Positions 1 through 64,000 of a DNA stretch of 64,000 bases are shown here, one piece after another. The notes beneath the pieces were generated by a model. That model was not told where the DNA came from. It was given only the letters and a program-made list of their open reading frames with translations, and made no database searches. Source of the stretch: a virus; UHGV virus genome UHGV-0149901, one strand, 5' to 3'. How positions within the stretch are numbered: the first letter of the stretch is position 1; each line of letters opens with the position of its first letter. Made by a program: the position numbers and the translations under genes.

Positions 1-63
1 TCTGACTGAGAGTTTACTCACTTAGCCGCGTGTCCACTATTGCTGGGTAAGATCATAGCAGCA

Positions 64-1317
64 TTAGTTTGAACCAGTATTAGTCACGTAAACATTGACC
101 GAAAATGATTTAACTTCTGTGTTGAAGTTGTCAGTCATTACCGCGAGGTAGGCATTCTTGGTATCTCTGAATTGCTTCAGGATGATTTGAACGTTATCGG
201 TGCAAACAAACGAGGTAGCCAGATTGCCTCCTTTCTCTGAAAAATCCTTCAAGAAGGTGCAGTCAACTTTGCCATCATTAGCGGTGAAGACGGCATCATC
301 ACCCTGCCAGGTAAATGTTGCGTTAACGCCTTTATCAATGGATTTAGCAATAAGTCGCTGAGTGTCAGATTTGGCATTTTGCTGTTTTGAAGGCGAACGG
401 AACGTACCTTTTGCTTTCATTGCAGCAACGTTTTCGCAGCCCGTTTCGTCATCTTTATCGCAAGCAGCTTGGTAAAGCTCTGATGCTTTCCGATAATCCT
501 GTTTGACGCCCAATCCCTTAAGATACATGTAACCAAGGTGGTTCATGGCATAATCATTTCCTAAGCTGATTGCTTGTTCTAAAAGACTTCTGGCCTTCGA
601 ATAGTCTTTTTTTATACCTTCTCCATGCATCAACTTGTATCCAAGCGCGCTCATGGCGTTATTATTTCCTAATTCAGCTGCTTTCAAGTACCACTTAATT
701 GCCTCTTTATTGTTGCGCTTAACAGCAACACCATCGTCGTACATAGAGCCTAGCCCATACATTCCTGCGGCATTTCCACTATCCGCAGCCTTTTTATAAG
801 ATTTAAATGCTTTCTTGTAATCTTTCGGAACTCCCTTACCGTATTGATATAAATATCCCATATAGGCAAGCGAAGGTATATCACCAGCTTCTACTGCTAG
901 TTTGTGATATTTTAAAGCAGCTTCTGGGTCCTCCTTTCCAGTCCAACCTCGTTCGTATATAACGGCAAGATTATGGTAAGCACTGCCGTTGCGAGCATTT
1001 CCTGCTAGTTTGTAGTACTCAACGGCCTTATTTAGATCTTTATCTACTCCCTTCCCAATTGTGTACATAACCCCAAGCGCATAATATGCTACTTTATCTC
1101 CTTTTTCTGCGGCGAGATCGATCCACTTCTTGGCCTCTACTAAATCCTCATCAAAGCCATTAGCCCCATCCAAATAATTTGTCCCTAACGCACTTTGTGC
1201 TGTGGTATCTCCTGCGGTGGCGGCGTCGATCAGCGTTTGTTTATTATCTGCGTTAACGTATCCAGGGCCGAAAAGCAAAGCTAATGCCAGCAACGATGAA
1301 GGTTTTATGAGTTTCAT
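64..1317 (-). CDS. Secreted Sel1-repeat (TPR-like) protein
   Basis: N-terminal signal peptide; about seven tandem Sel1-type repeats (GxGVxKDxxKAxxWYxKAA pattern); non-repeat C-terminal ~100 aa. Confidence 0.75.
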   Translation of the reverse strand: MKLIKPSSLLALALLFGPGYVNADNKQTLIDAATAGDTTAQSALGTNYLDGANGFDEDLVEAKKWIDLAAEKGDKVAYYALGVMYTIGKGVDKDLNKAVEYYKLAGNARNGSAYHNLAVIYERGWTGKEDPEAALKYHKLAVEAGDIPSLAYMGYLYQYGKGVPKDYKKAFKSYKKAADSGNAAGMYGLGSMYDDGVAVKRNNKEAIKWYLKAAELGNNNAMSALGYKLMHGEGIKKDYSKARSLLEQAISLGNDYAMNHLGYMYLKGLGVKQDYRKASELYQAACDKDDETGCENVAAMKAKGTFRSPSKQQNAKSDTQRLIAKSIDKGVNATFTWQGDDAVFTANDGKVDCTFLKDFSEKGGNLATSFVCTDNVQIILKQFRDTKNAYLAVMTDNFNTEVKSFSVNVYVTNTGSN

Positions 1318-1544
1318 ATTTTATGTTCTGTTGATATAGGATGAACAGTTTAGACGCGGCAAGCGTCAAGTGTGCGAAAAGGGTACTTAAATTTAGTTAA
1401 TCTGTCAGCTTTGATAATTTATGAACTGTAAAGTTGATGTGATATTAATCACTGATGGAAATAATGAGCTATGGAATTATTGTGACACGGCTCGTGTTTT
1501 GGTTAACTAATACCTACGATAAATATAAATAAAGGGAAGTCAAA

Positions 1545-1958
1545 ATGAGCAAAAAGAAGTTGATTTTAACAGGTGCTTTATTGTCGTTGTTTGCATTAGT
1601 TGGGTGTAAGCCTACAGACGAGAAGGCTATTACTCTGGGCCAACAGGCAATTGCGGATGATATGAAAGATCCCACGTCGGTGATGTTTAGGAAAGATAAG
1701 TTTGTCAGGACTGATCATGATGATGGGAGTGTGACAGGCTTTGTGTGTGGTGAATTAAACGCCAAAAATGGCTTTGGTGCATACGTGGGCTATCACTCAT
1801 ATGTTGTTGAACTCGAAATGAAGCCAAAGGGCATGTTTTCAAAAGGGGTGGTATACAAAATCCTATCGAAGTCGTTGGCACCTAATGATCCTCATGATTT
1901 ACAGCGTTATAAGCAGGTCTACAGAAAGATGTGCAACAGTGAGGCTGTAGCTCATTAA
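1545..1958 (+). CDS. Lipoprotein, unknown function
   Basis: Signal peptide with lipobox LVGC; 137 aa ORF. Confidence 0.65.
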   Translation: MSKKKLILTGALLSLFALVGCKPTDEKAITLGQQAIADDMKDPTSVMFRKDKFVRTDHDDGSVTGFVCGELNAKNGFGAYVGYHSYVVELEMKPKGMFSKGVVYKILSKSLAPNDPHDLQRYKQVYRKMCNSEAVAH

Positions 1959-2083
1959 AGGTGAATGCTGGGCTGAGGATATGCCCGGCATCTTAGTATA
2001 AAGAACTATTGCACCTAAAATGATAAGTAGATACATACTTAAGTTTTTGTAAGAATACTTTCATCCGTTAGCTAGGAGTTGGT

Positions 2084-2866
2084 ATGAAAGAAGAAATTAA
2101 GAGATTAGCCTGCAACATCATTGATAAAACTGGTTTAGAAATCAGCGAGAGCAATCGGCTAGACATCATTGAAAAAGCCGTCAATACGGCAATGGATCAT
2201 ATCGCCACTCGTTTGGTCGAGATCCCTCTACCGGGGCTACCTTATCTGAAGGTTAAGTTGTGCGTATGGGGCGAACCTGCACATGCACGACGTTCTGCAT
2301 TAGTTGTTTTTGTACGCAAAGAAAACTTACGAACTCTAAAAGTGCAGGTTGGGGCGTGGTTTGATGGCAGAGTCATCTATACAGATACCATTATCTGTCC
2401 TCCAGGTGACGAACATATTGAAGCCGTTATTCGAGAATCAATTCGAGCTATGCGTAGTTTAGCTTTGCTGGAAGACAAGCAAAACTTTGAAGATTACTTG
2501 CTGTCGGTAAAAGCTGAACCAACATTGTCTCTGAAAGCCGATTTCGTCACCCCGACAAATCTGTTGGAGGTTTTGATTAATAAAGGGGCTAATGATGCTG
2601 TAAACCTAATCAGGGAGAGCGAATATTCGACTCTTTGGGACATGTGCAAAAGCCAGTTGGATCTTGTGCATATCATTGTTGATGCGGGTAAGGCGTGTGA
2701 TGGCGTAATGGCGGAATTTGCTGGGAAGATGGTCAGGATTGCTAACGAATTACCGATGATAGAGCAAGAGGCCAAATCATACGCCACCAATCATGTCACA
2801 GAGCTTCTTGCCCCCTATCGCTTAGAAAGCGATCAGCGCAAGATGATTAGCTGGGGAAGTTGGTAA
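2084..2866 (+). CDS. Hypothetical protein
   Basis: 260 aa ORF with AGGAG RBS upstream. Confidence 0.6.
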   Translation: MKEEIKRLACNIIDKTGLEISESNRLDIIEKAVNTAMDHIATRLVEIPLPGLPYLKVKLCVWGEPAHARRSALVVFVRKENLRTLKVQVGAWFDGRVIYTDTIICPPGDEHIEAVIRESIRAMRSLALLEDKQNFEDYLLSVKAEPTLSLKADFVTPTNLLEVLINKGANDAVNLIRESEYSTLWDMCKSQLDLVHIIVDAGKACDGVMAEFAGKMVRIANELPMIEQEAKSYATNHVTELLAPYRLESDQRKMISWGSW

Positions 2867-2933
2867 GCTCTCTGTGTGTCGTTTTTTACGCAAATAATGA
2901 TAGGTAAGCACAAGATTATTTCTGGCGGTAATT

Positions 2934-3404
2934 GTGAAAGCTGATTTGTCAAAAGTCCCTTCTATTTCAGGAAATAACGGTTATTCACTTCGTTGTGAGG
3001 AAGTAAAGATAAACGGTGAGTCGGCATATTGCAGCTACTCCGTATGCCAGCACACCATTCTTGCCTTCAAAGAAAACCGTCTTCCTCGAACGTCTTTCCA
3101 GTCGTGCGCAACCGCTATTAAAGCAGGCAAATGCAAGGCGTTAAAAATGATGGTTGAAGAGATTCGTAAAGGAGAATCTCTGTATTTCGAAGATATGACC
3201 GCACTCATTAAGGAGGTTGAAGAACGGAATAAACAAGCCAGAACTATAAAACGAAAACGTGACAGTGTAACGATTAATAGCATGGTTAAGAAGAGCGCCA
3301 CATCACAAACAGCGATCACTGACGTGTATGCGGCGTTGATTGAAGAAACAACAAAAGAAACACATGAGCAAATCGATCAACATATGGAGGCAAAACAACA
3401 ATGA
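2934..3404 (+). CDS. Hypothetical protein (start uncertain, GTG)
   Basis: 156 aa ORF; weak RBS; stop overlaps ligase start. Confidence 0.4.
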   Translation: MKADLSKVPSISGNNGYSLRCEEVKINGESAYCSYSVCQHTILAFKENRLPRTSFQSCATAIKAGKCKALKMMVEEIRKGESLYFEDMTALIKEVEERNKQARTIKRKRDSVTINSMVKKSATSQTAITDVYAALIEETTKETHEQIDQHMEAKQQ

Positions 3405-4723
3405 AAAAGTTGATCGCACTTAAGCATAAGCTGGACGAAATGAAAGCTATGGGAACCAATGCAAAAAAAGAGGCATTGGCCAACATGGATGACTTTGAAC
3501 AAAGCATGGTTTCATTGATGCTCAACCCTTTCATCCGTTTTGGGGTAAAGAAATACAAAGTGGCAGAGCCGCTTAGTGAGTCCGTCCCAAGTGACGAAAA
3601 AGCCATTGATGTACTGAATAAGCTGGCCTCTCGCGAGCTGACGGGGAACGCAGCAATAGCTGCTGTTGAGTCTATCGTGGCGTCAATGTGCGCCGATGGG
3701 CAGGACGTGTTCCGTCGTTTCCTCTTAAAAGACCCGAAAGCGGGTGTTGGGATTAGCCTATGCAACAAGGTTTTTGAAAATCCCATTCCGAAATTCGAGG
3801 TGCAGCTGGCGTCACCGTATAAAGAAAAAGGCGACAAATACCCCTTCAAGCCAAATCCTAAAGCAAAATGGCCGATGATTGGCAGCCTTAAGCTCGATGG
3901 TTTGCGAGTAATTTGCGAGGTTATTGTTGACGAGGAAGAGGTGAACTTCCTTTCTCGTACTGGTAATCCAATCACGTCTCTCGATCACCTAAAGCCAGCC
4001 ATGCTCGAATTAGGCAAACTTTCAGGCCACAAACACATCTTCTTCGATGGTGAAGGAACAGCCGGTTCATTTAACCAGTCCGTATCTGCATTGCGCAAAA
4101 AGAACGTGCAGGCAATTGGCGCTATTTATCATGTTTTCGACTTCTTCCTACCGGAATGGCGGGCACAGGCTAAATCCAAAGAGTATGCAAAGACAGGTAT
4201 GAAACTGAAAGAGCGCCTGGCTATGCTCGTGGCGTTGTTCAAAAACGATCGCAGTGAAGGCTACGCACAAGACATTCACCTGCATCCGTTCTACATCATC
4301 CATAGCCACGAAGACTTCATCGAACGCTTCATGAAACGCCTGGACGATAACGAAGAAGGGGAGATGGGCAAAGATCCGAACTCTGTTTACGAGTTTAAAC
4401 GTACCCGCAGCTGGTGGAAGTTAAAAGACGAAGATTCAGAAGATGGTGAAATTATCGATTTTGAGCCGGGCGACCCGGACTCTGGTTTTGCCAACACGCT
4501 TGGAAAAATTGTTATTCGTCTTGAAAACGGAGTCATCGTTCGTGCGAGCGGCATTAAGCATAAATATCTGGACGAGATCTGGAACAACAAAGAGAAGTAC
4601 CGTGGTCGTATTGTCGAGGTTCATTGTCACGAGAAAACACCTGATGGCAGCTTACGCCACCCACGACTGAAATGGCCGCGTTGCTTACGCGATACCGAAG
4701 AGCGAATCGGTGATAAAGAATGA
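3401..4723 (+). CDS. ATP-dependent DNA ligase
   Basis: Adenylation motif I KxDGxR present as KLDGLR; 440 aa; GGAGG RBS. Confidence 0.8.
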   Translation: MKKLIALKHKLDEMKAMGTNAKKEALANMDDFEQSMVSLMLNPFIRFGVKKYKVAEPLSESVPSDEKAIDVLNKLASRELTGNAAIAAVESIVASMCADGQDVFRRFLLKDPKAGVGISLCNKVFENPIPKFEVQLASPYKEKGDKYPFKPNPKAKWPMIGSLKLDGLRVICEVIVDEEEVNFLSRTGNPITSLDHLKPAMLELGKLSGHKHIFFDGEGTAGSFNQSVSALRKKNVQAIGAIYHVFDFFLPEWRAQAKSKEYAKTGMKLKERLAMLVALFKNDRSEGYAQDIHLHPFYIIHSHEDFIERFMKRLDDNEEGEMGKDPNSVYEFKRTRSWWKLKDEDSEDGEIIDFEPGDPDSGFANTLGKIVIRLENGVIVRASGIKHKYLDEIWNNKEKYRGRIVEVHCHEKTPDGSLRHPRLKWPRCLRDTEERIGDKE

Positions 4724-4935
4724 TCGTATTAAGTAAACGGGAGAAAGAAACGCTTCATGAAATAAGTAAGTGGCCGGAGTTCCCTGAGTACTGGAAGCCT
4801 AAAACGCGAGCTAAGTTAGAGCGTTTAGGGTTGGTTGCAAACGTTTCTGAAACGTGGTGCTCGGCCAACTACCAGTTAACTGATAAAGGGAAATTAATGC
4901 TACAGCAATTAGTAGAATCAGGAGCCTTTAAATGA
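4720..4935 (+). CDS. Hypothetical small protein
   Basis: 71 aa ORF, ATGA overlap with ligase stop. Confidence 0.5.
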   Translation: MIVLSKREKETLHEISKWPEFPEYWKPKTRAKLERLGLVANVSETWCSANYQLTDKGKLMLQQLVESGAFK

Positions 4936-5084
4936 TTCCATACATCTCATTGGCTTTTATGGCTGGCTTCCTTATCGGCTTCGGCATCTGTCGTGATTTG
5001 ATTAAGCAGGAACTTAAAACCAAAACACTGTGCATCGGAAAGCGTGTGTATCGGGTAGTTCATGAAACAAAGGTTAGAAAATGA
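4932..5084 (+). CDS. Small membrane protein (50 aa, not in ORF track)
   Basis: MIPYISLAFMAGFLIGFGIC...; ATGA overlaps with both neighbours; start coincides with recombinase half-site 13-mer. Confidence 0.4.
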   Translation: MIPYISLAFMAGFLIGFGICRDLIKQELKTKTLCIGKRVYRVVHETKVRK

Positions 5085-5371
5085 GCAATTTAACTTCTTT
5101 GGAATGGTGGTTGGCCACCTATTTCTTAGCGGCCGGAGTCGCATTCGCCTTTTACGTAGGTCAGTTAGTCGTAAAACTGCTGCTGATTAAATTTGCCAGT
5201 CATAAACGTATCGATGATGGTCTGTGGCGTCTTGGCGCCCTGGTGGAAACTCGCTACGGGCAACTTAAGGAGAACGAAACCATTACTATCCAAGCGAAAC
5301 GATTCACTGCCACCATCACAAGAACACCTAGTCGTAGAGTGGCCTTGATCAAAAAAGTCACAACCGAATAA
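5081..5371 (+). CDS. Small membrane protein
   Basis: 96 aa ORF with hydrophobic N-terminal helix; translational coupling. Confidence 0.5.
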   Translation: MSNLTSLEWWLATYFLAAGVAFAFYVGQLVVKLLLIKFASHKRIDDGLWRLGALVETRYGQLKENETITIQAKRFTATITRTPSRRVALIKKVTTE

Positions 5372-6147
5372 AAACACAATGATAAGTATTTACTTACTTA
5401 TCTTTTGTGTATAAGATGACTTTGTTTTCGTTGAGACGCGACTGTTTGAACTTAAATACAAGTGCAAACGAAGAAGTCTATCTGGCAGTAGCCTAATAAG
5501 CCAAACACCAGCGAGGTCAGTTTCCAGCCTCGTTACCGAAATGGGACACACTGAGCGAGTGTGATTGCAGAACGCAGGAGGGAACATTCATGTTCCCTCC
5601 GATGAAGTAACAGAATGGGCGGTTGGTATATTTTCAACTCCATATGACTCCCGGATTCTTAGCCACTGACCGCCCATCCTGTTACGTCATTTTGTTCAAT
5701 TATGTCGTTTATACTGGGTTAAAAAGCGGCGACGTAGCCCGGCTGGTATGGTTAGCCAGCACACAACGTTGAGGCCATTACATTTGTATCAATTCTAAGG
5801 TTCTATTCACAGAGATACCGGCGAGCGTTGATATGTAACATGTTGGGCAAACATTCAATCGGAGTAGTGGCCTCAACGTTGTGAAGACAGGATTGTTGTG
5901 TAGGTTTAACCACTGTTGCCATTGGTGCCTGTTTTCACAACAAATGATTCCATACATCACATTGTATAAATTAAAAAGTAGGTGCTGTCCTCAGAAACAT
6001 CATCTACTTAAAGATTTTGCCTTCTATTGAGCGAAGTCGAAAACGTCTGGCACTAACGGAAAGTGCAAGTAGCGGTGCGTTTCCTGGCAGAAACTAACAC
6101 CGCCGCGATTGGCACTGTTGAGTAATAAATACTGGCAGTGCTGAATT

Positions 6148-6222
6148 GATGGTGTAGCTCAGCGGTAGAGCAGTTGGCTGTTAACCAACTGGTCGGTGGT
6201 TCGAATCCACCCACCATCGCCA
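6148..6222 (+). tRNA. tRNA-Asn (GTT)
   Basis: Cloverleaf by hand: acceptor GATGGTG/CACCATC, anticodon loop CTGTTAA, T-loop TTCGAAT, CCA end. Confidence 0.8.
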
Positions 6223-6227
6223 ATTTA

Positions 6228-6314
6228 GGGGAGTTAGTCCGTAGGGGCAGCGGGGTAGACTGTAAATCTACTGTCATTGCGACTCGGGTGGTTCGACTCC
6301 ATCACTCCCCACCA
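6228..6314 (+). tRNA. tRNA-Tyr (GTA), long variable arm
   Basis: Acceptor GGGGAGT/ACTCCCC, anticodon loop CTGTAAA, T-loop TTCGACT, CCA end. Confidence 0.75.
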
Positions 6315-6318
6315 AATT

Positions 6319-6394
6319 GCCGGTTTAGCTCAGCTGGTAGAGCGCCTGCCTTGTAAGCAGGATGTCAGCGGTTCGAGTCCGCTAACCGGCACCA
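6319..6394 (+). tRNA. tRNA-Thr (TGT)
   Basis: Acceptor GCCGGTT/AACCGGC, anticodon loop CTTGTAA, T-loop TTCGAGT, CCA end. Confidence 0.8.
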
Positions 6395-6618
6395 ATACAA
6401 CGATAAGATCATTACGGTTAATCGTCGTTCATGTGCACAATGACTGGTCGAAAGGTAGTGATCTTACCGTTGTGGTGGATTCGCAGACTGATGCGATAGC
6501 TTTCTTGGATGTTAGGGAAATGCGGCCGCAAATCTTCCCTTTCGCGAGCGGTGATCGTCCGTAGTCCTAATTGGCTGCACCGTATGCCGGAGATTCAGTA
6601 CCGGCCACCACAACGGCC

Positions 6619-6705
6619 GGAGAGTAGGGAGCATGGTGCTCAAGCGGTCTTGAAAACCGTCCCATTGCGCAAGCGATGATGGTTCGATTCCATTACTCTC
6701 CGCCA
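6619..6705 (+). tRNA. tRNA-Ser (TGA), long variable arm
   Basis: Acceptor GGAGAGT/ACTCTCC, anticodon loop CTTGAAA, T-loop TTCGATT, CCA end. Confidence 0.7.
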
Positions 6706-6861
6706 GACACAGCGTTGAGCGGTTTGGCCTTTTAATCAACTCGATTAAGACTCCGCTAACATAAACCAGACCGCTCAACGCTGTGATAGACAATTACGGC
6801 AGACGTTCTTAACCATAGCTTGCTAACATCCTAGCAACACTTTTTTAAGCGCAAAATCCAA

Positions 6862-6882
6862 AGGGGCTTCGGCCCCTTTTTT
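6862..6882. terminator. Rho-independent terminator, possibly bidirectional
   Basis: Hairpin AGGGGC-TTCG-GCCCCT followed by T6. Confidence 0.7.
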
Positions 6883-6883
6883 G

Positions 6884-7792
6884 TTAATGATTGCCTAGAT
6901 ATGATTTTAGTTCTTCTTTAATGATTAGTGAGTATTCTAAAATATCACTTAGTAAAAATTTTGCTCTGTTAAAATACCCACCAAAAGAACCTAAAATTTC
7001 AGATGGTCTTTCTAAGAGCATCACAATATCATCTTCTTGCACTTTAGTAATGTAACTTCTAACAGCTCTTTCTCCAATAACTCTTTTCTTACCGTTTATT
7101 TCAGATTCATCTAAAACCTTATTTATAAATTTTTCTGTATCATTGAATCGTCCACTATTGTGTACTATTGTATGTCTTAGTAGTTCAATTAGCTTGATGT
7201 TAAAGCGATAGTTTTTGCCAATCTTGTTGTTTGTTTCTATCTCTTTGAAGCCAGGTATTTTATTTCTGAAAATTTTAGTTATTTTTTTCGATGGGTTACT
7301 TTTTGCTTTTAATAATCTGTAATAAACTTCCCTTTTCCCAATTTCATCATCTTCAACCTTACCAAAATCACTTGAGGACCATAAATCATTTCGAACACAT
7401 ACAGTATAGACATATATTGCCTCAATATAGTCTTCCAGTAACTCATAGGCTTCAGTAATAACCCACTGATATTGTTTATTTTTCAAAGTATTACACAATC
7501 TTATCTTTTCTTCTAAATCAATGGCGCTGTTACCTATCTCTAATGTTGAACCTGTATATGGGTTTGAACATAAATGGCGAGCTAACGTTGTGCCACACTT
7601 AATCTTAATAGTTTCATTAATATTAATAATAGTATCTGGATTCTGTGCATACTCCACTTCTTTAAGAAGACGTTTTATATTTTTCTTTGTTGTATCATTT
7701 ATCTGATTTAAATAGTCAAAAAGTAAAGATATTTCTTCTCTAAATTCGTTGTATTTATTTTCAATCAAAGAATCAGACAACTTACCAATCAT
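6884..7792 (-). CDS. Hypothetical protein, AT-rich reverse-strand gene
   Basis: 302 aa ORF, markedly AT-rich relative to flanks, opposite strand to neighbours; contains R-x4-H (RHTIVH) HEPN-like motif (weak). Confidence 0.6.
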   Translation of the reverse strand: MIGKLSDSLIENKYNEFREEISLLFDYLNQINDTTKKNIKRLLKEVEYAQNPDTIININETIKIKCGTTLARHLCSNPYTGSTLEIGNSAIDLEEKIRLCNTLKNKQYQWVITEAYELLEDYIEAIYVYTVCVRNDLWSSSDFGKVEDDEIGKREVYYRLLKAKSNPSKKITKIFRNKIPGFKEIETNNKIGKNYRFNIKLIELLRHTIVHNSGRFNDTEKFINKVLDESEINGKKRVIGERAVRSYITKVQEDDIVMLLERPSEILGSFGGYFNRAKFLLSDILEYSLIIKEELKSYLGNH

Positions 7793-7965
7793 TAAAACCT
7801 CTATAAAATGTACATTTCAAGGCAATCCTTACTGTAATCTATTGTCGTAATCACTTCAATTGTTTACTAGTTAACCAATAAGTTACTACATACTTATCAA
7901 AAAAATCTGTTTGTAGTATAGTCTGATATGTTCGAATCAATATTTATAAAGGTATTTGTTAAGTT

Positions 7966-8211
7966 ATGACGATCACTATCTACGGACGAGATAACTGCTC
8001 ATACTGCAAACGTGCGGTCGAGCTGGCGAAGCAACTAAAGGGACATGGCTACAGTGATTATGAGTACATCGACATCACCACTGCCGGTATCGACAAGGAA
8101 AAACTTAGTGAAATTGTTGGTAAACCGGTAGAGACTATCCCCCAAGTGCTGATCGATGGCCAGCCGATTGGCGGATACACAGAATTTGCTGCTTTTGCGA
8201 GCACTCTGTAA
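7966..8211 (+). CDS. Glutaredoxin (NrdC/NrdH-like)
   Basis: 81 aa; CSYC active-site motif in thioredoxin-fold context. Confidence 0.8.
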   Translation: MTITIYGRDNCSYCKRAVELAKQLKGHGYSDYEYIDITTAGIDKEKLSEIVGKPVETIPQVLIDGQPIGGYTEFAAFASTL

Positions 8212-8306
8212 TACAATACGGCTCCTTTTGGGGCCATTTATTATTTGTAGCTTTCATCAGCACAGCGTACACTTAGTTACGAGCCATTGAGTAGTTAAGA
8301 GGTTTT

Positions 8307-8915
8307 ATGCGTTTAGAAAATTGCCTAGAAGATATGAGTGTCATTAGCAATGCCCTTGCTACTGTGACCTCTAACGCTTCACGCTTTTCAAACGCAAAGC
8401 CTACAGCTAAATCTGGGCGTGATTTTATTGAACCGCGTGGATATCGACGCTTCCGTGGCACGATGAAGCCCTCTGCGAAATTCACAGGATTCAAAACACA
8501 AACCTATGTGAGCACTGCGGCTATTCCTGTTCAAGAAAACCGCGATGCGGCACAGCTGGCAAAGATTGAAAGCAAGCTCGCAGAATTGACGGCGAAACAC
8601 GTTCGCTTAGCCCATGCCATCTCTGGATGGAAAGCGGAAAAGATTCGCAGCAACTTCGGTGAAAGTCGTTACGAAGAACTGAAGAACGTTGACCTGACCA
8701 TTCGTGGTTTGGAGGGATTCGTTAACAAGTTGATTCGCGACTCTGAGCAACCTCATCCATATTTGAAACGCTTGAGCGATTCTGTAACTGAGTATCGTTT
8801 AGCTATCTCTGATCTGCTATTGATTTTAAATCAGTGTTTTAACGACGTAGACGTCATCGAATCGCAGACTGGCCTCATTGATGAGGACGTCTTCGCCAAC
8901 TTCTCATTCCATTGA
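8307..8915 (+). CDS. Hypothetical protein upstream of toxin-like gene (possible antitoxin)
   Basis: 202 aa ORF with AAGAGG RBS, 9 bp upstream of YafO-like ORF. Confidence 0.5.
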   Translation: MRLENCLEDMSVISNALATVTSNASRFSNAKPTAKSGRDFIEPRGYRRFRGTMKPSAKFTGFKTQTYVSTAAIPVQENRDAAQLAKIESKLAELTAKHVRLAHAISGWKAEKIRSNFGESRYEELKNVDLTIRGLEGFVNKLIRDSEQPHPYLKRLSDSVTEYRLAISDLLLILNQCFNDVDVIESQTGLIDEDVFANFSFH

Positions 8916-8924
8916 GGTTGAACG

Positions 8925-9335
8925 ATGAAGATCACATGGAACAGTGATAGTTACGCCCAATTTTTAAAGCCGACCTTCGATATAAAGCCTGACTTAGAGA
9001 TTACGTTACTCAACGATTTCAAGTCGTTTAAACAAGGCATGTACCCAGCCATATTCGGCAAAGATGGCCCGTATACGGCTCCTGGTGCTATCGTGTCCTC
9101 CCGCGTCTATCACGTTCATCTCTTGTTCACGAAGCAAGAACGAACCAGCAGCCGCAGCAGATTCAATTGCACAAGCGACCGTGCACTCGTTTACAGTCAA
9201 CATGCACATTTCCAAGATGTGTATAGCCTATTGGCAATCTTCCCTAACAACGCACATCAGCACGCGAAAGATCCAAAAATTATGGTCGATATCGCTACCT
9301 ACGCGGCCGCATTTCAAGCTCTCACTAACCCTTAA
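8925..9335 (+). CDS. YafO-like toxin family protein (putative)
   Basis: Conserved blocks IFGKDGPY, RVYHVHL, LVYSQHA resemble YafO-family toxins as I recall them; 136 aa. Confidence 0.5.
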   Translation: MKITWNSDSYAQFLKPTFDIKPDLEITLLNDFKSFKQGMYPAIFGKDGPYTAPGAIVSSRVYHVHLLFTKQERTSSRSRFNCTSDRALVYSQHAHFQDVYSLLAIFPNNAHQHAKDPKIMVDIATYAAAFQALTNP

Positions 9336-9377
9336 CAATCATATTAATAACGCCTCAGAATTTAAATTCCTCCCTTA

Positions 9378-9410
9378 AATGATTCCATACCTACTATGTA
9401 TGGAATCATT
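9378..9410. other. lox/dif-like recombination core site (13 bp perfect inverted repeats, 7 bp spacer)
   Basis: AATGATTCCATAC-CTACTAT-GTATGGAATCATT, 99 bp upstream of recombinase gene. Confidence 0.65.
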
Positions 9411-9508
9411 GCTGAAAATGAGTTACTTTTACTCTTGATCCTATAAGAATCTATGCCTAATATACTGTTTACTTATACAGTGCATCGGCGTAACTCGGTG
9501 ATTGTCAT

Positions 9509-10612
9509 ATGAAAAATAGCTTTGACAGAGCACGCGCTGCGGAGAACACCTCAAAAGAGGCGATAGAGTATCTCGAAAGAGCATCTCAAATGCAGGCCGT
9601 TATGATCTCCCAGGTCAGCAATGACATGAGATTCTCGGACGCATTCATGTTATTCACTCGCTTATCTCTGCTGATAACCAGACGTCGGCCAGAGATCGCT
9701 GTTCATTGTATTTTGATACATGTTTTGCCGCACATTGCCGATGTAAAAGTAAGTGACATTAATAGGTTCATGGTGAACCAACTGGTCAACCCACTAATAC
9801 TGGATGGCAAAATTGTTATGGGCCGCCGCGTTTTCTCTCTGATGAAGCAGTTCCTTAGCTGGTGCGCCTTCCAGGGGATGATAGACGTGTCACCGTTAAA
9901 CGATATGTCACTTAACAAAGTTGCCGGTGGCGCAAAGCCCACACCTCGCGAGCGGAAGCTGACCGACGCAGAGGTATGGGTGTTCTGGAATATATGGGAC
10001 TACTTCAATGTGTGTGCTGGTACAAAATGGGCGGCCAGGCTATGTCTTGTATCCGCAAGACGACCTGACGAAGTACTGCGGGCTAAAAAAAGTGAGTTCA
10101 ATCTTAAGCGTGGGGTTTGGAATCAAGGCAAGAGGAACAAATCTGCCCGTGAGCATTCTCTGCCTTTAAGCTCATTAATGCGCACTTGTATTGAAGAGTT
10201 GTTCGAATATGGTAAAGACAGCCAGTGGCTCGTGCCTTCGAATAAAAAAATCGGGAAAGACCTTCCTATGTCTAAAGTGGCAATAGCCCAGGCATTACGT
10301 CGTATTCTGGAACGACCAGAACTGATGGAGCTTGAGCCATTTACACCCCGAGATTTGCGCCGTACTGCGCGTAGTTACTTCCCAGCATTAGGCATAAGCC
10401 AGGAGGTATCACGTAAAATCATGAACCACAGTCTTGAGGGGATAGATCGGGTCTACGACCGGCACGATTATATGGACGAGATGCGAGACGCCTTAGAAAG
10501 TTTCTCGACGTACATCGCATCAATCGTAGAGCAACCGGATTTAGACGAAATTGACCACAAATTTAAGGGAGATCGTCTATCAACAGAGCTTATTCGTGTA
10601 AATTTTTCATAG
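9509..10612 (+). CDS. Tyrosine site-specific recombinase / integrase
   Basis: C-terminal catalytic region with RDLRRT box, NHS, and terminal RVYDRHDY tyrosine; 367 aa. Confidence 0.8.
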   Translation: MKNSFDRARAAENTSKEAIEYLERASQMQAVMISQVSNDMRFSDAFMLFTRLSLLITRRRPEIAVHCILIHVLPHIADVKVSDINRFMVNQLVNPLILDGKIVMGRRVFSLMKQFLSWCAFQGMIDVSPLNDMSLNKVAGGAKPTPRERKLTDAEVWVFWNIWDYFNVCAGTKWAARLCLVSARRPDEVLRAKKSEFNLKRGVWNQGKRNKSAREHSLPLSSLMRTCIEELFEYGKDSQWLVPSNKKIGKDLPMSKVAIAQALRRILERPELMELEPFTPRDLRRTARSYFPALGISQEVSRKIMNHSLEGIDRVYDRHDYMDEMRDALESFSTYIASIVEQPDLDEIDHKFKGDRLSTELIRVNFS

Positions 10613-10993
10613 AGACTTTATGGCCTCAACAACCTTTTGTGATGCGCCTTTCTCTTTACCGAATCGCTCGTTATATGCAGCAAGAACCTGTTTTTCGTCC
10701 TCGTTAAGAGGAGCAGTGCCTTCTTTGTATAAAAATGCTGCGAGTTCGGGTTGGCGTTCTTCCAGCACCATCATCATAAGACGACTTGGCTCAATGCCCA
10801 GTGCCAGCGCCAGCGGACGAACCTTATCGATAGGCAAAGGAATTTTGCCGCTTTTAATTAAAGAAAGGTTGTTGGCGTTTTTATACCCAATTGTTTTGGC
10901 TATCTGGGCCTGGCTCATAGGTGAGGATTCAATCAACCCTGCGATAAAAGCAGCGTAGCGACTTTCTATAAATTCAATCTTGTTATCAGACAT
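10607..10993 (-). CDS. HTH XRE-family transcriptional regulator (repressor-like)
   Basis: Helix-turn-helix MSQAQIAKTIGYKNANNLSLIKSG; divergent to downstream genes. Confidence 0.7.
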   Translation of the reverse strand: MSDNKIEFIESRYAAFIAGLIESSPMSQAQIAKTIGYKNANNLSLIKSGKIPLPIDKVRPLALALGIEPSRLMMMVLEERQPELAAFLYKEGTAPLNEDEKQVLAAYNERFGKEKGASQKVVEAIKSL

Positions 10994-11244
10994 GGTTACA
11001 ACCTTTGCGCGTTCAATTCTCTCTGGTAAGTGCTTACCGATATTACATCAAAGGTTAGGGTTGTAAAGCTATTATCATTTTTTTCGATAGGCACTTAAAA
11101 GACCGGTTAAAGGCCATTGCACGGAGAAAAATTAGCCCAAAACAGGTAAGAAAATCAACTTGCATATGATATGAATGTATTCAGTATTGATATAAATTTT
11201 AGTAGTATTCCTTACCATAGTATAAGTTAGAATGGATTGATTGA

Positions 11245-11457
11245 ATGAACACCACTATTTCCAGCCTAATCGCTCTTGAGATCGGACACGTACAGAAATT
11301 AGCTGATGAGTGTGTAGCTGACATCCTCACCGATCTACCGAATGAGCAGATTCAGGTTGGTGTGAATGACACAACTGGCTTTATATTCGAACTTAACAAC
11401 AAACGCTTCACGCTTCTCAATACCGGCTCCGGGTCTTTAGCCGTCAGAATCTGTTAA
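11245..11457 (+). CDS. Hypothetical small protein
   Basis: 70 aa ORF divergent from XRE regulator. Confidence 0.35.
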   Translation: MNTTISSLIALEIGHVQKLADECVADILTDLPNEQIQVGVNDTTGFIFELNNKRFTLLNTGSGSLAVRIC

Positions 11458-11555
11458 CCCCTCTTCTCCCTGCGCGAATGGCTTAGTTCCCTGTTCGCGC
11501 AGTGCTACATTAAACACACTAGTAAATAATTTGTTTTCATAACAAAGGATTAGCC

Positions 11556-13664
11556 ATGTCTAAAAAACGTTCCATCAAAGAGGTTCAGGACTTCCGTGAC
11601 AGTGTAAAACGAGTAGTCGCTCTCCTTTCAGGTAAAAACATCCCTGTTGCAGAACGAGGGGACGACGCTTATGTACGCTATAACGATGATGGAGAGCCAA
11701 TTCTCGTAAACATCCCATCAATCCCGGATAACGCAACACCGGCATTGATGAATGCTGTGCGCGGATTTCTCGATCATGAGGTTGCTCACATTTTGTTTAC
11801 CGATATTCGTGTGTCCAACAAAATGAGAGAAAAAGGACGCGTTCCTTCCTGGTCGCTATGGAATGCCTTAGAAGACGTGTTCATCGAGCGAAAAATGGGT
11901 CAGGTCTTTAACGGAACAAGACGTAATCTGATGGCAACTCAGCGCCTTATAATCGAAAAAGTCTTTAAACCAAAGGCTTCAGAGGCTATTGCTTATTGTG
12001 GCAAAGATCAGCGCGCGCTTTTTCTAAACTTCTTTCTCTGTCCGGTTGTAAGAGCCTGGGATGGCCAAGCACCGTTCGTAGATTTCATGGATGAATATTG
12101 GCCTGTCATTGAGAAACCAATTTCATTATTAAAAGAACATGGTATCGATGTGGCCGTGCGTAACATGTCTTGCACCGAGGATTGTGTAAAGGTGGCTGCG
12201 ACCATAGCTAAGATTCTCAAAGACACTGAAAGTGAAAGCAAAGGTAAGGAGTCAGCTCCGGGAAAAACTTCCGATCCTTCAGACGCTGACCAGACGGATG
12301 CCTCTGGAGAAAACAATGAAGACAACGAAGATCATGAGACACTCTCAGTGTTAGATAATCACAAATCTATCAAATCAGAATCACATAGTAAGTACAAACA
12401 TTATAATAACGACAGTGATGATTCAGATAATTCTGAATCATCAGAAACAATATTCGATGATACAGAAAATGATAAAGAGGTATCAGATTCTGATGCTTCT
12501 GATAACGCGGCGTCAGAATCATTAACCGCTGACCACGAAAAAAGAAAAACGACAGAAGACGGCTCTTCAGATATCCCAACTCCGTCAAAAATGAGTCTGG
12601 AAGAGGCTTTAGAGGAGCTGGATAGCATAGAAGATGAAGTCGGAGGCATGACAGAAGATGCTCTATCCGAAACGATTAAAAGCGAGTTAACAGAAAGCTC
12701 GAAAAGCGAATACAGGCCATACAATCGCTCATACGACTTCATCGGCTCGATTGATCAGGCAGAAGCCCATATCAAACGGCTTATTAAAACATTCTCCGAT
12801 ATTGATTTAGGTGGATATCCAATCAGCCGTTATCGCATCGTTCCTGAAGGCAACCAACTCTTCGACAAATATATTGAAAAGCACCTTTCGTCAGGTGTTT
12901 CGTCGACGCTGGCAAAAGACCTGGAACGTGCAATAGCAAGCAGAAACAGAGTTCAGTTTATACCTGGCCAGCGTCGGGGGCGCATTCATGGTTCAAGTAT
13001 CTACAGATTAACAATGAATGATGATCGCGTGTTTCGTAAAAAAGAAGAATCTAAAGCCGTTAACGCCTGTGTTCAACAAGTGATTGATTTATCGGGTTCA
13101 ATGAGTGGCGAAACGATAAAACTAGCTCTTGCAAGTGCATATACCATCGCCGATGCACTTGATCGAATAAATGTTCCCAACATTATCACCGGCTTCACTA
13201 CATTTGGTAGTCATATGGCGGCAGGAGAACTTAAGGCTGTCAAGTATGAGTTCTCTCGCTTTGAATCTTTAATGCTACCTATCATCAAAAATTGGAATGA
13301 AAAGGTAAATTCTCGCGAAGTTCGCTCACGTATGGGGTGCGTAGGCTACACATTCCCACTTCTTAATAACGTGGATGGTGAAAGCATAGCCAGCCTTGCA
13401 TCGTTATTTTCCGGTCGCATGGAGGACAGGAAGATCATGCTTGTTCTGAGTGATGGCGCGCCGTGGGCTGTTGGGAGAGGTTTTGACGCTCATTTGCGTT
13501 CAGTTGCGAAGCAAATTGAAACGCAGACTGATATTGATTTGATGGCAATTGGCATCATGACTGACGCACCGGAGAGATTTTACTCAAATCATGCCCTGGT
13601 AACGAGCGTTGATAGTCTTGGTTCATCTGTAGTTACTGAACTATCTCGTATCATTTTAAAGTGA
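11556..13664 (+). CDS. CobT-like VWA-domain protein
   Basis: C-terminal MIDAS motif DLSGSMSG; long acidic Ser/Asp/Glu-rich central tract; 702 aa. Confidence 0.75.
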   Translation: MSKKRSIKEVQDFRDSVKRVVALLSGKNIPVAERGDDAYVRYNDDGEPILVNIPSIPDNATPALMNAVRGFLDHEVAHILFTDIRVSNKMREKGRVPSWSLWNALEDVFIERKMGQVFNGTRRNLMATQRLIIEKVFKPKASEAIAYCGKDQRALFLNFFLCPVVRAWDGQAPFVDFMDEYWPVIEKPISLLKEHGIDVAVRNMSCTEDCVKVAATIAKILKDTESESKGKESAPGKTSDPSDADQTDASGENNEDNEDHETLSVLDNHKSIKSESHSKYKHYNNDSDDSDNSESSETIFDDTENDKEVSDSDASDNAASESLTADHEKRKTTEDGSSDIPTPSKMSLEEALEELDSIEDEVGGMTEDALSETIKSELTESSKSEYRPYNRSYDFIGSIDQAEAHIKRLIKTFSDIDLGGYPISRYRIVPEGNQLFDKYIEKHLSSGVSSTLAKDLERAIASRNRVQFIPGQRRGRIHGSSIYRLTMNDDRVFRKKEESKAVNACVQQVIDLSGSMSGETIKLALASAYTIADALDRINVPNIITGFTTFGSHMAAGELKAVKYEFSRFESLMLPIIKNWNEKVNSREVRSRMGCVGYTFPLLNNVDGESIASLASLFSGRMEDRKIMLVLSDGAPWAVGRGFDAHLRSVAKQIETQTDIDLMAIGIMTDAPERFYSNHALVTSVDSLGSSVVTELSRIILK

Positions 13665-13759
13665 ACAAAACAGCCTTAACGATAAGTAACCACTTACGAT
13701 AGATAATGATATATTTATATAAGAAGTTGAACGCTCATTAGAAAACAAAGGAAAAACGC

Positions 13760-14995
13760 ATGACTACTACTGCACTGCAAAATGAAAAAAATCCTTCTGA
13801 TTACCTTGTTTGCAAGTGGTGCGGAAAATCATTTCACTATTTTAAGTCCCATGTAGCCAATGGTAATTGCGAGGGCATTCCTGAGTCAGTAAAAGATGCC
13901 GATCCTGACACCGTACTGAAAATGTACACAACACAGTTTCCAGATGAGCCAACGCTATCGAAAAAGGCACTTGATGCAATTCAAGCTAAACGTGCCGAGC
14001 AAAAAAGCGAAATGGCCAAATCATCTGGCGTGACCAGTAGCCCAGGCTACACAGGCACAGTTGAGTACAAGACAGATCTGGTCGCAGCTCACGAACTGCT
14101 AAATGTAACGGTGAAAGAACTCGGAACAAAACGTGGGACGCCGCTCATGGTTAGCGTCAACGTCAATACGCCGTTTCCAGAGTTCGTTCCAGAAGTGAAG
14201 AAGGGATACGTATATGGCGACTTCGAACTGATCAAAGACATTTTCATGATGCTTGAACTTGGCATACCTGGCTATTTGTGGGGTCATGCAGGAACAGGCA
14301 AATCTTCATTGCCTACACAACTATGTGCTTTGCTCAATCGTCCGTTAATCCGTGCCCAACATACAGCATCAATGGAAGAGGCTCATGTTACGGGACAAAT
14401 TCTGGCGCGTGATGGCTCTACGTATTTCGAGCCTGGCTTGCTTGCGCTCGCAATGAAGCATGGCTGGGTTTACCTCGCGGATGAATACGACTTTGCGTTT
14501 CCACAGATTCTTGGCGTGTATCAGCCAGTGCTGGAAGGTGAAGCGTTGGTCATCAAAGAGGCGACTCCAGAATGGCGTCGCATTACTCCGCATGAACGGT
14601 TTGCTTTCATTGGCACTGGCAACACGAACGGATCTGGTGATGAAACCGGCTTGTACCAGGGTACAAACATCCAGAACGCCGCGAACTTTTCGCGTTTTGG
14701 CATCGTTTCGAATGTGAAATACATGAGCAAAGAGGCAGAGATCAACATGTTGATAAATGCCGGTATCGTGGATGAATACGCAGAAAAGATGGTTAAGTTT
14801 GCCGGTATCGTTCGCGATGGATACGAAGAACACCTTATCAGTCAGCCAATTGGCCCTCGTGAACTTTTGTTGTCGGCCAAGATTGGAATGATGCGAGGCG
14901 ACTTTGTGACAGGTATTGAGCGTTCTTTCATTAACAAACTCCCTTCAGCTTCTGCACAAGCGGCTCGTGAAGTTGTTCAAAAAATATTTGGTTAA
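13760..14995 (+). CDS. CobS/MoxR-like AAA+ ATPase
   Basis: Walker A GHAGTGKS, Walker B VYLADEYD; adjacent to VWA partner. Confidence 0.75.
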   Translation: MTTTALQNEKNPSDYLVCKWCGKSFHYFKSHVANGNCEGIPESVKDADPDTVLKMYTTQFPDEPTLSKKALDAIQAKRAEQKSEMAKSSGVTSSPGYTGTVEYKTDLVAAHELLNVTVKELGTKRGTPLMVSVNVNTPFPEFVPEVKKGYVYGDFELIKDIFMMLELGIPGYLWGHAGTGKSSLPTQLCALLNRPLIRAQHTASMEEAHVTGQILARDGSTYFEPGLLALAMKHGWVYLADEYDFAFPQILGVYQPVLEGEALVIKEATPEWRRITPHERFAFIGTGNTNGSGDETGLYQGTNIQNAANFSRFGIVSNVKYMSKEAEINMLINAGIVDEYAEKMVKFAGIVRDGYEEHLISQPIGPRELLLSAKIGMMRGDFVTGIERSFINKLPSASAQAAREVVQKIFG

Positions 14996-14997
14996 TC

Positions 14998-15201
14998 GTG
15001 CGTAAAGGATGTTTCGGCTCTCTTATCGCTGCTTCTGAAACTGGTAAGGCTTGTCTGGTGTGTCCAGACAAGCCCGATTGTCACCAATCAGCAAAAGAAG
15101 TTGCGATTTCGATGCATGGGAAGTTCGTAGGCTTCCCCAATGACAAAATCAAAAAAACCAGAAAGGTAAAAACACATGAAGGCACTGATGGTTCGAACTG
15201 A
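14998..15201 (+). CDS. Hypothetical small Cys-containing protein
   Basis: 67 aa, GTG start, overlaps dnaE start by 26 nt. Confidence 0.3.
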   Translation: MRKGCFGSLIAASETGKACLVCPDKPDCHQSAKEVAISMHGKFVGFPNDKIKKTRKVKTHEGTDGSN

Positions 15202-18200
15202 CTTCTCACTTGGGGAGTCGGCTCTAAAAGCAGAAAACGCGGTGAAGATTGCCAGAGAAGCTGGCTACACCGCTGTAATTTCAGCAGATAGCATGAATAT
15301 TGCGAGCGTTATTCCACTACAACGTGCCGCTGGTGACGACATGGCGGTTATTTGTGGTGTGAAACTAAACATTGTTGATGATCCCACATACGAGCACCGG
15401 GCTAAACTTGCTAAAGAATCTATGAGATGTATGGAATCATTAGAGCGGGGACGTAACTACTCGTTTACCGCTCTAATTAAAAATGAGCAAGGATATCGCG
15501 ACATCTGCGAACTAATGACGGCGGCCAACACACGAGAACAGTTCTACTTTGTACCGCGTCTCTCGCTCGAACAGTTGGTTTCTACATATGCCAAAGGCAA
15601 CATCATCCTGCTTACTTCCGACATCGGTAGCGTGTTCCAACGCAACGATTTTGCAAAAATCATAAGCACACTGATTACAGCGGGTGGAAAAGACAACTTC
15701 TATAGTGTGGTTTATCCGCACCCTACCCCATTCTACGACCAGATTAACGTCCGGGCGATGAAAGTCGCCAGCGCATTGAAAATAGAGCCAGTGGCGTTCT
15801 ATCCCGCTTATTACGAATCGATCGACGATGCAGACATTAAAGACATTGCGCACATGGTTACGAACAACATCAAAATCGACCAGCCGCATCGTCTGCGTAT
15901 CCCCCACCAGCGAGATAACGCCGTCAATGGTCGCCGCCATCTCCTTGAGGCGCTTAAAGCCTTCTCCGTTCGCATGGATGTGCCGGTAACAGCTGCAATG
16001 GCCTCAACAACGCAGGATACCATTATCGATGCCTGCACATGGCGCTGGCATGAATTGCCGCCAGCACTGCCAAAGATGGCAGACGACGAGCCTGCAACGC
16101 TTATGAAACTGGCTGTTGCAGGGCTGCGTAAACGTCTTACCACAAAAGAGTTTGGCTACACACCACCTGCTTCTGAGAACAGGGTTTATGTTGAGCGGCT
16201 AAAGTACGAAATGGACACGCTGACTCGCCTGGGATTTTGTGGTTACTTCCTGATGGTACGCGATCTGATGAATCATAGTCGTGAAACTGGCATTCCCGTT
16301 GGGCCTGGTCGTGGTTCCTCTGCCGGTTCTCTGGTGGCGTGGTGCATAGGCATAACCAACGTCGACCCAATCCGTCACGGTCTTCTGTTTGAGCGTTTCA
16401 TCAACCCTGAGCGTCTCGACTTGCCGGATGCGGACTTGGACTTCAGCCAGGCACGTCGCCATGAGGTGATCGAGTATCTGAATGAACGCTACGGCGAAGA
16501 TTACGTTGCGGGTATTCCGAACTTCACCTACCTGGGCGCAGCCTCTGCACTACGTGATACCGCTCGTATTTATGGTGTGGAGTCCGCAGATATGGCGGTA
16601 TCAAAAGAACTGAAGAACGTCGAGGATGATAGCCTTCCATTGGAAGAGCTGCGCGAACAACTGGCAAGTCTCGACAAATACGCAACAAAATATCCTGATG
16701 CATTCAATGCAGCCTGCAAGTTACAAAGCCTTATGCGTGGCTTTGGTAGACATGCGGCAGGGATGATCGTAGCAGGTGTTCCTCTGACAGAACGTACACC
16801 GGTTGAGCGCCGTGGTGACGCGCGTTGTATCGCATTTGACAAGCGTTACTGCGAGGCTATGGGCCTAATTAAGCTGGACGTGCTTGGCCTGGCAACTCTC
16901 GATTTGCTCGATAGTGCAAAACGCTACATAAAAGAGAACACAGGTGAAGATATCAATCTTGATGCCATTTCTCTTGAAGATCGCAAGGTGCTGGATGGTT
17001 TTGCTGCTGGGTACACTCAAGGTGTTTTCCAGCTTGAATCAGGCCCAATGCGCAAGCTGCTTAAAGATTTAGGTGGTGGAATTGAGCCAATGAGCTTTAA
17101 AACGGTCGTCGCTACAACTGCGCTCTTCCGGCCGGGGCCAATTCAATCAGGCATGTTGGATGACTATGTTTCTGTCGCCAAAGGCTTTATGACGCCGGAA
17201 TCATTACACCCCGTTCTTGATGAACTTACCGCGGAAACAAATGGCGTGATTCTCTATCAGGAACAGACGATGAACGCGACTCGATTGCTTGCCGGCTTCA
17301 CAATGGCTGAAGCTGACGCTGTGCGTTCCGCAATCGGTAAGAAGAACATGGAAAAAATGAAGAGCATGGGCGAGAAGTTCATCGTTCAGGCTCAAGCTGG
17401 CTGGATAGACGTTGAGCTGGAAGATGGCACTACACAGCGCATTCACCGTGCGGAACATTTTAAATGCGAAGACGGAACTCTGAAAACTGTCGAAGAGGCA
17501 CTTGAGCACGGCGCAAAACTACCTATAAACGCAGTACGCGTTACAGCGTCACATCCAGGGCTATCAGAGATGAAAGCGAAGGAGATCTGGACCGCATTTG
17601 AGAAAAACGGAGCCTATCAGTTCAATAAATCACACTCCGTTGCTTATTCTTTAATCAGTTATCAATCTATGTGGTTGAAAACTCATTATCCCGCAGAGTT
17701 TTTCGCTGCTGCTCTCACTATTCTTGGCGAAGATAAACACCAAGGGCTGGTTAAAGATGCGCTGACCTATGGTATTCGCGTATTGCCACCAGACGTTAAC
17801 GTGTCATCTAACCGAATCGAGATCCGCACGCTTGAAGATGGCAGCCAGGTTCTGTATGCGCCCTTCTCTGCTGTGAAGGGGTGTTCTGAGAATGGCTGCC
17901 AAGCCATCATGAGAGCACGAGAAAAAGTTGGCGGCAAATTCGAGTCACTGGCGCAATTCGAAGAAGCTGTCGAGAAACGTGCCTGTAATAGTCGAGTGCG
18001 CGAATCACTGCAAAAAGTAGGTGCGTTTGCATCCATCGAGCCAGGTAGTCTGCCAGCAACTGATCCTGAGCGTCTCCGCGACCAGGCAGAATTGATGGGA
18101 AACCTTGTCATAGACGCAGTTAAAGCCTCACGTCCGTTTGAGATGAACCCCAAACGATCGGCTGAAATTAACGCACTCATGACACGGATGGCGGCTGAAA

Positions 18201-18694
18201 TGGGCTTAGGTGATGAACTAATCCGCCCCAGCATTGGCATTAAGCCGAAAATCATGATCATTCTGGACAATGCGAACGGCAATGATGCTCGAACCGGTTA
18301 CTTCATGGAGAACGGATACGACGATTTTAAGGCCAAGCTATTGACGGCTGGAGATTTACGCATGGGCGATCTCTATGTCACAGGCGTTTGCAAGAAGGTT
18401 AAAGACAAAGAAAAAGACTACACCAAAGACGAGATCGGCCAGTTCACCGACTTTATACGTGAAGAGATCAATCTGGTGCATCCGACCTATGTGCTGACGT
18501 GTGGCAGCCGGGCGACGTCGCTCTTCAACAACAAGAGCAAACCATCCGACCTGGTTGGACGCAAAGAGTATCTGCCGGAGCTGGATGTGACCGTTTTCTA
18601 CGGATTTAACCCGAATATTTTGTACTTTCGCCCAGAGGAAGGCGAAAAGCTGGAAGCAATTCTTGCAGAGGTAGCGGAGACTATTAGCAAATGA
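15176..18694 (+). CDS. dnaE: DNA polymerase III alpha-like replicative polymerase
   Basis: 1172 aa; N-terminal PHP domain and polymerase core blocks (GLIKLDVLGL, FNKSHS). Confidence 0.9.
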   Translation: MKALMVRTDFSLGESALKAENAVKIAREAGYTAVISADSMNIASVIPLQRAAGDDMAVICGVKLNIVDDPTYEHRAKLAKESMRCMESLERGRNYSFTALIKNEQGYRDICELMTAANTREQFYFVPRLSLEQLVSTYAKGNIILLTSDIGSVFQRNDFAKIISTLITAGGKDNFYSVVYPHPTPFYDQINVRAMKVASALKIEPVAFYPAYYESIDDADIKDIAHMVTNNIKIDQPHRLRIPHQRDNAVNGRRHLLEALKAFSVRMDVPVTAAMASTTQDTIIDACTWRWHELPPALPKMADDEPATLMKLAVAGLRKRLTTKEFGYTPPASENRVYVERLKYEMDTLTRLGFCGYFLMVRDLMNHSRETGIPVGPGRGSSAGSLVAWCIGITNVDPIRHGLLFERFINPERLDLPDADLDFSQARRHEVIEYLNERYGEDYVAGIPNFTYLGAASALRDTARIYGVESADMAVSKELKNVEDDSLPLEELREQLASLDKYATKYPDAFNAACKLQSLMRGFGRHAAGMIVAGVPLTERTPVERRGDARCIAFDKRYCEAMGLIKLDVLGLATLDLLDSAKRYIKENTGEDINLDAISLEDRKVLDGFAAGYTQGVFQLESGPMRKLLKDLGGGIEPMSFKTVVATTALFRPGPIQSGMLDDYVSVAKGFMTPESLHPVLDELTAETNGVILYQEQTMNATRLLAGFTMAEADAVRSAIGKKNMEKMKSMGEKFIVQAQAGWIDVELEDGTTQRIHRAEHFKCEDGTLKTVEEALEHGAKLPINAVRVTASHPGLSEMKAKEIWTAFEKNGAYQFNKSHSVAYSLISYQSMWLKTHYPAEFFAAALTILGEDKHQGLVKDALTYGIRVLPPDVNVSSNRIEIRTLEDGSQVLYAPFSAVKGCSENGCQAIMRAREKVGGKFESLAQFEEAVEKRACNSRVRESLQKVGAFASIEPGSLPATDPERLRDQAELMGNLVIDAVKASRPFEMNPKRSAEINALMTRMAAEMGLGDELIRPSIGIKPKIMIILDNANGNDARTGYFMENGYDDFKAKLLTAGDLRMGDLYVTGVCKKVKDKEKDYTKDEIGQFTDFIREEINLVHPTYVLTCGSRATSLFNNKSKPSDLVGRKEYLPELDVTVFYGFNPNILYFRPEEGEKLEAILAEVAETISK

Positions 18695-18842
18695 ACAAAG
18701 AGAACACCATGAAGGTGGCCAGAGAGAAAAGAGTTTATGGAAGTAAACAAGATTGGCGATGTAAGACAGTACAGGCTGAAGTGCCAAACCAGAGTCTCGC
18801 TATCCAACATTTTTGGTAAGAAGGTCGCTTAATATAATAAAC

Positions 18843-18868
18843 AGGCCCGTTATATAACGGGCCTTTTA
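18843..18868 (+). terminator. Rho-independent terminator
   Basis: Hairpin AGGCCCGTTATATAACGGGCCT followed by TTTT. Confidence 0.7.
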
Positions 18869-18869
18869 G

Positions 18870-19850
18870 TTAATAAATTCTATTATTAACTAGTATAGTA
18901 TGGAGTTTATTATTTATAGGGGAATACGGATCGAAATCACTCATCATGACACTATTTGATTCGCACGCCTGTTCAAAGGCATACATAATTTTAGGCATAT
19001 AGCGCTCATGACATTTTTTAAGTGATTTAACTTCCTCTGATAGATACTCTAGTCGATTGTTACCTCTAATAGCCAATTCCACCTCATCATATGAGTCCAA
19101 CAAATCGTTTAAATTACGAAAAAAATCAAAACTTGGTAGTCCCTGTTTTAAATCCCCGTCCACAATTGTTTCTTCAAAGAATTTCCCTAATGCAGTAATG
19201 TTTCTCTCAATACCTTCGCATCGTTCAATGATCTTCAGATCTTCACTAGATAGCCATAATCTAAGCCATTTCTCTCTATCCCTTGGAGATTTCAGATATT
19301 GGTCTTCGTTAAATGTTACTGATGTACTTCCTGAGTTATTGTAATCCGCTGTACTTGATAACGATGCGATGGTTTGTTTGTCTAAATGCCGCCAGTAAAT
19401 ATCTGGCTCTTCATGCTTATTATCTTCGTTTAGACAAATTAAAACGATCACTATAGGGAAATCGCATTCCCCCCAATACTTTAAATTTTTATAGGGGATC
19501 TGTACTCCTAGACTACTACTCATTGTGCGTGAGGTGGTTTTTACCTGAACGCCAATAAACATACCGGTAGAAAGTTCATTTTCATAGATTTCAACCTGTG
19601 CATCCAACCCCATATCAATATCCAGCAGTCGACAAGGCCATTTGAAATAACGAGAAATCCAATAAGCAAATAAGTACTCACCAGCGTGTCCTTCTGCGCT
19701 GGTCTTCGGATATGTCATGCCTTCAGTTTTATTTTTTTCTGCTGCTGACCTCGCAGTCTTAACTTTTGGGGGTGGGGACAGTTCTTTAGTCGGCACAGGC
19801 TTTTCTGCTTTTGCTTGATTGTTAGCTTTATTCATTGATTTTATTCTCAC
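18870..19850 (-). CDS. DUF4365-like / PD-(D/E)xK-like nuclease-fold protein (candidate defence gene)
   Basis: 326 aa AT-rich reverse-strand ORF; core DIDMGLDAQVEIYE ... GVQVK. Confidence 0.55.
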   Translation of the reverse strand: MRIKSMNKANNQAKAEKPVPTKELSPPPKVKTARSAAEKNKTEGMTYPKTSAEGHAGEYLFAYWISRYFKWPCRLLDIDMGLDAQVEIYENELSTGMFIGVQVKTTSRTMSSSLGVQIPYKNLKYWGECDFPIVIVLICLNEDNKHEEPDIYWRHLDKQTIASLSSTADYNNSGSTSVTFNEDQYLKSPRDREKWLRLWLSSEDLKIIERCEGIERNITALGKFFEETIVDGDLKQGLPSFDFFRNLNDLLDSYDEVELAIRGNNRLEYLSEEVKSLKKCHERYMPKIMYAFEQACESNSVMMSDFDPYSPINNKLHTILVNNRIY

Positions 19851-19979
19851 TTTGTTCTGTTCGCTTTATGCCCTGATTCTGCCCTTTAGCTCCCATACTG
19901 TCTACCGCTAATCATAGCAGTAAAGCTCTTTTTATTTGATACAATCAAATACACTAAAGTAAGTTGGAACCTATCAAAA

Positions 19980-20411
19980 ATGAGTGCAGATATCTACGAA
20001 AAAATCATGTCCGATCTTGAATTCGACCGCGACAATCTGGAGGAAGTCTGGCGTCAGCAACCTCGCCTGTTGATGGAGTATGGTTCAAAGCTCGCCCATG
20101 CAGAAAGAAGTGTCGCAGAGGCAAAACTTAACCTTGAAGCTGTTGAAGCAAAGCTATACGACACAGAGCGTAAAAACTTGAGTATGAACGGCATTAAGTT
20201 CAACGAATCTGTACTAGACGCTAAGGTTAAAACAAACCCACAGTATCTATCTAAACGGCAGAAGTTGGATGAAGCACGGCACATCGCAGACATATACAAA
20301 CATGCTGTTGCCGCCTTTTCGCATCGCCGAGACATGATTGTTCAGGCGTCGAAGATGGCCATTGTTGAATTAGAGCGATTAGGCTCTGAACGCTTTATTA
20401 CTCCCCGTTGA
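19980..20411 (+). CDS. Hypothetical protein
   Basis: 143 aa ORF. Confidence 0.5.
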   Translation: MSADIYEKIMSDLEFDRDNLEEVWRQQPRLLMEYGSKLAHAERSVAEAKLNLEAVEAKLYDTERKNLSMNGIKFNESVLDAKVKTNPQYLSKRQKLDEARHIADIYKHAVAAFSHRRDMIVQASKMAIVELERLGSERFITPR

Positions 20412-20528
20412 TTTTTGATAGATAATAAGTAAGTGCTGATCTATCATTTAACAGCTCGAAAGAGCCACGAATGAACGAAAGCCCAACGCGCATAGCGCCA
20501 TCGGCCAAATCACAACAAGGAGAAACAC

Positions 20529-21557
20529 ATGTCTAAGACATTACTTGATTTGCTTAACAAAACTCGTGAAGACATTGCCGCCAAACGTGGTAACAACGTT
20601 GATCTGACTCGCTTAAAAGACGGCGTCAACTATATCCGCATCTTCCCGAATAAAGACGACCCAAACGGTAAGTTCTTCCAGACTTTCGGTATGCACTACG
20701 TTAAGTATCAGAACGAGGAAGGTAAAGAAGCAACCAACGCTTATATTTGTGAGCAACATACTCACGGTCGCGCTTGTCAGCTATGCGAAATGGTGATGGA
20801 AGGTCGCGCTCGTCACAAGGGTAACAAAGCAATGGAAGAACGCATCGGTCAAATGCGTGCCACTCCTCGCTACCTGGTCAACGGCATTCTTTCTGCTCGT
20901 GAGGATTTCGCAGATGCTGAGAAATGCCAGTTAATCGAGCTGCCGTCTACTGTATTCGATGATATCTGCAAAGCAATCACCGAAGACATCGCTGATGATA
21001 TCGGCAATCCACTGAGCAAAGAGGAAGGCTACGCATTCCTGATTAAACGTACTGGCTCTGGTCGCGATACCAAATATGACGTCTCGCCTAAGCGTAAAGT
21101 CTACAAAGGCGATATCGAAGATAAATTCTGGAATACCCAGCATGATCTGATCGCATACGCAAATCAGGCTGATGAAACTCGTCTTCTGTCGACAGTTCGC
21201 ACTATGGGTCGTCTGATTGGCATCGCTGCACCAACTGCCGCAGCATCTGCACCAGCAATTTCCTCAACCGCGAAAACATCGGCTGCGGCACTACCTGGAT
21301 TTGGCTCTGTCACTGGTCATACAGAAGGAGCGACGGCTGTAGCTACCGCTCATACCCCAGCTTCTGAACCAACCAGTCTGGTTGATGAAGAAATCCTCCG
21401 TGCCGTTGAAACTGAATTTAAACCAGAAGCAAGTTCCGCTGCCGTTGCAGTATCAGTCAAAGAGTCTGAAGCAGTCGCAGCGACATCTGTAGCAGCCGCA
21501 TCTGCGACGGAAGATGAAGGTCTGGATGACCTACTGAGAGAGCTGGACTCTCTGTAA
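20529..21557 (+). CDS. ssDNA-binding protein, T4 gp32-like
   Basis: IRIFPNKDD block and H/C zinc-binding cluster (CEQHTHGRACQLC) resemble gp32; acidic C-terminal tail. Confidence 0.65.
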   Translation: MSKTLLDLLNKTREDIAAKRGNNVDLTRLKDGVNYIRIFPNKDDPNGKFFQTFGMHYVKYQNEEGKEATNAYICEQHTHGRACQLCEMVMEGRARHKGNKAMEERIGQMRATPRYLVNGILSAREDFADAEKCQLIELPSTVFDDICKAITEDIADDIGNPLSKEEGYAFLIKRTGSGRDTKYDVSPKRKVYKGDIEDKFWNTQHDLIAYANQADETRLLSTVRTMGRLIGIAAPTAAASAPAISSTAKTSAAALPGFGSVTGHTEGATAVATAHTPASEPTSLVDEEILRAVETEFKPEASSAAVAVSVKESEAVAATSVAAASATEDEGLDDLLRELDSL

Positions 21558-21566
21558 TCCCATTAC

Positions 21567-22562
21567 GTGACCAGTAAGGCGTCTACGGACGCCTTACTTT
21601 TTGGAAGGAATGTACCGGTGAATTATCTCTTCGTAGATGGCAATAGCCTGGGTTATTACCACCAACAATCTGACAAATTGCACAACGGCGAAATGGAAGT
21701 ACAGGCTGCTTTCGGCTTTGTTAAGAACGTCCGTCGTTATGCCTCCATCCTCCATGCCCGACCTATGATTCTTTGGGATGGATTTAGTGACAAGCGTCGC
21801 GACTTTTACCCGGACTACAAAGCAAATCGCGACGACGATCCTGATATGAAAAAGATGAAGGAAGGCTTTGCTATCCAGAAGCCATACATCCTCAAAATGA
21901 TGACCGCGCTTGGAGTTACCCAACTCATTGCAAAAGATGCAGAAGCGGATGATCTGGCCGGGCTGCTGGTAGCCAGCATTGCACCGCAGCCAATCGTTGA
22001 ACACATCTATCTGTTAACAGGCGATAGCGACTGGCTTCAGTTAGTTCGTGAAAACGTAAGCTGGGTAAGCCTGCGTGAAGACGCCAAAAACAAGCAGGTT
22101 AATTTTGAGCAATTTGCGGAGCTGACAGGATTCGCCACGCCTCGCGCATTTTTGGAAGCAAAAGCATTACAAGGCGATAACTCGGACAACATTAGCGGTG
22201 TTGGTGGCATTGGTGCTGGCGGTGCGAAAGAGCTGCTGCATGAATGGGGAAGTGTCGCAACGATGGTACGCGGCATCAACGACGGCTCAATCGTGGTTAA
22301 TAAAGGGCGTCATAAGACCGCCTTCAACAAACTAGCGAAGAATGCCTTCAACGAGAAAACAGGCTGTCGAATGCTCGAAGCGTTCAAGAGAAACATCACG
22401 CTAATGAACCTGATTGAGACGAAGTTTCCGCCTACCGAAATCGAAACAATCAAAGGCAATCGTGACGTGAAAGCATTCGAGCAACTGTGCTACGAGCTGA
22501 ATTTCCGTTCGTTCCTTGAAGACCTTGAAGTGTTTGTTCTTCCATTCGAAAGGTATTGCTAA
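21567..22562 (+). CDS. 5'-3' exonuclease / flap endonuclease (start may be downstream GTG)
   Basis: PIN-like acidic motifs (DGNSLGYY, TGDSDWLQL) and H3TH region (GVGGIGAGGAKELL). Confidence 0.75.
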   Translation: MTSKASTDALLFGRNVPVNYLFVDGNSLGYYHQQSDKLHNGEMEVQAAFGFVKNVRRYASILHARPMILWDGFSDKRRDFYPDYKANRDDDPDMKKMKEGFAIQKPYILKMMTALGVTQLIAKDAEADDLAGLLVASIAPQPIVEHIYLLTGDSDWLQLVRENVSWVSLREDAKNKQVNFEQFAELTGFATPRAFLEAKALQGDNSDNISGVGGIGAGGAKELLHEWGSVATMVRGINDGSIVVNKGRHKTAFNKLAKNAFNEKTGCRMLEAFKRNITLMNLIETKFPPTEIETIKGNRDVKAFEQLCYELNFRSFLEDLEVFVLPFERYC

Positions 22563-22828
22563 TGCTTAAATCGATTATCAATGGCGCTACAACCACCCCT
22601 GCCCAACTGGCAAAAGAGATTGTCTTTTATCACGGTGAGTACGCTGTCATCGCACTGCCGTCAATTCTAGGCGCTGCCGGAATGAAAGCGACAGATCGCG
22701 AGTTTGGATTAGTCAGCGAGCAGGTCGTAAAAATCCTCGCTCGTGTATCCAGACTCCTTAACCACGATGCGATTGTATTCGATGAATCCGCCGCTTTAAA
22801 ACGAATCAACGAAACAAAAGGAGCCTGA
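22556..22828 (+). CDS. Hypothetical protein
   Basis: 90 aa ORF, overlaps upstream stop. Confidence 0.45.
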   Translation: MLMLKSIINGATTTPAQLAKEIVFYHGEYAVIALPSILGAAGMKATDREFGLVSEQVVKILARVSRLLNHDAIVFDESAALKRINETKGA

Positions 22829-22830
22829 TC

Positions 22831-23904
22831 ATGGCAAAAGGAAAATCCGCACTGGCACTTGCTCTGAAAAAGAAAATCGGTAGCAACGACGAAATTCAGA
22901 AAGTAACTCATTGGATTGATACAGGCTTTCCACCGTTAAACAAAGCTATTTCTGGTCGTTACGATGGCGGCTTCCCATGTGGTCGTATCGTCGAAGTATT
23001 CGGTCCTCCAAGTGCAGGGAAAACGTTCCTTGCAACAGCAGCGATGATCTCCGCTCAAAAACAAGATGGTCTGGCGGTATTCCTCGATCATGAAAACAGT
23101 TTTGACGTTGGCCTGGCTGTCGCCAATGGCCTGAACGCAGATGAGGATGACGGTCAGTGGGTATACAAGCAGCCAGATACCTTCGAAGACTCTGTAGAGT
23201 TGATCGGCACAATACTTAAATTGGTTCGTGATGAAGAGCTTATCCCCGAATCAGCACCAATCTGTATCGTGGCTGACTCTCTTGCGTCTATGGTTCCGAA
23301 CTCCAAAGCGGAGAAGTTCGAAAAGATGGCTGAAGGCACTGCCAAAGACAAAGATCAGCTAAACATGAACGACAATACGGCACTGGCTCGTGCGACGAGT
23401 GCGAACTTCCCTACTCTGGCTTTGTGGGCACGCAAATACAACGCCTGCATCATCTTCTTGAATCAGGTTCGCACAAAAATCGGTGTAATGTTTGGCGACC
23501 CTACTACGTCGCCAGGTGGAGATTCACCGAAGTTCTACGCTTCTGTACGTATCCGTCTTGGTGCATCGGTGATGAAGGATGGTAAAGAGAAGATCGGCCA
23601 GGACGTAGGCGCAGAATGCATCAAAAACAAAGTTGCACCACCGTATGGCAAATGCACCTGGAAATTCTACTTCGATCCTACTCGTGGCCTCGACGTTATC
23701 GAATCGCTCGTCGAGTACATGCTGGAAGAAGGATACCTGCCAAAGAACGCCAGCGGGCGAGTTGAAATTGGTGACAAGAAATACACCAAATCGCAGATCG
23801 TCGAGATGTATCGGGAGAAGCCACTGGCTGAAATCATTGCGGCTTTGCAGGCAATCGACGACCGAAGAGCAAAAGACAACCCCACCGAGTCAGTAGAAGA
23901 GTAA
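22831..23904 (+). CDS. RecA/UvsX-family recombinase
   Basis: Walker A GPPSAGKT, Walker B CIVADSLASM, RecA-like length and layout. Confidence 0.75.
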   Translation: MAKGKSALALALKKKIGSNDEIQKVTHWIDTGFPPLNKAISGRYDGGFPCGRIVEVFGPPSAGKTFLATAAMISAQKQDGLAVFLDHENSFDVGLAVANGLNADEDDGQWVYKQPDTFEDSVELIGTILKLVRDEELIPESAPICIVADSLASMVPNSKAEKFEKMAEGTAKDKDQLNMNDNTALARATSANFPTLALWARKYNACIIFLNQVRTKIGVMFGDPTTSPGGDSPKFYASVRIRLGASVMKDGKEKIGQDVGAECIKNKVAPPYGKCTWKFYFDPTRGLDVIESLVEYMLEEGYLPKNASGRVEIGDKKYTKSQIVEMYREKPLAEIIAALQAIDDRRAKDNPTESVEE

Positions 23905-23910
23905 ACACAA

Positions 23911-23933
23911 GGCGTCCACAGGACGCCTTTTTT
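23911..23933 (+). terminator. Rho-independent terminator
   Basis: Hairpin GGCGTCC-ACA-GGACGCC plus T6. Confidence 0.75.
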
Positions 23934-23996
23934 ATCTCTTGAAAATATATAAGCACTTACTTATTATTTTCGCATAACAACCACATAGGAAAACAC

Positions 23997-24197
23997 ATGA
24001 TCAAAATCTATCTATTGGCAGTAGCCACAGGCCTTTCAGTGGCTCTCATCTACGGTTTACTGGTTCCGTCGCTGATTTCTACCAAGAGTGATTTAGCCGT
24101 CATGTTTGGAGTTATCGTTGGTTTTGGTGCTCCTGTAATCGGTCTTATTGCTGGTCGTAAGTTTATCAACTCATTAATCAAAGCAAAGGGGAAATAA
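23997..24197 (+). CDS. Small membrane protein
   Basis: 66 aa, two predicted TM helices. Confidence 0.5.
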   Translation: MIKIYLLAVATGLSVALIYGLLVPSLISTKSDLAVMFGVIVGFGAPVIGLIAGRKFINSLIKAKGK

Positions 24198-24200
24198 GTA

Positions 24201-25031
24201 ATGAAGAAAGGTTTACTTGCAGTTGCTCTGGCGGCTATTTGCACAATGGGTCTTACTGGCTGTGATCGCGTGGAGCCTGGATACGTTGGCATCAAAGTAA
24301 ACAAATTAGGTGAAGACAAAGGGATTGGTGAAGTGGTTGGCGTTGGTCGCCAATGGACAGGTCTTAACACCGAACTTTACGTATTCCCGACCTTCAAACA
24401 AATGAAGACCTACGACGAGCCGTTCACATTCCAGATGAGTGACGGTACTGCTATTGGTCACAAAATTGGCGTTGCGTATCTGGTTAATCGTGACAAGGTA
24501 ACGACGGTGTTCCAGACCTATCGCAAAGGCGTAGACGATATCACCGAATCAGATCTGCGTCAGAAAATTGCCGACTCTCTAAACCGTTTGGCCAGCCGTA
24601 TGACCACTGACTCATTTATCGACGGTGGTAAGGCACAATTGCTGGACAACGCACTGAAAGATATTCAGAAAGAGATGTCTCCGGTTGGTATTGAGGTACT
24701 GAGCCTGTCATGGGTTGGAAAGCCTGATTACCCAAAAACTGTCATTGAATCTATTAACGCCAAAGTAACGGCTAACCAGCGTACTCTGCAACGTCAGCAG
24801 GAAGTTGAACAACGTAAAGCTGAGGCGAATATGCTACGTGAACAGGCTAATGGTGAAGCTGATGCTATCCGTGCTCGTGCGCAAGCAGAAGCAGACGCCA
24901 TTCGTCTGCGCGGTGAAGCTCTGCGTCAAAACCCGAACGTTATGGAACTGGAAGCCATCAATAAATGGAATGGCCAGTTACCGCAGTACATGACTCAAGG
25001 GGCTAACACTCCTTTCATTACAGTGAAATAA
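24201..25031 (+). CDS. SPFH/band-7 domain lipoprotein
   Basis: Lipobox LTGC; prohibitin-homology domain; coiled-coil C-terminus. Confidence 0.7.
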   Translation: MKKGLLAVALAAICTMGLTGCDRVEPGYVGIKVNKLGEDKGIGEVVGVGRQWTGLNTELYVFPTFKQMKTYDEPFTFQMSDGTAIGHKIGVAYLVNRDKVTTVFQTYRKGVDDITESDLRQKIADSLNRLASRMTTDSFIDGGKAQLLDNALKDIQKEMSPVGIEVLSLSWVGKPDYPKTVIESINAKVTANQRTLQRQQEVEQRKAEANMLREQANGEADAIRARAQAEADAIRLRGEALRQNPNVMELEAINKWNGQLPQYMTQGANTPFITVK

Positions 25032-25048
25032 CTCCCCTAAAAAGTTCA

Positions 25049-25072
25049 GGCGTCCAGTTGGACGCCTTTTTT
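25049..25072 (+). terminator. Rho-independent terminator
   Basis: Hairpin GGCGTCCAGTTGGACGCC plus T6. Confidence 0.75.
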
Positions 25073-25122
25073 ATCGCAATTATCTTATTAAGAAAACAAT
25101 TTGTTTAAAAGAATAAGAAAAC

Positions 25123-25548
25123 ATGACAGCTATTAAGAAACTCTACGATGCCGCAAACGTGGCTCTGGATGTTATTGATGATGAAGCAGCAAAAGGCTTT
25201 CCTGAACCTGATTGGGCGCATCAGCTACGAAACGCTATCGCCGAAATGAATCCACCAGATCCGACCACCGACGAGACAGACTGGCAGCGATTTATCCGTA
25301 TGTACGCTCAGGAAATAGGTCCAACGCCAACGGCAGAGCAAGCAATGCTGCTGAAATACTTCAAAGAGGCGGGAGAGGATTTACCAATTGATGACTCAGC
25401 ATATTGGTTCCACTGCGCATGGCGTAAGTATGACGTGATATTCACACAAGGCATGGGGAGCAAAGATATGGTTGTGTGGCATCTACTCCATATAGACACA
25501 GCCGTTGACAGAGTTATTGAACAGTTTTTCCCTAAACAAGAAGATTGA
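25123..25548 (+). CDS. Hypothetical protein
   Basis: 141 aa ORF. Confidence 0.5.
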   Translation: MTAIKKLYDAANVALDVIDDEAAKGFPEPDWAHQLRNAIAEMNPPDPTTDETDWQRFIRMYAQEIGPTPTAEQAMLLKYFKEAGEDLPIDDSAYWFHCAWRKYDVIFTQGMGSKDMVVWHLLHIDTAVDRVIEQFFPKQED

Positions 25549-25603
25549 TCGCCTATTCATAACTAACAAAATAAGTAAACACTAACCACAAAAGGAAAAA
25601 CAC

Positions 25604-25879
25604 ATGAGAGTTTTAGTTCGAATCGTTACCAGCACTGTCTATGACGTGTTTCCGCTTTTTATGGTCAAAGCCGATGGCCTTAACGACGAAGAAACTGACG
25701 CGCTGATCCAGCGTATTCTCGTTGAATATACAGGTCATGACGCTGATTCAGTGATGGTTGATGATGATGGTGTTTGTTGGCATAACGGCAACTGTTGGTA
25801 CGTAGAAGAGACTCAACAAATCAGTGATGAAGATGCCGCACATCTTGAGCGTATTTTAAGCATCAGCACTTTTGAGTGA
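25604..25879 (+). CDS. Hypothetical protein
   Basis: 91 aa ORF preceded by conserved AGGAAAAACACATG context. Confidence 0.5.
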   Translation: MRVLVRIVTSTVYDVFPLFMVKADGLNDEETDALIQRILVEYTGHDADSVMVDDDGVCWHNGNCWYVEETQQISDEDAAHLERILSISTFE

Positions 25880-25918
25880 GTTTACAGTAAAATTTATATA
25901 AGTTAGTATCTACCTATC

Positions 25919-26098
25919 ATGAAGATTTTTATTGAATACTTGTTACTCATCGTTTCAATAGCTTTTGTCATCGACTGCATTTTCACCGGTGTCATTCGTA
26001 AAGTCTTTTCCCCGGTGAACGACGTAGTCATAAACGCTTTGGCTATCGTGCTCGTATTTAATTCAGCATTTGATGTAATCAAAGAGGTGGCAGCATGA
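25919..26098 (+). CDS. Small membrane protein (59 aa, not in ORF track)
   Basis: Hydrophobic ORF MKIFIEYLLLIVSIAFVIDC...; ATGA overlap with next gene. Confidence 0.4.
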   Translation: MKIFIEYLLLIVSIAFVIDCIFTGVIRKVFSPVNDVVINALAIVLVFNSAFDVIKEVAA

Positions 26099-26430
26099 AG
26101 GCCATCCCATTCGCGCTGTTGTTCCTTTCTTCGATCGTTGTGGCCGACACCACTGTTTATCAGTGTGAAATGTCTGTAGCCGACGTTAAGAATGGCGCTC
26201 TTACCGACGTCATAAAAGCACCATATGGAGCGATGGTCGTAGACAGCGGCGACCAGTTCTATGTTGTGCGTGACGATCGAGTGTTGTCATCCCCATATCT
26301 CACAAATCGTAATGGCAAATTAACCGGCGTCGGAGAAGACCACTTCGTATACAACAAATACAAGGGCTTCTATGGTGTTCACGCTTCTCAGCAAAGCTAC
26401 CTTTTCGATGACTGCAAGGAGGTTGGATAA
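26095..26430 (+). CDS. Secreted hypothetical protein
   Basis: Signal peptide; 111 aa. Confidence 0.5.
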   Translation: MKAIPFALLFLSSIVVADTTVYQCEMSVADVKNGALTDVIKAPYGAMVVDSGDQFYVVRDDRVLSSPYLTNRNGKLTGVGEDHFVYNKYKGFYGVHASQQSYLFDDCKEVG

Positions 26431-26642
26431 TGGCATTAACACTGGCAGGTCTGGAAATCGAGAAAACAAGCGGCTACTGGCGTGCTAAGGGTTTCAAGCA
26501 GCCTGGCATTCTTGAGCGTCTGGAACGTGAAGATGGGTATATCGTCCACCAGCGGCGTGAATGGCGTATGTACGATCCAGAAACAGGAAAACTGACTACA
26601 AAAGCCGGAACACTTTGGGGTCTGTTAAAGAAAATACACTAA
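26430..26642 (+). CDS. Hypothetical small protein
   Basis: 70 aa, AGGAGG RBS. Confidence 0.45.
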   Translation: MALTLAGLEIEKTSGYWRAKGFKQPGILERLEREDGYIVHQRREWRMYDPETGKLTTKAGTLWGLLKKIH

Positions 26643-26689
26643 ATGCAAACTGACTGCGGCACGTTCCGCAGTCATATTTCATAGTCGTC

Positions 26690-27221
26690 ACCGCTGACAG
26701 CATACACAATCAACTACCGCTGATAGCATATCGAGAGTTTATCTCACCGCTCACAGCATACTTTACTCGATTTTTTACCGCTGACAGCATACTTAAGACA
26801 TTGCATGAATAATGTGTACCGGTATGGGTATAACCAGAACAAAATTACCGCTGGCAGCATACGAAGGTCTGACATATACCATTAATTACCGCTGATAGCA
26901 TATCCAAACAAAAATTCCTCAATAAAACACCGCTGACAGCATACGTTCTATCAGGGAGCAGCAGGCAATAAATGCTTTTCACTACAAGCAATCAGCGCAA
27001 CGGCAATAGAATGTTAGTGAGCGCAAACCTATATGGAATGCACTCTTCGAGGTTAGTAACCACTGGGGAGGTATGCCAGAGCATTGAGTGGTGATAGATG
27101 ATTTACCGCTCACAGCATACGTTTATCTCACTATACCGCTGGTAGCATATCTTTAACCGTTCACAGCATACTTTTCAGAAAAATAGCCGCTGATAGCATA
27201 CATTTCACCGCTGACAGCATA
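26690..27221 (+). repeat. Iteron array (12 copies of ACCGCTGACAGCATAC-type 15-16-mer), incA-like
   Basis: Copies at 26690, 26716, 26746, 26777, 26847, 26888, 26929, 27105, 27135, 27156, 27186, 27207; same orientation, irregular spacing; abuts repA 3' end. Confidence 0.8.
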
Positions 27222-28316
27222 TCAAAGCAGTTTGAGACTATTGGAAAGGATCTCAATCATCTTGATATTTTCAGGCGTCAAATTCTGCGAAAGTTCGGTT
27301 ATCTTGTTGATAATGTTCTGTTTGGCATCAATTTCCCCAGCTTTCTCATCTGGTTTTTTGGGTTCGATGTCTTCAGGTTTTGGCGGTGCGACTTTGAGTT
27401 TTGGATTGCGGCTGTGAATCTGGATATAGATCGACCGCCCTCGCTTAATCTCGCTGTATTCGAGATAACCCAAATCTTGGAGAGCTTTTAAGCCGTTACG
27501 TATAGTCTGATTCTGCGAGCTGACATTCCTGCTACTCAAATTGAGTCGCGCACGCAATCGAGCAAGCGATACCGGCGCAGGCTTGGTTGGAAGACTTTCG
27601 ATGAAGGTGTACAGAGCCTGTGCTGTTTCTTTGCGTGGTAGCTTATTGATAACCTTTAACTGCAAAAGAACCTTATGGTCAAAGCGATATAGTTCGGCCA
27701 GCTTCGGTTCTGCATAGAACACCACCGTATCTTTCTGCTCGTTGTAGTCCACGCTATTGATGAGGTGCACCATCAGAAGCGAGATCTTGTTAGAGCCGTC
27801 TACATTCTTTTCTTCATACGTTCTCTGGAAAGACAGAGTTGTACGCATGATCTTCAAAAGACTGTTTGTAAGCCGGTCGCGGAGTGTTTTGCGGATCTGT
27901 GACGATGGATAGCCACAAAACTTCGCAAATTTCGTGATGCTTAACTCGACACGACCGTTAGGTTCGCCATATTCTGCCAGCGAACGCACAACGCCCACCC
28001 ACGTTTTGAAATCATGATCCATGTCGAGACGAGGACCGGTTATCTTGATATCGGAATAGCCTTCAGAACGGGCTACTTCGAGCTGAACAAGCTCCTTTGA
28101 AGCATCGATCTCATTTGGCTTGTTACGCTTGCTGTATTTTGTCCCCTTGAGCGTGGGCACGAACAACCCCAGCCGCATCAACGCAATTGGTTGGACTGTA
28201 TTGTTGCTATTAGGGACAAGTTCCCCTGTGTACAATTCAAGGGAACCTTCTTCAAAGTTGTCGAGATTATCTTCTACTTCTTTGTTATTTTTACCTTTTT
28301 TATTTTTTGTGGACAT
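27222..28316 (-). CDS. repA: Iteron-binding replication initiator RepA-like protein (start trimmed to MSTKNKK)
   Basis: Flanked both sides by iterons; basic N-terminus; longer track ORF overlaps upstream iterons so internal start chosen. Confidence 0.65.
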   Translation of the reverse strand: MSTKNKKGKNNKEVEDNLDNFEEGSLELYTGELVPNSNNTVQPIALMRLGLFVPTLKGTKYSKRNKPNEIDASKELVQLEVARSEGYSDIKITGPRLDMDHDFKTWVGVVRSLAEYGEPNGRVELSITKFAKFCGYPSSQIRKTLRDRLTNSLLKIMRTTLSFQRTYEEKNVDGSNKISLLMVHLINSVDYNEQKDTVVFYAEPKLAELYRFDHKVLLQLKVINKLPRKETAQALYTFIESLPTKPAPVSLARLRARLNLSSRNVSSQNQTIRNGLKALQDLGYLEYSEIKRGRSIYIQIHSRNPKLKVAPPKPEDIEPKKPDEKAGEIDAKQNIINKITELSQNLTPENIKMIEILSNSLKLL

Positions 28317-28336
28317 GTGGACACCTTTGTCATTCA

Positions 28337-28438
28337 ACCGCTGACAGCATACTTGATTTGCCGCTGGCAGCATACCAAAAACAGTTGGCAGCATACGGCG
28401 AACCGTTGACAGACTATCAATTACCGCTGGTAGCATAC
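28337..28438 (+). repeat. Iteron array (about 5 copies) upstream of repA, origin-proximal
   Basis: ACCGCTGACAGCATAC, GCCGCTGGCAGCATAC, partial and degenerate copies, ACCGCTGGTAGCATAC. Confidence 0.75.
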
Positions 28439-28485
28439 ATGAACATGGCTTCAGACCAGTCGTGGCGCGGCTTACAGCGATCGGG

Positions 28486-28552
28486 GATCTTATTTGATCT
28501 ATACAAGGATCTATCTATGGATCTCTTTATTAGGATCTATCCTGTGGATATG
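28486..28552. promoter_or_regulatory. Origin-like unwinding element: five GATC sites, oriC-13-mer-like repeats, DnaA-box-like TGTGGATAT
   Basis: GATCTTATTTGAT ... GATCTCTTTATTAG resemble E. coli oriC 13-mers; 9-mer at 28544-28552. Confidence 0.6.
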
Positions 28553-28637
28553 TGAATAATTAAAACAGGCATTTACTACCTTCGGCGCACCTGGTGGGTT
28601 ATCGTTGCCTCGGCTAACAATCACAGAAAAATGACAT

Positions 28638-29282
28638 ATGGATCTAAAACGCACGCGCTGGGTTCGTCGTCTTGAAGACGGCTCCTACACTATCGAATCA
28701 AATTCCAACCTGAATAAGCAGAAGCTGCTTTGTGACATCTGCGGTATAGCGGCGAAGTGCCCGATCTACGAAACCAGAATTAAACTTGATAAGGCTGGTG
28801 TGAACTTTCATTTAAACAGTTGCATCAGGTACGTTCCATTGCTCGCATTTCGTAAACCGATCATCGGATTGGATGCCCCCTACTTCAACACACTTCGTTC
28901 AGGTGTGACGTGGCGAGATCGTTTATCACCAGACAAGCTGATTTGCCTTGTATCCGCAGACACAGGGAAAATCATCCGTTTTGGGAAAGTAGACAAGGTT
29001 TACTCAGGTCCAGTAGACGAAATGTTGCGAAAACACAGCCGGTTTAACCATCTCTGCATGGGCGGAGAGAAGATCGAGAAGGTTGACGAAGTGATCCGCA
29101 AATCCTACGGACACTTCCTGAACGACGACAGCCTTCTCACAGCCATCTACATTCGCCATGTCGATCGGGAGTTCGATACGGAGTATCACAGTGCTGAAGA
29201 GTTGAATCTTGTCGACCCTCGCCCAAAAGCTGGGGTAATCGACATCAGCGTTGCGCGTCAGAAGCCCTCTGAGACGTTTTAA
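28638..29282 (+). CDS. Hypothetical protein
   Basis: 214 aa ORF. Confidence 0.5.
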   Translation: MDLKRTRWVRRLEDGSYTIESNSNLNKQKLLCDICGIAAKCPIYETRIKLDKAGVNFHLNSCIRYVPLLAFRKPIIGLDAPYFNTLRSGVTWRDRLSPDKLICLVSADTGKIIRFGKVDKVYSGPVDEMLRKHSRFNHLCMGGEKIEKVDEVIRKSYGHFLNDDSLLTAIYIRHVDREFDTEYHSAEELNLVDPRPKAGVIDISVARQKPSETF

Positions 29283-29357
29283 ACGTAAACTCATGGTTTT
29301 ACCGGGACATAAAATATGGTGTCTTAGAAAGACACTGAGAGCTTTAGGGATTAATAC

Positions 29358-29852
29358 ATGAGTGAATTTTATTCAAGGGCAGCGACTGCGGCAGACATGC
29401 CATTTATCATGGGTGAGTTCGAAGACGGCGCACGCAAGGGTCACTTCTACGAAGAGATCCTCACATCAAAGGGTGGTAAAACCTTTGAGAAGCAGACCAG
29501 GCAGGCAATCAAGACGAACGAGCAGGGTCAATATTCCGGGCATTATATCTACATCCTGCTGCGCCGTTCTGATGACAAAAAAGCAGGGCTAATCTGGTTC
29601 TGTGCCGCACTCGATCCAACCGGTGCACCACGACTTGAACTCCGTGCCGTCAGTATCGTCAAAGAACTACGCGGGAAAGGCTATGGGTCAATGCTGGTGT
29701 CAGACATGATCGATTCAAACCCGAGCCAGCCGATGATGGCGAAGTGCTACGTCAAATCCTCGCAAATGGCCGACATGTTAAAACGCAGAGGTTTTCACCT
29801 TTTCGACACGTCCCCCAAAGGCACGCAGATGCTGTTTCGCGATCCAAAGTAA
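29358..29852 (+). CDS. GNAT-family N-acetyltransferase (putative)
   Basis: Acetyl-CoA binding motif A-like VKELRGKGYGSMLV. Confidence 0.55.
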   Translation: MSEFYSRAATAADMPFIMGEFEDGARKGHFYEEILTSKGGKTFEKQTRQAIKTNEQGQYSGHYIYILLRRSDDKKAGLIWFCAALDPTGAPRLELRAVSIVKELRGKGYGSMLVSDMIDSNPSQPMMAKCYVKSSQMADMLKRRGFHLFDTSPKGTQMLFRDPK

Positions 29853-29874
29853 AAAGCACCCCATATGAGGTGCT
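29850..29874 (-). terminator. Rho-independent terminator for reverse-strand lipoprotein gene
   Basis: Hairpin AGCACC-CCATATGA-GGTGCT with T-tract on minus strand. Confidence 0.6.
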
Positions 29875-29883
29875 TCTGAAGAA

Positions 29884-30375
29884 TTAATCGCAAGTTGTTT
29901 TGCCAGTGCCGTCTGGGTATACGATGGATTCGCACGACTTGCCGTCCAAGAAACTGTAGCTGCGAATAGTGCCGTCCGGATCGCGTTCTGTGTAGGACTC
30001 TAGCTTATTCGGATCAGCGTTCTTACGGCGCACTTCTTTCAGCTCATATTGGGCCTTGTACATCTCCTTGTAGGCTTCTTCTATGCGCTTCATCTTGATG
30101 TCTTTAGCTTCTTGACTGCCTTGATATGCGGCCATATCGAGGTCACAGTTAAACTCAATAGCCGGATATCTCGGGCCGTATTTAGAAGCAAAAAGATGGC
30201 CATTGGATGTGTAGAATGCGTGTCCGCCACACAACTTATCAGCCCTGTCTTGGGCTATAGCTTTACTAGTAGTTGAGTAGATGTAGATAAAGCTACCTGA
30301 TTTTCGATCCTCTGGTGGCTTGGGCGCACACCCAACCAGTGCAAGAGCCATTACCCCCATCATTACGCGTTTCAC
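29884..30375 (-). CDS. Lipoprotein, reverse-strand (candidate superinfection-exclusion gene)
   Basis: Lipobox LVGC; 163 aa; opposite orientation to flanking operons. Confidence 0.6.
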   Translation of the reverse strand: MKRVMMGVMALALVGCAPKPPEDRKSGSFIYIYSTTSKAIAQDRADKLCGGHAFYTSNGHLFASKYGPRYPAIEFNCDLDMAAYQGSQEAKDIKMKRIEEAYKEMYKAQYELKEVRRKNADPNKLESYTERDPDGTIRSYSFLDGKSCESIVYPDGTGKTTCD

Positions 30376-30603
30376 CGTCCGTTCTCCTTTTTCGTTTGGT
30401 TGTCATCATTGAGTGACTGCGATTATAGAGTGACTTGTAACATTTAGAAATCTTTACCGCTTCATAAAATAGGTATTCACTTACTTATATATTTTGTCAT
30501 AATCATGTGCCTGTAGATTTTCTTATGTGCCGTGTTGTCTGGGTTGTTCGCCTCTTAAGCACGCTTAAAATCTGTATCAAAATAACCACAAAGGAAAAGA
30601 CAC

Positions 30604-31689
30604 ATGACATTGCCATACGGGGTGATATCAGATCCCCATTATCATCGTTGGGATGCTTTTGCGACAACAAACGCTGACGGGCTGAACTCTCGACTGGAGA
30701 TCCAATTGGACGCCACGAAAGAAGCTGCCAAAGCCATGAAAGCTGCGGGCTGCAAACACATGCTGGTGGCTGGTGATACTTTCCATGTTCGTGGTGCTAT
30801 ATCGCCTTCCGTCCTGCATTTCGTGACCGAAACTTACGAGTGGATCATCAAAGAGTTGGGCCTCAAAGTGGTTATGCTGGCCGGCAACCACGACCTCGAA
30901 ACCAACGATTCCGTATACAGCGCCAATGCAGCGGCCTCTCTGCGCTCAATCGGTGTGGAAATCGTCTGCGGCAAACGTCCTCACTCCATCAAAATTGGCG
31001 ACGTTACCGTCCACCTGATTAGCTGGCGTAATAACCACGCAGAGCTTATCAGCGACCTTAAAACACTGCGTTACGGGCTGGATGGCGACAACCACGATGT
31101 CGTTGTGCATACCTCGATCAACAAAGCGATCCCCACCATGCCTGATGTCGGTATCGATGCACAGGAACTGAAAGATATCGGCTTCCGTTTGTTGCTGTCC
31201 GGACACTACCACAACCACAAAGAAGTGCTGCCTGGAGTGGTTAGCATCGGTGCACTGACCCATCAAAATTGGGGAGATGTTGGATCTCTGGCTGGTTACA
31301 TGATCGTAAACCCGGACGGCAGTTTCAGTCACTACGAAACCAGTGCGCCTAAATTCATTAACCTGGAAGATTATGTTGCCGATGACCAAATTCGCGGCAA
31401 CTACGTGCGTTTCCGCGCCGTAATTGAGAACGATGAAGAAGGCATTAAGTACCAGAACATCCTCAAAACAATGGGCGCAAAAGGTGTCGTGTGCAACTTC
31501 ATCCGTAAGTCATCAATGATGGAAGGGACAGCAAGCACAACTGAAACCAGCAAAATCGATAGCCTGGGAGAGTCGGTATCTGCTTATTGCAAGATTGTCC
31601 ACGATACTGACGGCGGATTTGATCTGAGCAAGTTGGATATTTTGTGTCAGGAAATCCTCACCGAAGCGGAGAGTTCGGAGGCTGTGTGA
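30604..31689 (+). CDS. sbcD: SbcD/Mre11-like metallophosphoesterase nuclease
   Basis: Calcineurin-like motifs DPHYH, GDTFH, GNHD, GHYH. Confidence 0.75.
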   Translation: MTLPYGVISDPHYHRWDAFATTNADGLNSRLEIQLDATKEAAKAMKAAGCKHMLVAGDTFHVRGAISPSVLHFVTETYEWIIKELGLKVVMLAGNHDLETNDSVYSANAAASLRSIGVEIVCGKRPHSIKIGDVTVHLISWRNNHAELISDLKTLRYGLDGDNHDVVVHTSINKAIPTMPDVGIDAQELKDIGFRLLLSGHYHNHKEVLPGVVSIGALTHQNWGDVGSLAGYMIVNPDGSFSHYETSAPKFINLEDYVADDQIRGNYVRFRAVIENDEEGIKYQNILKTMGAKGVVCNFIRKSSMMEGTASTTETSKIDSLGESVSAYCKIVHDTDGGFDLSKLDILCQEILTEAESSEAV

Positions 31690-31730
31690 GGCAAAGTCGT
31701 TATGGGAGCTTTCGAGACTTTGCCATCACG

Positions 31731-31922
31731 ATGAAAAGACTTGAACGAGGCCAGACGGTGATGTTTCACAAGCCCTACCCGCCACAAGGAAATCCCGTAG
31801 CGTTTTATCTTGGAAGGTTAACAAGAAAAGGCGTATTGAGGCGCAGATCCTTCCCGGCGCATACGGAGTTCAGATTGAAAGAAGGCCAAAAGCTAACACA
31901 CGGTATCAGAGGTGTTATATGA
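31731..31922 (+). CDS. Hypothetical small protein
   Basis: 63 aa from internal ATG; ATGA overlap with sbcC-like start. Confidence 0.3.
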   Translation: MKRLERGQTVMFHKPYPPQGNPVAFYLGRLTRKGVLRRRSFPAHTEFRLKEGQKLTHGIRGVI

Positions 31923-33835
31923 AGTTTTTAAAGCTCCAGGTTGAGAATTTTATGGCTATCGCCAGCGCGGAGGTCGAGTTAGATCAGCGTGGTTTAGTGC
32001 TCATTCAGGGTGTTAATAGTGATGATAGTTCCGCATCAAGTAATGGCTCTGGAAAGTCAACGCTAATGAATAGCCTGATGTGGTGTCTTTATGGCGAAAC
32101 AGCTCATGGTGTGAAGGGTGACGATGTGTTGTCTACCGACCATGAAAAGAACTGTCGTGTTGCAGTAACCATCGAGGATGAAGGCAAGAGATATGCGATC
32201 ATTCGTCACCGTAAACACAAAGAGTTCAAAAATCGGCTTATCGTTCGTGGTGAAGACGGCGATATGACGAAAGGCAAAGATGCGCTGACGCAAGAGTTCG
32301 TCGAGCGTCTGATCGGTGCATCTAAAGAGGTTTTCATGGCTTCTATCTATGCGAGCCAAGAAGCTATGCCAGATCTACCTGGAATGTCCGACAAAAACCT
32401 CAAAACCATCGTAGAAGAAGCCGCTGGCGTTGACAGACTGACACGCGCCTACGCTATTGCTCGTGAACGAGCTAACGCAGCTGCCGCACGTATGGACGTG
32501 GTTAAAACCAAATTGGAGTCGACAATCTCGACCATTGAGGCAACACAGTCAGAAATTGAGTCAGCGAAAGCCTCCTCTGAATCATGGGAGCAAGAGCGTT
32601 CTAAACGTTATGACGACGCCCTGGCTGGGCTGGCCAGTGCCGAAGTTGAGTTAACGGAAGTTGAACTTGAGATCCGCACTCTTCCCGAACAGATACGTGA
32701 TACCGAGAAGGCAATCGAAAGTGAGCGCAAAAAATTAGCCTCAAAAGAAGAACATGACGCCAAGTTGCTCAAAGTGCGTGGTGCGATAACTGATATTCGG
32801 GCAAGCATCAAAGCTACAGAAAATAGTCAGGCTGATGCAATGAGCCGCGCGCGCAATTTTAAGACCAAAGCAGAAGAGGTTGGTACTAAAGTAGGATCAC
32901 CATGCCCTACTTGTGGCAAAGCCTACTGCGAAGAAGATCTATCAACGGTGAAGGAGAATTTCATTGAACAAGCACGTCAGGAAATTGGTCAGGCGAAGAC
33001 ACTTGCAGAGGCAATGGCTAAACACAAAACGAATCTTGAGAAGGCGTTAAGCATTGAGTCTGCCCTTGTTAAAACGACACCTGATGTAACGGCTATCATT
33101 ACCCGGATTGAAGAACTTACTAAACAACTCTCATCTTTGCGTCATCGTGAGAAGGAGGTTGTTGCTATTGAGTCTCTTGTTACTCGTGCACGTACTGAGG
33201 TCGATCGTATATCAAAAGAGATTAATCCGTTTATTGCTCTTATCGCCAGACACGAAGATAACCTGGTATCCAGTAAGTCTACCTTCAAATCCTTAAAAGA
33301 TGAGTTGAAGGCTATTCAGGAACAAACGTTGCTATTGGAAAAAGCTCGTCAGGTCTACTCTCCTGCCGGGGTGCGTTCTCATATTTTGACGTCTGTTACG
33401 CCTTTCCTGAATACACGCACAGCCGAGTATCTCAATACGTTGTCTGACGGGAATATTACTGCTGAGTGGTCGACGATGGATGTCACTAAAAAAGGTGAGT
33501 ATCGCGACAAATTCAACATTAGTGTGCAGAAGAAAGGTTCAAGTAAGTCGTTCCAGACCCTCTCTGGTGGTGAGAAGCGGAAGGTTCGCATTGCGTGTTC
33601 TTTGGCATTGCAGGATCTGGTTAGTAACCGGGCGAGTAAAAACATCGATTTGTTTATCGGCGACGAAATTGACGATGCACTCGATACAGCCGGTCTTGAA
33701 CGCCTCATGGGTATTCTGGAGTCCAAAGCTCGCGAACGGGGCACTGTGCTGATTATCTCCCATAAAGAGATGAAGTCATGGTTCCGCGAAACTATTACGC
33801 TGGAAGTTAAAGAGGGGCGCAGCTATGTCGTTTAA
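31919..33835 (+). CDS. sbcC: SbcC/Rad50-like ATPase
   Basis: N-terminal Walker A SNGSGKST, long coiled-coil, C-terminal signature LSGGEKRK and Walker B LFIGDEID. Confidence 0.75.
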   Translation: MKFLKLQVENFMAIASAEVELDQRGLVLIQGVNSDDSSASSNGSGKSTLMNSLMWCLYGETAHGVKGDDVLSTDHEKNCRVAVTIEDEGKRYAIIRHRKHKEFKNRLIVRGEDGDMTKGKDALTQEFVERLIGASKEVFMASIYASQEAMPDLPGMSDKNLKTIVEEAAGVDRLTRAYAIARERANAAAARMDVVKTKLESTISTIEATQSEIESAKASSESWEQERSKRYDDALAGLASAEVELTEVELEIRTLPEQIRDTEKAIESERKKLASKEEHDAKLLKVRGAITDIRASIKATENSQADAMSRARNFKTKAEEVGTKVGSPCPTCGKAYCEEDLSTVKENFIEQARQEIGQAKTLAEAMAKHKTNLEKALSIESALVKTTPDVTAIITRIEELTKQLSSLRHREKEVVAIESLVTRARTEVDRISKEINPFIALIARHEDNLVSSKSTFKSLKDELKAIQEQTLLLEKARQVYSPAGVRSHILTSVTPFLNTRTAEYLNTLSDGNITAEWSTMDVTKKGEYRDKFNISVQKKGSSKSFQTLSGGEKRKVRIACSLALQDLVSNRASKNIDLFIGDEIDDALDTAGLERLMGILESKARERGTVLIISHKEMKSWFRETITLEVKEGRSYVV

Positions 33836-34568
33836 ATTAAGCCGCTCGCAGTTTTTGCAGGTGTTTGCAGTGATGCAGTCGATAAAACTGATCAATGGGC
33901 ATACTTCCAATAGTGCGGCTCCACGTATTCTGTGGGGCAGCAATAATATTGACAAAGCACAATTCGCCCCGTTGCTTGGTCTAATATCCGAGACACCATT
34001 GATGCAAAGTTTGGAATCACTGCCGTCTGGATGTATTGCGCCGATCTTGATTAATCCTTTTGTTGAGGGGGGATATCTTCCCAACGTCGGACCTGGGTTT
34101 ATCGCAACCCATGAAACTGAAGATCTTAACATTAATAGCGAAGGGTTCTTTGGGGCAATGGATGCGCATCTCTGTATGGCTTTCACGAACCTTATTCGAC
34201 TTGCCAATAAGCGGGCGGATAGTTTGGCATCGCCAGGTGATGCTTTTACTGGTTTCCTTATCCAAAGGAGGGATAAAAAGTACAGTGCGGACAAACTACA
34301 GTTTGTTGGTAAGTATGGAGAAATGGTAGAAATCGAACTTCAGCTCCCTCATGTTTTAGCAAACGATAGTGCAGACAGTCGGAGGCTGTTGGGCATCATG
34401 CGTCATTTCATAGCAAGTGGCGTTAAAGATGCCGCAGATAAACTTGTCACGCAGGAAAATGAGTATTCAGACTTTGCAAACTATCCCCAACCAACGTTGC
34501 AAACGGCAATAGTAGCCAATTCGTTGGAGGCGAGATTATTGGAAAACCCTATATGGGGAACATGGTAA
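33825..34568 (+). CDS. Hypothetical protein
   Basis: 247 aa ORF overlapping sbcC-like stop. Confidence 0.5.
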   Translation: MSFKLSRSQFLQVFAVMQSIKLINGHTSNSAAPRILWGSNNIDKAQFAPLLGLISETPLMQSLESLPSGCIAPILINPFVEGGYLPNVGPGFIATHETEDLNINSEGFFGAMDAHLCMAFTNLIRLANKRADSLASPGDAFTGFLIQRRDKKYSADKLQFVGKYGEMVEIELQLPHVLANDSADSRRLLGIMRHFIASGVKDAADKLVTQENEYSDFANYPQPTLQTAIVANSLEARLLENPIWGTW

Positions 34569-34577
34569 GGAGACTAT

Positions 34578-35147
34578 ATGAGTAAAAAAATCAGCGTAGT
34601 TGGTGTTGATCCCTCAATGAGCAACTTTGGGCTTGCTGTGGGCACTTTAGACCTTGAAACGGACGAACTTGAGATTCACGGCCTTACTCTTGTTGAGACT
34701 AAAGCGGGGAGTAACAAAAAGACCGTTCGTGTGAACAGTGACGATCTGCGCCGTGCCAGTGAAATATGGCGTGTTGCGAAGCCAATCATTGATAAGGCAA
34801 ATATGGTTTTTTGTGAGCTACCGGTTGGGAGCCAAAACTCTCGTTCGCAGACGTCTTACGGTATTTGTATCGGTGTACTTGCGTGTGTGGATAAGCCATT
34901 GATCCAAGTTACTCCAAACGAAATCAAGCATTTTGTTGGCAATAAACTTACTACATCGAAAGAAGAGATTATCCAGTGGGCTACGAAAAAACACCCTAAA
35001 GCACCGTGGCTGCGTCGTAAGCAATCTGGACAGGATGTTCTCGTGAACAAAAACGAACATTTGGCTGATGCGGTGGCTGCCATCCATACCGGTATGCAAA
35101 CAGATCAGTTCCGCCAGGTGCGCGATGTTCTCAAGTCTCTCATTTGA
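34578..35147 (+). CDS. RuvC-like Holliday junction resolvase (putative)
   Basis: N-terminal VVGVDPSMSNFGLAV and C-terminal EHLADAVAAIHTG resemble RuvC acidic catalytic blocks. Confidence 0.55.
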   Translation: MSKKISVVGVDPSMSNFGLAVGTLDLETDELEIHGLTLVETKAGSNKKTVRVNSDDLRRASEIWRVAKPIIDKANMVFCELPVGSQNSRSQTSYGICIGVLACVDKPLIQVTPNEIKHFVGNKLTTSKEEIIQWATKKHPKAPWLRRKQSGQDVLVNKNEHLADAVAAIHTGMQTDQFRQVRDVLKSLI

Positions 35148-35180
35148 TCTCATTGATAGGTAAGTGCTTATCTATTAACA

Positions 35181-35211
35181 TGGGCCACTATATTTAGTGG
35201 CCCTCTTTATT
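35181..35211 (+). terminator. Rho-independent terminator
   Basis: Hairpin GGGCCACTATATTTAGTGGCCC plus T-rich tract. Confidence 0.65.
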
Positions 35212-35220
35212 TGGTGATAC

Positions 35221-37536
35221 ATGATAAGCATCGTAAAACGTAACGGCCAAACAGAGCCGTTATCCGAAGAAAAATACAACCGCGTCGTAATGTATGGCGT
35301 AGAAGGCATTCGTGGTGTAAGCGCATCCGCTGTAGCAATGGGAGCTGCGGCCAGCATTTTTGATGGGATTACCACCAGCCAGTTGCATGAGGCTTTGGTT
35401 AAATCTGCCGCTGATTTGATCTCACCAGATGCACCAAATTACTCGCAGGTGGCTGCCCGCCTGAACATTTTTAAAATCCGCAAAGATGCCTTCGGTCGTT
35501 ACGACTATCCGAACTTCTACCAACACATTGTCAAGAACGTTAACAAGGGCGTTTATGACAAGGATTTGCTGACACATTATTCATTTGAAGAGATCGAAGA
35601 ACTCGGCAATTACATTAAACCTAAACGTGACGATCTTTTTGGCTATGCGGCTACGGTGCAATTGCAAAGCAAATACCTCGTTCAAAACCGTGTTACTGGT
35701 GAGATCCATGAGGGGCCGCAACATATCTATATGCTGGTAGGCATGTGTCTGTTCCAGAATTGGGAAGACGACTGCGCTGGCAAAACACGTATGGAGATGG
35801 TCAAAGGTTTCTATGACGTTACAAGTACGTTCAAACTGTCTCTGCCCACACCAATCATGGCCGGCGTCCGTACTCCAACCCGTCAGTTCTCCAGTTGTGT
35901 GCTGATTGAGTCTGGCGATAGTCTGAAAGGGATTAGCGCAGCTTCAGCCGCAATTATCGACTACGTTTCACGTCGTGCTGGAATTGGTATTGGTTTTGGC
36001 CGTATCCGTGCGCTGGGCAGTGAGATCCGCAATGGTGAAGCCACCCATACCGGAGTTATTCCATTCCTGAAGCATTTCCAGACGGCTGTTAAATCTTGCT
36101 CGCAAGGTGGTGTCCGTGGTGGCGCAGCAACAGCGTTTTACCCGATCTGGCATCTTGAAGTTGAAAGTCTGCTGGTGGTGAAAAATAACCGTGGTATTGA
36201 TGAAAACCGCGTTCGCCATCTTGATTACGGCGTCATGAGTAACCGTCTAATGTACCGTCGACTCGTCAGAAGCGAGAACATCACTCTGTTCAGCCCGCAT
36301 GATGTGCCTGATATGTACGAAGCCTTCTTCACAGACCAGGATCTGTTTGAAAAGCTGTACCATAAATACGAAGCCGATGATTCAATTCGCAAGAAGTCAG
36401 TGCCTGCCATTGAGCTGTTCTCATCTCTGATGCAGGAACGAGCGTCCACGGGGCGAATTTATATTGCGAACGTCGATCATATTAACGAGCATGGCGCTTT
36501 CATTCCTGCTCTTGCACCTGTCCGCCAGTCAAACCTGTGTATGGAGATCACCCTACCCACCCGTCCACTGACATTTACCGACGACCCGAACGGTGAGATC
36601 GCGCTTTGCACTTTATCCGCTTTTAACCTCGGAGCCATCCGTTCACTGGAGTCTCTTAAAGAGGTGGCGTTCTATGCCGTCGCTGCACTGGATTCGTTAC
36701 TGGATTATCAAGACTATCCGATGGAGGCTGCCGAAGTGCCTGCCAAAGCTCGTCGTAGCCTGGGAATCGGTGTAACCAACTTTGCTTATTACCTGGCAAA
36801 GAATGGCGTTCGTTATTCTGATACCGCTGGCAATAAACTGGTGCATGAAACGTTCGAAGCTATCCAGTATTACCTTCTCGATGCCAGCTGCCAACTTGCT
36901 GAAGCTAAAGGTGAGTGTGACTGGTTTGAGCAGACCAAATACGCAATTGGTCAGTTGCCGATCGACCATTACCGTTCTTCATTAGACGAAAGTGGCGAAA
37001 CCAACTTTGAGTTAAAGATGCCGTGGGAAGAACTGCGTGAACGTATTGCAAAATACGGTCTTCGCAACTCCACACTGACGGCACAAATGCCATGCGAGAC
37101 TTCCAGCCAGATCACTAACTCCACCAACGGCATCGAACCGCCTCGTGGACCGGTGTCTGTGAAATCTTCTAAGGACGGCATCGTTAAGATGGTCGTGCCT
37201 GAGTTTGAAAAACTGAAGGAACAGTATGAATACCTGTGGGATATGCCGGACAACCGCGGCTATCTGACAAAGGTGGCGATCATCCAGAAGTTCTTTGACC
37301 AGGCTATTTCAGCCAATACCAACTATGACCCTTCTCGCTTTGAAGGCGATAAAGTCCCAATGATGACGCTACTGTCAGATTTGCTTCTCGCCTACAAGAT
37401 GGGAGTTAAAACGCTTTACTACCACAACACCAGAGATGGGGCAGGAAAGCGTGATGACGACGAACCGCAGAATCCACTGACGCAAGCTGTAGCCGTCGAG
37501 CCAGAAGATGAGTGCGACGGAGCCTGCAAAATCTGA
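35221..37536 (+). CDS. nrdA: Ribonucleoside-diphosphate reductase alpha subunit (class Ia)
   Basis: 771 aa; ATP-cone N-terminus; blocks VQNRVTGEI, SCVLIE, NLCMEI, C-terminal CxxxC tail; collinear with E. coli NrdA. Confidence 0.9.
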   Translation: MISIVKRNGQTEPLSEEKYNRVVMYGVEGIRGVSASAVAMGAAASIFDGITTSQLHEALVKSAADLISPDAPNYSQVAARLNIFKIRKDAFGRYDYPNFYQHIVKNVNKGVYDKDLLTHYSFEEIEELGNYIKPKRDDLFGYAATVQLQSKYLVQNRVTGEIHEGPQHIYMLVGMCLFQNWEDDCAGKTRMEMVKGFYDVTSTFKLSLPTPIMAGVRTPTRQFSSCVLIESGDSLKGISAASAAIIDYVSRRAGIGIGFGRIRALGSEIRNGEATHTGVIPFLKHFQTAVKSCSQGGVRGGAATAFYPIWHLEVESLLVVKNNRGIDENRVRHLDYGVMSNRLMYRRLVRSENITLFSPHDVPDMYEAFFTDQDLFEKLYHKYEADDSIRKKSVPAIELFSSLMQERASTGRIYIANVDHINEHGAFIPALAPVRQSNLCMEITLPTRPLTFTDDPNGEIALCTLSAFNLGAIRSLESLKEVAFYAVAALDSLLDYQDYPMEAAEVPAKARRSLGIGVTNFAYYLAKNGVRYSDTAGNKLVHETFEAIQYYLLDASCQLAEAKGECDWFEQTKYAIGQLPIDHYRSSLDESGETNFELKMPWEELRERIAKYGLRNSTLTAQMPCETSSQITNSTNGIEPPRGPVSVKSSKDGIVKMVVPEFEKLKEQYEYLWDMPDNRGYLTKVAIIQKFFDQAISANTNYDPSRFEGDKVPMMTLLSDLLLAYKMGVKTLYYHNTRDGAGKRDDDEPQNPLTQAVAVEPEDECDGACKI

Positions 37537-37641
37537 CATATGGTGGGGTGTATCCCCACCTTCTCTTTGATTTGTAAGCCTTGTTTAAACAAATAAGATA
37601 ACAACTTGTTTAAACACATCAAAAAGCAAAAGGAAAAACAC

Positions 37642-38784
37642 ATGTCATATTCAACGTTCCGTTTGGGTGCTAATGATGCAACCAAAGAGCCTATGTTCCT
37701 CGGACAATCTGTCAACGTGGCACGTTACGATCAGCAAAAATACCGTGATTTTGAAAAGTTGATTGAACGTCAATTGTCTTTCTTCTGGCGGCCGGAAGAA
37801 GTTGATATTTCGAGCGATCGTATCGACTTCAACACGAAGCTGCGGGACCACGAACGTCACATTTTTCTGAGCAATCTCCGTTATCAAACGTTACTCGATT
37901 CAGTTCAGGGACGTAGCCCAAATGCAACGCTGCTGCCGCTTATCTCTATTCCTGAACTGGAAACGTGGGTTGAAACATGGTCTTTCTCTGAGACTATCCA
38001 TAGCCGTAGCTACACCCACATTATTCGTGGCATGGTGGACGATCCGAGTATTGTTTTTGACGGTATTGTTACGGATGAAGAAATCATCAACCGAGCGATC
38101 AGTATCTCTGCTGAATATGACAGGCTTTATGGGATGACATGCGAGCGCCAGTCGTTAGGTGAGAAGGAGTTTGAACGTCTGTACGTAAATGAATATGGCT
38201 GGGAGCCATACCCTTTGCATCGTCAGCTTTTCCGCACGTTGGTGTCCATTAATGCGCTTGAGGCGATCCGTTTCTATGTAAGTTTTGCATGTACGTTTGC
38301 CTTTGGCGAACGGAAGTTGCTTGAGGGTAACACCAAAATTATGCGCTTTATTGCCCGTGATGAAGCTCTGCATTGCGAAGGAACTGAACGCATGATCCGC
38401 TTCATGCGTACCGGTCGCGAAGGTTTATTGTGGAAAGAGATTGCTGCTGATGAAGAAAACGTCATTTACGACACCATGAAATCAGTCGCCGAACAAGAAA
38501 TGAACTGGGCAGACTATCTCTTCAAAGACGGTTCGATGATTGGTTTAAACGCGGATATTCTGAAGACCTATGTAAAATACCGCACCAATCTGGCTATGAA
38601 TCGTCTTGGCCTGAAGGCTTTATTTCCAGAAGTTACCACAGATCCGCTGGTCTGGATGAACAAGTGGTTGTTAACCGACACACTGCAAATTGCACCACAA
38701 GAGGCAGAGCAAAGCACATATCTGGTAGGTCAGATCGATTCTACCGTGGATAAGGCTTCTCTAAGCCAGTTTGCAGACCTGTAA
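37642..38784 (+). CDS. nrdB: Ribonucleoside-diphosphate reductase beta subunit
   Basis: Start moved to MSYSTF after conserved AGGAAAAACACATG; di-iron/tyrosyl radical family blocks. Confidence 0.85.
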
Positions 38785-38861
38785 ACCGATACAAAGCATT
38801 ATGTGGCCTGGCAACGCTGGGCCACAATGGATCACAAGAATTAAGAAGGAACAAAACTAGC

Positions 38862-39731
38862 ATGAACTTTACCAAACTGACTGACCACCTGAAACTTGCC
38901 ACCGATCGTCTCATTGGATTTAAGCCAGAACCATATGAGTTGCATGAAGGTCATGGTGTAGCTACTGAAAGTATTTACAAGATGGTCGATCAGTTTCATG
39001 AACTCTTCCAGCATCCGAGACGCGTTATGCCGACACCAGAGCTGCTTCGTCTCCGTGCAAGCCTGATTCATGAAGAAGCTGTAGTGGAAGGTATTCCAGC
39101 CGCAATGAATGGGGATATTGAGCAACTGCTGGATGCAATGGCCGACTTTTTATACGTTGGTGTTGGTACGATGGTCGCCATCAAAGGTGGTATTTCTACC
39201 GGCATGACCTATTACACGCAGGAACAGAGCATTGATCGCTTTATGCAGACAATTTTTGTGCCCGGTAACACTGTTTTCGATGATATGGCAATGCCATTTC
39301 AGGAAGCTCGTGAGGCGTCATATATGCTCGAAGAGCTGGCAGATAAACTTGAGAACAAGACTGTTAAGGATTCTGAGCTGATTCAGGAACTGCGCCGTGT
39401 CATGAACAAAATCTATGTGGCGTGCATGATGACCTATCGACTGGCTGATTTCCTCGGTATCAATGTAGTCGAGCTGGTTGGCGAAATTCATCGGTCTAAC
39501 ATGACAAAATTATGGCCTGCTGATGTCGAGGAACGTCGCCAGGCTGTGGCCAACTGCAAATACGACTCTTCAGACCTGGGATTTCGCCATGCTGATGGTA
39601 CCGATAAGATGATCGGTTTTCGAATTTCCGATGGAAAGATTCTGAAGTCTCCAACCTATAGTGATGTCGATTTATCCTCCTTTGTTGAGCAAGCTAAAGC
39701 CTCAGCAATGTACGGAATGATCAAAAAATAA
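38862..39731 (+). CDS. Hypothetical protein with MazG/HisE-like N-terminal region (putative NTP pyrophosphohydrolase)
   Basis: Helical acidic pattern IHEEAVVE ... DIEQLLDAMADFLYV; 289 aa. Confidence 0.45.
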   Translation: MNFTKLTDHLKLATDRLIGFKPEPYELHEGHGVATESIYKMVDQFHELFQHPRRVMPTPELLRLRASLIHEEAVVEGIPAAMNGDIEQLLDAMADFLYVGVGTMVAIKGGISTGMTYYTQEQSIDRFMQTIFVPGNTVFDDMAMPFQEAREASYMLEELADKLENKTVKDSELIQELRRVMNKIYVACMMTYRLADFLGINVVELVGEIHRSNMTKLWPADVEERRQAVANCKYDSSDLGFRHADGTDKMIGFRISDGKILKSPTYSDVDLSSFVEQAKASAMYGMIKK

Positions 39732-39901
39732 TTGTAGGTAGTTATCTATCTATGTATATTGTGTTAGCGCGTTAAATTCCTGAAACAACTATTCGTTTTG
39801 GTGGCCTATGGCCACCATTTTTTTATCTATCTGGCCTTGTTCCCTCAATAAATGTAAACTCACGTAATGAATAAGTGATTACTTATCTTTGTGAGGTTTT
39901 T

Positions 39902-41005
39902 GTGTCACTCCTTTTGAATCGTGAGCATACGAACGGTCAGGTAACAAACGCATCGTATGCAAAAGTTATTGAGACGGTGCTTAAAAGCGGCGTGCAGGCT
40001 GATGATCGCACAGGCACTGGTACTTTAAGCACCTGCTACGTTCCCTCTTACTACATGCTTACTGGTGGGACTGTGCCGCTTATTTCTGGAAAGGCGGTAA
40101 ATCTTAAGCCACTGCTTGTCGAACTTGAGTGGTATCTGAAAGGCACGGGCAACATCCAATTTCTCAAGGATAACGGCGTTAAGATTTGGGATGCATGGGC
40201 CGATGAGAATGGCGATTTGGGGCCAGTTTACGGTAAGCAGTGGCGTCGATGGGAAGATACCCGCATCGTGAGCCATAGTGAATATCTGAGCAAGATCGCT
40301 ACTTTCCGTGAACGCGGGTACAAAGTCGAGGGATACCTAGGTATCAGTGAAGATCGCGTAGTGCTGTCCCGTGAAATCGATCAGCTACAGCGTATTGTCG
40401 ATACACTGCGCACGAACCCTACCGATCGTCGCATCATGCTTAACGCATGGAACGTAGGCGAGCTTGAGGATATGAAACTGCCACCTTGCCACTTTGTCTT
40501 CTCTTTGTGGAGTCGTGAGCTTGATTTTGAAACCCGTTTAACGATGGCAACTGACATTGGTCTTCAACACAGTCGCCTCGGTTACGAGTCTATCTACACC
40601 AAGATGCTATACGATCTGGAGATGGACGGCAGTGTTACTGAAGCTGAACTGGATGAACTTGGAATCCCCAAACGCATCCTCAACTCCTGCCTCGTACAGC
40701 GTAGCGTAGACACTTTTGTTGGTATGCCATTCAATATTGCTGGCTATGGCATTCTCACTCATTTTCTCGCGAAGATTACGGGTCACATGGCCGGTGCATT
40801 TGTGCATTTTGGCTTTGACGTGCATTTGTACAACAACCACATGGAAGGTGTGTGTGAGCTAATGAAACGACAGGCTCCAGAGCATTCAGATCCGGTCGTT
40901 ATTTTCCCTCATGAATGGTCAGAGTTGGATGATTTCAAATGGGACGAGGTTTTAATTCTTGGCTATGACCCTCTATCGTGGATCAAGGTTCCAGTGGCGG
41001 TGTGA
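39902..41005 (+). CDS. thyA: Thymidylate synthase (start uncertain, GTG chosen; extended form)
   Basis: DRTGTGT and catalytic LPPCH motifs; about 100 aa longer than E. coli ThyA. Confidence 0.8.
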   Translation: MSLLLNREHTNGQVTNASYAKVIETVLKSGVQADDRTGTGTLSTCYVPSYYMLTGGTVPLISGKAVNLKPLLVELEWYLKGTGNIQFLKDNGVKIWDAWADENGDLGPVYGKQWRRWEDTRIVSHSEYLSKIATFRERGYKVEGYLGISEDRVVLSREIDQLQRIVDTLRTNPTDRRIMLNAWNVGELEDMKLPPCHFVFSLWSRELDFETRLTMATDIGLQHSRLGYESIYTKMLYDLEMDGSVTEAELDELGIPKRILNSCLVQRSVDTFVGMPFNIAGYGILTHFLAKITGHMAGAFVHFGFDVHLYNNHMEGVCELMKRQAPEHSDPVVIFPHEWSELDDFKWDEVLILGYDPLSWIKVPVAV

Positions 41006-41006
41006 T

Positions 41007-41420
41007 ATGGCAAGAGGTATGTATGTCTTATGCGAAATTGAAGGTGTGCTGGCAAATGCCAGCCATCGTAAATCAGTATCTGACGCGGATGCAGGCCAGC
41101 TCATTGCCGGTGATGAACTCATTTTCCCCACCAGCCGTATGTTGCGTGGTTTTGCTCGCTCAGGGGCTGAAGTGGTGCTTATCAGTAGCCGCTCTGAAAC
41201 TCTTGAAGCGCCAACTAAACGATGGCTGAAAGATTTTGGCGTTGATTATGACTGGCTTCATCTCGTACCGAATGGCACCAGTTATGAGAAGCATATTAAG
41301 CGCACATTAGCGGAGCATAAAGGCGATCTGCTTATCGCTGCGCTGGTGCACGATCCTCGACTCCGTGCCGCTTTAGCCGACTCTCACCATCGACCGGTCA
41401 TCTATGAGGTGAGCAAATGA
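41007..41420 (+). CDS. Hypothetical protein
   Basis: ORF immediately after thyA stop; AAGAGG RBS; 137 aa. Confidence 0.45.
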   Translation: MARGMYVLCEIEGVLANASHRKSVSDADAGQLIAGDELIFPTSRMLRGFARSGAEVVLISSRSETLEAPTKRWLKDFGVDYDWLHLVPNGTSYEKHIKRTLAEHKGDLLIAALVHDPRLRAALADSHHRPVIYEVSK

Positions 41421-41893
41421 AGATGATCGCTGCTGTTGGCCGTAACTATGAGATCGGCATAGCGAATGAACTCCCCTGGCGTTGTTCTACCGATCTGAAG
41501 CTATTTAAGAGACTCACCAAAAACGCCACTGTCGTTATGGGGCGTAAAACGATGGAAAGTCTCAAACGCCCTCTTCCAGAGCGTCATAACCTCGTTTTGA
41601 CGCGCTCTCATGGCTTTGTACCAAATGGATTCTACCCTGCTGGTGTGGATGATGTGTTGCGATTACCAGAGCCTGTGTGGGTGATTGGCGGGGAACAAAT
41701 TTACTCGCTATTCATGCCGCATGTTGAAGAGATTTGGCTCTCCCACATCGGCGTTGATGTGCCAAACGCCGATGCATTCTTCCCGGCAAGCATGATGCGT
41801 AATTTAGGCTTTGTGCCTGTTGAAACAGCTTATACCCAACGAGCCAGCGAGGAAGAGCCTGGCTTTTCGCAGATCGTATACAGAAGGTCGTAA
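41417..41893 (+). CDS. folA: Dihydrofolate reductase
   Basis: 158 aa; MIAAVGRNYEIG ... WVIGGEQIY DHFR signature. Confidence 0.85.
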   Translation: MKMIAAVGRNYEIGIANELPWRCSTDLKLFKRLTKNATVVMGRKTMESLKRPLPERHNLVLTRSHGFVPNGFYPAGVDDVLRLPEPVWVIGGEQIYSLFMPHVEEIWLSHIGVDVPNADAFFPASMMRNLGFVPVETAYTQRASEEEPGFSQIVYRRS

Positions 41894-42537
41894 TGGATTA
41901 CCGGATTGGGATCACTGGTGCTCAGGGCAGTGGGAAAACAACCCTGGCTAAATATATCGACAAACATTACGGAATCCCTTACGTGGATGCTGGTGTCGGA
42001 AGTTTGATGAGCCGCCTCGGTGTTCGAGTAGGTGATTCTATGCCTCTATATGAGCGGCTTCAGATTCAAATGGAAATAGCAAAGCATATAGAGCTACTTA
42101 CGCGTGGTGTTGAAGGCTTTGTTATCGATCGCACACCTGCTGATGTTATGGCCTACACGTTGGATTTGGTCGGCCATACAAATGAAGATCGGTGTATTGA
42201 GTTAGCCCTCGATATCGAAAAGTTTTGCCACAAAACTGCTATTTCAAACTTTAACGCCATTGCTGGCCTACGCCCGGGGGTCGCTCTCTCAGAGCGAGAT
42301 TACTTGCGGTCACAACGAGCATCATTAGACCGTCTGTATGTCGCTCGTATTGATGCGTTGATGTGCGGGGAACTGACAAAAATTCACCTGCATCCGCAAA
42401 GGGGAGATCTGCAAACCTTCGTCGTTTCCAACCGGTATCGCACAGTTGAAGCAAGAGCCAGATCAGTGATGAGAATGCTAGATAACGCTGTAGAAAAGAT
42501 AGAAAACCGGTTCTGTGGCCGAGTGACCGTTCATTAG
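41893..42537 (+). CDS. P-loop NTPase, possible nucleotide kinase
   Basis: Walker A GITGAQGSGKTT at N-terminus; 214 aa. Confidence 0.55.
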   Translation: MDYRIGITGAQGSGKTTLAKYIDKHYGIPYVDAGVGSLMSRLGVRVGDSMPLYERLQIQMEIAKHIELLTRGVEGFVIDRTPADVMAYTLDLVGHTNEDRCIELALDIEKFCHKTAISNFNAIAGLRPGVALSERDYLRSQRASLDRLYVARIDALMCGELTKIHLHPQRGDLQTFVVSNRYRTVEARARSVMRMLDNAVEKIENRFCGRVTVH

Positions 42538-42598
42538 AAATTGTTCGCCTCTTCGACATTGCGACAATAAAACTCTCAAAATGGGTTAAGGATAAAAA

Positions 42599-43018
42599 AT
42601 GTTTAGTAAAATGTTGCTTGAAGATGAACTGGATCGGAAAACAACAGAGGCTTTGATTCGTGTAGCGGACGAACATTCCCGGTCGCTTATGAGCGATCGA
42701 GAGGCTCGTCTGGCTATTCGTGCCATATTCGAAACTGCGCAGGGGCTTGTTGGTACACAAGTGGGTGAAGCCATTAACATCGCCATGTCTCAGTTCAGTG
42801 AAGGCAGTAAAAAGCCTCTGTTTCCTATGCATTTGATGCTGGCTGGTGGCACGGTGCTTTATATCTCTGTTTGTCTGGATAGCAACCAAATCAATATTCT
42901 CAACACTGTGTCAGGTAAGTGGAAAGATCCGATTGTCTGTGAAACCAGTGAAGAAACTTTGAAAAAAGCGGCTCAATTTGTACGTAGCGCACTACTTAAG
43001 GGCGCTAAGAAGTTGTAA
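42599..43018 (+). CDS. Hypothetical protein
   Basis: 139 aa ORF. Confidence 0.5.
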   Translation: MFSKMLLEDELDRKTTEALIRVADEHSRSLMSDREARLAIRAIFETAQGLVGTQVGEAINIAMSQFSEGSKKPLFPMHLMLAGGTVLYISVCLDSNQINILNTVSGKWKDPIVCETSEETLKKAAQFVRSALLKGAKKL

Positions 43019-43027
43019 GGAGTTCTG

Positions 43028-43585
43028 ATGACAACGATTGTTGCAGGCATCGATATCGAGTCTACGGGACTGGATTTCCTTGCTGGTCATAAAATTATTG
43101 AAATCGCAATTACCCGCTATGAACTGGAGACACAGAGACATATTGATAGTCTGGAGATGCGTTTTAACCCTCGCAGAAACATAGATCCGAAAGCTCAAGC
43201 CGTTCATGGCATTTCATTGGAACAGCTCGCAGCTGAACCTTTGTTGTCAAATCATGCCAGCGAAATTGGCGCTTATATGGGGGCATGTAGTGTGTGGGTT
43301 GCTCATAACGGCGAAGCATTTGATATACCATTTATTCGACACGAGTTTTCAGGGTATGGAGTAAGACTGCCAGAAGTTCCTGTTATAGATACTATGTTAT
43401 CGGGATTGTGGGCCACAGAAGACGGTAAACGTCCCCGCCTTGAAGAGTTGGCCTTCTCTCTTGGCTTTATATACGATCATGCCAAAGCACATAGTGCCTT
43501 ATATGACACAAACTTAATGATGCAATGCTTCTTTAAGGCACGTAATAAGTACGGATTTTTTAAATTACCCTCTGAAATTGTGTAA
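43028..43585 (+). CDS. DnaQ-like 3'-5' exonuclease (DEDDh)
   Basis: Exo I GIDIESTG, Exo II HNGEAFD, Exo III HSALYD. Confidence 0.7.
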   Translation: MTTIVAGIDIESTGLDFLAGHKIIEIAITRYELETQRHIDSLEMRFNPRRNIDPKAQAVHGISLEQLAAEPLLSNHASEIGAYMGACSVWVAHNGEAFDIPFIRHEFSGYGVRLPEVPVIDTMLSGLWATEDGKRPRLEELAFSLGFIYDHAKAHSALYDTNLMMQCFFKARNKYGFFKLPSEIV

Positions 43586-43743
43586 AACAAAAGCCTACTT
43601 TAAAAAGTTTAAAGTAGGCTTTCTTTTAAAGAACAGTCGCCTTTCAATCATTTCCTGCCTGTATTTAATACTTTTCCGCCTGATAGGTTTAGTCAAAATG
43701 TAGCCATCGAAACGCAAATGTAACCAAACAGAAGGAGACTTAC

Positions 43744-44553
43744 ATGAGTTCGGTTGAAAATGTAATGACAAATGATGATCTGGACGAGCTGGCAGCCATG
43801 TTGCAATCACTTGATGAACCAGTAAAAAAAGCTGCGCAGGTTGAAAATACTGATGATATTGACGATCTGCTGCTCGGCCTAGATGCTGGCGTAGCCATGA
43901 GTTCTGATGATGTTGCCGAAGAACTGTTCAATGAAGAAAAAGCAGGTGATTTCAGCTCAGCTTTAAATGAGTTGGAGTTAGCGCATGAGCCTATAAACGT
44001 AATTAACGCTGAAAGTGGTGAAGCTGCCGAAAACGAACCAGAACAGTTGGGGATCATCGAGGTTGAAGGGTGTGTTGAGATTAATGATGAATTAAAAGTT
44101 CAACAGTCAAATGATAGCAACACAAATAAAAAAGCGCGTACTGCAAGAGGTCCTCGTTTTGCTCTAAGTGATAAAGATGATGCGTTTTTCAATAAAGCGG
44201 GTTTAGAGAAAGATATTTTTTTAGACGCTTACGATAACGCGCCTGTCAAAGCAAAGGATAAGATATTAAACCTTCTTAATTGGTTTAGCGGAGGTCCAGA
44301 TATTAGTGTTTACACGGTAATTTCCATGAGACACCTTCTCACAGAAAAGAAGGCTACAAGTAATAGTATTAAGATTGCTTTAATGAGCAATCCAGAAAAA
44401 CCGTATCCGCTTAACACTGCGTCAACTCAGGCTGGGCAAATGATGGCTGTATTTCCAGCGACAGGAATTGCCGTTAGAGACGGTGGAAATCTAACATTGA
44501 ACGAAGAATCACCGATCGTTAAGAAGTTTGTCGCGGAGTACACTATTGGATGA
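43744..44553 (+). CDS. Hypothetical acidic protein
   Basis: 269 aa ORF, acidic N-terminal half. Confidence 0.5.
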   Translation: MSSVENVMTNDDLDELAAMLQSLDEPVKKAAQVENTDDIDDLLLGLDAGVAMSSDDVAEELFNEEKAGDFSSALNELELAHEPINVINAESGEAAENEPEQLGIIEVEGCVEINDELKVQQSNDSNTNKKARTARGPRFALSDKDDAFFNKAGLEKDIFLDAYDNAPVKAKDKILNLLNWFSGGPDISVYTVISMRHLLTEKKATSNSIKIALMSNPEKPYPLNTASTQAGQMMAVFPATGIAVRDGGNLTLNEESPIVKKFVAEYTIG

Positions 44554-44736
44554 CGTTCCCCTACTGAAAATAAAGCCCATAGAGAGCTTTATAGTGCTGG
44601 GTAAGCCAATCACATACCCAGCACCACAAAAACGCGCCAGAGAGCTTCTCGTTTGCATTTCTGGCGCGTTTTATTTGATTGCCAGACATAAAATCAAATG
44701 CAAAAATAGGTATTTACTTACCTATCGAGAAAGAAG

Positions 44737-45330
44737 ATGATTGCAGCCGAAAAAATCAAACAGCGAAAGCGCGACAACTCTCTTCGTGACCTCTGGAGAA
44801 CACCTGACTGGCTGTTTTCTGCCATTCAACGTTATCTTGGAGTGACATTTGATGTTGACGTTGCCTGCAACAAGGACAATGCAAAGCTGCCTAATTTCAT
44901 AGGCGTTGAGCGTGATGCTTTGAAATCTGAATGGGGACAGCCAGGTACAATTGCCTTCCTCAATCCACCCTACTCCAAAATCTCCCCCTGGATTGATGCG
45001 GCTATACGTGAGCAGGCTCGCGGAGTTACAACAGTGATGCTAATTCCTCAATCCCTAGATACAAAGTGGTATGAGCGTGCAACAGAGTGTGCGAATGAGA
45101 CGATTATTCTGTCTGGTGGCCGCGTAGCGTTTGTCGAGCCTGACGTCAATCTGGGTCAGGTAGAAGTAAACATCAACCCAGGTGGCAGTATGCTCGTTGT
45201 TTTTCGAGGATTCTGTCAGGACGCTGGGCACTCTATAAGCAAGATCCCTTTGGACGTCATGAAAAGTCTGGGAGGGTATGATCCTGCGAATGTGATCAGG
45301 AAAAAAAGACCATCAAAGAAGGCTGCTTAG
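44737..45330 (+). CDS. Orphan DNA N6-adenine methyltransferase (phage Dam-like)
   Basis: Catalytic NPPY motif; no adjacent restriction endonuclease. Confidence 0.65.
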   Translation: MIAAEKIKQRKRDNSLRDLWRTPDWLFSAIQRYLGVTFDVDVACNKDNAKLPNFIGVERDALKSEWGQPGTIAFLNPPYSKISPWIDAAIREQARGVTTVMLIPQSLDTKWYERATECANETIILSGGRVAFVEPDVNLGQVEVNINPGGSMLVVFRGFCQDAGHSISKIPLDVMKSLGGYDPANVIRKKRPSKKAA

Positions 45331-45515
45331 TTTGTTCTGGCGTCTGTAATTAGCCTGCTTCTGTATATATAAATAACTACATATTAATTATTAATATACG
45401 GAAGCAGGCTGTTTTGTATCAGAGACTCCAGACCTGAACATCACTACAGAATCCACTAGAACCCCTTCCCAGACGCTTTAAAATCGATTTTATGAACCAC
45501 TTTAAGGAAACCAAC

Positions 45516-45743
45516 ATGTCATACCCGACTAATGTCGTTGCGCTCGTAGAGAGCGATTTTCTGGCCCAGGCTCGTGAAATGATGAAAGATCGTGAGCAGG
45601 CTTTCAACTTGTACGAATGGGCAATTAAGTGCTTGCATCTTGGCGAGCATCGCGAACTTGTTGAACAGCTTTTAGGTGAGTTGATCAATGAGGTGTTTGC
45701 CTTGAATGTTCAACTACATGGTAGAGAAAATAATCAATCATAA
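45516..45743 (+). CDS. Hypothetical small protein
   Basis: 75 aa from MSYPTN with AAGGAAA RBS. Confidence 0.4.
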   Translation: MSYPTNVVALVESDFLAQAREMMKDREQAFNLYEWAIKCLHLGEHRELVEQLLGELINEVFALNVQLHGRENNQS

Positions 45744-46331
45744 TGATAGATAAGTACAAACTATTCATAAAGTGAATTGTAAGTGCTAAGATCTGATAGT
45801 TTCCAGTCGTAGACTGGAGACTCGACCTGATGGGTGGGGGTAAGCGTCACTGGCGTCAGGTTTAAAAAAAGCTCACTACCAGCGTAGAACTGGTGCCGTT
45901 TAGGTGTCGGGGAAGGGGGAACCAAAGTGAGCGGAGACAAGGGTCACTTTATGATTGTCGAGTCTGGGGTGTTTCGAGAGGTTGAATCCAGTACTCCCCT
46001 TCATAAAGTGTGGGAAGATCTCGGTTCTGGGGTGCTGTCATCCATAACTTCCCAAGTCTAAGCTGGCAGTAGACTTAGACCATAACTTTTCAGGTTATGA
46101 AACGACCAGGTTGGTGAGGGATTTTTATACTCACCTCCCTGGGAGAGTATTACCTGAAAAGACAACCTCTCACTTCGTTCGAGGTGAACTTCACTCACTT
46201 CGTTCGTTCAGTTCAGGTTTATAAAAACCTGTTCTGGGAAGTAATTTGTTTATTTTAATAATTATTAACACGCACGCGTGTGCGCACGCGCGAGGAAAAA
46301 AATCGGCGCGGCGCTTGATTCAGGAGTTTAT

Positions 46332-46922
46332 ATGACGACGAAGACACCAGCCCGATCGCAAGAAAAAACTCGCAAAAAAGCCAAAAACAAAAATTCTCCC
46401 CGCACCAATTCCACAACGCCTGTCGTAGAGTTCAATCCCCAGCTTAAAACCGTGAAAATCTTCAGTGATGGCTCTTGCCTTAAAAATCCGGGTGGCCCGG
46501 GCGGTTACGGTATAGTTCTCCAGTATCGTGGTGAGGAACGCGAGTTCTCAGATGGTTTTCATAGCACCACCAATAACCGCATGGAGATGATGGGGGCACT
46601 TATCGGGCTGGAGCGTTTGAAATATCCATGCAACGTTATTTTGCACTCTGATAGCCAGTATCTGAAAAACGGCATGACACAGTGGATGAAATGGTGGAAA
46701 CGCAATGGATGGATGACTTCTGACAAAAAACCGGTAAAGAATGTTGATCTGTGGAAGCGTCTGGATGAGGCCGCAAGTCGACATAATGTTCGCTGGAAGT
46801 GGGTTAAAGGTCACGCCGGGCATCGTGAAAATGAAATATGTGATCGACTCGCGAAGATCGCAGCTTTTTCCGCAGCAGATATGCCTCACAAGAAAGATAT
46901 TGGTTTTGTTTACAACAAGTAG
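46332..46922 (+). CDS. rnhA: Ribonuclease HI
   Basis: [15 protein letters not shown], [12 protein letters not shown] blocks; start set at MTTKT after AGGAG. Confidence 0.8.
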
Positions 46923-47070
46923 TAAGTAAGTGTTTACCTATCATTTTAAATCATGTATCTTATCGGCGTCAGGATGACAATGTGTCGGTAAGACACAGTT
47001 CCAGGATGGAACGAGAAAGGCGGCTGGCAATCGCCAGCCGCAACTCTTTCTGACACTGGATGGAGTCCAC

Positions 47071-47565
47071 ATGGCACGTCAAACCTATTTCACTTCTGCA
47101 ACTAAACGTCCTCGTTCACTACGTCAAATTTTGGCCGAATTATTTAGCGGTCGTGTTCTGTCACGTCTTGATGAACTAGAGACTGCCGTTCGGTTGCTGA
47201 ATGAACGTTTAGATAAGCAAGCGTCAGTTGTTGCGAACGTGGGGGCGATTGTTACCTCTGGTTCTTCACGCGAAGCGAAAAGTACACGGCCTTTAGTGAA
47301 GGAGAAAAACAACAAGGACAGTTCGAATGGAAAATTTTCAAAGAAAGAGGCTGAAACCAATGGCCTACGTTCTCATTATAGTTTCACTGGCGACGGTAGC
47401 CGTTCCAGCCGGCCAGAGCCTTTTGATGCCGGGTTCATCCATCACCACACCTCCGTCGACGACAATTACCACCACTCCAGTAGAGCGTCCTGTCACTCTG
47501 GATGGGATGACGGTGGATGCGATACCTCAAGTTCATCCAGTTACTCAGGATCATGCTGTGACTAA
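47071..47565 (+). CDS. Hypothetical protein (frame ambiguity with 47327..47578)
   Basis: 164 aa ORF; second half low-complexity and overlapped by alternative-frame ORF. Confidence 0.35.
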   Translation: MARQTYFTSATKRPRSLRQILAELFSGRVLSRLDELETAVRLLNERLDKQASVVANVGAIVTSGSSREAKSTRPLVKEKNNKDSSNGKFSKKEAETNGLRSHYSFTGDGSRSSRPEPFDAGFIHHHTSVDDNYHHSSRASCHSGWDDGGCDTSSSSSYSGSCCD

Positions 47566-47574
47566 GGCGGTTGT

Positions 47575-47772
47575 ATGAACTGGTTTTCAAATCACTTTGG
47601 AAAAACTTGGCTGGCGATTCTGGCTTTCATAGCTCTCATGGCCGCCGGTTGGGTATCGAACATTGTAAAACTCGTTTGCTCTGGTGATCTCCAGTTTCAG
47701 GCTGGTATGACCTTGGCTCGTGTTGTTGGGATTTTTGTTTTTCCAGTCGGTTCGGTACTTGGTTATTTCTGA
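47575..47772 (+). CDS. Small membrane protein
   Basis: 65 aa with two hydrophobic helices. Confidence 0.4.
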   Translation: MNWFSNHFGKTWLAILAFIALMAAGWVSNIVKLVCSGDLQFQAGMTLARVVGIFVFPVGSVLGYF

Positions 47773-47865
47773 CGGTTGTTAGTGCATATGCATTGACCGT
47801 CTTTTCGTAAGCAATTCATGTAACTAGAAAACAACTTGTTTTAACAAATAACAAAAGGAAAGCAC

Positions 47866-48291
47866 ATGTTAGGTTTATTCAAAAAGAAAACTCGTAAAGC
47901 TGTTATCGAGGTCAAAAAAATGGAGAACCGAGATGCGGTTGAAGCCACCGTGTGGGGCGCGTACATGATCTCCTATGCCGATGGCACATGCGACGCAAAG
48001 GAAATTTCCATTCTTGAGAAAACAATTGCAGCTCTGCCTGCGTTTTCTCCGTTTGCTGGTGAGATTGCCCAAATGAGCGCCAATATCCGTGCTCAATACG
48101 AAGCCTCACCGCGCCGCGCTAATGCCCAGGCTTTACGTGAGCTGGCTGATGTGGCCGGGACTAATGATGCAGTAGATGTACTGTGTCTGTGCCTTGATAT
48201 TGCCGACCAAGACGGTATTGGCGAACAAGAAGAGCTGGCCCTGAAAAAGATCGCACAGGCGCTTCAGTTGTCACTGGATGCTTATCTCTAA
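47866..48291 (+). CDS. TerB-like domain protein
   Basis: Paired acidic helical motifs typical of TerB/DjlA-N fold (CDAKEISILEK ... DQDGIGEQEELALKKIAQAL). Confidence 0.55.
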   Translation: MLGLFKKKTRKAVIEVKKMENRDAVEATVWGAYMISYADGTCDAKEISILEKTIAALPAFSPFAGEIAQMSANIRAQYEASPRRANAQALRELADVAGTNDAVDVLCLCLDIADQDGIGEQEELALKKIAQALQLSLDAYL

Positions 48292-48449
48292 TGCTTGAGA
48301 GATTCCGGCTTGTGACCGTCATTGCTCTTCTGGTGATGGCGGTGTTGGTGGATTTTACGGGAAAGATGATGTCTGTCATTTCTGATGGCGTCCTCATTGG
48401 TCTGGCGATCTACTTCGCTTATCCGCTAGTCCGTAAAGCAACGTGTTAA
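48291..48449 (+). CDS. Small membrane protein (52 aa, not in ORF track)
   Basis: TAATG overlap with upstream stop; hydrophobic. Confidence 0.35.
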   Translation: MLERFRLVTVIALLVMAVLVDFTGKMMSVISDGVLIGLAIYFAYPLVRKATC

Positions 48450-48588
48450 TGACAAGGGCCAAATGGCCCTTGTGTTTCGTTGACCGAAATAGAGAGTTTG
48501 CACCTTTACGTTTAGCTTGCTCCCCTTTTATGCCACATCACAATAAAGCCAATAAGAAAACAACTTGTTTAAGCATTAGGAAAAACAC

Positions 48589-49158
48589 ATGTGCAAGAAA
48601 TGCAAAGCGATAGCTGATGAACAAAACGCCTTATTCGAAGAAATGGATGCTAATGAACTGGTCAAAATGTTAGCCATTCTTCGAGGAATAGAAGACGTTT
48701 CCATATTTGAGAGAGTGGTTACAGCACTTAATTTTGAGTCCACCTTTGAAGAGCCAACTCAGGTTGTAGCTTTAGCACATCATTTCGGTGTTCATTATCT
48801 TGCTGAAAAAGAGCGCGCTGATAAGTTGCAGGCGACTTTGGATATGGTGAGCGAGACTCAACGAACTGATGACACTAACAAGAGTGAGGCGATTATTGCC
48901 AGCAAAGATCGTGAAATTGCTGGGCTTAAATCCTCTCTAACGATGTTGATGTCTGCGTTCAATCTTATGTCTTCTCAGGCGGGTTATAAAATGCCATCAC
49001 TAAACAGCGATGATCCGATGGCCGTTCGTCAGCTTTTGGGAGCAATGGCCGACCAACTCGACGACACAAAGAGTCGGCTTGAAGACATGATGCGTGAGTT
49101 AAGCCATCGACATAACCTCGCAACACAGCCACACAAAGCCTTTCAAAGCTCTAATTGA
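48589..49158 (+). CDS. Hypothetical coiled-coil protein
   Basis: 189 aa ORF. Confidence 0.5.
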   Translation: MCKKCKAIADEQNALFEEMDANELVKMLAILRGIEDVSIFERVVTALNFESTFEEPTQVVALAHHFGVHYLAEKERADKLQATLDMVSETQRTDDTNKSEAIIASKDREIAGLKSSLTMLMSAFNLMSSQAGYKMPSLNSDDPMAVRQLLGAMADQLDDTKSRLEDMMRELSHRHNLATQPHKAFQSSN

Positions 49159-49213
49159 TCTGATATGGCCGCATGATCGGCCATATTGTGTTGATAAAAA
49201 ACAAGGATGAAAA

Positions 49214-49495
49214 ATGGCATACGGTACAGGGATTTACAACAATAAAGGAATTAACGTTACTGGCTTCCTTACTCCTATTTTTTTTCTTGATCGATTTACT
49301 GCGTCATCAGGCTCTAAGACGTACTCCAATCCGCCACCGGGTAAATCGCTACATGCCGTGTGGTCATTGATGCCTCTTAACAACGACAACTACATTAATT
49401 TACCTGTTCCAACAGTTACTATTAATGGAAATACGGTTAGTTGGTCAAATTTATATACGGGGCTTGGTTCTTACATATACACATACTGGGGATAA
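49214..49495 (+). CDS. Hypothetical protein, AT-rich
   Basis: 93 aa ORF, Asn/Tyr/Gly-rich, lower GC than flanks. Confidence 0.45.
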   Translation: MAYGTGIYNNKGINVTGFLTPIFFLDRFTASSGSKTYSNPPPGKSLHAVWSLMPLNNDNYINLPVPTVTINGNTVSWSNLYTGLGSYIYTYWG

Positions 49496-49497
49496 TT

Positions 49498-50112
49498 ATG
49501 TTCGGGATGTCAATTACTCAATCAGATGGAAGTTTGTGGATGAGTCCAGAATTTACTCCGCAAAATCTGATTAATAAAGGGACAATGTCTACATCTAAAG
49601 GTTCTGTTTTTCAAACATCAATCCCATCAAACAAATCATGCTTTTTCTTCATAAAAAGCAGTAATAAGGCGAACATGATGTTTATTCATGAGCATAGTAA
49701 CGGATACAATGCTCTCAGATTGCATCAGGTAAATGGTAGCCCCGGAACAATAACAGTTTATGCTTTTTCTGATATGGTGTTACCACATTCTGGCTATGGC
49801 ATTGCCATGTATAACAGCGCAGGCGCAATGGTGTATCACGGTGAGATGATGCCCCTTGATGCGAAACTTATCACTATTTCGGACCCTCAATTTACCATAG
49901 ATGTGGGGTATCCGTGTGCGGTAATGCCTGCTATGGTTGGGGTTTATAACTATAGACGAACCGATTACGACAGACCTGTCTATGTAACTATGACCGGTGC
50001 AACTGGAAACCAAGTATATAACGGTCAATGGTATTCCGGTAATGTCACATGGGATATTAAGAAGATTTATACAAACAAAATCCTGGTTATAAATACCTCA
50101 AAGTATGATTAG
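49498..50112 (+). CDS. Hypothetical protein, AT-rich
   Basis: 204 aa from MFGMSITQ after GGGGA RBS. Confidence 0.5.
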   Translation: MFGMSITQSDGSLWMSPEFTPQNLINKGTMSTSKGSVFQTSIPSNKSCFFFIKSSNKANMMFIHEHSNGYNALRLHQVNGSPGTITVYAFSDMVLPHSGYGIAMYNSAGAMVYHGEMMPLDAKLITISDPQFTIDVGYPCAVMPAMVGVYNYRRTDYDRPVYVTMTGATGNQVYNGQWYSGNVTWDIKKIYTNKILVINTSKYD

Positions 50113-50215
50113 CAAATACCTTTATTTAAAGGATTGCCTGTTAATTTCTATTTAGCACCTTTTCATTTTTGAAATAATTGCACCATTAAACAAATCTTTT
50201 CTTAATGGTGCAATT

Positions 50216-51901
50216 ATGAATACAGCTCTTTCCATCATCGACGATGCCAACTCAAACACTGCTATCGATTATCGTCAGGAAATGAACGTCATCCACGAAA
50301 TTGTGGCCGAGTGCGAGAAGGAGATCGCCTTCATGTATCAGGTTCACGACTTCGTTTATGGAGACGAACGCCACAACATGATTAATCGCCTGCTGCAACT
50401 GAACCACCGACCAGATGAAGAACGCTCACGTTTGAATCGAGCTTGGCTGGATAAAGTCGATCTGGAATGGGTGAAACAGAATATTTGGGCCGAGTACTGG
50501 AGGAAGGTCACGGATATGACTAACGTTCTGCTGATCATGCCAGCTTCCCGTCGCGACGAGTGGCGTGAGCAGTTTATCGAGGGTAAGCAGGAAGTCATCA
50601 AAACTGACAGAACCGGCTATCAGATGAAGGTAAAAGAGTTCGTTGGTGTACCGGAGTTCAAAGCAGAAACGGTCATACCCACGATGCTTAATTTGCTGAA
50701 TGACAGGCACAAATATCTCTCTGAGCGCGTGTATGGCTTGTTTAAGGCGCTGAGTCCTGCGCACAAGACAAATAAGACAAACGGTTTCAGCGAACGTCTG
50801 ATAATCGCTGACTGCATTTCTGATTTCTGGCGGGACAGCGTTAGTGTGAACTATCGCAAAGAGGACTATATCGACGATCTGCGTGTCTTGCTTCATTTCT
50901 TCGCGCACAAAGAATTTATTACCATCAACCGCACTGCTGAGGTGCTATCAGCTGCGTATCGGGCAAACGACTGCCAGACCGGTGACTGGATGAACGTCGA
51001 TGGAAATCTGATGCGCGTGAAGATGTTCAAGAACGGCAACGTTCACTTTGAAATACATCCTGACGTGGCCTGGAAGTTGAATGAGGTGCTGGCTTACAGT
51101 ATGCCTGCTGCAATCCCCGCGCCATGTCGCACCGCGCCAAAAACACGGGCACCAAAGCAGTTCGGGTTAATCCAGAAGACGATCTCCGTGCCGGTTCGCA
51201 CTGCGCTTCGTGACGGGCGATTGAGCAAAGACAAAGGCGTATGGTACTTCTCTGATTCAGCTCTCCAGAAGTCGCAGGTGGAAGAGCTTGAGCGCACACT
51301 GAGCTTCATTGGCGGCGTGCAGGAGAAAAAGCACTGGCAGTTCCCGTATGACATCGTCCATACGCTAAATACGATTGTGGCTACCGGTTTAATACCGGAT
51401 ACAAAATCACACCAGTTCTACCCTACCCCACGCTTGATTGCTGAGTACGTTGCCAGAGCCACTGAATTGAAGCCTGGTGAGAAGCTGCTGGAGCCTCAAG
51501 CCGGACGTGGGGATCTTCTGGCCTATATTAACGCCGATCTGGAAGATGTTACCTGCATAGAAATCGCACCTCTCTTCGCTGATATCCTGCGTGGAAAAGG
51601 GTATACGAACACGATTTGCTGCGACTTCATAAAGTGGTCTGAGGACAACGTAGGTTATCAGTTCGACAAAATCGTTATGAACCCGCCGTATTCGCTTGGT
51701 CGTCATAGAGAGCACACGCTGGCTGCGCTGGGGCATCTGAAAGTCGGCGGGCGTCTTGTAGCAGTATTGCCGGGCACTGCGCCAATACTGGACTGGATGA
51801 CGATGGATAATTACGTTTATGCCAGAGGGAAGTCGTTTACCAACGAGTTTGAAGACACAGGGATCACAGTCAGCGTATACGTTTTCAAACGCGTTAAATG
51901 A
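50216..51901 (+). CDS. DNA N6-adenine methyltransferase with large N-terminal domain of unknown function
   Basis: C-terminal motif I LEPQAGRGDL and motif IV NPPY; about 380 aa uncharacterised N-terminus. Confidence 0.65.
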   Translation: MNTALSIIDDANSNTAIDYRQEMNVIHEIVAECEKEIAFMYQVHDFVYGDERHNMINRLLQLNHRPDEERSRLNRAWLDKVDLEWVKQNIWAEYWRKVTDMTNVLLIMPASRRDEWREQFIEGKQEVIKTDRTGYQMKVKEFVGVPEFKAETVIPTMLNLLNDRHKYLSERVYGLFKALSPAHKTNKTNGFSERLIIADCISDFWRDSVSVNYRKEDYIDDLRVLLHFFAHKEFITINRTAEVLSAAYRANDCQTGDWMNVDGNLMRVKMFKNGNVHFEIHPDVAWKLNEVLAYSMPAAIPAPCRTAPKTRAPKQFGLIQKTISVPVRTALRDGRLSKDKGVWYFSDSALQKSQVEELERTLSFIGGVQEKKHWQFPYDIVHTLNTIVATGLIPDTKSHQFYPTPRLIAEYVARATELKPGEKLLEPQAGRGDLLAYINADLEDVTCIEIAPLFADILRGKGYTNTICCDFIKWSEDNVGYQFDKIVMNPPYSLGRHREHTLAALGHLKVGGRLVAVLPGTAPILDWMTMDNYVYARGKSFTNEFEDTGITVSVYVFKRVK

Positions 51902-51962
51902 TAGGTAAATACTTACCTAATTTGTGTAAGAATGTAGTTACTAAACGATAAGAGAAAAACAC

Positions 51963-52667
51963 ATGAACAACCTCCAGTTAGAGCATTTTAACGTCACAGG
52001 CCATTCTGATTTTCCTTTCAAGTTTACATTGAAAGGTTATGCAGAGGATGCGGTAGGCCAGATCATTATTGATAAAGGCATCGTTAAGTTTGAGGGGGAT
52101 TTTGATGAATCCGCGAAAACATTCATAGACTTCGTTGCCAAACGTTGGAGCGAGCAATGGAAAAACCTGGAAAAGCGCGCCAATGAGTTTGATCGGTTCA
52201 TGGATGCAATGGATACAGCAAAAGAGGCTCTTGATGCCGGGACTCCGTTAGATCTGGAGTCACTTTTCAACGGCGAAGTGGCCTCTGCGATGTTTGCCAC
52301 CATGTTCGCGGGTGAGTTCGTCCGCAGCGGTGCCAAAAACTACCTTGAGCTGGATTACAACGTCCCTGCAATTGGCGATTTCGTCGTTACCATCCAACGC
52401 AAAGAAGGTAAGACGCCAGGTGAACGCGTCGCAGAGCTTGAGGCCGTTGTGGATCAGCGTAACGGAGAGTGTGACCGTTTGATCAACGAGCTTCATGCAC
52501 TTCGGGAAGAAAGAATATGCGCGGGTAGTAATACACGTAATGCAGCGGATATCTACTTCCAGTTAGTTGAGGAATGCCAGATTCCACCAGGTGGCTCTCT
52601 TGTCGATTACGTAAGACATTTAATGGCGGAAGTTAGCTCCAGCCATAAAGATGGTGAGGTGCGCTGA
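51963..52667 (+). CDS. Hypothetical protein
   Basis: 234 aa ORF. Confidence 0.5.
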   Translation: MNNLQLEHFNVTGHSDFPFKFTLKGYAEDAVGQIIIDKGIVKFEGDFDESAKTFIDFVAKRWSEQWKNLEKRANEFDRFMDAMDTAKEALDAGTPLDLESLFNGEVASAMFATMFAGEFVRSGAKNYLELDYNVPAIGDFVVTIQRKEGKTPGERVAELEAVVDQRNGECDRLINELHALREERICAGSNTRNAADIYFQLVEECQIPPGGSLVDYVRHLMAEVSSSHKDGEVR

Positions 52668-53047
52668 TGTTTGGCATTGACGCACAGCGTATAGCCGCTT
52701 TTGCAAAAAGCCCTCTTGATAATCCCTTGTCTCGTAGTGAGCAAATGGAGCTGGCAAGGCTTTTTCTTCACATTCAAAAACAGGCAGACATTTTCAATAA
52801 CATGCCTAATCAACCTATTCTGGATGGTCACATCCAGATGGTCATTAACAGTCATGAGAAAGGCTGGGCTGCAATCGTCCCCAGCACAATTACATACAAG
52901 TTGGCGAAAGAGGTTCAAGAGTTTCGAAAAGCCAGTGTCGAATCTGAGTCTACCAAAGCCGCAATAAACACTCTTATTCGCATGGGATTCACATGGAACG
53001 GTGGAGCCTACTGGCAAGCACCTCACCCCATTTTATCCGGCAATTAG
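52667..53047 (+). CDS. Hypothetical protein
   Basis: 126 aa ORF, ATGA-type overlap. Confidence 0.45.
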   Translation: MFGIDAQRIAAFAKSPLDNPLSRSEQMELARLFLHIQKQADIFNNMPNQPILDGHIQMVINSHEKGWAAIVPSTITYKLAKEVQEFRKASVESESTKAAINTLIRMGFTWNGGAYWQAPHPILSGN

Positions 53048-53166
53048 ACGCTACAAATCCTTCTGCGTGAATAAATAAAGGCCATAAGTTGTGGCCTTAA
53101 ATAAATTGTTTTCTGCCTTTTCTTATTTGTGAAAATAACCACAACTAGAAAACAACGGAGTTAAGA

Positions 53167-53808
53167 ATGTCTAGTATTTCCGAAGCACATATGTTCGCCG
53201 CTGGCGCTCATGGTGGCGTTGGTCAGAAAAGAAAATATACCGGCGAAAACTACATCAACCACCCGGTTGCTGTCCGAGAGATTGTTGCATTGCATGACGG
53301 AACCGTGGAGATGCAAATCGCGGCGCTTCTGCATGATGTGGTCGAAGACACCCATGTAACCATAGAGATGGTTCGTGATCACTTCGGTGAGCGCGTAGCT
53401 GAAATGGTTCAGGCTCTGACCAACATTGCAAGGCCAGAAGACGGCAATCGAATACAGCGTTTCATCATCAATGTCCGGGAGCTGGAGCAAAATCTCGACA
53501 TGCAGACGCGCATGATCAAGCTGGCTGACCTGCTCGACAATACCTCTTCTATCGTGAGTCGCGATCCTGAGTTTTCAGCTATCTACCTTGCAGAGAAAGA
53601 GCTGATGCTGGACGTACTTTTTAACGGGAAGGAGATTGGTGCCAACGCTGATGTTGTCGAGTACATGGAGAGGATAGGTATAGAACACCCGTTGTTATTA
53701 AGCGCAAAGGCGAAAGTCACTGAAGGTATTGCGCTTCTGAAACCGGTACACATCAAACGTTATGAAAAACACAAATCGCTGATCTGGAGCGCGTGGGAGG
53801 CTGCATGA
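53167..53808 (+). CDS. HD-domain small alarmone hydrolase (SpoT/RelA hydrolase-domain-like)
   Basis: HD signature HPVAV ... AALLHDVVEDT matching (p)ppGpp hydrolase domain; 213 aa, no synthetase domain. Confidence 0.7.
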   Translation: MSSISEAHMFAAGAHGGVGQKRKYTGENYINHPVAVREIVALHDGTVEMQIAALLHDVVEDTHVTIEMVRDHFGERVAEMVQALTNIARPEDGNRIQRFIINVRELEQNLDMQTRMIKLADLLDNTSSIVSRDPEFSAIYLAEKELMLDVLFNGKEIGANADVVEYMERIGIEHPLLLSAKAKVTEGIALLKPVHIKRYEKHKSLIWSAWEAA

Positions 53809-54347
53809 AGGTCGAAAAAATAGATGTTCTTTCCTTTGTGCTGACGGATCTGGAACGCCTCGATCCGGTTCGAGTGATGATTGAAAACTACGAACCTGGT
53901 AAGGGAAGAATCACCATCACCTGCTACGGAAAAGCGTGGACTGCGGCTTGGTTTGCTATGGGCGGTGATGATGTGCAGACGTTCATTAAGCGAGTTAGCA
54001 ACGATTATCTAATCGACAATTTCGACCCTCAACTGCTAAGCACGGTCGACGATGACAACGATGCAAATCTGCTTTTCGTAAAGTCAGAAATCATAAAGTT
54101 ACGAAGAGAGAGAGAAATAGACGCCGTACTGGCTCGCGAAATGTGGGACGAGGCGGAAAACGCCGATGACGTAAAAGAAAGCTGCTGTTGTTTCGGCGTC
54201 GGTAACAAACTGCTGAATCTCTTTGGTGATGATCCGTGGTATGCCGACTGGCCAACGGTACCAAACCCGAAATACCAGTATCTGGAACGCATTGTGAACG
54301 CGGTACGTGAAGGGCTGAAAGAGTTAGATAAGTTAGAGGCATCGTAA
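53805..54347 (+). CDS. Hypothetical protein
   Basis: Start set at MKVEKI after GGGAGG. Confidence 0.5.
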   Translation: MKVEKIDVLSFVLTDLERLDPVRVMIENYEPGKGRITITCYGKAWTAAWFAMGGDDVQTFIKRVSNDYLIDNFDPQLLSTVDDDNDANLLFVKSEIIKLRREREIDAVLAREMWDEAENADDVKESCCCFGVGNKLLNLFGDDPWYADWPTVPNPKYQYLERIVNAVREGLKELDKLEAS

Positions 54348-54760
54348 TGAGAGAGAAAATCAAGAACCCGGTCGTCGTATTGTATAAACGGGAAACCAGC
54401 GATTCTTATGCGGTATCCATCACTGATGGAAGCCAGAACATGCACGATGGTCTGCTAATGGCCTCCGTATCTCCTGATGATTCTGACTACCCTTTCGCCA
54501 CTTTCGCTATGGTTGGTTACTACATGGCTGCCGAAATTGAGAAGTTGCGTGTTGAGCTGGAGACCGTTAAACAGCGGGAAAAGGATCTGTTTATGGAAAA
54601 TGTTCGACTTAAGTCAGGTATAGCAGGTCTGATACACCTCGGTATTCGATATGCGGATGTCGAAGTCATGAAAATAGCTGGAGATGCCCAGCTTTCTACT
54701 CCCTGTACTGACAGCATCATAAACAGTATTGCATCAGGCGTTTTCACCAAAGAGGGTTAG
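54347..54760 (+). CDS. Hypothetical protein
   Basis: 137 aa ORF, overlapping upstream stop. Confidence 0.5.
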   Translation: MREKIKNPVVVLYKRETSDSYAVSITDGSQNMHDGLLMASVSPDDSDYPFATFAMVGYYMAAEIEKLRVELETVKQREKDLFMENVRLKSGIAGLIHLGIRYADVEVMKIAGDAQLSTPCTDSIINSIASGVFTKEG

Positions 54761-54761
54761 C

Positions 54762-54950
54762 ATGATGAGAACAGTAGAAGTTCGCGCTGAAGATGTAATC
54801 CCAGGTGATGTGGTCATAACATCTAAAGGCAAACGATGTGCGGTTAAATCTTTCTGGATGGAAGGTGACAAAGTGACTCTGTTCGGTACGGATGGTTCCG
54901 AAACGGATTATGACTACGACGAATTGCTTGTTGTTGAGAGAGCTGCCTAA
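54762..54950 (+). CDS. Hypothetical small protein
   Basis: 62 aa from MMRT. Confidence 0.4.
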   Translation: MMRTVEVRAEDVIPGDVVITSKGKRCAVKSFWMEGDKVTLFGTDGSETDYDYDELLVVERAA

Positions 54951-55654
54951 TGACCACCTTTACCAAAGAACAGTTAATCTCCCATGCACGCGAAAGCGTT
55001 AGTTATCTGGAAAACTTGAAAGGACGTGTTAGCAAAGAAGGTGCGGACTGCAAAGTTGTTCTTGAGATGGTTGAACGAGATCTAGAACTGGCACGAATTG
55101 CACTGGCCTCGCTTGAGGCAAAACCAATAGGTGCATTCCACATTGCAGAACAGCAAGTTGACGGCACAAGTGACTACCTCAAGGATGGAGAATGGCCTAT
55201 TGATAATGGAATTATTGAGGTCTACGCCGCCCCACCCATTCCAGTAGTACCTGAAGAAAAACCAATGCCTAACCCTCTTAAAATGTACGCGGTCGATGCT
55301 GTTGCCGCTATTGCAGAGGTGAGAGGCTGGAACGCCTGTCGTGCCGCCATGCTTCAGAGTCAAGATAGTGGCATTAAGGATAGCTGGATAAGCTGTAGTG
55401 AGCGAATGCCTGTAATCGGCGAGCTAAATTGGAGAACTGGTTTTCCTTTGCTGATTACGTGTGAGATCGGCGTTATACCAGCTTATTACGGCTTTGTGAG
55501 CGTTAATGGGGGTAAGCATTATGGTTTTATGGAAAGTTTTAAATACGGAGACGATCGCGGCGGCCATCCTCAAACTAATGAATATGGACTGATTAGCAAC
55601 GTAACCCATTGGATGCCGCTACCAGAACCTCCGCAGGAGTCGCAGAGTGAATAA
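54950..55654 (+). CDS. Hypothetical protein
   Basis: 234 aa ORF. Confidence 0.5.
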   Translation: MTTFTKEQLISHARESVSYLENLKGRVSKEGADCKVVLEMVERDLELARIALASLEAKPIGAFHIAEQQVDGTSDYLKDGEWPIDNGIIEVYAAPPIPVVPEEKPMPNPLKMYAVDAVAAIAEVRGWNACRAAMLQSQDSGIKDSWISCSERMPVIGELNWRTGFPLLITCEIGVIPAYYGFVSVNGGKHYGFMESFKYGDDRGGHPQTNEYGLISNVTHWMPLPEPPQESQSE

Positions 55655-55853
55655 AGCAGAGTTATTTCAGAAAATATCGGCTCTCGCGACTGAATGTCAC
55701 GCTATAGCATCTGAGCTTGATGTTGGCGGTGAACGAACCGAGATGTTCGAAATATACAGTGTGCTGCGCAATCTCTGTCGGCGTGGCTACGCTACTCAGG
55801 TAGGGCGAATGACTAACCCACTACTTTCATTCTGTGATGAGGATGACGAATGA
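55647..55853 (+). CDS. Hypothetical small protein (GTG start)
   Basis: 68 aa ORF overlapping neighbours. Confidence 0.4.
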   Translation: MNKAELFQKISALATECHAIASELDVGGERTEMFEIYSVLRNLCRRGYATQVGRMTNPLLSFCDEDDE

Positions 55854-56233
55854 TGCATAAATCAGTAGCCGGTGAGCTTCAGAAGGAAGTCGATAATACC
55901 ACTGATCTATTGGACGATATTTTAAGCATTCTCGCGCTGCTTGAGGCTGGCGATTGGTCAGAACATTGCACTAAAACAGAGCTAGGCGGTCGGCTTGAAA
56001 GAGAGATTACACGACTGATTAGCGATGCCCAAAATGATTTGTCACCTGAGCATCTCCCCTGCGATGTAGTTCTTGTGCCAGGGATGAGGATACACGAAGG
56101 CGTCAGAACGAAAACATTATTAACCGCATTACAGAGAAGAGCCGAACTAAGCTCGCGGATAAAGTTGATGCCATCCAAAATATTTGATGTCGTCAAATTT
56201 ACGCCATCGCAACATACTGAGAGAGATAAATGA
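55850..56233 (+). CDS. Hypothetical protein
   Basis: 127 aa ORF. Confidence 0.45.
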   Translation: MMHKSVAGELQKEVDNTTDLLDDILSILALLEAGDWSEHCTKTELGGRLEREITRLISDAQNDLSPEHLPCDVVLVPGMRIHEGVRTKTLLTALQRRAELSSRIKLMPSKIFDVVKFTPSQHTERDK

Positions 56234-56856
56234 GCACGGTAGCGAAAGATCTCACAGAAGATATTCTCAATGAAATTATTGCTGGTGCAAATACCTCGCT
56301 TGAGCAACTTCTTGCGTTAGCACTGAGAGCCGAACGTCGAGACAGAAATCGTTTTTATGAGCGATTACCAGGGAAGCGACCAGATAGATCGGATGAAGAA
56401 GGTTGCGATATAGACTACATGGAGCCTTCAGAGATTTATCAACTTGGTAAAGATGACGGCTGGAACGCTTATCACGATGCTGTGATGAAGTTGGATGAAA
56501 AAGTTAAACCTCTTTCTCGACCGGTAGATCACGGTTTCCGCGATAACTGCGAATGCTCTAGTTGCCAGACCACGGCCCGTATTTGTTCCGAATTGACAGA
56601 TAAGTCCAGCCTAATCTACGAAGTTAATGTAGGCGGTAATACATGGGTCGAATGCACAAGAGCTGCATACGTAAGAGCAAAAGACAAGGGTGAATTAACC
56701 AGAGTTGTTACCCATCACCCAAATAATGAGCTTAAAGATCACCAGATTAGAGAACTGGTGAACGAGTTGCGGGATATTGCGGTTCAGTACCACGGAGCGC
56801 AGCAATTGCGGGAGAAAATTGCCAGAGCAGTGAACAACTCAGTCCGTAAAAAATAA
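56230..56856 (+). CDS. Hypothetical protein with CxxC pair
   Basis: 208 aa ORF; CECSSC motif. Confidence 0.5.
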   Translation: MSTVAKDLTEDILNEIIAGANTSLEQLLALALRAERRDRNRFYERLPGKRPDRSDEEGCDIDYMEPSEIYQLGKDDGWNAYHDAVMKLDEKVKPLSRPVDHGFRDNCECSSCQTTARICSELTDKSSLIYEVNVGGNTWVECTRAAYVRAKDKGELTRVVTHHPNNELKDHQIRELVNELRDIAVQYHGAQQLREKIARAVNNSVRKK

Positions 56857-57263
56857 GCAATAGTACGATAAAGAGGCCCCATGCTCTTGATGGGGCCTGT
56901 AGCAACTAGCGTTATGGACGCTGGTTTACGTACTCAATGATCGCTTTGATAATCGCGAACATCGGCGGCACGATTTTGAACAGTAAGTTAACCATAACAG
57001 GCCTCACTTAGTTTTATCGCGCCTAGCTGCAAATACCTTTGGGCTTGCCTTTGCAGTTGCAATATCTGTAGTCGCCAGATACTTACGGCACGATTTCGAG
57101 TTAAGGTAAGGTTTTAGAGTCACCAAAAACCTGGACTTAAATCTTCTTTGAGAACAACGATGTTTGGTAAATGGTCATTATTACCTAGCATGACGGCTCA
57201 ACGTTTCTTGATGAATCCAGTACATTCGGTTAATCTTAGCTCAGTCGCCAGATACTTATGGCT

Positions 57264-57325
57264 CAGGAACAGAGGCGCAAACTCTGTTTCCTTTTAAAAA
57301 GCCCAGCCTAGTCAACTGGGCTTTT
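57264..57325. terminator. Tandem hairpin terminators, likely bidirectional
   Basis: GGAACAGAG-GCGCAAA-CTCTGTTTCC TTTT, then AAAAAGCCCAG-CCTAGTCAA-CTGGGCTTTTT. Confidence 0.65.
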
Positions 57326-57621
57326 TAATGTCCGTTTTTAACCAAATGTACCCACAATACCGCAACATCAGTGTCTTGCGAATTAAGATAGGATTTATAG
57401 AGACTATGTGCAAGTGCATAACTTTGTGGATAACTCGTAAAGGAAAAAGTGGTTTCCGCGGACATTAGTTCAGACAAGGAGTCTGGGAAAGTCAATGGGA
57501 AGTAAAAATTTGTTAAAAATAACGTTTGTTGGAATTGTATATATTTATGCCTTTCAATAGTTAGCATCTTATTAACATCTTTTTTAAGAGATAGAGTTCA
57601 AAAATATATAGCTTCAACATA

Positions 57622-57641
57622 TACTGTATGCATATACAGTA
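57622..57641 (+). promoter_or_regulatory. LexA (SOS) box
   Basis: TACTGTATGCATATACAGTA, exact CTGT-N8-ACAG palindrome, 17 bp upstream of UmuD'-like start. Confidence 0.8.
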
Positions 57642-57657
57642 TTAAGAGGCGAGTATT

Positions 57658-58047
57658 ATGGGCTTCCCTTCTCCTGCGGCGGATTATGCTGAGAGCCGTA
57701 TTTCTCTTGATCAGCAGATAATTAGACATCCTTCAGCGACCTACTTCATGAGGGCAGCTGATAGTCATCATCGTGAGGGAATATTACAGGGTGCATTGCT
57801 GGTGGTCGATTCCTCACTTACCCCGGTTGATGGTTCTCTGCTTGTATGCGCTCTGGATGGGGAATATCGCGTAAAAAGATACCGGAAGTATCCACGTCAG
57901 CATCTGGAGGATTTAAGAACCGGTAAGAAGGAAGCATTGCCAAAGGATGACGATGGATGCACGGGCAGCAATGCCGTGTTTGGTGTGATCACTCACATTA
58001 TCAACGACGCAAGAAGTGGCGAGTTTGATGATTGTCCCGTGATGTAG
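57658..58047 (+). CDS. UmuD'-like protein (naturally truncated UmuD homolog, as phage P1 HumD)
   Basis: Begins MGFPSPAADY at the position matching the UmuD self-cleavage site; S24 peptidase-like fold; no umuC follows. Confidence 0.75.
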   Translation: MGFPSPAADYAESRISLDQQIIRHPSATYFMRAADSHHREGILQGALLVVDSSLTPVDGSLLVCALDGEYRVKRYRKYPRQHLEDLRTGKKEALPKDDDGCTGSNAVFGVITHIINDARSGEFDDCPVM

Positions 58048-58059
58048 GAGAACTGATTA

Positions 58060-58084
58060 GGCGGTGCAATGCACCGCCTTTTTA
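58060..58084 (+). terminator. Rho-independent terminator
   Basis: Hairpin GGCGGTGCAATGCACCGCC plus T5; abuts mrp stop. Confidence 0.7.
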
Positions 58085-59185
58085 TCACACTGCGCGGAAT
58101 GCGATTTCGCCAGGTATTACTTCACCTTGCCAATACATTTGGGCAGCAACGCGATCTGCGAGGTCACGATAAATAGCCGTAAATTCGCTATCTGGACGAC
58201 TAATAACGGTTGGTGTTCCGTTATCCAGATCTTCACGAAGAGAGATATGAAGTGGCATTTGGCCTAACAACTGCGTGTTGTATTTCTCGGCCAGTTTCTG
58301 TGCGCCACCGGTGCCAAAAATTGGCTCGTGATGACCGCAGTTACTGCAAATATGCACACTCATGTTTTCAACGATACCCAGTACCGGCACTTCGACTTTT
58401 TCGAACATCACAATGCCTTTCTTCGCATCGATCAGCGCGATGTCTTGCGGCGTAGTTACCACAACCGCACCAGTTACAGGAATGTTCTGCGCCAGCGTCA
58501 ACTGAATATCACCAGTGCCCGGCGGCATATCGAGAACGAGATAGTCCAGATCAGGCCACAGTGTTTCCTGCAACATCTGCATCAGCGCCTTGCTGGCCAT
58601 CGGTCCACGCCACACCATTGCATTGTCGTCGGTGACCAGATAACCAATAGAGTTGGTTGCCAGGCCATGAGACATGATAGGTGCCATGTGAGTACCGTCA
58701 GGTGAGGTTGGACGTTGGTTTTCCGAGCCCAGCATGGTTGGAATTGATGGACCATAGATATCGGCATCCAAAATACCAACTTTCGCACCTTCAGCAGCCA
58801 ACGCCAGTGCCAGGTTTACCGCCGTGGAGGATTTACCCACGCCGCCCTTGCCTGAGCTGACGGCGATAATGTTCTTCACGCCATTAATGCCTGGTTGGTT
58901 TTTGACGCGCTTAAGCGTGGCAATGTTGTACGACAGCTTCCAGTCAATAGCCTTTGCGCCAGTGATACGGAGCAGATCACCACTACATTGCTCTTTCAGG
59001 TCTTCAAAAGGCTTATTCCACACGAAAGGCATGATTAGTTCGACATGCAGTGTGTCATCCATCAACGCAACATGGTGTAACGCTTTAAGCGTAGTCAGGT
59101 TGTGTTTCAGGGTTGGGTGCTGAAAATTAGCCAGCGTACCGGCTACCATTGCTCTCAGGGCATCCGGCGATTTGGACTCGCTCAT
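58085..59185 (-). CDS. apbC: Fe-S cluster carrier ATPase ApbC/Mrp
   Basis: 366 aa; ParA/MinD-type P-loop GKGGVGKS and CxxC (CSNCGH); strongly resembles enterobacterial Mrp; divergent from metG as in the chromosome. Confidence 0.9.
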   Translation of the reverse strand: MSESKSPDALRAMVAGTLANFQHPTLKHNLTTLKALHHVALMDDTLHVELIMPFVWNKPFEDLKEQCSGDLLRITGAKAIDWKLSYNIATLKRVKNQPGINGVKNIIAVSSGKGGVGKSSTAVNLALALAAEGAKVGILDADIYGPSIPTMLGSENQRPTSPDGTHMAPIMSHGLATNSIGYLVTDDNAMVWRGPMASKALMQMLQETLWPDLDYLVLDMPPGTGDIQLTLAQNIPVTGAVVVTTPQDIALIDAKKGIVMFEKVEVPVLGIVENMSVHICSNCGHHEPIFGTGGAQKLAEKYNTQLLGQMPLHISLREDLDNGTPTVISRPDSEFTAIYRDLADRVAAQMYWQGEVIPGEIAFRAV

Positions 59186-59342
59186 CCCGTCTCCTTTATT
59201 TTAATTTGCGCAATTGTCGCCTTGTAGTGTACTCCAGCTACGACATTTAATCATTTATGAGAAATGCTGTTATCACATGGCAGACATAAGGCCATTTTGT
59301 TACTATCAAGCCCCTTTTCACTACAAAGAAGTAATGCCTACT

Positions 59343-61376
59343 ATGACCCAAGTCGCGAAGAAAATTCTGGTGACGTGCGCGCTGCCGTACGCTAACGGCT
59401 CAATCCACCTCGGCCATATGCTGGAGCACATCCAGGCTGATGTCTGGGTTCGTTACCAGCGAATGCGCGGCCACGAGGTTAATTTCATCTGTGCCGACGA
59501 TGCCCACGGTACGCCGATCATGCTGAAAGCACAGCAGCTTGGTATCACACCGGAACAGATGATTGGCGAAATGAGTCAGGAACACCAGACTGATTTTGCA
59601 GGCTTTAACATCAGCTATGACAACTATCACTCGACGCACAGCGAAGAGAACCGTCAGTTGTCCGAGCTTATCTATACTCGCCTGAAAGAGAACGGTTTTA
59701 TTAAAAACCGCACCATCTCTCAGCTGTACGATCCGGAAAAAGGCATGTTCCTGCCGGACCGTTTTGTGAAAGGCACCTGCCCGAAATGTAAAGCACCGGA
59801 TCAATACGGCGATAACTGTGAAGTCTGCGGCGCTACTTACAGCCCGACTGAACTGATCGAGCCGAAATCGGTAGTTTCTGGTGCTACGCCGGTAATGCGT
59901 GATTCCGAACACTTCTTCTTTGATCTGCCTTCTTTCAGCGAAATGTTGCAGGCATGGACCCGCAGCGGTGCGTTGCAGGAGCAGGTGGCAAACAAAATGC
60001 AGGAGTGGTTTGAATCTGGCCTGCAACAGTGGGATATCTCCCGCGATGCGCCGTACTTCGGTTTTGAAATTCCGAACGCACCGGGCAAATATTTCTACGT
60101 CTGGCTGGACGCGCCGATTGGCTACATGGGTTCCTTCAAGAATCTGTGCGACAAACGCGGCGACACTACCAGCTTCGACGAATACTGGAAGAAAGACTCC
60201 ACCGCCGAGCTGTACCACTTCATCGGTAAAGATATTGTTTACTTCCACAGCCTGTTCTGGCCTGCCATGCTGGAAGGCAGCAACTTCCGCAAGCCGACCA
60301 ACCTGTTTGTTCATGGCTATGTGACGGTGAACGGCGCAAAGATGTCCAAGTCTCGCGGCACCTTTATTAAAGCCAGCACCTGGCTGAATCATTTTGACGC
60401 TGACAGCCTGCGTTACTACTACACTGCGAAACTCTCTTCGCGCATTGATGATATCGATCTCAACCTGGAGGATTTCGTTCAGCGCGTGAATGCCGATATC
60501 GTGAACAAAGTGGTTAACCTGGCCTCCCGTAATGCAGGCTTTATCAACAAGCGTTTTGACGGCGTGCTGGCAAGCGAACTGGCTGACCCGCAACTGTACA
60601 AAACCTTTACTGATGCTGCTGAAGTGATTGGTGAAGCATGGGAAAGCCGCGAATTTGGTAAAGCGATTCGTGAAATCATGGCGCTGGCTGATCTGGCTAA
60701 CCGCTATGTCGATGAACAGGCTCCGTGGGTGGTGGCGAAGCAGGAAGGGCGCGATGCCGATCTGCAGGCGATTTGCTCTATGGGCATTAACCTGTTCCGC
60801 GTGCTGATGACGTACCTGAAACCGGTACTGCCGAAACTGACTGAACGTGCAGAAGCATTCCTGAATACAGAACTGACCTGGGATGGTATCCAGCAACCGC
60901 TGCTGGGCCATAAAGTGAATCCGTTCAAGGCACTGTATAACCGCATCGACATGAAGCAGGTTGAAGCACTGGTGGAAGCATCCAAAGAGGAAGTAAAAGC
61001 CGCTGCCGCGCCAGTAACTGGCCCACTGGCAGATGATCCGATTCAGGAAACCATCACCTTTGACGACTTCGCCAAAGTTGACCTGCGCGTGGCTCTGATT
61101 GAAAACGCGGAGTTTGTCGAAGGTTCTGACAAACTGCTTCGCCTGACGCTGGATCTCGGTGGCGAAAAACGTAATGTCTTCTCCGGCATTCGTTCCGCTT
61201 ATCCAGATCCACAGGCACTGATTGGTCGTCACACCATTATGGTGGCCAACCTGGCTCCGCGTAAAATGCGCTTCGGTATCTCCGAAGGCATGGTGATGGC
61301 TGCTGGCCCCGGCGGGAAAGATATCTTCCTGTTAAGCCCGGATGCTGGTGCTAAACCAGGCCACCAGGTTAAGTAA
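59343..61376 (+). CDS. metG: Methionyl-tRNA synthetase
   Basis: 677 aa from [28 protein letters not shown] (HIGH motif), KMSKS motif, zinc knuckles; track ORF start 59214 is an upstream in-frame extension. Confidence 0.95.
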
Positions 61377-61396
61377 TTAAGCAACCATTCTTCACA

Positions 61397-61426
61397 ATGC
61401 CCGGCAATACGCTGGGCATTTTCATT
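61397..61426 (+). terminator. Rho-independent terminator after metG
   Basis: Hairpin ATGCCCGG-CAATACG-CTGGGCAT plus T-rich tract. Confidence 0.6.
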
Positions 61427-61537
61427 TAGACACAATCCCTTCTGATTTACACATACCCTAAAACAATTTGTTTTCTGCCTTTTGTTGATTGAGATAATAA
61501 ACCACATAAGAAAACAACTTGTTTTGGAGTGGTTTAA

Positions 61538-61837
61538 ATGTTGAACATTACCCAAGCCTACCAGGTGGCATTGATCAGCTCATCTCATACATCAGAGGAA
61601 GATGCTCGCCGATTCATGATCGCAAGCAATGAGCTGGATTGGGTTTCACAAATTGAGTACGGTTGCATTGTCCACGCCGGGTTACAGGATGATGTCTGGA
61701 AAGACAACTTGCGTCGATATGGTATATCCGAGGGCGCGATTTCGAACATTCAGAAGGTACTTGATGTAGGCTTCGACTCTGTACATTTCGATTGTGGCGC
61801 ACCGGTCGTTGAAGGGCTTGAGTGCTGGCAATGGTAA
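61538..61837 (+). CDS. Hypothetical protein
   Basis: 99 aa ORF preceded by the element-type intergenic motif and GGAG RBS. Confidence 0.45.
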   Translation: MLNITQAYQVALISSSHTSEEDARRFMIASNELDWVSQIEYGCIVHAGLQDDVWKDNLRRYGISEGAISNIQKVLDVGFDSVHFDCGAPVVEGLECWQW

Positions 61838-61873
61838 TCCGGCAATCGCTTCATACTAGATAACGGAGAATTT

Positions 61874-62059
61874 ATGCTTAAAGAAGACTCATATCTACTA
61901 AAGGCGCTTGAAATGCGTGGCGTTGAACCTACAGTGAAAAACGCCCACGATATCTACCTTCAGTTTTCACCGGAGCTGAAACGGCTCATAAATCAATACG
62001 GGGTTAATGACTCAAGTGTTAAAGCGATGATAGATGATGAATTAGACCATCTCATCTAA
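61874..62059 (+). CDS. Hypothetical small protein
   Basis: 61 aa ORF. Confidence 0.35.
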   Translation: MLKEDSYLLKALEMRGVEPTVKNAHDIYLQFSPELKRLINQYGVNDSSVKAMIDDELDHLI

Positions 62060-62211
62060 TCGTTATCCTATGATAATGGTTTCACTTTGAGATTGTCATT
62101 TTTCATAGCCAAAGCTGATGTTTGTGGAAGGTGGATTGATAAACGGATGCGTATTTAGGTTATACAAGTGAGAAAATTGATAATATATAAAAGCGATTTT
62201 TATGTGATGGA

Positions 62212-62781
62212 ATGGATGTGATGGAAACCCAGAACCAACAAACAAAACCTCTGAATAACATTTATGCGTGGATTCTAGCGTTCATGCCTTTCTTCTTTGG
62301 AGTATTGCCGGAAGAGTATACCAATTACGCTATTATAATTGGGGGTGTAACTACCATCGGTTTGTTAGTAGCTGACAGAATGGCTCTATCGGAGTCTGGC
62401 TGTGAACCACCTTCAATTCTATGGGGGGTATTCCTCCTGCCTGTCTATCTCTGGAAGCGCGCGACTATTACAAAAGGCAGCAGAGTGCCATTTATCATAA
62501 TCGTTGCGTCGCTGGCTTGGATTATCTTCATCGGCATCCCACACAAGGACGAGGTTGCTCTTGAAGAAGCAGCCTGCCCTCTCGTGACAACTATTCTGAA
62601 AGAGAATAACGGTTCGACTGCACCAAAATGTATGAAGGTGACAATAGAGGACAAGGTGACGGATAAGTTCTATAGAGCAACGGCTACACTAGACAATGGT
62701 AATGACATTAACATTACTCTGGAACTTACCGGTGACAGGAACTTCTACGTCCGTGTTCCAAATGTTTATCTGAACAACTAA
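62212..62781 (+). CDS. Membrane protein
   Basis: 189 aa, three to four predicted TM helices. Confidence 0.5.
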   Translation: MDVMETQNQQTKPLNNIYAWILAFMPFFFGVLPEEYTNYAIIIGGVTTIGLLVADRMALSESGCEPPSILWGVFLLPVYLWKRATITKGSRVPFIIIVASLAWIIFIGIPHKDEVALEEAACPLVTTILKENNGSTAPKCMKVTIEDKVTDKFYRATATLDNGNDINITLELTGDRNFYVRVPNVYLNN

Positions 62782-62899
62782 CGGTTGCAACTTATTGATA
62801 ATGGCGGTCACAATTTGATTCTTTTCTATAAGAATCCGTTGATCGCCACTACTCCCCTTCCATACCTGCAATCACACCCTTAAATATCAATAGGTTATG

Positions 62900-63650
62900 G
62901 TTGTTTATACAAATAAGAAAACAACTAAATAACAGATCAACGAAACGTCAACGCTTTCACCCGATTTGGTCTAAAAAATTGACGTTTTCACACATCACTT
63001 CTTATACCCGTAACTCTACGCAGCAGACAGCGCCACAGCGTCCAATTTTCACCACAGACGACCCAACACACTACCAACAAAAACACACGCTCAAAATCGC
63101 TCCCGTTGCGTTACACAACCATATAAACAACTTATTTTCAGGCATAACAAAACAACTAAATAACACACATGCCATTCCCAAAAACAACCAACCTCTTTAT
63201 GGCAGGCTACCGAAAAGACCCACCTCTTCTCCCCAGGCTACCGGACAACCAACCTAACTTTCACAGGCAATCCGAAAACATTCATACGCGCGATACCCAC
63301 GACACGCCATTACCCAAACAGCGAAGAAACACCTGAACCGCTGAAACCCCAACGAAGCCTGTAACCGCAAGGTTTCTCTCAATCCCAAAAGACACGAAAC
63401 ATAACAATCACGGGAAACGCCATTACCCAATACACGAATAACTACAAAAGCCTTTCACACACTCCAGACAAACAACTCAAACACAATAACGAAAGCAATC
63501 GCTCACCTGCCATTACTCCATACACGGAGAAGAACAATCACCAAAACGACGAGAACACCCCATAGAAGAACCACCGCAAAACGAACGAAACCACATACAC
63601 CGACAGAGAAAACAACACACCCAATTCACCAACAGAAATAGTCGCCGTAT
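62900..63650. repeat. Strongly strand-skewed A+C-rich low-complexity region
   Basis: Top strand almost devoid of G over about 750 bp. Confidence 0.6.
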
Positions 63651-63840
63651 AGGACATTCTGGAAGGAGTGAGCATTAACGCCTATAGAGAGGTTGAGACA
63701 GATAAAACACAACATGTATAGCGAAGAAGCCAGGTATGTATAAGTGGGGATGGAAGGAGGGGTGTCGCCTCCTTTTTCGTATTTATTCAACTCCTGATTT
63801 TATCCCCCGTAACACCCCTACGGTCAGCCTTCGGTCCATA

Positions 63841-63980
63841 CAGGGGAAAGGCTGCATCCCGCTACAGAAACGGCTGGGTTGCCTTTGGGAACGGCTGGAG
63901 GTTTTCAGGGAAACGGTCGAGTTGCCTGTGTGGATTTCGGGAAAAGGCTCAATGCCGGTTCAGGAACGGCGGCGTACCGG
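63841..63980. repeat. Array of degenerate direct repeats (GGGAAACGGCNG-type, 21-31 bp period)
   Basis: At least six units; truncated by window end. Confidence 0.5.
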
Positions 63981-64000
63981 TATAGCGAGAGGGAGAGTTG

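Follow-up and report, generated by a model that had tools for sequence, protein, structure and literature searches.

The open reading frame at 53167–53808 very probably encodes an intact small alarmone hydrolase (SAH) of the PaSpo type. It lies in the window, that is, the whole 64,000-nucleotide stretch of DNA analysed here (UHGV virus genome UHGV-0149901). The fuller reading, in which an intact PaSpo-type SAH is combined with toxSAS-neutralising chemistry and a role in counter-defence, is one that we regard as reasonably probable. Since identical copies are public in E. coli plasmid records and an 87%-identical ortholog has been tested, the gene is real but already known; the public alleles are labelled only 'HD domain-containing protein'. 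The initial annotation had missed that a member of this protein family was already tested experimentally, and its interpretation as a whole is partly supported by the analysis. The gene and its parts are as follows.

53167..53808, plus strand: SAH coding sequence of 213 aa, probable PaSpo type, ortholog of SSU5_099 (ORF, HD_4, PHROG 990, AlphaFold2 model)
53230..53238, plus strand: R22-K23-Y24, putatively phosphate-binding (R22 and Y24 invariant, K23 at least 90% conserved)
53260..53262, plus strand: H32 of the INHP motif, predicted Mn2+ ligand (invariant; aligned with SpoT and MESH1)
53332..53349, plus strand: H56-D57, predicted Mn2+ ligands, to E60-D61, the predicted catalytic ED pair, in LLHDVVED (alignment)
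53518..53541, plus strand: K118-L-A-D121-L-L-D-N125 (KLADxxxN), with D121 as the fourth predicted Mn2+ ligand (K118, D121 and N125 invariant)
53623..53805, plus strand: residues 153–213, insertion plus C-terminal helices, confined to the clade of SSU5-like phage-plasmids (alignment, AlphaFold2 model)

The plus-strand frame opens with the ATG at 53167, preceded at about 8 nt by a GGAG Shine-Dalgarno sequence, and closes with the stop codon at 53806–53808, giving 213 aa. The stretch AALLHDVVEDT, from which a RelA/SpoT hydrolase-type HD domain had originally been called, occupies residues 52–62, and the profile and structure-database searches bear this assignment out. The Pfam model HD_4 (PF13328) matched residues 8–135 with E=1.2e-18 and 67.8 bits (curated cut-off 27.2). 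NCBIfam TIGR00691 spoT_relA matched with E=1.2e-24 and 86.6 bits (cut-off 499) over model positions 1–123 of 687, which are its hydrolase part alone, and PHROG 990, 'metal-dependent phosphohydrolase', matched with E=1.4e-54. Each of the 22 PDB sequences matched carries an annotation as a member of the RelA/SpoT family, a small alarmone hydrolase or a close homolog; among them are SpoT, Rel, MESH1, the P. aeruginosa SAH and the B. caccae (p)ppApp hydrolase. At the level of sequence, the domain match is confirmed to lie far beyond chance. The description of the protein as stand-alone also stands: no synthetase domain was detected in the 213 aa, a length too short for one. It was placed in the single-domain class because of this length, because HD_4 and HD are the sole Pfam models above their cut-offs, and because residues 136–213 are modelled as helices packed on the same domain.

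In RSH hydrolases such as Rel_Seq and MESH1, Mn2+ is bound by a His, an HD pair and an Asp, and catalysis depends on the ED pair. The corresponding motifs were placed by pairwise alignments with A. baumannii SpoT, M. tuberculosis Rel and human MESH1. The region around R22-K23-Y24 aligned with the 'RK' stretch of SpoT, Rel and MESH1 that precedes GEPYIxHP/TPYINHP, and H32 aligned with the His of ILHP/INHP in SpoT and MESH1. The LLHDVVED stretch equals LLHDV(I/V)EDT of A. baumannii SpoT and is comparable with LLHDTVEDT in M. tuberculosis Rel and MESH1, and KLADxxxN aligned with KLADRYHN of SpoT and KLADKLYN of MESH1. In an alignment of 38 homologs of 43% to 88% identity, R22, Y24, T25, Y29, H32, P33, H56, E60, D61, T62, G93, R98, K118, D121, N125 and E143 were invariant, and D57 and K23 were conserved in at least 90%. 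The Mn2+-binding tetrad H...HD...D is complete (H32, H56, D57 and D121), so that the loss of metal-binding His or Asp residues, named earlier as a check on the assignment, did not occur; E60-D61 and N125, the Asn of KLADxxxN, are present as well. Because these residues are intact and the SSU5 ortholog neutralises toxSAS in vivo, the protein is predicted to be a Mn2+-dependent 3'-pyrophosphohydrolase.

The AlphaFold2 model, built from the homolog alignment without the SSU5 row, is all-helical, with a mean pLDDT of 96.6 and a pTM of 0.92, and the predicted fold is that of an RSH hydrolase. The 50 matches listed by Foldseek against the PDB are all RSH hydrolases, SAHs or close homologs, and nothing else than RSH hydrolases and SAHs appears down to E ~9e-3; the best structural match is human MESH1 (3nr1), with a target-normalised TM of 0.82 and an rmsd of 2.4 A. 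Beyond the core, three confidently modelled C-terminal helices (161–170, 175–189 and 193–212) fall within residues ~153–213, a portion that is missing in the relatives of 165–180 aa in the homolog alignment.

The window belongs to an SSU5-like phage-plasmid of E. coli. The 4 kb around the SAH gene are 99.3% identical to the E. coli plasmid pG749_2, a non-mobilizable plasmid of 109.9 kb, and are in part 86–94% identical to Salmonella phage SSU5 and SSU5-like coliphages. The element was recognised as an SSU5-type phage-plasmid because pG749_2 joins virion genes (capsid, portal, terminase and tail) with RepB, ParB, dnaE, nrdAB, thyA and DHFR. SSU5-like phage-plasmids also carry tRNA genes of their own (Asn, Tyr, Thr, Ser) and a second, diverged copy of metG. 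The SAH gene sits in a run of small plus-strand genes that extends from a DUF4942-type methyltransferase gene to an S24 peptidase gene.

50216–51901: DUF4942-type DNA methyltransferase gene, flanking the small-gene run
53078..53098, no strand assigned (minus-strand match): small GC-rich hairpin, weak and terminator-like, in the 119-nt spacer 5' of the SAH gene
53805..54347, plus strand: downstream gene of 180 aa, PHROG 3451, whose ATG overlaps the SAH stop by 4 nt (ATGA)
57658–58047: S24 peptidase gene with a LexA box at its promoter, flanking the small-gene run

The SAH protein and the product of the SSU5 gene SSU5_099 are 87% identical over 213/213 aa without gaps, and 18 of the 27 substitutions fall in residues 136–213. 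SSU5_099 is annotated as 'putative guanosine polyphosphate pyrophosphohydrolase/synthetase' and is the single locus in phage SSU5 that is similar to the SAH. SSU5 and pG749_2 have a common gene order, running from the DUF4942 methylase to the SAH gene and then to an overlapping downstream gene; the ATGA overlap between the SAH stop and the next ATG is present both in the window and in SSU5, where SSU5_100 is the likewise arranged counterpart of the downstream gene. By sequence and gene order, the window gene is evidently the syntenic ortholog of SSU5_099. The PaSpo subfamily of SAHs reportedly has its source in Atkinson 2011, together with Jimmy 2020. The SSU5 SAH was assigned to PaSpo by Jimmy et al. 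(PMC7229694), and SSU5_099 can be equated with the PaSpo of Jimmy et al. 2020 because it is the sole RSH-hydrolase locus in SSU5. Given the 87% full-length identity and the synteny with the SSU5 protein, we infer that the window protein is a member of the PaSpo subfamily as well.

This placement connects the gene with experiments. The SSU5 SAH, a stand-alone and phage-encoded protein according to Jimmy et al. (PMC7229694), neutralised all five toxSAS against which it was expressed in E. coli, namely CapRel, PhRel2, FaRel2, PhRel and FaRel (Jimmy et al. 2020, PMC7229694). [quoted passage not shown] 2021), and FaRel is a toxSAS that produces (pp)pApp. PaSpo has since become a routine tool that detoxifies FaRel2, PhRel2 and CapRel^SJ46 during overexpression, for which leaky expression is enough. 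In vitro, the SAHs MESH1 and ATfaRel restored the aminoacylation of tRNA pyrophosphorylated by FaRel2 (Kurata et al. 2021), and no published in-vitro substrate assay of PaSpo was found in the literature searched. The proposal in the initial annotation that the gene counters defences is therefore broadly upheld by the neutralisation of five out of five toxSAS; its wording of 'nucleotide-signal-based' defences fits only in part, because four of the five toxins modify tRNA CCA.

On this basis, a PaSpo-type SAH would carry out the Mn2+-dependent hydrolysis of a 3'-pyrophosphate ester on ribose. [quoted passage not shown] The enzyme would then serve as a broad counter-defence, with which the phage-plasmid may establish itself or replicate in Enterobacteriaceae that carry toxSAS-based abortive infection, for example CapRel. 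Phage-defending CapRel systems are known from a Salmonella temperate phage, from E. coli prophages, and from Enterobacter and Klebsiella. It weighs against this role that the toxSAS in the neutralisation tests were overexpressed and came mostly from unrelated bacteria, and the literature searched held no report of an infection, lysogeny or deletion phenotype for the SAH gene of SSU5 or SSU5-like elements.

The distribution and the evolution of the gene bear on the same question. At megablast sensitivity, the SAH gene was found in 143 records of the plasmid database, 48 of them from Escherichia, and in 41 of 5,426 complete E. coli genomes, whereas the element core gene nrdA was found in 556 plasmid records (164 Escherichia) and the element's metG copy at ~219 plasmid places in complete E. 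coli genomes. In the 41 E. coli genomes, the SAH gene always lies on plasmids of ~107–115 kb and never on the chromosome. Close DNA copies occur on plasmids of Escherichia, Enterobacter, Salmonella and Citrobacter, and Klebsiella elements have protein-level homologs of ~50–79% identity. Among phages in general, SAHs are widespread, with matches in 247 phage records, many of them of jumbo phages. The SAH stretch varies among SSU5-like elements; eae/ea22/eaA-like genes take its position in phage PhiR41_1, from which the SAH is absent, and only the first 39 nt of the gene are left in plasmid pF404-2. Decayed alleles include a truncation at residue 139, fusions in which the N-terminal part is replaced, with the loss of H32 and of the HD motif, and a variant that carries D57G/H15Y. 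Because most E. coli SSU5-like plasmids are without the gene, and because truncated, fused and D57G alleles are common, any benefit of the SAH is probably conditional. Full-length alleles are nevertheless under purifying selection, the dN/dS against SSU5 (Nei-Gojobori) being 0.18 overall, 0.115 for residues 1–135 and 0.24 for residues 136–213; the latter part thus evolves faster than the core, yet remains constrained. The patchy presence, the decayed alleles and the purifying selection together mark it as a functional but dispensable accessory gene. Such an accessory, dispensable but functional profile is typical of counter-defence genes.

The immediate neighbourhood offers no dedicated partner for the SAH. 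The downstream PHROG 3451 gene is probably co-translated with it, but a lambdoid phage of 40 kb, in which nothing matched the SAH portion, carries this gene at 96.8% identity. The product of the downstream gene gave no match in Pfam or PADLOC. No sigma-70-like promoter was called on the plus strand within the 119 nt that precede the SAH gene. LexA boxes occur in the window only at 9465 and at 57624, the latter at the S24-peptidase promoter, and none lies upstream of the SAH gene; a repeat search over the window gave no convincing shared operator. Two other candidates were set aside: the sequences upstream of the methylase gene (50196–50216) and of the SAH gene (53117–53137) resemble each other over 21 nt, but at only 81% and probably by chance, and a CRP-like half-palindrome seen by eye at ~53128–53143 has the start codon too near for a standard CRP promoter.

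Several other roles were weighed against broad counter-defence. A narrower one, which we hold to be possible though tentative, is that the SAH is chiefly a tRNA 3'-end repair enzyme that would form, together with the element's tRNA genes and second metG, a toolkit for protecting translation. The clade-specific C-terminal helices (~153–213) might adapt the enzyme to a tRNA substrate. If this is true, the SAH would act as a natural counter-defence, broad in spectrum, against abortive infection of the CapRel/FaRel2 type in Enterobacteriaceae; no demonstration of such tRNA repair during infection was found in the literature searched.

It is rather unlikely, in our estimate, that the enzyme acts in nature mainly on host (p)ppGpp and serves to suppress the stringent response, the leading idea of the initial annotation, keeping ppGpp low so that translation and nucleotide synthesis keep feeding replication. 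The nearest relatives in sequence and structure, SpoT, Rel and MESH1, are true (p)ppGpp hydrolases, and the element carries nrdAB, thyA and DHFR, genes that raise the nucleotide supply. In addition, ppGpp is a plausible phage target: according to a 2026 preprint, phage infection is restricted by the stringent response, which a phage portal protein counters by inhibiting the synthetase activity of RelA/SpoT. However, toxSAS neutralisation is the only experimental phenotype recorded (PMC7229694), no ppGpp hydrolysis or measurement of ppGpp levels with PaSpo was found in the literature searched, and the constant removal of ppGpp would probably be costly to a lysogen. Since the chemistry is identical, suppression of the stringent response would be compatible with the counter-defence reading.

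Host-protective lysogenic conversion is less likely still, and we consider it improbable. Here, the SAH expressed in the plasmid state would degrade (p)ppApp delivered by the Tas1-type secreted effectors of competitors. Hydrolases dedicated to (p)ppApp have the SAH fold, 7smg of B. caccae and the SAH of P. aeruginosa (6yvc/6z3n) being among the matches. FaRel, one of the toxins that the SSU5 ortholog neutralises, produces (pp)pApp (PMC7229694), and the element, which is kept as a plasmid, carries the gene in an accessory region that varies.

Also among the less likely rivals, and very improbable, is a metabolic role in which the SAH would remove a 3'-phosphate from a substrate other than an alarmone, for example NADPH or PAPS, in the manner of MESH1. 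MESH1 has NADPH phosphatase activity. The top structural matches do include MESH1 with NADPH (5vxa) and with PAPS (9chy), but the identity between the SAH and MESH1 is only ~26–28%, nothing in the gene context points to redox or sulfur metabolism, and toxSAS neutralisation is explained without a metabolic phosphatase role.

Weakest of all, and largely refuted, is the barely credible reading of the SAH as the antitoxin of a toxSAS module of the element's own, like ATfaRel/FaRel: SAHs do act as antitoxins in some toxSAS modules (PMC7229694) and the 4-nt overlap with the downstream gene is a layout typical of TA pairs, but the SAH and its flanking proteins gave no Pfam synthetase domain and no PADLOC match, a Pfam scan found RelA_SpoT domains in 0 of 30 window ORFs, the annotation of pG749_2 contains no toxSAS or synthetase gene, the overlapping downstream gene is present in a lambdoid phage without the SAH, and the SSU5 protein was called stand-alone by Jimmy et al. 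(PMC7229694), so that the reading was rejected for want of an adjacent synthetase gene by Pfam, PADLOC and the pG749_2 annotation.

A second ORF of the window had been suggested to act in the same direction as the SAH.

38862–39731: MazG-like ORF (PF01503, E=7.2e-9, residues 42–106; PHROG 671)

The MazG/PRA-PH domain match was recovered, and PHROG 671, 'nucleotide pyrophosphohydrolase', matched with E=1e-47. The ORF is directly flanked by nrdB and thyA; nrdA lies upstream and DHFR downstream. Its nearest solved relative is the MazG-like NTP pyrophosphohydrolase DR2231, by a weak match (E=1.4e-3). DR2231 prefers dUTP. The cyanophage MazG, the only phage MazG tested, did not hydrolyse magic-spot nucleotides (PMC6850273). 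Because of the nrdA-nrdB-MazG-thyA-DHFR context, the DR2231 match and the cyanophage result, a role in dNTP metabolism is favoured, and the ORF more likely conditions the dNTP pool, for example by supplying dUMP for ThyA, than turns over alarmones. The idea of a second alarmone hydrolase was accordingly dropped on gene context and the published cyanophage data (PMC6850273).

Returning to broad counter-defence as the preferred reading, phage SAHs are candidate broad-spectrum counter-defences against toxSAS-based abortive infection and may also modulate the stringent response of the host. The copy in the window adds no new principle, its SSU5 ortholog being already a laboratory tool against toxSAS.

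Among the systems known, PaSpo^SSU5 (SSU5_099, AFL47026.1) is the one to be compared most directly: the length of 213 aa, the catalytic residues, the clade-specific C-terminal helices, the genomic slot with its overlapping downstream gene and the element family are all shared, and the differences lie in the 27 substitutions and in the host, Salmonella for SSU5 and E. coli for the window allele. The hydrolase domains of long RSH enzymes (SpoT 7qpr/7qps; Rel 5xnx, 1vj7 and 6s2t) are the best PDB sequence matches (E ~1e-13 to 1e-10), with LLHDV(I/V)EDT and KLADxxxN motifs nearly identical to those of the SAH, whereas the SAH is without their synthetase, TGS and ACT domains. MESH1 of human and Drosophila (3nr1, 3nqw, 5vxa) is likewise an RSH hydrolase of a single domain and shares the Mn2+ site and the ED pair, and it neutralises FaRel2 and de-pyrophosphorylates tRNA, as the window SAH would be expected to do; by contrast, it is eukaryotic, has 179 aa and is without the insertion and C-terminal helices of residues ~153–213. 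ATfaRel and the SAH of PVP-SE1 are bacterial or phage SAHs that neutralise all tested toxSAS (PMC7229694). They differ from the window SAH in that the toxin gene lies adjacent to ATfaRel, whereas the window SAH is stand-alone, and in that the PVP-SE1 protein belongs to the PbcSpo subfamily (PMC7229694).

Some small alarmone hydrolase (SAH) alleles of other SSU5-like elements, represented by the homologs P0009, P0010, P0011 and P0012, are decayed or rearranged. P0011, found on 139 contigs, ends at residue 139 by truncation, and P0009 carries the substitutions D57G and H15Y together with a longer tail. In P0010, the N-terminus of a P-loop ATPase is fused at residue ~60, and because of this fusion the allele lacks H32 and the HD motif, which supply predicted Mn2+ ligands of SAH. 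In P0012, the N-terminal 66 aa are swapped for sequence resembling the N-terminal part of the 234-aa protein encoded upstream of SAH, one of two neighbours with related profile matches:

51963-52667, + strand: 234-aa protein upstream of SAH; PHROG 3451, profile positions 13-101
53805-54347, + strand: 180-aa protein downstream of SAH; PHROG 3451, profile positions 101-282

The match of both neighbours to different parts of one profile suggests that mosaic Ea22-like modules have been shuffled around SAH.

The initial annotation had proposed that a MazG-like ORF might act in the same direction as SAH. This ORF lies among genes of nucleotide metabolism:

37606-38784: nrdB, on one side of the MazG-like ORF
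38862-39731, + strand: MazG/PRA-PH-like ORF (289 aa), flanked by nrdB and thyA
39875-41005, + strand: thyA, thymidylate synthase homolog with a Pfam match

Matches to PDB structures of DR2231, a MazG-like NTP pyrophosphohydrolase, cover residues 51-104 and 185-217 of the ORF, and its MazG core seems to be split by an insertion of ~80 aa. The product is probably not an alarmone hydrolase but a pyrophosphatase for dNTPs (dUTP or dCTP) that supplies thymidylate synthesis. The thymidylate synthase homolog is itself long (376 aa), and its Pfam match falls in two separate stretches, a split implying that it holds a sizeable insertion that canonical ThyA lacks. It may be a plain dTMP synthase or a variant of the hydroxymethylase type.

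Two further genes are preceded by candidate control sites:

50174-50217: near-perfect inverted repeat of 21 nt (90% complementary, 2-nt spacer)
50216-51901, + strand: protein of 561 aa, DUF4942 domain at the N-terminus, methyltransferase region at the C-terminus
57597-57639, + strand: perfect LexA box CTGTATGCATATACAG and an overlapping promoter-like site, TTCAAA-17-TATACT
57658-58047: S24 peptidase (UmuD-like) gene

The C-terminal region of the DUF4942 protein matches the PADLOC 'mad2' (mads_2) and Type II MTase models, and the protein is probably an orphan DNA methylase of the anti-restriction type. The inverted repeat stops right at its start codon (50216) and may act as an operator or form a hairpin that controls translation. 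The LexA box and promoter-like site lie directly upstream of the S24 peptidase gene, which is probably SOS-regulated; a second perfect match to the LexA box occurs in the window at 9465-9480.

The element also carries the following genes:

64-1317, - strand: protein of 416 aa that contains seven Sel1 repeats (E=5e-56), unusual as phage-plasmid cargo
6148-6705, + strand: four clustered tRNA genes, Asn(GTT), Tyr(GTA), Thr(TGT) and Ser(TGA)
58085-61376: the element's own ApbC (apbC, - strand) and methionyl-tRNA ligase (metG, + strand) genes

The element metG shares just ~94-95% DNA identity with chromosomal E. coli metG and was found at ~219 plasmid places in a search of 5,426 complete E. coli genomes, which together indicate that it is a diverged second copy, stably maintained. 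As for the tRNA genes, the toxSAS toxin FaRel2 reportedly targets tRNA-Gly and tRNA-Thr, and phage tRNAs have been reported to bypass tRNA-targeting defences; the cluster might therefore represent counter-defence cargo.

Follow-up and report, generated by a model that had tools for sequence, protein, structure and literature searches.

Structure of the humD locus

The window analyzed here is a stretch of viral DNA of 64,000 nucleotides. The locus under study contains a short gene, humD, its expression signals and two hairpins that flank it:

57305..57322, plus strand: terminator-like hairpin with a T-run, a 7-bp stem followed by TTTTTAATGTC
57597..57602, plus strand: predicted -35 hexamer TTCAAA of the humD promoter (TTCAAA-17-TATACT, 9 of 12 matches to the consensus)
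57620..57625, plus strand: predicted -10 hexamer TATACT, covering the first four bases of the LexA box
57622..57641, unstranded: LexA (SOS) box TACTGTATGCATATACAGTA, matching the consensus at 18 of 20 positions and matched in none of 100 shuffles
57644..57649, plus strand: Shine-Dalgarno sequence AAGAGG, 8 nt 5' of the humD ATG, read from the sequence
57658..58047, plus strand: humD coding sequence, 129 amino acids plus stop, ATG start, encoding a UmuD'-type protein without the N-terminal arm
58059..58079, plus strand: intrinsic-terminator-like hairpin with a 9-bp stem (7 GC pairs), followed by TTTTT

An earlier sequence-only reading had delimited a feature at 57622-58047, whose limits are exactly the first base of the LexA box and the final base of the stop codon, and had placed the box 17 bp upstream of the gene. 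The box is indeed there; the gap between its end and the ATG is 16 nt, and 17 is obtained by counting to the A of the ATG.

The downstream hairpin begins 12 nt past the humD stop codon and lies between humD and the convergent gene apbC, which is followed by metG; on the other side humD is preceded by an 800-bp stretch without annotated genes. The hairpin at 57305..57322 would shield humD from transcription arriving from the left and would mark the left edge of an autonomous unit. Promoter-like sites near humD are no commoner than in shuffled sequences, and the sigma-70-like call is a weak consensus match only. Having its own promoter-like site and two flanking terminator-like hairpins, humD looks like an autonomous transcription unit, and the locus is likely to be a self-contained cassette that consists of a terminator, a promoter with a LexA operator, a ribosome-binding site, the coding sequence and a second terminator.

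Several further elements were noted upstream of the gene. A promoter-like site TTTACG-17-GATAAT (56925-56953) and the hairpin at 57305-57322 bracket about 350 nt without an annotated gene; this stretch (56925-57322) has no Rfam match and may represent a small transcript or a mere spacer. In the whole window, the only Rfam hits at the gathering threshold were tRNAs at 6.1-6.4 kb; none was near humD. An 80-aa ORF at 57325..57567 on the minus strand was held to be spurious; it is unannotated in the near-identical RefSeq plasmids. A perfect DnaA box (57426-57434; TGTGGATAA, reverse complement TTATCCACA) is located about 200 nt upstream of humD, in a segment of about 60 nt (within 57409-57480) that is common to the window and the upfN/upfO region of phage P1, the surrounding DNA being otherwise unrelated. 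The P1 annotation of this segment notes its similarity to a part of the E. coli sequence in which two DnaA boxes are predicted.

Identity and conservation of the HumD protein

The humD translation begins MGFPSPAADYAESRISLDQQ, that is, M-GFPSPAADY. The protein matched the NCBIfam equivalog model NF051876 ("HumD family translesion DNA polymerase") with 219.8 bits (E = 8e-66; trusted cutoff 120 bits), residues 1-129 aligning with positions 1-129 of the 129 in the model. The UmuD subfamily model NF007621 (PRK10276) scored 87 bits, below its cutoff of 110, and the LexA model only 27 bits; the Pfam family Peptidase_S24 (PF00717) was matched with 37.9 bits against a cutoff of 23.3. PHROG 811 ("UmuD-like") was matched too. 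The best sequence match in the PDB was the UmuD' crystal structure 1UMU (E = 6.7e-23, residues 2-118), the UmuD' chains 1UMU and 1I4V both giving E about 1e-22 over residues 2-118. Given these matches to solved UmuD' structures, comparison with an AlphaFold2 fold was unnecessary; the single-sequence AlphaFold2 model (mean pLDDT 41, pTM 0.31) was unusable.

Alignment with UmuD and P1 HumD, which the sequence-only reading had suggested, gave 44% identity to E. coli UmuD and 91% to P1 HumD. It paired Gly2 of HumD with Gly25 of UmuD, the first residue past the Cys24/Gly25 cleavage bond. An in-frame TAA at 57643-57645, 15 nt 5' of the ATG (read from the sequence), closes the reading frame, and therefore no longer, armed form of HumD can be encoded. 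HumD begins with Met-Gly and has no cleavable (Cys/Ala)-Gly bond with a preceding arm or domain. The proposal that the gene encodes a UmuD' homolog beginning at the cleavage-site residue is thus borne out by the full-length match to NF051876, the match to 1UMU and the alignment. P1 HumD, which had been named as a precedent, turned out to be more than that, as shown by the 91% identity and the full-length match to the HumD equivalog model. We consider it almost certain that the gene is a humD ortholog, encoding a member of the UmuD family (S24) that has the UmuD' form from the outset.

This feature is not new: HumD has been known since 1999, has a curated NCBI equivalog model, and is a name that RefSeq already gives to this gene in near-identical plasmids. 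E. coli plasmids of about 110 kb share the humD region at 100% identity, and the gene is labeled there either "S24 family peptidase" or "HumD family translesion DNA polymerase". The finding therefore carries little weight as a discovery; it is useful as an annotation point.

HumD is strongly conserved. In the set of 83 close loci (the window, the near-identical plasmid, P1 and 80 viral contigs), the 129-aa ORF with the same start residue was present in 83 of 83; the exact start M-GFPSPAADY was found in 80, and the remaining three had one substitution at residue 2 or 3. The dN/dS ratio relative to P1 humD is 0.05, indicating strong purifying selection, and dS is 0.77, so the transfer of humD was not recent.

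The catalytic Ser60 and Lys97 of UmuD have their counterparts in S36 and K73, and the dyad is thus present in the window copy. Among eight diverse HumD-type proteins, the serine position is occupied by S, S, T, T, T, T, Q and Y, and the lysine position by K, K, K, K, K, M, R and R. The dyad, being variable within the family, is not what selection maintains, and the Ser-Lys catalytic activity is probably irrelevant for HumD. Pre-cleaved UmuD' reportedly does not need the dyad (Nohmi et al. 1988). The sequence-only reading had named the absence of catalytic residues as a refutation of its proposal; this argument is not applicable, because a pre-cleaved UmuD' would need no dyad and because the dyad varies among HumD proteins.

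The LexA box

The 20-mer TACTGTATGCATATACAGTA has two central mismatches to the palindromic LexA consensus TACTGTATATATATACAGTA. No other match turned up in 64 kb when up to three mismatches were allowed, and none of 100 dinucleotide-preserving shuffles yielded any match. The bare core CTGT-N8-ACAG was found twice in the window, with 0.83 occurrences expected, which is not significant by itself. The predicted -10 hexamer, part of a promoter that is a consensus match only, overlaps the box (57620-57625).

In all 83 close relatives, CTGT-N8-ACAG precedes the ATG by 16-19 nt, with about 15 different central octamers. An information-content profile centred on the box is circular for the half-sites, the segments having been picked by the motif; the unselected count is the 83 of 83. 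In distant stand-alone homologs (N15 gp26, phiKO2 gp23, HK639 and Hafnia phage yong1), a box is located 14-44 nt upstream. The phiKO2 box, found by a pattern search, is the identical 20-mer and coincides with a LexA binding site in the phiKO2 annotation; that of Aeromonas phage pAEv1818 is a one-base variant, and in HK140 the box precedes a small leader ORF and is 262 nt upstream of the gene. The P1 box is annotated as "LexA binding site in the regulatory region of lxr and humD". The annotated PhumD promoter of P1 lies far upstream of the P1 box, and therefore the promoter-operator geometry may differ between P1 and the window.

The LexA box that the sequence-only reading had reported was hence found again, above what shuffled sequences give and over the predicted promoter. 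Judging from the sequence and its conservation, humD is very likely to be under LexA control.

A second LexA-like box, TACTGTTTACTTATACAGTG, was seen at 9463-9482. It has a perfect CTGT-N8-ACAG core, agrees with the consensus at 16 of 20 positions and lies 26 nt 5' of a plus-strand ORF (9509..10612) encoding a tyrosine-recombinase-like protein of 367 aa. The phage-plasmid may put a recombinase or resolvase under SOS control.

The C-terminal tail and the absence of umuC

That umuC is missing, as had also been claimed, was seen at several levels. TBLASTN with E. coli UmuC (E<=1, the K-12 locus serving as positive control) found no umuC in the window; none was found in 80 related loci (E<=1) or, at E<=10, in the rest of the near-identical plasmid of about 110 kb, the remainder of which consists of structural genes. 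The annotation of the 98.5%-identical plasmid includes no Y-family polymerase. Unlike the window, Klebsiella phage ST846-OXA48phi9.2 and Cronobacter phage ENT39118 carry a full-length umuD together with umuC.

Compared with UmuD, HumD has a 4-residue internal insertion and, in the alignment, a 10-residue extension past the UmuD C-terminus. The extension is part of one more feature of the locus:

58003..58044, plus strand: codons of the HumD-specific C-terminal tail N116-M129, NDARSGEFDDCPVM, without counterpart in UmuD

The window protein conforms to the tail pattern ND(A/M)RSGE(F/W)DDxP... Residues N116, D117, E122, D124, D125 and P127 are invariant in eight diverse HumD-type proteins, and the tail as a whole hardly varies among HumD-type proteins with identities as low as 44%. 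We also considered 91 homologs of mixed origin, drawn from phages and from 80 bacterial species. Ten homologs in this set bear the tail E(F/W)DDxP..; all ten lack the N-terminal arm and none has an adjacent umuC (two of the ten were first scored as having a long N-terminus by an ATG heuristic, their annotated starts being at the glycine). None of the 78 arm-bearing homologs has the tail, and 63 of them have umuC immediately downstream. Conservation of a tail that is absent from UmuD' suggests a role of HumD beyond that of UmuD'.

The C-terminal tip of SSB is DFDDDIPF; the HumD tail loosely resembles it, with a different proline register. The acidic tail (E-F-D-D-x-P-V-M) might conceivably act as a peptide that docks on a host hub protein, either as a mimic of the SSB tip or as an extra handle on UmuC or RecA; we regard this as quite improbable. 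If true, such docking would let HumD outcompete host UmuD' or would bring translesion synthesis to the phage-plasmid DNA.

In lambdoid phages attP overlaps the 3' end of humD (HK140); many records of Stx-converting and mEp234-like phages contain only residues ~45-128, at a genome end; and in a Citrobacter prophage copy the tail is replaced (…INDARKRGV). Integration appears to cut or remodel humD ends.

Comparison with known systems

The closest known relatives are P1 HumD (AAQ14181) and its counterparts in P7, D6, RCS47 and SJ46, which are 91-93% identical to the window protein over all 129 aa. P1 HumD shares with the window the M-GFPSPAADY start, the C-terminal tail, a LexA box 16-19 nt upstream and the absence of umuC. 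Both carriers are E. coli phage-plasmids, one a P1-like myovirus and the other an unrelated SSU5-like siphovirus. The central octamer of the box is of the GCATAT type in the window and of the AAATGA type in P1. The flanks differ as well: P1 humD has a divergent lxr upstream and phd-doc downstream, whereas in the window it stands between an ORF-free spacer and the convergent apbC-metG side, and no homolog of P1 lxr was found in the window (best TBLASTN E = 1.9). DNA similarity to P1 extends from about 10 nt left of the LexA box to the stop codon, the flanks being unrelated; judged by these boundaries, the cassette shows moron-like behaviour.

More distant stand-alone homologs have 44-72% identity overall. 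Among them, the "UmuD-like" proteins N15 gp26, phiKO2 gp23 and those of HK639 and HK140 also start at the cleavage-site glycine, with a LexA box upstream, and end in ...NDxRSGEFDDCPV(M/L); they are only 64-72% identical to the window HumD, and their catalytic serine is replaced by threonine. In lambdoid phages humD adjoins the integrase/attP region, unlike in the window.

In phiKO2 and HK140 humD has a dinI homolog as its partner; no dinI was found in the window or the plasmid. The dinI homolog of phiKO2 is divergent and shares the LexA box, that of HK140 is upstream on the opposite strand, and some prophages have the same pairing. DinI inhibits RecA-mediated cleavage of UmuD. A humD-dinI pair could silence the activation of host UmuD while supplying pre-cleaved HumD.

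E. coli UmuD' (1UMU/1I4V) and MucA'/RumA' resemble HumD in the S24 beta-fold (by sequence), the N-terminal residue and, probably, LexA regulation. They differ in origin: UmuD' is what remains when a 139-aa precursor, whose gene shares an operon with umuC, cleaves itself under RecA stimulation, while HumD is translated directly in the short form.

Proposed function and alternative explanations

The following course of events is proposed. In an undamaged cell, host LexA would occupy the box and block RNA polymerase. Upon DNA damage, RecA-stimulated self-cleavage of LexA would derepress humD. HumD dimers would then form without the RecA-mediated cleavage that delays the activation of host UmuD and, with host UmuC (and RecA), would give a Pol V-like translesion polymerase; this polymerase would copy damaged host and phage-plasmid DNA, the cost being mutations.

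We infer LexA binding and modulation of translesion synthesis because of the work on P1 HumD and because of conservation. P1 HumD is reported to restore mutagenesis and to bind UmuC and RecA filaments (McLenigan et al. 1999). By its 91% identity to the P1 protein, the window HumD would replace UmuD' functionally, and by the same analogy it probably acts via host UmuC. LexA-controlled HumD as a ready UmuD' partner of host UmuC is, with good probability, the best explanation overall. Good complementation by P1 HumD reportedly required a high-copy plasmid, its native expression being poor. The P1 humD gene is dispensable for lytic growth (PMC10695390).

If the proposed function is correct, SSU5-like E. 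coli phage-plasmids (with dfrA51, nrdAB, thyA, apbC and metG) would deliver an SOS-inducible, pre-activated accessory subunit of the error-prone DNA polymerase V (Pol V). In carrier strains the supply of HumD could raise damage-induced mutagenesis and hence the evolution of resistance under quinolones.

The likeliest alternative is that HumD does not chiefly work as a productive subunit of Pol V but modulates the replisome or a checkpoint, or competes with host UmuD/UmuD'. It might form heterodimers with UmuD or bind Pol III alpha, beta, epsilon or SSB partners, and polymerases would be redirected to phage-plasmid replication during SOS. The invariant C-terminal tail, absent from UmuD', hints at an extra partner; humD never travels with umuC; and the weak complementation by P1 HumD at native expression levels points the same way. 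SOS polymerase traffic that frees Pol III for the phage is discussed in the P1 literature (PMC4713147). However, the UmuD' core is well conserved (44% identity to UmuD over the full length of the UmuD' body), and P1 HumD "facilitates SOS mutagenesis" according to the title of McLenigan 1999, which argues for productive action with UmuC. On balance we consider the modulator or competitor role unlikely.

A second alternative is that HumD is an SOS-induced regulator of the lysis-lysogeny or copy-number switch of the phage-plasmid, an S24-domain protein acting on a repressor and unrelated to translesion synthesis. LexA-controlled antirepressors of temperate phages include P1 coi, N15 antC and 186 tum, and the LexA control and S24 domain of HumD are reminiscent of them; the LexA-like box before the recombinase-like gene also suggests that the element listens to SOS. 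Yet HumD lacks a DNA-binding domain, the solved structure nearest to it in sequence is that of UmuD' and not of a repressor, the LexA model scores 27 bits against 220 for HumD, and the catalytic dyad is not conserved across the family; in P1 the link between SOS and lysis is assigned to coi, not humD. A role in such a switch is very unlikely.

Finally, that humD is a decaying, functionless umuDC remnant which lost its 5' end and umuC, as its truncated N-terminus and lack of a partner gene might suggest, is extremely improbable and appears effectively refuted by the conservation data: the dN/dS of 0.05 relative to P1, the same start residue and 129-aa length in 83 of 83 relatives, the gene's own Shine-Dalgarno sequence, LexA box and terminator, the same architecture in unrelated phages at 44-72% identity, and truncation exactly at the cleavage-site glycine.

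Carrier element and distribution

The window is collinear with the plasmid NZ_CP195946.1 (110 kb) at 98.5% identity. Escherichia phage Cyrano encodes the same HumD protein, and the CMS-2020a and PhiR41_1 proteins show 98.5-99.2% identity to it. An 8-kb nrdAB-thyA-dfrA51 stretch shows synteny, at 75% identity, with Salmonella phage SSU5. By these similarities the window belongs to an SSU5-like E. coli phage-plasmid of the Cyrano/CMS-2020a type. SSU5 and the Klebsiella SSU5-like phages are absent from the best 60 of 92 phage records encoding a HumD relative, so that humD appears to be accessory cargo in the E. coli branch. A literature search on both SSU5 and UmuD found no published work joining the two.

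At a threshold of at least 80% coverage, the humD cassette was found in 672 of 5,426 complete E. coli genomes (about 12%, one in eight); 691 of its 804 places are on plasmids.

Two full-length, host-like genes adjoin humD, apbC (mrp; 58085..59185, minus strand) and metG (~59340..61376, plus strand). The short stretch of the apbC 3' end that was compared has only 80-90% identity to the chromosomes of nearly all 5,426 E. coli genomes; apbC and metG are diverged captured housekeeping genes. Elsewhere in the window, four tRNA genes (Asn-GTT, Tyr-GTA, Thr-TGT and Ser-TGA) were seen at 6148-6705, and the trimethoprim-resistance gene dfrA51, annotated on the near-identical plasmid, is located at ~41.4-41.9 kb within the nrdAB-thyA nucleotide-metabolism block.

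Follow-up and report, generated by a model that had tools for sequence, protein, structure and literature searches.

A 64,000-nucleotide stretch of DNA (the window), which by its nucleotide matches is an Escherichia SSU5-type phage-plasmid, carries an extra gene for methionyl-tRNA synthetase, metG, beside a diverged apbC (mrp). Our preferred reading, to which we give a probability of about 0.85, is an old single capture in which both genes would be selected and metG would have been overwritten in patches by the host, so that a supernumerary metG would now sit on a multicopy replicon. The core of this finding was already known, since metG on the phage-plasmid pWPMR2 was reported in 2024. In the portions of the pWPMR2-related literature examined, neither the apbC partner, the mosaic history nor a second lineage appears.

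The element and its apbC-metG block

The window is 98.8-99.9% identical in nucleotide sequence to complete circular plasmids of ~109 kb (108-110 kb) and 96.8% identical to the inducible phage Cyrano. Collinearity with SSU5 (blastn and tblastx) runs to 54321 and resumes from 61456, with 76-87% nucleotide identity across 44.2-54.3 kb and from 61456 onward, and in the near-identical plasmid L001 a ParB and helicase region comes next. Assignment to the SSU5 supergroup follows from this collinear homology and from a non-integrated circular replicon of ~100-120 kb, as seen in the near-identical plasmids. Cyrano virions have been seen (PMC9928086); the element in the window is known here from sequence alone. 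It has four tRNA genes, and an Rfam scan of the window gave tRNAs and no other match. The block lies at the 3' edge of an accessory slot that is hypervariable. In a rare sub-lineage this slot has also acquired der, likewise an essential gene connected with translation, a hint that the duplication of host translation genes is a selected habit. The features are the following (window coordinates).

54347..61455, no strand: lineage-specific accessory stretch without an SSU5 counterpart; SSU5 has ~1.5 kb of other genes there
57622..57641, + strand: LexA (SOS) box TACTGTATGCATATACAGTA, upstream of humD, recognised from the sequence itself
57658..58047, + strand: humD, P1-type UmuD-like (NCBIfam HumD equivalog, 220 bits; 84-86% nucleotide identity to humD of P1/P7/D6)
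58059..58084, + strand: intrinsic-terminator-like hairpin with T run, separating humD from the apbC stop codon, outside the chromosomal homology
58085..59185, - strand: apbC (mrp), Fe-S cluster carrier ATPase, 366 aa (NCBIfam ApbC equivalog NF008669 at 758.4 bits, cut-off 348)
59186..59342, no strand: divergent intergenic region, 157 nt, chromosome-like only in its last ~47 nt (59296-59342; TGn-TACTAT -10 element and metG leader)
59343..61376, + strand: metG, methionyl-tRNA synthetase, 677 aa (MetG equivalog NF001100 at 1019.9 bits, cut-off 587)
61377..61455, + strand: element-specific metG 3' flank with terminator hairpin 61396-61420 and T run to 61426
61456..61527, + strand: SSU5-type intergenic unit (84% identity to SSU5 88314-88382), restart of the backbone, with two AAAACAAnTTGTTTT palindromes at 61460-61474 and 61511-61525
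61538..61837, + strand: DUF5983-family ORF, first backbone gene past the block (homologue annotation; tblastx match to SSU5_105)

A first-pass annotation made from the letters alone had proposed a divergent apbC-metG block, and this is real: both genes are confirmed by HMMs, and their order is that of mrp-metG in K-12. ApbC keeps the deviant Walker A motif GKGGVGKS and the C-terminal CxxC (CSNC), in the window copy and in a second plasmid lineage alike. The metG start is ATG 59343, the program-listed ORF beginning at TTG 59214; MetG, of the long dimeric form, keeps the class I signatures HLGH (residues 22-25) and KMSKS (333-337), the zinc knuckles CPKC (146) and CEVC (159), and the C-terminal tRNA-binding (dimerisation) domain (TIGR00399 metG_C_term, 162.9 bits, residues 543-677).

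The same annotation had left a choice between capture of an aminoacyl-tRNA synthetase gene by the element and an integration or assembly junction. The second option could appeal to GC content, which is 0.43-0.46 on either side and rises to 0.50 at 58-61 kb. It is refuted by the order humD-apbC-metG-DUF5983 in ~190 complete circular plasmids, which many laboratories assembled independently from E. coli, Shigella, E. albertii, E. fergusonii, and E. marmotae, by the same arrangement in phage records including Cyrano, and by SSU5 backbone on both sides of the block, which leave a chimera or a junction with practically no probability and bear out the capture. Nor does ordinary chromosome continue past 61.4 kb, the outcome that the annotation had set against capture: DNA from 61456 is collinear with phage SSU5.

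About 195-197 of ~223 Escherichia/Shigella SSU5-type plasmids with the backbone in PLSDB have the block, and none of the SSU5-type (true) plasmids of Klebsiella, Enterobacter, Salmonella, and Citrobacter there does. Among 5,426 complete E. coli genomes, all 5,426 keep the chromosomal metG, and ~4% have a plasmid metG (219-231 plasmid copies). The same block occurs at 97-98% identity in SSU5-type plasmids of S. sonnei; these plasmids, together with secondary citations, make the link between the window and pWPMR2, an SSU5-supergroup element of S. sonnei that likewise represents an additional metG on a Shigella/E. coli phage-plasmid. Unlike pWPMR2, the window is an E. coli-type relative, with E. 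coli plasmids as its best matches. In the literature searched, we found no mention of SSU5 and metG together.

Borders and intergenic signals

The two stop codons of the block are the limits of chromosomal homology, and short-word blast did not find either flank in chromosomes (80 enterobacterial chromosomal loci among the matches listed). The hairpins said by the first-pass annotation to bound the block are there: on the left, a 9-bp stem (58059-58079) followed by TTTTTA (-17.5 kcal/mol), and on the right, a 10-bp stem (61396-61420) followed by TTCATTT (-16.9 kcal/mol). Both consist of a G+C-rich stem-loop and a T run and are predicted terminators. The left neighbour of the block is humD in most plasmids; those without it have only the right arm and T run of the left hairpin in common with the others. 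The metG 3' flank and its terminator are common to all plasmid copies, including the second lineage.

The genes, their divergent orientation, the metG -10 element, and the leader are those of the E. coli chromosomal mrp(apbC)-metG pair (b2113/b2114). Unlike that pair, the window block lacks the yehE/yehF flanks, has different terminators and an ApbC shorter by three N-terminal residues, and its intergenic region has a replaced upstream half and a ~10-nt insertion. Seven of the nine other main-lineage plasmid copies have an intergenic region identical to that of the window, and the remaining two match it at 99.4% and 94.9%. A sigma-70 consensus scan of this region gave no convincing promoter. 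Destruction of the metG promoter by an indel at -35 was considered and rejected, because the extended -10 element (TGnTACTAT) is conserved.

Element motifs had been noted past the block and at 47.8, 48.6, and 53.1 kb, and these copies were recovered: TTGTTTTCTGCCTTTT occurs exactly at 53106 and 61468, and AGAAAACAACTTGTTTT exactly at 47826 and 61509, while a one-mismatch copy lies at 48555. Allowing up to three mismatches, the intergenic motif has 11 matches against 0.30 expected, a number reached in 0 of 100 shuffles; its core, the palindrome AAAACAAnTTGTTTT, has 10 matches (at most two mismatches) against 0.79 expected. These are motifs of SSU5-family gene starts and not generic host promoters. 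A sigma-70 reading of the SSU5 motif unit was set aside: the consensus scan gave no convincing promoter and the manual candidates (TTGATT-N16-TAAGAA) are weak, so we leave the motif as a putative SSU5-family gene-start signal. It was not found before metG. With terminators on both sides and no such motif, the block presents as a self-contained insert that has a promoter region to itself. In this it resembles phage morons, including those of Cyrano in LF82, which are terminator-bounded inserts with their own promoter inside a phage gene array. Unlike typical morons, both block genes are second copies of housekeeping genes, one of which, metG, is essential.

Histories of apbC and metG

The two genes differ sharply in their distance from the chromosome. 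Against K-12, metG has 94.7% nucleotide identity and dS 0.25, whereas apbC has 82% identity, dS ~1.5, and dN 0.036, and is equidistant from Escherichia, Citrobacter, and Salmonella; its divergence is as large as that of the backbone. GC3 follows the same split, with 0.61 in metG against 0.63 in the K-12 copy, and 0.53 in apbC against 0.62 in the K-12 copy and 0.475 in the backbone. The description of both as ordinary chromosomal genes therefore holds for metG, host-like in identity and close to K-12 in the GC3 comparison that the annotation had suggested, but not for apbC, which is shifted toward the backbone. The best chromosomal ApbC match among those listed has 94-95% amino acid identity. 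Derived ApbC states (a 3-aa N-terminal deletion, W44L, NKP, H>N, and L>M) are common to both plasmid lineages, between which apbC dN/dS is ~0.065 with dS saturated. On these measures apbC is an anciently diverged copy whose base composition is drifting toward that of the element.

Both ORFs are intact in 14 of 14 copies examined, and dN/dS is ~0.011 for both genes (10 plasmid copies): the proteins remain whole, and purifying selection on them is strong. A recent passive uptake of DNA from the E. coli chromosome, through mispackaging or a recombination event and with no selected function, would account for the retained native synteny and for a MetG 99% identical to that of E. coli. The divergence data refute it and leave it a vanishingly slim chance: apbC is only 82% identical to any Escherichia chromosome, the flanks are non-chromosomal, two plasmid lineages whose backbones differ by a dS of 0.7-1.1 both have the block, and the ORFs remain open at a dN/dS near 0.01.

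Within the plasmids, metG is more diverse (pi 4.2%, dS 0.21) than apbC (1.9%, 0.083), in agreement with a published description of phage-plasmid metG copies as 'highly variable'. In the four-gamete test, 51% of informative metG site pairs fail, and nearby pairs fail less (p=0.002). K-12-type sites are clustered in places that differ by allele (runs test p<=0.003 in six alleles); plasmid L095, for example, has 15 consecutive discriminating sites at nt 243-477. MetG amino acid states track the same tracts. Chromosome-type tracts that are clustered and differ among plasmids point to repeated recombination with host metG. Some could derive from E. albertii, E. fergusonii, or E. marmotae, whose chromosomal alleles lie outside the comparison set, or from exchange between phage-plasmids, given that dS between lineages is likewise low, at 0.29, for the adjoining DUF5983 gene. 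Conversion from plasmid to chromosome left no sign, the sampled chromosomal alleles being 93.9-95.0% identical to the window allele (60 rows across 5,639 records).

The second plasmid lineage, with a backbone at 75-85% identity, repeats this mosaic pattern: against K-12, its apbC is saturated (dN 0.135) and its metG stands at 0.13. The block is a mosaic of a diverged apbC and an Escherichia-like metG, which is not stated in the related literature examined. We lean slightly toward opposite fates on one 3.3-kb insert, with apbC having become an element gene and metG being kept host-like by repeated chromosome-to-plasmid gene conversion. A donor search, comprising a MetG scan of 185,579 species genomes (at least 80 loci) and an ApbC protein search, gave no match closer than Escherichia chromosomes, the best among the matches listed being 88.8% for the whole block and 82% for apbC. 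An mrp-metG record of Pseudomonas phage Y5, flagged UNVERIFIED and lacking annotation, was treated as probable chromosomal DNA.

The mobile IleRS genes mupA and mupB protect against mupirocin, and supplying such an insensitive variant is the usual part played by a mobile second aminoacyl-tRNA synthetase. The plasmid metG is, like them, a supernumerary synthetase gene on a mobile replicon, and the plasmid alleles have a few recurrent differences from Escherichia (T112, A151, T275, T276, and I442), which could suggest an inhibitor- or toxin-insensitive enzyme. We hold this to be highly improbable. MetG has only seven differences from K-12, all conservative, and most are chromosomal states of Citrobacter, Salmonella, and Klebsiella, which marks them as ancestral and not specialised; they vanish in every chromosome-type tract, and there was no above-cut-off match to resistance-type synthetase models. 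Unlike mupA/mupB, the gene therefore gives no sign of a divergent insensitive enzyme, as judged from its predicted protein.

Under the preferred reading of an old single capture, the ancestor from which the Escherichia/Shigella branch of the SSU5 supergroup (Cyrano/pECOH89/pWPMR2 type) descends would have taken up the chromosomal apbC(mrp)-metG pair once, long ago, and selection would keep both genes functional. ApbC would evolve as an element gene, diverged, shifted in composition, and transcribed in the lysogen. The MetRS protein would stay nearly identical to that of the host while its DNA is overwritten in patches from chromosomal metG, and the outcome would be an extra metG on a multicopy replicon.

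Expression and role of the extra metG

Cyrano has a plasmid copy number of 5.5, and in its LF82 lysogen metG is transcribed at ~1.6x local background, with ~16 normalised counts against 92 for apbC (PMC9928086). The apbC homologue CYRAN_99 reaches 9x local background and was counted as a moron, unlike metG, which fell below the moron threshold; inside macrophages the humD homologue CYRAN_98 goes up, from log2 ~7 to ~12 (PMC9928086). The near-silence of metG fits poorly with a constitutive role in lysogenic conversion, and some of its reads may have been lost to the 95%-identical chromosomal copy.

Near-silence in the lysogen would suit a mainly lytic role, in which the extra metG, possibly with apbC, boosts charging of Met-tRNA and initiator tRNA during replication, as the tRNA and nucleotide genes of such elements might. 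Its co-orientation with the surrounding early/accessory genes agrees with this, as do the four tRNA genes of the element and the NrdAB, ThyA, and DHFR encoded by SSU5 relatives. However, the + strand terminator at 58059-58079 and the antisense apbC separate metG from the upstream operon, no SSU5 gene-start motif precedes it, and the relatives in Salmonella, Klebsiella, and Enterobacter lack the block. We regard this role as possible but rather unlikely; it is compatible with a part in tolerance.

As described in PMC12452169 and bioRxiv 10.1101/2025.09.12.675607, Tam et al. (2024, doi 10.1101/2024.10.27.24316207) reported that metG of pWPMR2 from S. sonnei promotes antimicrobial survival, its expression giving an antimicrobial-tolerant subpopulation. 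Persistence is altered when the level of MetRS or its editing changes (PMC11004401). For a supernumerary metG acquired by capture, the route to tolerance might be a change in Met-tRNA charging or in homocysteine editing, or the formation of dimers that mix plasmid and host subunits.

It is unusual for a phage to carry an extra copy of an essential translation gene, here on a phage-plasmid that is infectious and multicopy, and this gene has been tied to the survival of epidemic Shigella under antimicrobials. Its overlooked partner apbC is the gene actually transcribed in the lysogen and merits functional study. The mosaic suggests regular exchange of metG between element and chromosome, which bears on the rise and spread of tolerance-associated alleles. 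If gene conversion from the chromosome is indeed at work, the phage-plasmid keeps re-sampling the essential-gene allele of its resident Escherichia host and ferries alleles between species.

Host-derived genes in an accessory slot of a phage-plasmid

Both genes of the apbC-metG block are intact and divergently oriented as in E. coli K-12 mrp-metG, bearing out the native synteny proposed in the first-pass annotation, and the hairpins that it placed on either side were also recovered. The main features of the region are as follows.

57622-57641, perfect LexA box 5' of humD
57658-58047, P1-type humD (84-86% nucleotide identity to P1/P7/D6)
58059-58079, left hairpin stem, then TTTTTA (-17.5 kcal/mol)
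58085-59185, minus strand, apbC (mrp), 366 aa (NCBIfam ApbC equivalog, 758 bits; cut-off 348)
59343-61376, plus strand, metG, 677 aa (MetG equivalog, 1020 bits; cut-off 587)
61396-61420, right hairpin stem, then a T-rich tail (-16.9 kcal/mol)

The encoded MetRS keeps HLGH, KMSKS, two zinc knuckles, and the C-terminal tRNA-binding domain and differs from K-12 MetRS at seven positions, all conservatively; ApbC keeps the GKGGVGKS P-loop and the CSNC motif. A 610-aa ORF antisense to metG (59400-61232, minus strand) was read as a shadow ORF within a conserved, GC-richer gene, and nothing supports its status as a gene.

Homology to K-12 and the 80 enterobacterial chromosomes listed spans 58084-58092 to 61376-61383, from stop codon to stop codon, and both terminators are non-chromosomal. 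Every plasmid copy has the 79 nt 3' of metG (61377-61455), hairpin included, and none of the 80 chromosomes listed does. In plasmids of the window's own family (the main lineage), the left neighbour of apbC is humD, an IS1 remnant, or der, and the right arm of the left hairpin and its T run are the sole part common to plasmids with differing left neighbours. The 157-nt intergenic region is chromosome-like in its last ~47 nt only, which hold an extended -10 element (TGnTACTAT) and the metG leader. In plasmid p22AR0322A (L089:2662-2742), an IS1 fragment replaces humD, and its end meets the apbC 3' flank at GCACC(A/G)CC, the bases that make up the right arm of the left hairpin in the window, which points to a deletion or join mediated by microhomology.

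Collinearity of the window with Salmonella phage SSU5 extends as far as 54321 and resumes at 61456; the 7.1 kb without SSU5 counterpart hold, in order, DUF551 and small ORFs, humD, apbC, and metG. The DNA on the right side of the block thus belongs to the phage-plasmid backbone and not to a chromosome. Over its full length, the 8-kb stretch that surrounds the block matches complete circular ~109-kb E. coli plasmids (98.8-99.9% identity) and Escherichia phage Cyrano, the pLF82 phage-plasmid, at 96.8%. About 190 plasmids that were finished independently, from E. coli, Shigella, E. albertii, E. fergusonii, and E. marmotae, have this arrangement too. This recurrence, together with the backbone to the right, excludes the integration or assembly junction left open by the first-pass annotation and upholds its other reading, capture of metG by the element.

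Among PLSDB plasmids, 571 carry the SSU5-type backbone segment at 50.2-54.3 kb (Escherichia 217, Klebsiella 185, Enterobacter 82, Salmonella 48, Citrobacter 24, Shigella 6), and the block is present in 191 Escherichia and six Shigella records; among the matches listed, the few from other genera are 0.5-0.7-Mb chromosome-like records with 82-84% identity. These counts make the block a near-core trait (about 88%) confined to the Escherichia/Shigella branch. The plasmid copy is always supernumerary: a chromosomal copy is kept in 5,426/5,426 complete E. coli genomes, and 219-231 extra copies lie on plasmids. CP170191.1, labelled as an Enterobacter hormaechei strain B56 chromosome, has metG and apbC identical to K-12 (dS 0.00) and is probably mislabelled or an E. 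coli genome. Records of Pseudomonas phage Y5 (OQ572407.1, UNVERIFIED) and Acinetobacter phage MD-2021a (CAKLQF020000011.1, CAKLQH020000007.1) also hold mrp-metG, 66-68% identical to that of the window; they likely represent host chromosomal DNA in a predicted prophage or bin, not independent captures.

The LexA box-humD module is common to P1-like and SSU5-like phage-plasmids. The slot directly left of apbC is filled by der in E. marmotae plasmid NZ_CP146383.1 (L090:2271-3743) and E. coli plasmid NZ_CP148383.1. The der gene encodes an essential ribosome-biogenesis GTPase, and the plasmid copy has 92.1% identity to its E. coli chromosomal counterpart. With der, the slot has captured a second host gene that is essential and translation-related, in a rare sub-lineage (5,426 complete E. 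coli genomes include one der-bearing plasmid). Elsewhere in the window, a tRNA gene cluster with four members (Asn-GTT, Tyr-GTA, Thr-TGT, and Ser-TGA; 6148-6705) lies in a low-GC stretch (0.38-0.39 at 6-9 kb). An RNase H gene (46278-46922) is annotated as frameshifted and partial in a near-identical plasmid (L001:3287-3935) and is intact in SSU5 (SSU5_090).

Both intergenic motifs singled out in the first pass recur far above chance, for example AGAAAACAACTTGTTTT, with 11 matches versus 0.3 expected at three or fewer mismatches. The unit at 61456-61527 is conserved in SSU5 and has the core (T/C)AAGAAAACAAnTTGTTT, which lies 20-45 nt 5' of the start codons of many plus-strand genes in the window, the near-identical plasmid, and SSU5; it is a gene-start signal of the element family. 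It is absent 5' of apbC and 5' of metG. The palindrome AAAACAAnTTGTTTT, usually preceded by TAAG, occurs at 25089, 37594, 47824, 48553, 53098, 61460, 61507, and other positions, 20-45 nt 5' of start codons, and is kept in SSU5 (10 copies in 33 kb). It is probably an operator or promoter element for an element-encoded regulator; a search around it found no convincing sigma-70 hexamers.

Contrasting divergence of apbC and metG

The block is a mosaic, and its two genes differ strongly in divergence from the chromosomal copies.

Divergence and third-position composition of the block genes
Measure: metG; apbC
Nucleotide identity, window vs K-12: 94.7%; 82.4%
dS / dN, window vs K-12: 0.25 / 0.005; ~1.5 / 0.036
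dS, K-12 vs another Escherichia species: 0.28; 0.58
GC3, window copy: 0.61; 0.53
GC3, K-12 copy: 0.63; 0.62

The divergence of metG from K-12 is about that between two Escherichia species, and apbC is roughly equally distant from Escherichia, Citrobacter, and Salmonella. Because the chromosomal silent-site rate of apbC is only about twice that of metG, rate differences cannot account for the six-fold gap in dS. The host-type character claimed for the whole block holds for metG and not for apbC. Neighbouring element genes have a pooled GC3 of 0.475, and apbC, unlike metG, has drifted toward the element's base composition. Both genes are under purifying selection. The open 366-codon frame of apbC throughout plasmid copies and its low dN/dS (between lineages about 0.065; inside the main one about 0.011) mark a gene under selection and no decaying passenger.

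Across ten plasmid copies of the main lineage, the diversity of metG exceeds that of apbC (pi 4.2% vs 1.9%; mean dS 0.21 vs 0.083), the opposite of the chromosomal rate order, and the intergenic region is 100% identical in seven of nine comparisons. The four-gamete test, applied to 124 informative sites of metG, fails for 51% of site pairs, and pairs within 100 nt of each other fail less often than in any of 500 position permutations (p = 0.002). K-12 departs from the plasmid majority state at 103 metG sites; at these, K-12-type states form clusters, with positions that vary by allele: 15 consecutive sites at nt 243-477 in plasmid copy L095, blocks at nt ~420-900 in p22AR0322A, and, in the second lineage described below, most of the gene (runs test p <= 0.003 in six alleles). 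Inside the tracts, the plasmid-native MetRS residues T112, A151, T275, T276, and I442 give way to Escherichia states; all but A151 are the states of non-Escherichia enterobacteria. By comparison, apbC is K-12-type at 0-12 of 196 discriminating sites. From these patterns we infer repeated chromosome-to-plasmid gene conversion inside metG, bounded on either side by element-specific sequences, with apbC now too diverged for such conversion. The sampled chromosomal metG alleles fall in a narrow band (93.9-95.0% identity to the window allele) and thus give no sign of plasmid-to-chromosome flow.

A second plasmid lineage with the same block

An ApbC protein match of equal unusual length (366 aa, 81% identical) led to a second lineage of SSU5-type plasmids, represented by four E. 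coli contigs (L085-L088, e.g., DAFUVE010000025.1), with backbone genes at 75-85% identity to the window family (dS 0.7-1.1). The apbC-metG pair occupies the position that it has in the window family, and the two families also share the metG 3' flank, terminator, motif unit, and DUF5983 gene; the left neighbours differ (BOF-domain protein, hok, cytochrome c peroxidase, and cytochrome b562). Downstream lie an Rpn-family nuclease gene and an IS605 OrfB gene. The second-lineage apbC is more diverged (dN 0.135 vs K-12 and 0.114 vs the window, with dS saturated), and its metG is nearer to K-12 than is the window allele (dS 0.13), with tracts of 99-100% identity. Both plasmid lineages have derived ApbC states that are absent from all chromosomes examined, namely loss of three N-terminal residues, W44L, NKP for HSA/NSA, H>N, and L>M. 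These states and the common non-chromosomal 3' flank argue for one ancestral capture rather than two. Phage-plasmids have probably also exchanged some DNA with one another, given the dS of only 0.29 between lineages in the DUF5983 gene 3' of the block.

Expression and possible consequences for the host

The presence of metG on SSU5-type phage-plasmids of Escherichia/Shigella is already known from hundreds of annotated public records and a 2024 study. The contrasting gene histories, the evidence for recurrent host conversion of metG, the second lineage, and the occasional der in the slot are absent from the accessible literature and may merit a short follow-up.

In strain LF82, the Cyrano apbC homologue CYRAN_99, annotated there as a MinD-like protein, is a listed moron expressed 9-fold over local background; normalised counts in the lysogen are about 92 for apbC and about 16 for the weakly transcribed MetRS gene CYRAN_100, and RNA-seq recorded strong induction of the humD homologue in macrophages (PMC9928086). 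Cyrano has a copy number of about 5.5 per chromosome, and ciprofloxacin induces the element 39-fold (PMC9928086, Table 1 and S1 Table). According to PMC12452169 and bioRxiv 10.1101/2025.09.12.675607, Tam et al. described a phage-plasmid metG earlier, that of pWPMR2, and report a tolerance phenotype in which its expression yields a subpopulation predisposed to survival and resistance acquisition. In independent work, persistence of E. coli rose when the MetRS level or homocysteine editing was altered (PMC11004401). The extra metG could also support translation during the lytic cycle, a possible role that is compatible with one in tolerance. For tolerance, extra near-wild-type MetRS from a multicopy, inducible replicon would perturb Met-tRNA charging, homocysteine editing, or dimer composition, and this perturbation may affect a fraction of cells.

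Follow-up and report, generated by a model that had tools for sequence, protein, structure and literature searches.

The locus considered here raises the question of why one strand of a phage-plasmid consists largely of A and C over some 750 bp. The window, i.e., the whole stretch of 64,000 nucleotides that was analysed, is an E. coli phage-plasmid of the SSU5/pHCM2 type. From 62900 to 63650, the composition of the + strand is A 0.397, C 0.318, G 0.123 and T 0.162, and in 200-nt windows across the tract the GC skew is -0.38 to -0.58 and the AT skew +0.29 to +0.59. The best 750-nt window (start 62907) has an A+C content of 0.721, about 7.6 sd above the window-wide mean of 0.501 (sd 0.029), and the runner-up among the non-overlapping windows reaches only 0.579. 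This bears out the sequence-only reading, in which the tract was considered to be unlike anything else in the window. The top strand was also said to be almost free of G, which is overstated: G is low, but it amounts to 12% (62845-63650: A 40%, C 32%, G 12%, T 16%). Of the proposed limits, the end at ~63650 held, but the skew begins earlier than 62900, at ~62845, right after a conserved stem-loop; beyond the end, a purine-rich stretch and a hairpin follow. Another low-G stretch, at ~7050-7800, is AT-rich (T 41%) and not comparable to the tract. By the 78-nt C>G bubble measure, the tract forms the largest bubble on either strand of the window, with window starts 62765-63616 (852 window positions) and an area of 15,854 %xbp, twice that of the runner-up. 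The median C/G ratio is 2.44 in the tract and 0.91 in the rest of the window.

The only ORF across the tract, of 118 aa (62901-63257), had been taken as probably spurious. The ORF exists but is not conserved in relatives, and no ORF of the tract is conserved across lineages: position, frame and even strand vary. Substitutions show no 3-nt periodicity (z -1.3 to +1.5, as compared with 15.8 for the neighbouring genes as a coding control), and indels are out of frame. Neither a conserved frame nor the third-position substitutions of a protein-coding gene were found. The alternative that the tract encodes a low-complexity protein rich in Thr, Pro, Asn, Gln, His and Lys, through the 118-aa ORF or a longer frame, draws on hypothetical proteins entered by depositors, on the + strand in PhiR41_1 and Cyrano and on the - strand in SSU5 and one Klebsiella plasmid. 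It also draws on the ease with which long ORFs arise in A/C-rich sequence, because stop codons are few there. In the RefSeq records sampled, on the other hand, the tract is unannotated, with no PGAP call in the E. coli genomes among them; spurious ORFs are called there only by some depositor records, and the ORF gave zero RNA-seq reads in LB. Coding potential was rejected from the unconserved ORFs and the lack of codon periodicity, a conserved, translated low-complexity domain was answered in the negative, and we give the protein reading hardly any weight.

Across SSU5/pHCM2-type phage-plasmids, the tract recurs as a non-coding module. It is present in 839 PLSDB plasmids and in 243 of 5,426 complete E. 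coli genomes (4.5%), in which it is always plasmid-borne. The A+C-rich tract is thus a real non-coding module kept by hundreds of these elements. Pattern scans of viral and genome collections for more distant homologues gave the same Enterobacteriaceae family and chance matches only, and no description of the region was found by literature search. Phage-plasmids of this type are common among clinical Klebsiella, E. coli, Enterobacter and Salmonella, and resistance and toxin genes are part of their cargo.

The tract is 70% identical to that of SSU5, while neighbouring 4-fold sites are 34-41% identical, and by this comparison of sequences it is under purifying selection. Deep lineages were reached through a backbone protein that is only ~33% identical. 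They keep the composition, the flanking hairpins and the repeated GCCAT(T/C)ACC, and the remaining tract sequence is randomised. Outside the motifs it is no closer to the window than shuffled sequence is, as judged from global pairwise identities that were used for that comparison alone (the gap settings were too permissive, shuffled controls giving ~0.74). The A+C content is 0.63-0.72 in all relatives and up to 0.82 in 150-nt windows of the deep lineage L099; A+C richness also holds at variable columns (0.65, as compared with 0.76 at invariant ones). Since the composition and the lack of structure persist in randomised lineages and at variable columns, the composition itself is under selection. 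All 74 loci with the element have the tract in the same orientation.

The tract lies precisely where the variable cargo meets the conserved backbone. The cargo genes upstream vary from relative to relative; in nearly all relatives they are on the + strand, and in most they end 10-30 nt before the stem-loop; the upstream cargo ORF of the window has its stop at 62781. In one natural variant (L083), the tract is kept and directly joined to an ORF. An invariant extended -10-like promoter, TGCGATAAT, belongs to the downstream operon itself. Against Pfam and PHROGs, the ORFs up- and downstream of the tract all fall in unknown-function families. The features of the module are collected in Table 1.

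Table 1. Features of the A+C-rich module and its borders (positions in the window)
Feature	Position	Strand	Remark
5' stem-loop, directly after the upstream cargo ORF	62802..62848	+	near-invariant block in 11 lineages
5' stem-loop, outer stem: TGGCGGTCA with TGATCGCCA	62802-62810 with 62840-62848	+	one G.U pair
5' stem-loop, inner stem: GATTCTT with AAGAATC	62817-62823 with 62830-62836	+	
Conserved TCTATAAG	62825-62832	+	spans loop and inner 3' arm of the 5' stem-loop
C/U-rich start of the skewed region (CACTACTCCCCTTCCATACCTGCAATCACACCC...)	62849..62900	+	C>G bubble starts here
Second conserved block	62913..63008	+	column conservation 0.86-0.99
A-rich box, copy 1: ATAAGAAAACAACTAAATAACA	62913-62934	+	in the second conserved block
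Hairpin arms GAAACGTCAA / TTGACGTTTTC	62942-62951 / 62979-62989	+	RNAalifold prediction
Promoter-like TTGACG, 16-nt spacer, CTTATACC	62979-62984 / 63001-63008	+	hexamers and spacer length invariant
Core A+C-rich, G+T-poor tract	63009..63650	+	predicted almost structure-free RNA
A-rich box, copy 2: ATAACAAAACAACTAAATAACA	63144..63165	+	95% identical to the copy at 62913-62934
GCCAT(T/C)NC(C/T), four copies in the same sense	63171..63537; starts 63171, 63306, 63419, 63509	+	long form GCCATTACYCMATACACGGAGAAGAAC
Repeated tract motif: GCCATTACC			
Three tandem 31-nt repeats, (A)ACCNACCTCTT-N6-CAGGCTACCG	63182..63273	+	2-4 copies among relatives
Purine-rich 3' segment	63651..63737	+	several GGA motifs
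Helix B: GTATAAG, complementary to CTTATAC	63738..63744 and 63001-63007	+	brackets the whole tract
3' hairpin GGAAGGAGG / CCTCCTTTT, then U-rich tail	63752..63790	+	intrinsic-terminator-like; from terminator scan

The idea of a G-less structured RNA, put forward in the sequence-only reading, was reversed by folding. The predicted MFE of the + strand at 63009-63650 is -0.12 kcal/mol/nt, as compared with -0.28 +/- 0.033 for 41 other 640-nt windows (4.8 sd weaker), and the predicted unpaired probability is 0.70 as compared with 0.40 +/- 0.03. The MFE predicted for the minus strand is ordinary (-0.25). The top-strand RNA is therefore predicted to be exceptionally unstructured. A globally conserved fold was rejected, the covariation term of RNAalifold being just -0.7 kcal/mol; local hairpins and one short long-range helix survive. 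Two further pairings were rejected, one between blocks 1 and 2 (TATAAGAR/YTCTTATA), which has one covarying pair but is absent in the deep lineage L097, and a closing stem joining the C-rich 5' to the G-rich 3' end, which appears in the MFE of the window (z -4.1) but is low-complexity and unconserved in L099. At the gathering score, Rfam 15 gave no match for the tract and only tRNAs elsewhere in the window, and a permissive search of 62000-64000 gave chance-level matches only (E >= 0.6).

The structures that do survive lie at the borders. The 5' stem-loop folds at -28 kcal/mol within a 124-nt context and is not followed by a U tract. In three deep lineages, its stems differ and yet are complementary (GTCAACCTCTC/GAGAGGTTGAT; AGATCAACTTAC/GTGAGTTGATCT with one U.G) around the same TCTATAAG loop, and the wobble pairs are possible on the + strand only. 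The C/U-rich start that follows is more C-rich still in relatives (CCACTTTCCCCACCCCTCCAACC). Within the second conserved block, the spacer of the promoter-like element varies in sequence, and the deep lineages have TTGACA or TTGACT, 17 nt, and TTACAC or TTATAC. A promoter function is doubtful because the -10-like hexamer is poor and has no final T. A scan found no sigma-70 promoter on the + strand near the tract, the -10 of TTGACG-N17-TTATAC being poor.

Further into the tract, the second copy of the A-rich box is conserved in relatives, with AAACAAGTTGTTTTCAGG just before it. The 31-nt repeat has an equivalent in L099, CCACCCAA..CAAGGC, which occurs three times. Motifs of the GCCAT(T/C)NC(C/T) type are found in 2-5 copies in every lineage, as compared with 0.01-0.04 expected from shuffles, and they are irregularly spaced (at 135, 113 and 90 nt in the window and at 41-142 nt in SSU5). 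In deep lineages, the purine-rich 3' segment extends to ~180 nt of A+G; in L099, the final 180 nt consist of A 0.43, G 0.42, C 0.09 and T 0.06. At the variable pairs of helix B, the 14 lineages have UA:11/CG:2/UG:1 and CG:12/UA:1/other:1, so that 94.6% of cells are paired, as compared with 20-52% when the partner is slid, and only 4 of 500 shuffles reached this covariation. Because the helix is short, this evidence is modest. The 3' hairpin itself occupies 63752-63778, and the whole element is of the intrinsic-terminator type, with a 9-10 bp stem and then TTTTTCGTATTTATT. Its purine and pyrimidine arms are kept in 11 lineages with 97% of cells paired, many as G.U; the covariation is not significant since shuffles give 95.7% paired. 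The E. coli lineage has a good U tract, the SSU5 group a weaker one.

Transcript levels were available for the phage-plasmid Cyrano, whose tract is 96.9% identical to that of the window. In published RNA-seq, the upstream ORF CYRAN_102 was expressed at 45-587 fpkm, and the tract ORF CYRAN_103, which corresponds to 62901-63257 of the window, never exceeded 14 fpkm in the 10 samples and was at 0 fpkm in the two LB replicates, and the downstream operon was expressed independently (PMC9928086 S1 Table). The RNA thus drops up to ~270-fold within 110 nt. It is near zero even in intramacrophage (SOS-type) samples, where the neighbouring genes rise. The 0-14 fpkm refer to lysogenic cells and to the first half of the tract, which the reads cover. 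What these data show is a low RNA level, which could come from rapid decay or from an internal promoter that is silent just as well as from termination.

The layout of the module matches that of Rho-dependent 3' ends. In E. coli, these show a stable stem-loop without a U tract and then a C-rich region (Dar & Sorek 2018; PMC6061677), and the window has a gene stop, a stable stem-loop without a U tract and a C-rich region in this order; the scan for intrinsic terminators found none from the upstream ORF to the tract. The tested templates with a C>G bubble of >78 bp or >700 %xbp all terminated Rho-dependently (Nadiras et al. 2018; PMC6144790), and the uninterrupted C>G bubble of the tract, on the non-template strand, far exceeds the threshold of ~80 nt taken from that work. 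Its transcript is predicted to be largely unstructured, and it is untranslated, with no conserved ORF, no codon periodicity and the upstream stop at 62781. Chains of four YC dimers spaced to fit the primary binding sites of Rho (9-13 nt) occur in the tract but are unenriched, at 4.7 per kb as compared with 7.1 elsewhere, chains of six are absent, and most C residues of the tract follow A.

Our preferred reading, which we hold tentatively, is that the tract is a Rho-dependent termination or insulator zone behind a protective stem-loop, with the intrinsic terminator as backup. The tract would be the untranslated, top-strand-transcribed end of the long rightward (+) gene array of the phage-plasmid. 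A polymerase leaving the last cargo gene would first transcribe the stable stem-loop without a U tract (62802-62848). The next ~800 nt of RNA would have no conserved frame, be C-rich and G-poor and, as predicted, be nearly free of structure; 62849..62900 is most likely the first Rho-loading segment. Rho would load on this naked RNA and the polymerase would be released, exonucleases would trim the RNA back to the stem-loop to leave a stable 3' end of the cargo mRNA, and the hairpin with its U tail at 63752-63790 would catch any escaping polymerase. The conserved small-gene operon downstream would then be driven by its own promoter alone, whatever cargo is inserted upstream. That the collapse of RNA is due to Rho rather than to decay, and that insulation is the selected function, we infer. 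If so, the ~1-kb module, which lies right at the border where cargo is inserted, would explain how strongly expressed, changing cargo is tolerated without disturbing the backbone programme, and it would offer an unusually clear example from nature of selection for the absence of both structure and translation.

Among known systems, rut regions and C>G bubbles such as lambda tR1 (Nadiras 2018; Dar & Sorek 2018) are alike in being C-rich, G-poor, unstructured, untranslated and located after a stem-loop without a U tract. The collapse of RNA across the region in vivo is also alike, as are the gene array before it and the independently promoted operon after it. The tract differs from a typical rut site in being ~10x longer, as rich in A as in C and unenriched in YC-dimer chains, and from ordinary Rho terminators in that its primary sequence, motifs and bracketing helix are conserved across deep lineages. 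Several points speak against the Rho reading. A Rho site needs ~80 nt, and 650-800 nt under purifying selection exceed what insulation needs; a simple intrinsic terminator would do the insulating. Rho-dependent terminators are normally unconserved in sequence, but here the GCCAT(T/C)ACC and ACCNACC...CAGGC repeats and the covarying helix survive at 33% protein identity. Since the 3' hairpin is under selection, part of the + strand RNA must extend to the far end in some condition. The length of the tract (~10x a normal Rho site), the deep motifs and the bracketing helix, which are unexplained by Rho loading, suggest an additional sequence-specific partner, and this could be, e.g., a regulator of read-through during lytic growth. 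If the motifs recruit a specific partner, the module would be a new type of phage regulatory RNA and a handle on the lysis-lysogeny control of this family.

The same motifs are central to a less probable alternative, in which the tract specifies a structure-free non-coding RNA of ~0.75-1.0 kb, made mainly in the lytic phase, with an A/C and then an A/G domain, acting as a sponge or scaffold. Hairpins would bracket this RNA, the short covarying helix would close it, and the copies of the single-stranded motifs would be shown to a sequence-specific partner, either an RNA-binding protein of phage or host or small RNAs. The purifying selection on primary sequence, the same-sense motifs far above expectation in all lineages and the inter-motif spacers that stay unable to pair, as motif accessibility would require, agree with this. 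So do the 5' hairpins with compensating stems and + strand-only wobble pairs, the U.G intermediate in helix B, the terminator-like 3' hairpin and the promoter-like TTGAC(N), 17 nt, TTAYAC with its fixed spacing and variable spacer. Given the preference of RNase E, the U-poverty of the tract would remove most RNase E sites. However, + strand RNA is about zero in all 10 Cyrano lysogen samples, and the -10-like hexamer, besides its missing key final T, overlaps the 5' arm of helix B, so that it can serve as an untranscribed promoter or as a part of the RNA, not both. There is no Rfam family match, and complementarity to the rest of the element, where antisense targets were sought and rejected, is unenriched (42 k-mer matches as compared with 32 +/- 6 by chance). 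GGA (CsrA-type) and ACA (MazF-type) motifs, C runs, G4 and R-loop clusters were also tried, and none is enriched in the tract.

Sponge RNAs include CsrB/CsrC, with GGA motifs, and Pseudomonas CrcZ, with A-rich CA motifs that titrate Hfq/Crc. Like these, the module is non-coding, has many short same-sense motifs in unpaired RNA and is closed by a terminator hairpin. Known sponges are abundant, in contrast to the 0-14 fpkm of the tract in lysogens; its motifs (GCCAUUACC; ACCNACC..CAGGC) fit no known binding consensus, it is 2-3x longer, and it has neither an Rfam match nor GGA enrichment in the A/C domain. It has repeated motifs, but in lysogens not the abundance of a CsrB/CrcZ-type sponge, nor its GGA content. 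A more radical version, which we likewise consider less probable, is that the module is a new phage RNA selected for its inability to fold, serving in lytic growth to capture a single-strand-binding factor of host or phage or as a regulated read-through gate. It would consist of ~650 nt of nearly all A and C and then 100-180 nt of A and G, with hairpin caps and a covarying 7-bp helix tying the ends. Two to six GCCAU(U/C)ACC and 2-4 ACCNACC..CAGGC would be permanently single-stranded landing sites. The captured factor could be, e.g., Rho, Hfq, an RNase or a small RNA, and the gate would lead into the downstream early genes.

It is somewhat less probable still that the element acts as DNA, as an array of binding sites for a phage protein. 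Such an array could serve lytic replication, as an origin or a cis-replication region whose iterons all have the same sense (compare P4 ori/crr and P1 incA); the inverted CTTATAC/GTATAAG sites could delimit a looping or regulatory region; or the cargo boundary could be a hotspot of recombination. In favour of this, the non-coding region is large and conserved and contains several families of repeats: GCCATTAC 4-6 times, tandem 31-mers of variable copy number, the A-rich 22-mer twice, CGTTGAY ~5 times and TATAAG three times in + - + orientation. Transcription of the tract is silent in lysogens, and the gene set of the element includes Pol III alpha and epsilon subunits, a primase, a helicase and an RNase HI of its own. 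Recombination breakpoints lie inside the tract in two mosaics (L003 and L065). Covarying inverted sites are also expected from co-evolution with a binding protein. The protein-binding array of the sequence-only reading stands to this extent, as repeated motifs are present and could form one, and the tract is a strand-specific functional feature. However, binding to double-stranded DNA gives no reason for the strand composition at variable spacers or for a structure-free strand, and the hairpin stems compensate via G.U pairs on one strand only.

The replication or packaging feature proposed with it fared less well. The plasmid origin and its own iterons are ~35 kb from the tract (RepA iterons, ACCGCTGACAGCATA, at 26690-28437) and are unrelated to the tract motifs, and the terminase genes are ~15 kb away, as judged by position in an unlabelled annotation. 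DnaA boxes are at background (2 in 1.2 kb, as compared with 1 per kb window-wide), and a replication terminus or origin was rejected from the cumulative skew, which rises monotonically across the element without inflection at the tract. The irregular motif spacing also stands against a DNA site. Yersinia pestis pMT1 is maintained although it lacks the region, having lost it, which excludes a role in the plasmid mode only; with the iterons elsewhere, DnaA boxes at background and the region dispensable in pMT1, the tract does not look like an iteron-type origin. Nor is it an invertible switch of the fimS or Gin/Cin type, since the orientation is constant in 74/74 loci. Iteron arrays outside the origin (P1 incA, P4 crr) are alike in having same-orientation motif copies in a non-coding region of a plasmid-prophage. 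The tract differs from them in not lying beside an initiator gene, in its unrelatedness to the RepA iterons and its irregular spacing, and in its strand-specific composition and + strand-only pairing, neither of which would be required of a double-stranded site.

The skew could also be a trace of the opposite strand. A G+U-rich RNA of the minus strand might stay in a persistent R-loop on the C-rich top strand, as in priming of the ColE1 or T4 oriF kind, or the composition might have arisen by mutation because the bottom strand is chronically single-stranded, as happens in mitochondrial DNA. Where a bottom strand is exposed, deamination gives A+C skews on the top and G+T skews on the bottom strand, and the signs of both skews fit. 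Over 750 nt, the GC skew of the bottom strand is +0.44, and R-loops are predicted from values far lower than this; the element encodes RNase HI, and on the minus strand the hairpin at 62942-62989 is followed by a U-rich run. We nevertheless consider both forms very unlikely. Invariant columns are more skewed than variable ones, the opposite of what a purely mutational origin would give, which disfavours it. G clusters to start R-loops are absent (12 C runs on the top strand as compared with 16 +/- 3 in shuffles), the ordinary folding of minus-strand RNA shows nothing special about that strand, the wobble-containing hairpins are possible on the + strand only, and no convincing minus-strand promoter was found.

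One more group of systems is comparable to the module. In the RNA-based immunity of P4, P1 and N15, an untranslated leader contains short complementary sequences that govern a premature termination of transcription, which depends in part on Rho. The tract differs in that its boxes, of 7-8 nt, are separated by 730 nt; no processed small RNA is known from it, neither antirepressor nor replication genes were identified beside it, and a compositionally extreme spacer is not known from the other systems. The likeness is that of a phage-plasmid with an untranslated region that is associated with the stopping of transcription and contains short complementary boxes (CTTAYAC/GTRTAAG and a third TATAAG) covarying between heteroimmune-like lineages.

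On the + strand, the region 62900-63650 consists of A 0.397, C 0.318, G 0.123 and T 0.162, and the skews are strong and unbroken from ~62845 to ~63650. The best 750-nt window had an A+C content of 0.721, which is 7.6 sd over the window mean, and the runner-up reached 0.579. The sequence-only reading had correctly described a strongly skewed A+C-rich tract, but its wording of "almost free of G" was overstated, because G amounts to 12%. The second-lowest G content was found at ~7050-7800 (G 11.5%, T 41%); this is an ordinary AT-rich stretch, not a strand-skew feature like the tract, and probably carries a foreign gene on the minus strand. The features of the tract and its surroundings are listed in the table.

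Features of the A+C-rich module and related landmarks (window coordinates unless a related locus, L, is named)
Feature	Position	Strand	Remark
tRNA genes Asn-GTT, Tyr-GTA, Thr-TGT, Ser-TGA	6148-6702	+	cluster of four
Iteron ACCGCTG(R)(Y)AGCATA	26690-27221 and 28337-28437		fourteen copies; flank position expected for repA
metG (full-length, E. coli-like methionyl-tRNA synthetase) and mrp/apbC copy	59214-61376 and divergent gene upstream		cargo
Stop of upstream ORF	62781
Two-tier stem-loop	62802-62848	+	no U tract after
C/U-rich run	directly 3' of the stem-loop
A-rich box	62913-62934; 63144-63165		two copies
Hairpin	62942-62989
CTTATAC	63001-63007
GCCATT(A/C)C motif	starts 63171, 63306, 63419, 63509		four copies in A/C-rich core
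Tandem 31-mers	63182-63273		three, in A/C-rich core
Extra 31-nt copy	L013 2638-2698; L040 952-1012; L085 109-169		tandem
Purine-rich stretch	between A/C-rich core and GTATAAG
GTATAAG	63738-63744
Terminator-like hairpin, U-rich tail	63752-63790
G-rich repeats TTTTCAGGGAAACGG / GGGAAAAGGC	63840-64000 and beyond (L001 7040-7180)		5-6 copies, just 3' of terminator
Invariant TCTTATTGCGATAATAACACCAACA, extended -10-like TGCGATAAT	L001 ~7470-7490 (A1 alignment columns 2421-2445)		~270-290 nt past window end
Second TTTTCAGGGAAACGG / GGGAAAAGGC cluster	L001 10590-10690		3.5 kb downstream of first

Judged from the comparison of lineages, the tract is not a protein-coding gene. The ORFs across it vary in position, frame and strand between lineages, depositors who annotated ORFs there disagree on the strand, and the NCBI pipeline placed no annotation at the tract in the RefSeq E. 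coli genomes sampled. The between-lineage substitutions have no 3-nt periodicity (z from -1.3 to +1.5; three genes nearby gave 15.8), and the indels are out of frame. These grounds speak against a conserved translated protein and leave a coding region as a negligible, minor rival; the ORF was rightly suspected to be spurious.

For 63010-63650, + strand RNA has a predicted folding energy of only -0.12 kcal/mol/nt, as compared with -0.28 ± 0.033 for 41 other 640-nt windows, and its mean unpaired probability is 0.70 as compared with 0.40 ± 0.03. The minus-strand RNA is ordinary (predicted -0.25 kcal/mol/nt), and thus the unusual property is a structure-free + strand, the opposite of the structured RNA that had been proposed. 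The tract is a member of no Rfam family.

Together with its flanks, the tract shares 97-99% identity with SSU5/pHCM2-family phage-plasmids of E. coli (PhiR41_1, CMS-2020a and Cyrano) and with many ~110-kb IncFIB plasmids. A PLSDB search found it in 839 plasmids, spread over Klebsiella, Escherichia, Enterobacter, Salmonella, Citrobacter, Cronobacter and Shigella; a backbone gene 3 kb downstream was found in 804, with near-identical counts per genus. Among 5,426 complete E. coli genomes, 243 carry the tract, none of them on the chromosome. By sequence comparison, the tract is conserved and under selection: the window and SSU5 share 70% identity there, against only 34-41% at four-fold degenerate sites in the three genes next downstream, and 230 of 593 ungapped columns are invariant in a seven-lineage alignment. 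The variable columns are still A+C-rich (A 0.325, C 0.322, G 0.194, T 0.159) and the invariant ones more so, which argues for selection over mutation bias; an R-loop or mutational footprint is a very improbable, minor rival. Of the long-range differences, 24-29% are A-to-C or C-to-A exchanges.

Three plasmids from K. oxytoca and K. pneumoniae, whose backbone protein is only 31-33% identical to that of the window, have the same unannotated gap (1.2-1.6 kb) in the same place. Each of them contains, in this order, a stem-loop presenting TCTATAAG, in which the stem sequences differ but compensate; a second hairpin, then TTGAC(N) and TTAYAC spaced 17 nt apart; an A/C-rich stretch of ~650 nt (A 0.40-0.41, C 0.29-0.34, G 0.15-0.18, T 0.10-0.13), for which folding at only -0.11 to -0.16 kcal/mol/nt is predicted; a purine-rich stretch of ~180 nt; and GTGTAAG, a hairpin and AAATTCAAG. 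Outside these landmarks, similarity to the window was no better than for shuffled sequence, although GCCAT(T/C)NC(C/T) occurs in 2-5 copies per lineage, against 0.01-0.04 expected by chance. What is conserved is therefore the composition, the absence of structure, the structures at the ends and the motif. The complementarity of CTTAYAC and GTRTAAG is kept through changes on both sides (UA:11, CG:2, UG:1 at one position; CG:12, UA:1 at another), with 94.6% of cells paired as compared with 20-52% for a slid partner, and the covariation score was reached by 4 of 500 shuffles. With so short a helix, this is modest though suggestive support for pairing. Wobble pairs, in the helix as in both hairpins, occur on the + strand only.

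Two related loci (L003 and L065, alignment A2) are mosaics with a tract that is partly E. coli-lineage-like and partly SSU5-lineage-like, which places recombination breakpoints inside the tract. The 31-nt repeat has four copies in L013, three in the window and two in Klebsiella, which shows that slippage or unequal exchange is still under way.

A serious rival, albeit a rather unlikely one, is a lytic origin or a binding array at the DNA level. The properties of an iteron origin or an invertible switch were not found in the tract. The iterons, which are unrelated to the tract motifs, flank the expected repA position and thus place a RepFIB/P1-like plasmid origin at 26690-28437; the matching repA flank of PhiR41_1 also bears GGATCTATC-type repeats. 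In Yersinia pestis pMT1 (L096, locus 5647-7001), a plasmid-only derivative, backbone genes are kept on both sides, and IS1541 replaces ~30 kb including the tract. The tract is therefore not needed for plasmid replication or partition, and the replication feature suggested from the sequence is not upheld.

Expression was taken from RNA-seq of E. coli LF82 carrying Cyrano, whose tract is 96.9% identical to that of the window (five conditions in duplicate, log2(fpkm+5); PMC9928086, S1 Table). The upstream ORF CYRAN_102 gave 45-587 fpkm, and CYRAN_103 (window 62901-63257) gave 0 fpkm in both LB replicates and ≤14 fpkm elsewhere (PMC9928086). The data come from lysogenic cells and cover the tract's first half; the fall, up to ~270-fold over 110 nt, fits termination and decay alike, and a terminator scan found no intrinsic terminator in the 110 nt. 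A lytic-phase scaffold or sponge RNA is a serious rival, possible but doubtful, and the expression expected of a sponge was not seen in lysogens. In the same published transcriptome, CYRAN_43, a "hypothetical protein" of this phage-plasmid family encoded outside the window region, stood 723-fold over local background in lysogens.

We tentatively favour, at somewhat below even confidence, a zone of Rho-dependent termination or insulation. The order of gene stop, stable stem-loop without a U tract and naked C-rich RNA is the layout that Dar and Sorek mapped for E. coli 3' ends that depend on Rho (PMC6061677). The tract is the largest C>G bubble on either strand of the window (78-nt criterion), with twice the area of the runner-up, and exceeds by >20-fold the bubble size beyond which Rho caused termination on all templates that Nadiras et al. 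tested (PMC6144790). Sequence of mostly A and C would have few start codons, no Shine-Dalgarno sequence and no pairing, and so the tract is presumably ribosome-free. In its working it is closest to a rut region, which it resembles in composition, structure and lack of translation. The natural variant L083 (~11100-11990) has lost 215 nt from the 5' end of the module, and with them both 5' hairpins and TTGACG..CTTATAC, but keeps the tract fused directly to a different + strand ORF, which fits this Rho reading. The metG/mrp cargo lies just 5' of the tract, and SSU5 and pHCM2 have different genes there; the module would keep such strongly expressed, ever-changing cargo apart from the backbone operon, with the 3' terminator as a backstop. 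In PhiR41_1, nearly all genes from the replication/DNA-metabolism region through the cargo region are on the + strand, where G exceeds C everywhere except in the tract.

Confidence in Rho is held down by four points. Insulation needs ~80 nt or a simple hairpin terminator, which leaves 650-800 nt under purifying selection unexplained; YC-dimer chains of the kind that Rho uses show no enrichment; the repeated motifs, variable-copy 31-mers and bracketing helix are far more conserved than terminators usually are; and a 3' hairpin under selection implies that at times + strand RNA covers the whole tract. Something new, a deliberately structure-free regulatory RNA, is conceivable but on balance unlikely. 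The RNA immunity of P4, P1 and N15 is similar in its short covarying boxes in an untranslated phage-plasmid region, but no small RNA is known for the tract. No description of the module was found in the annotations, Rfam and literature searched. We class it as an outsized, sequence-conserved Rho-type termination region, whose function we infer; the element, widespread and sharply defined, can be tested directly.

The downstream operon, from CYRAN_105 onwards, is expressed independently, which fits its own invariant extended -10-like promoter. In every lineage, deep ones included, TCTTATTGCGATAATAACACCAACA lies ~60 nt 5' of the first gene downstream and is probably the promoter of the backbone operon. 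The two clusters of G-rich repeats bracket this conserved small-gene operon, and may be regulator binding sites or structured RNA repeats.
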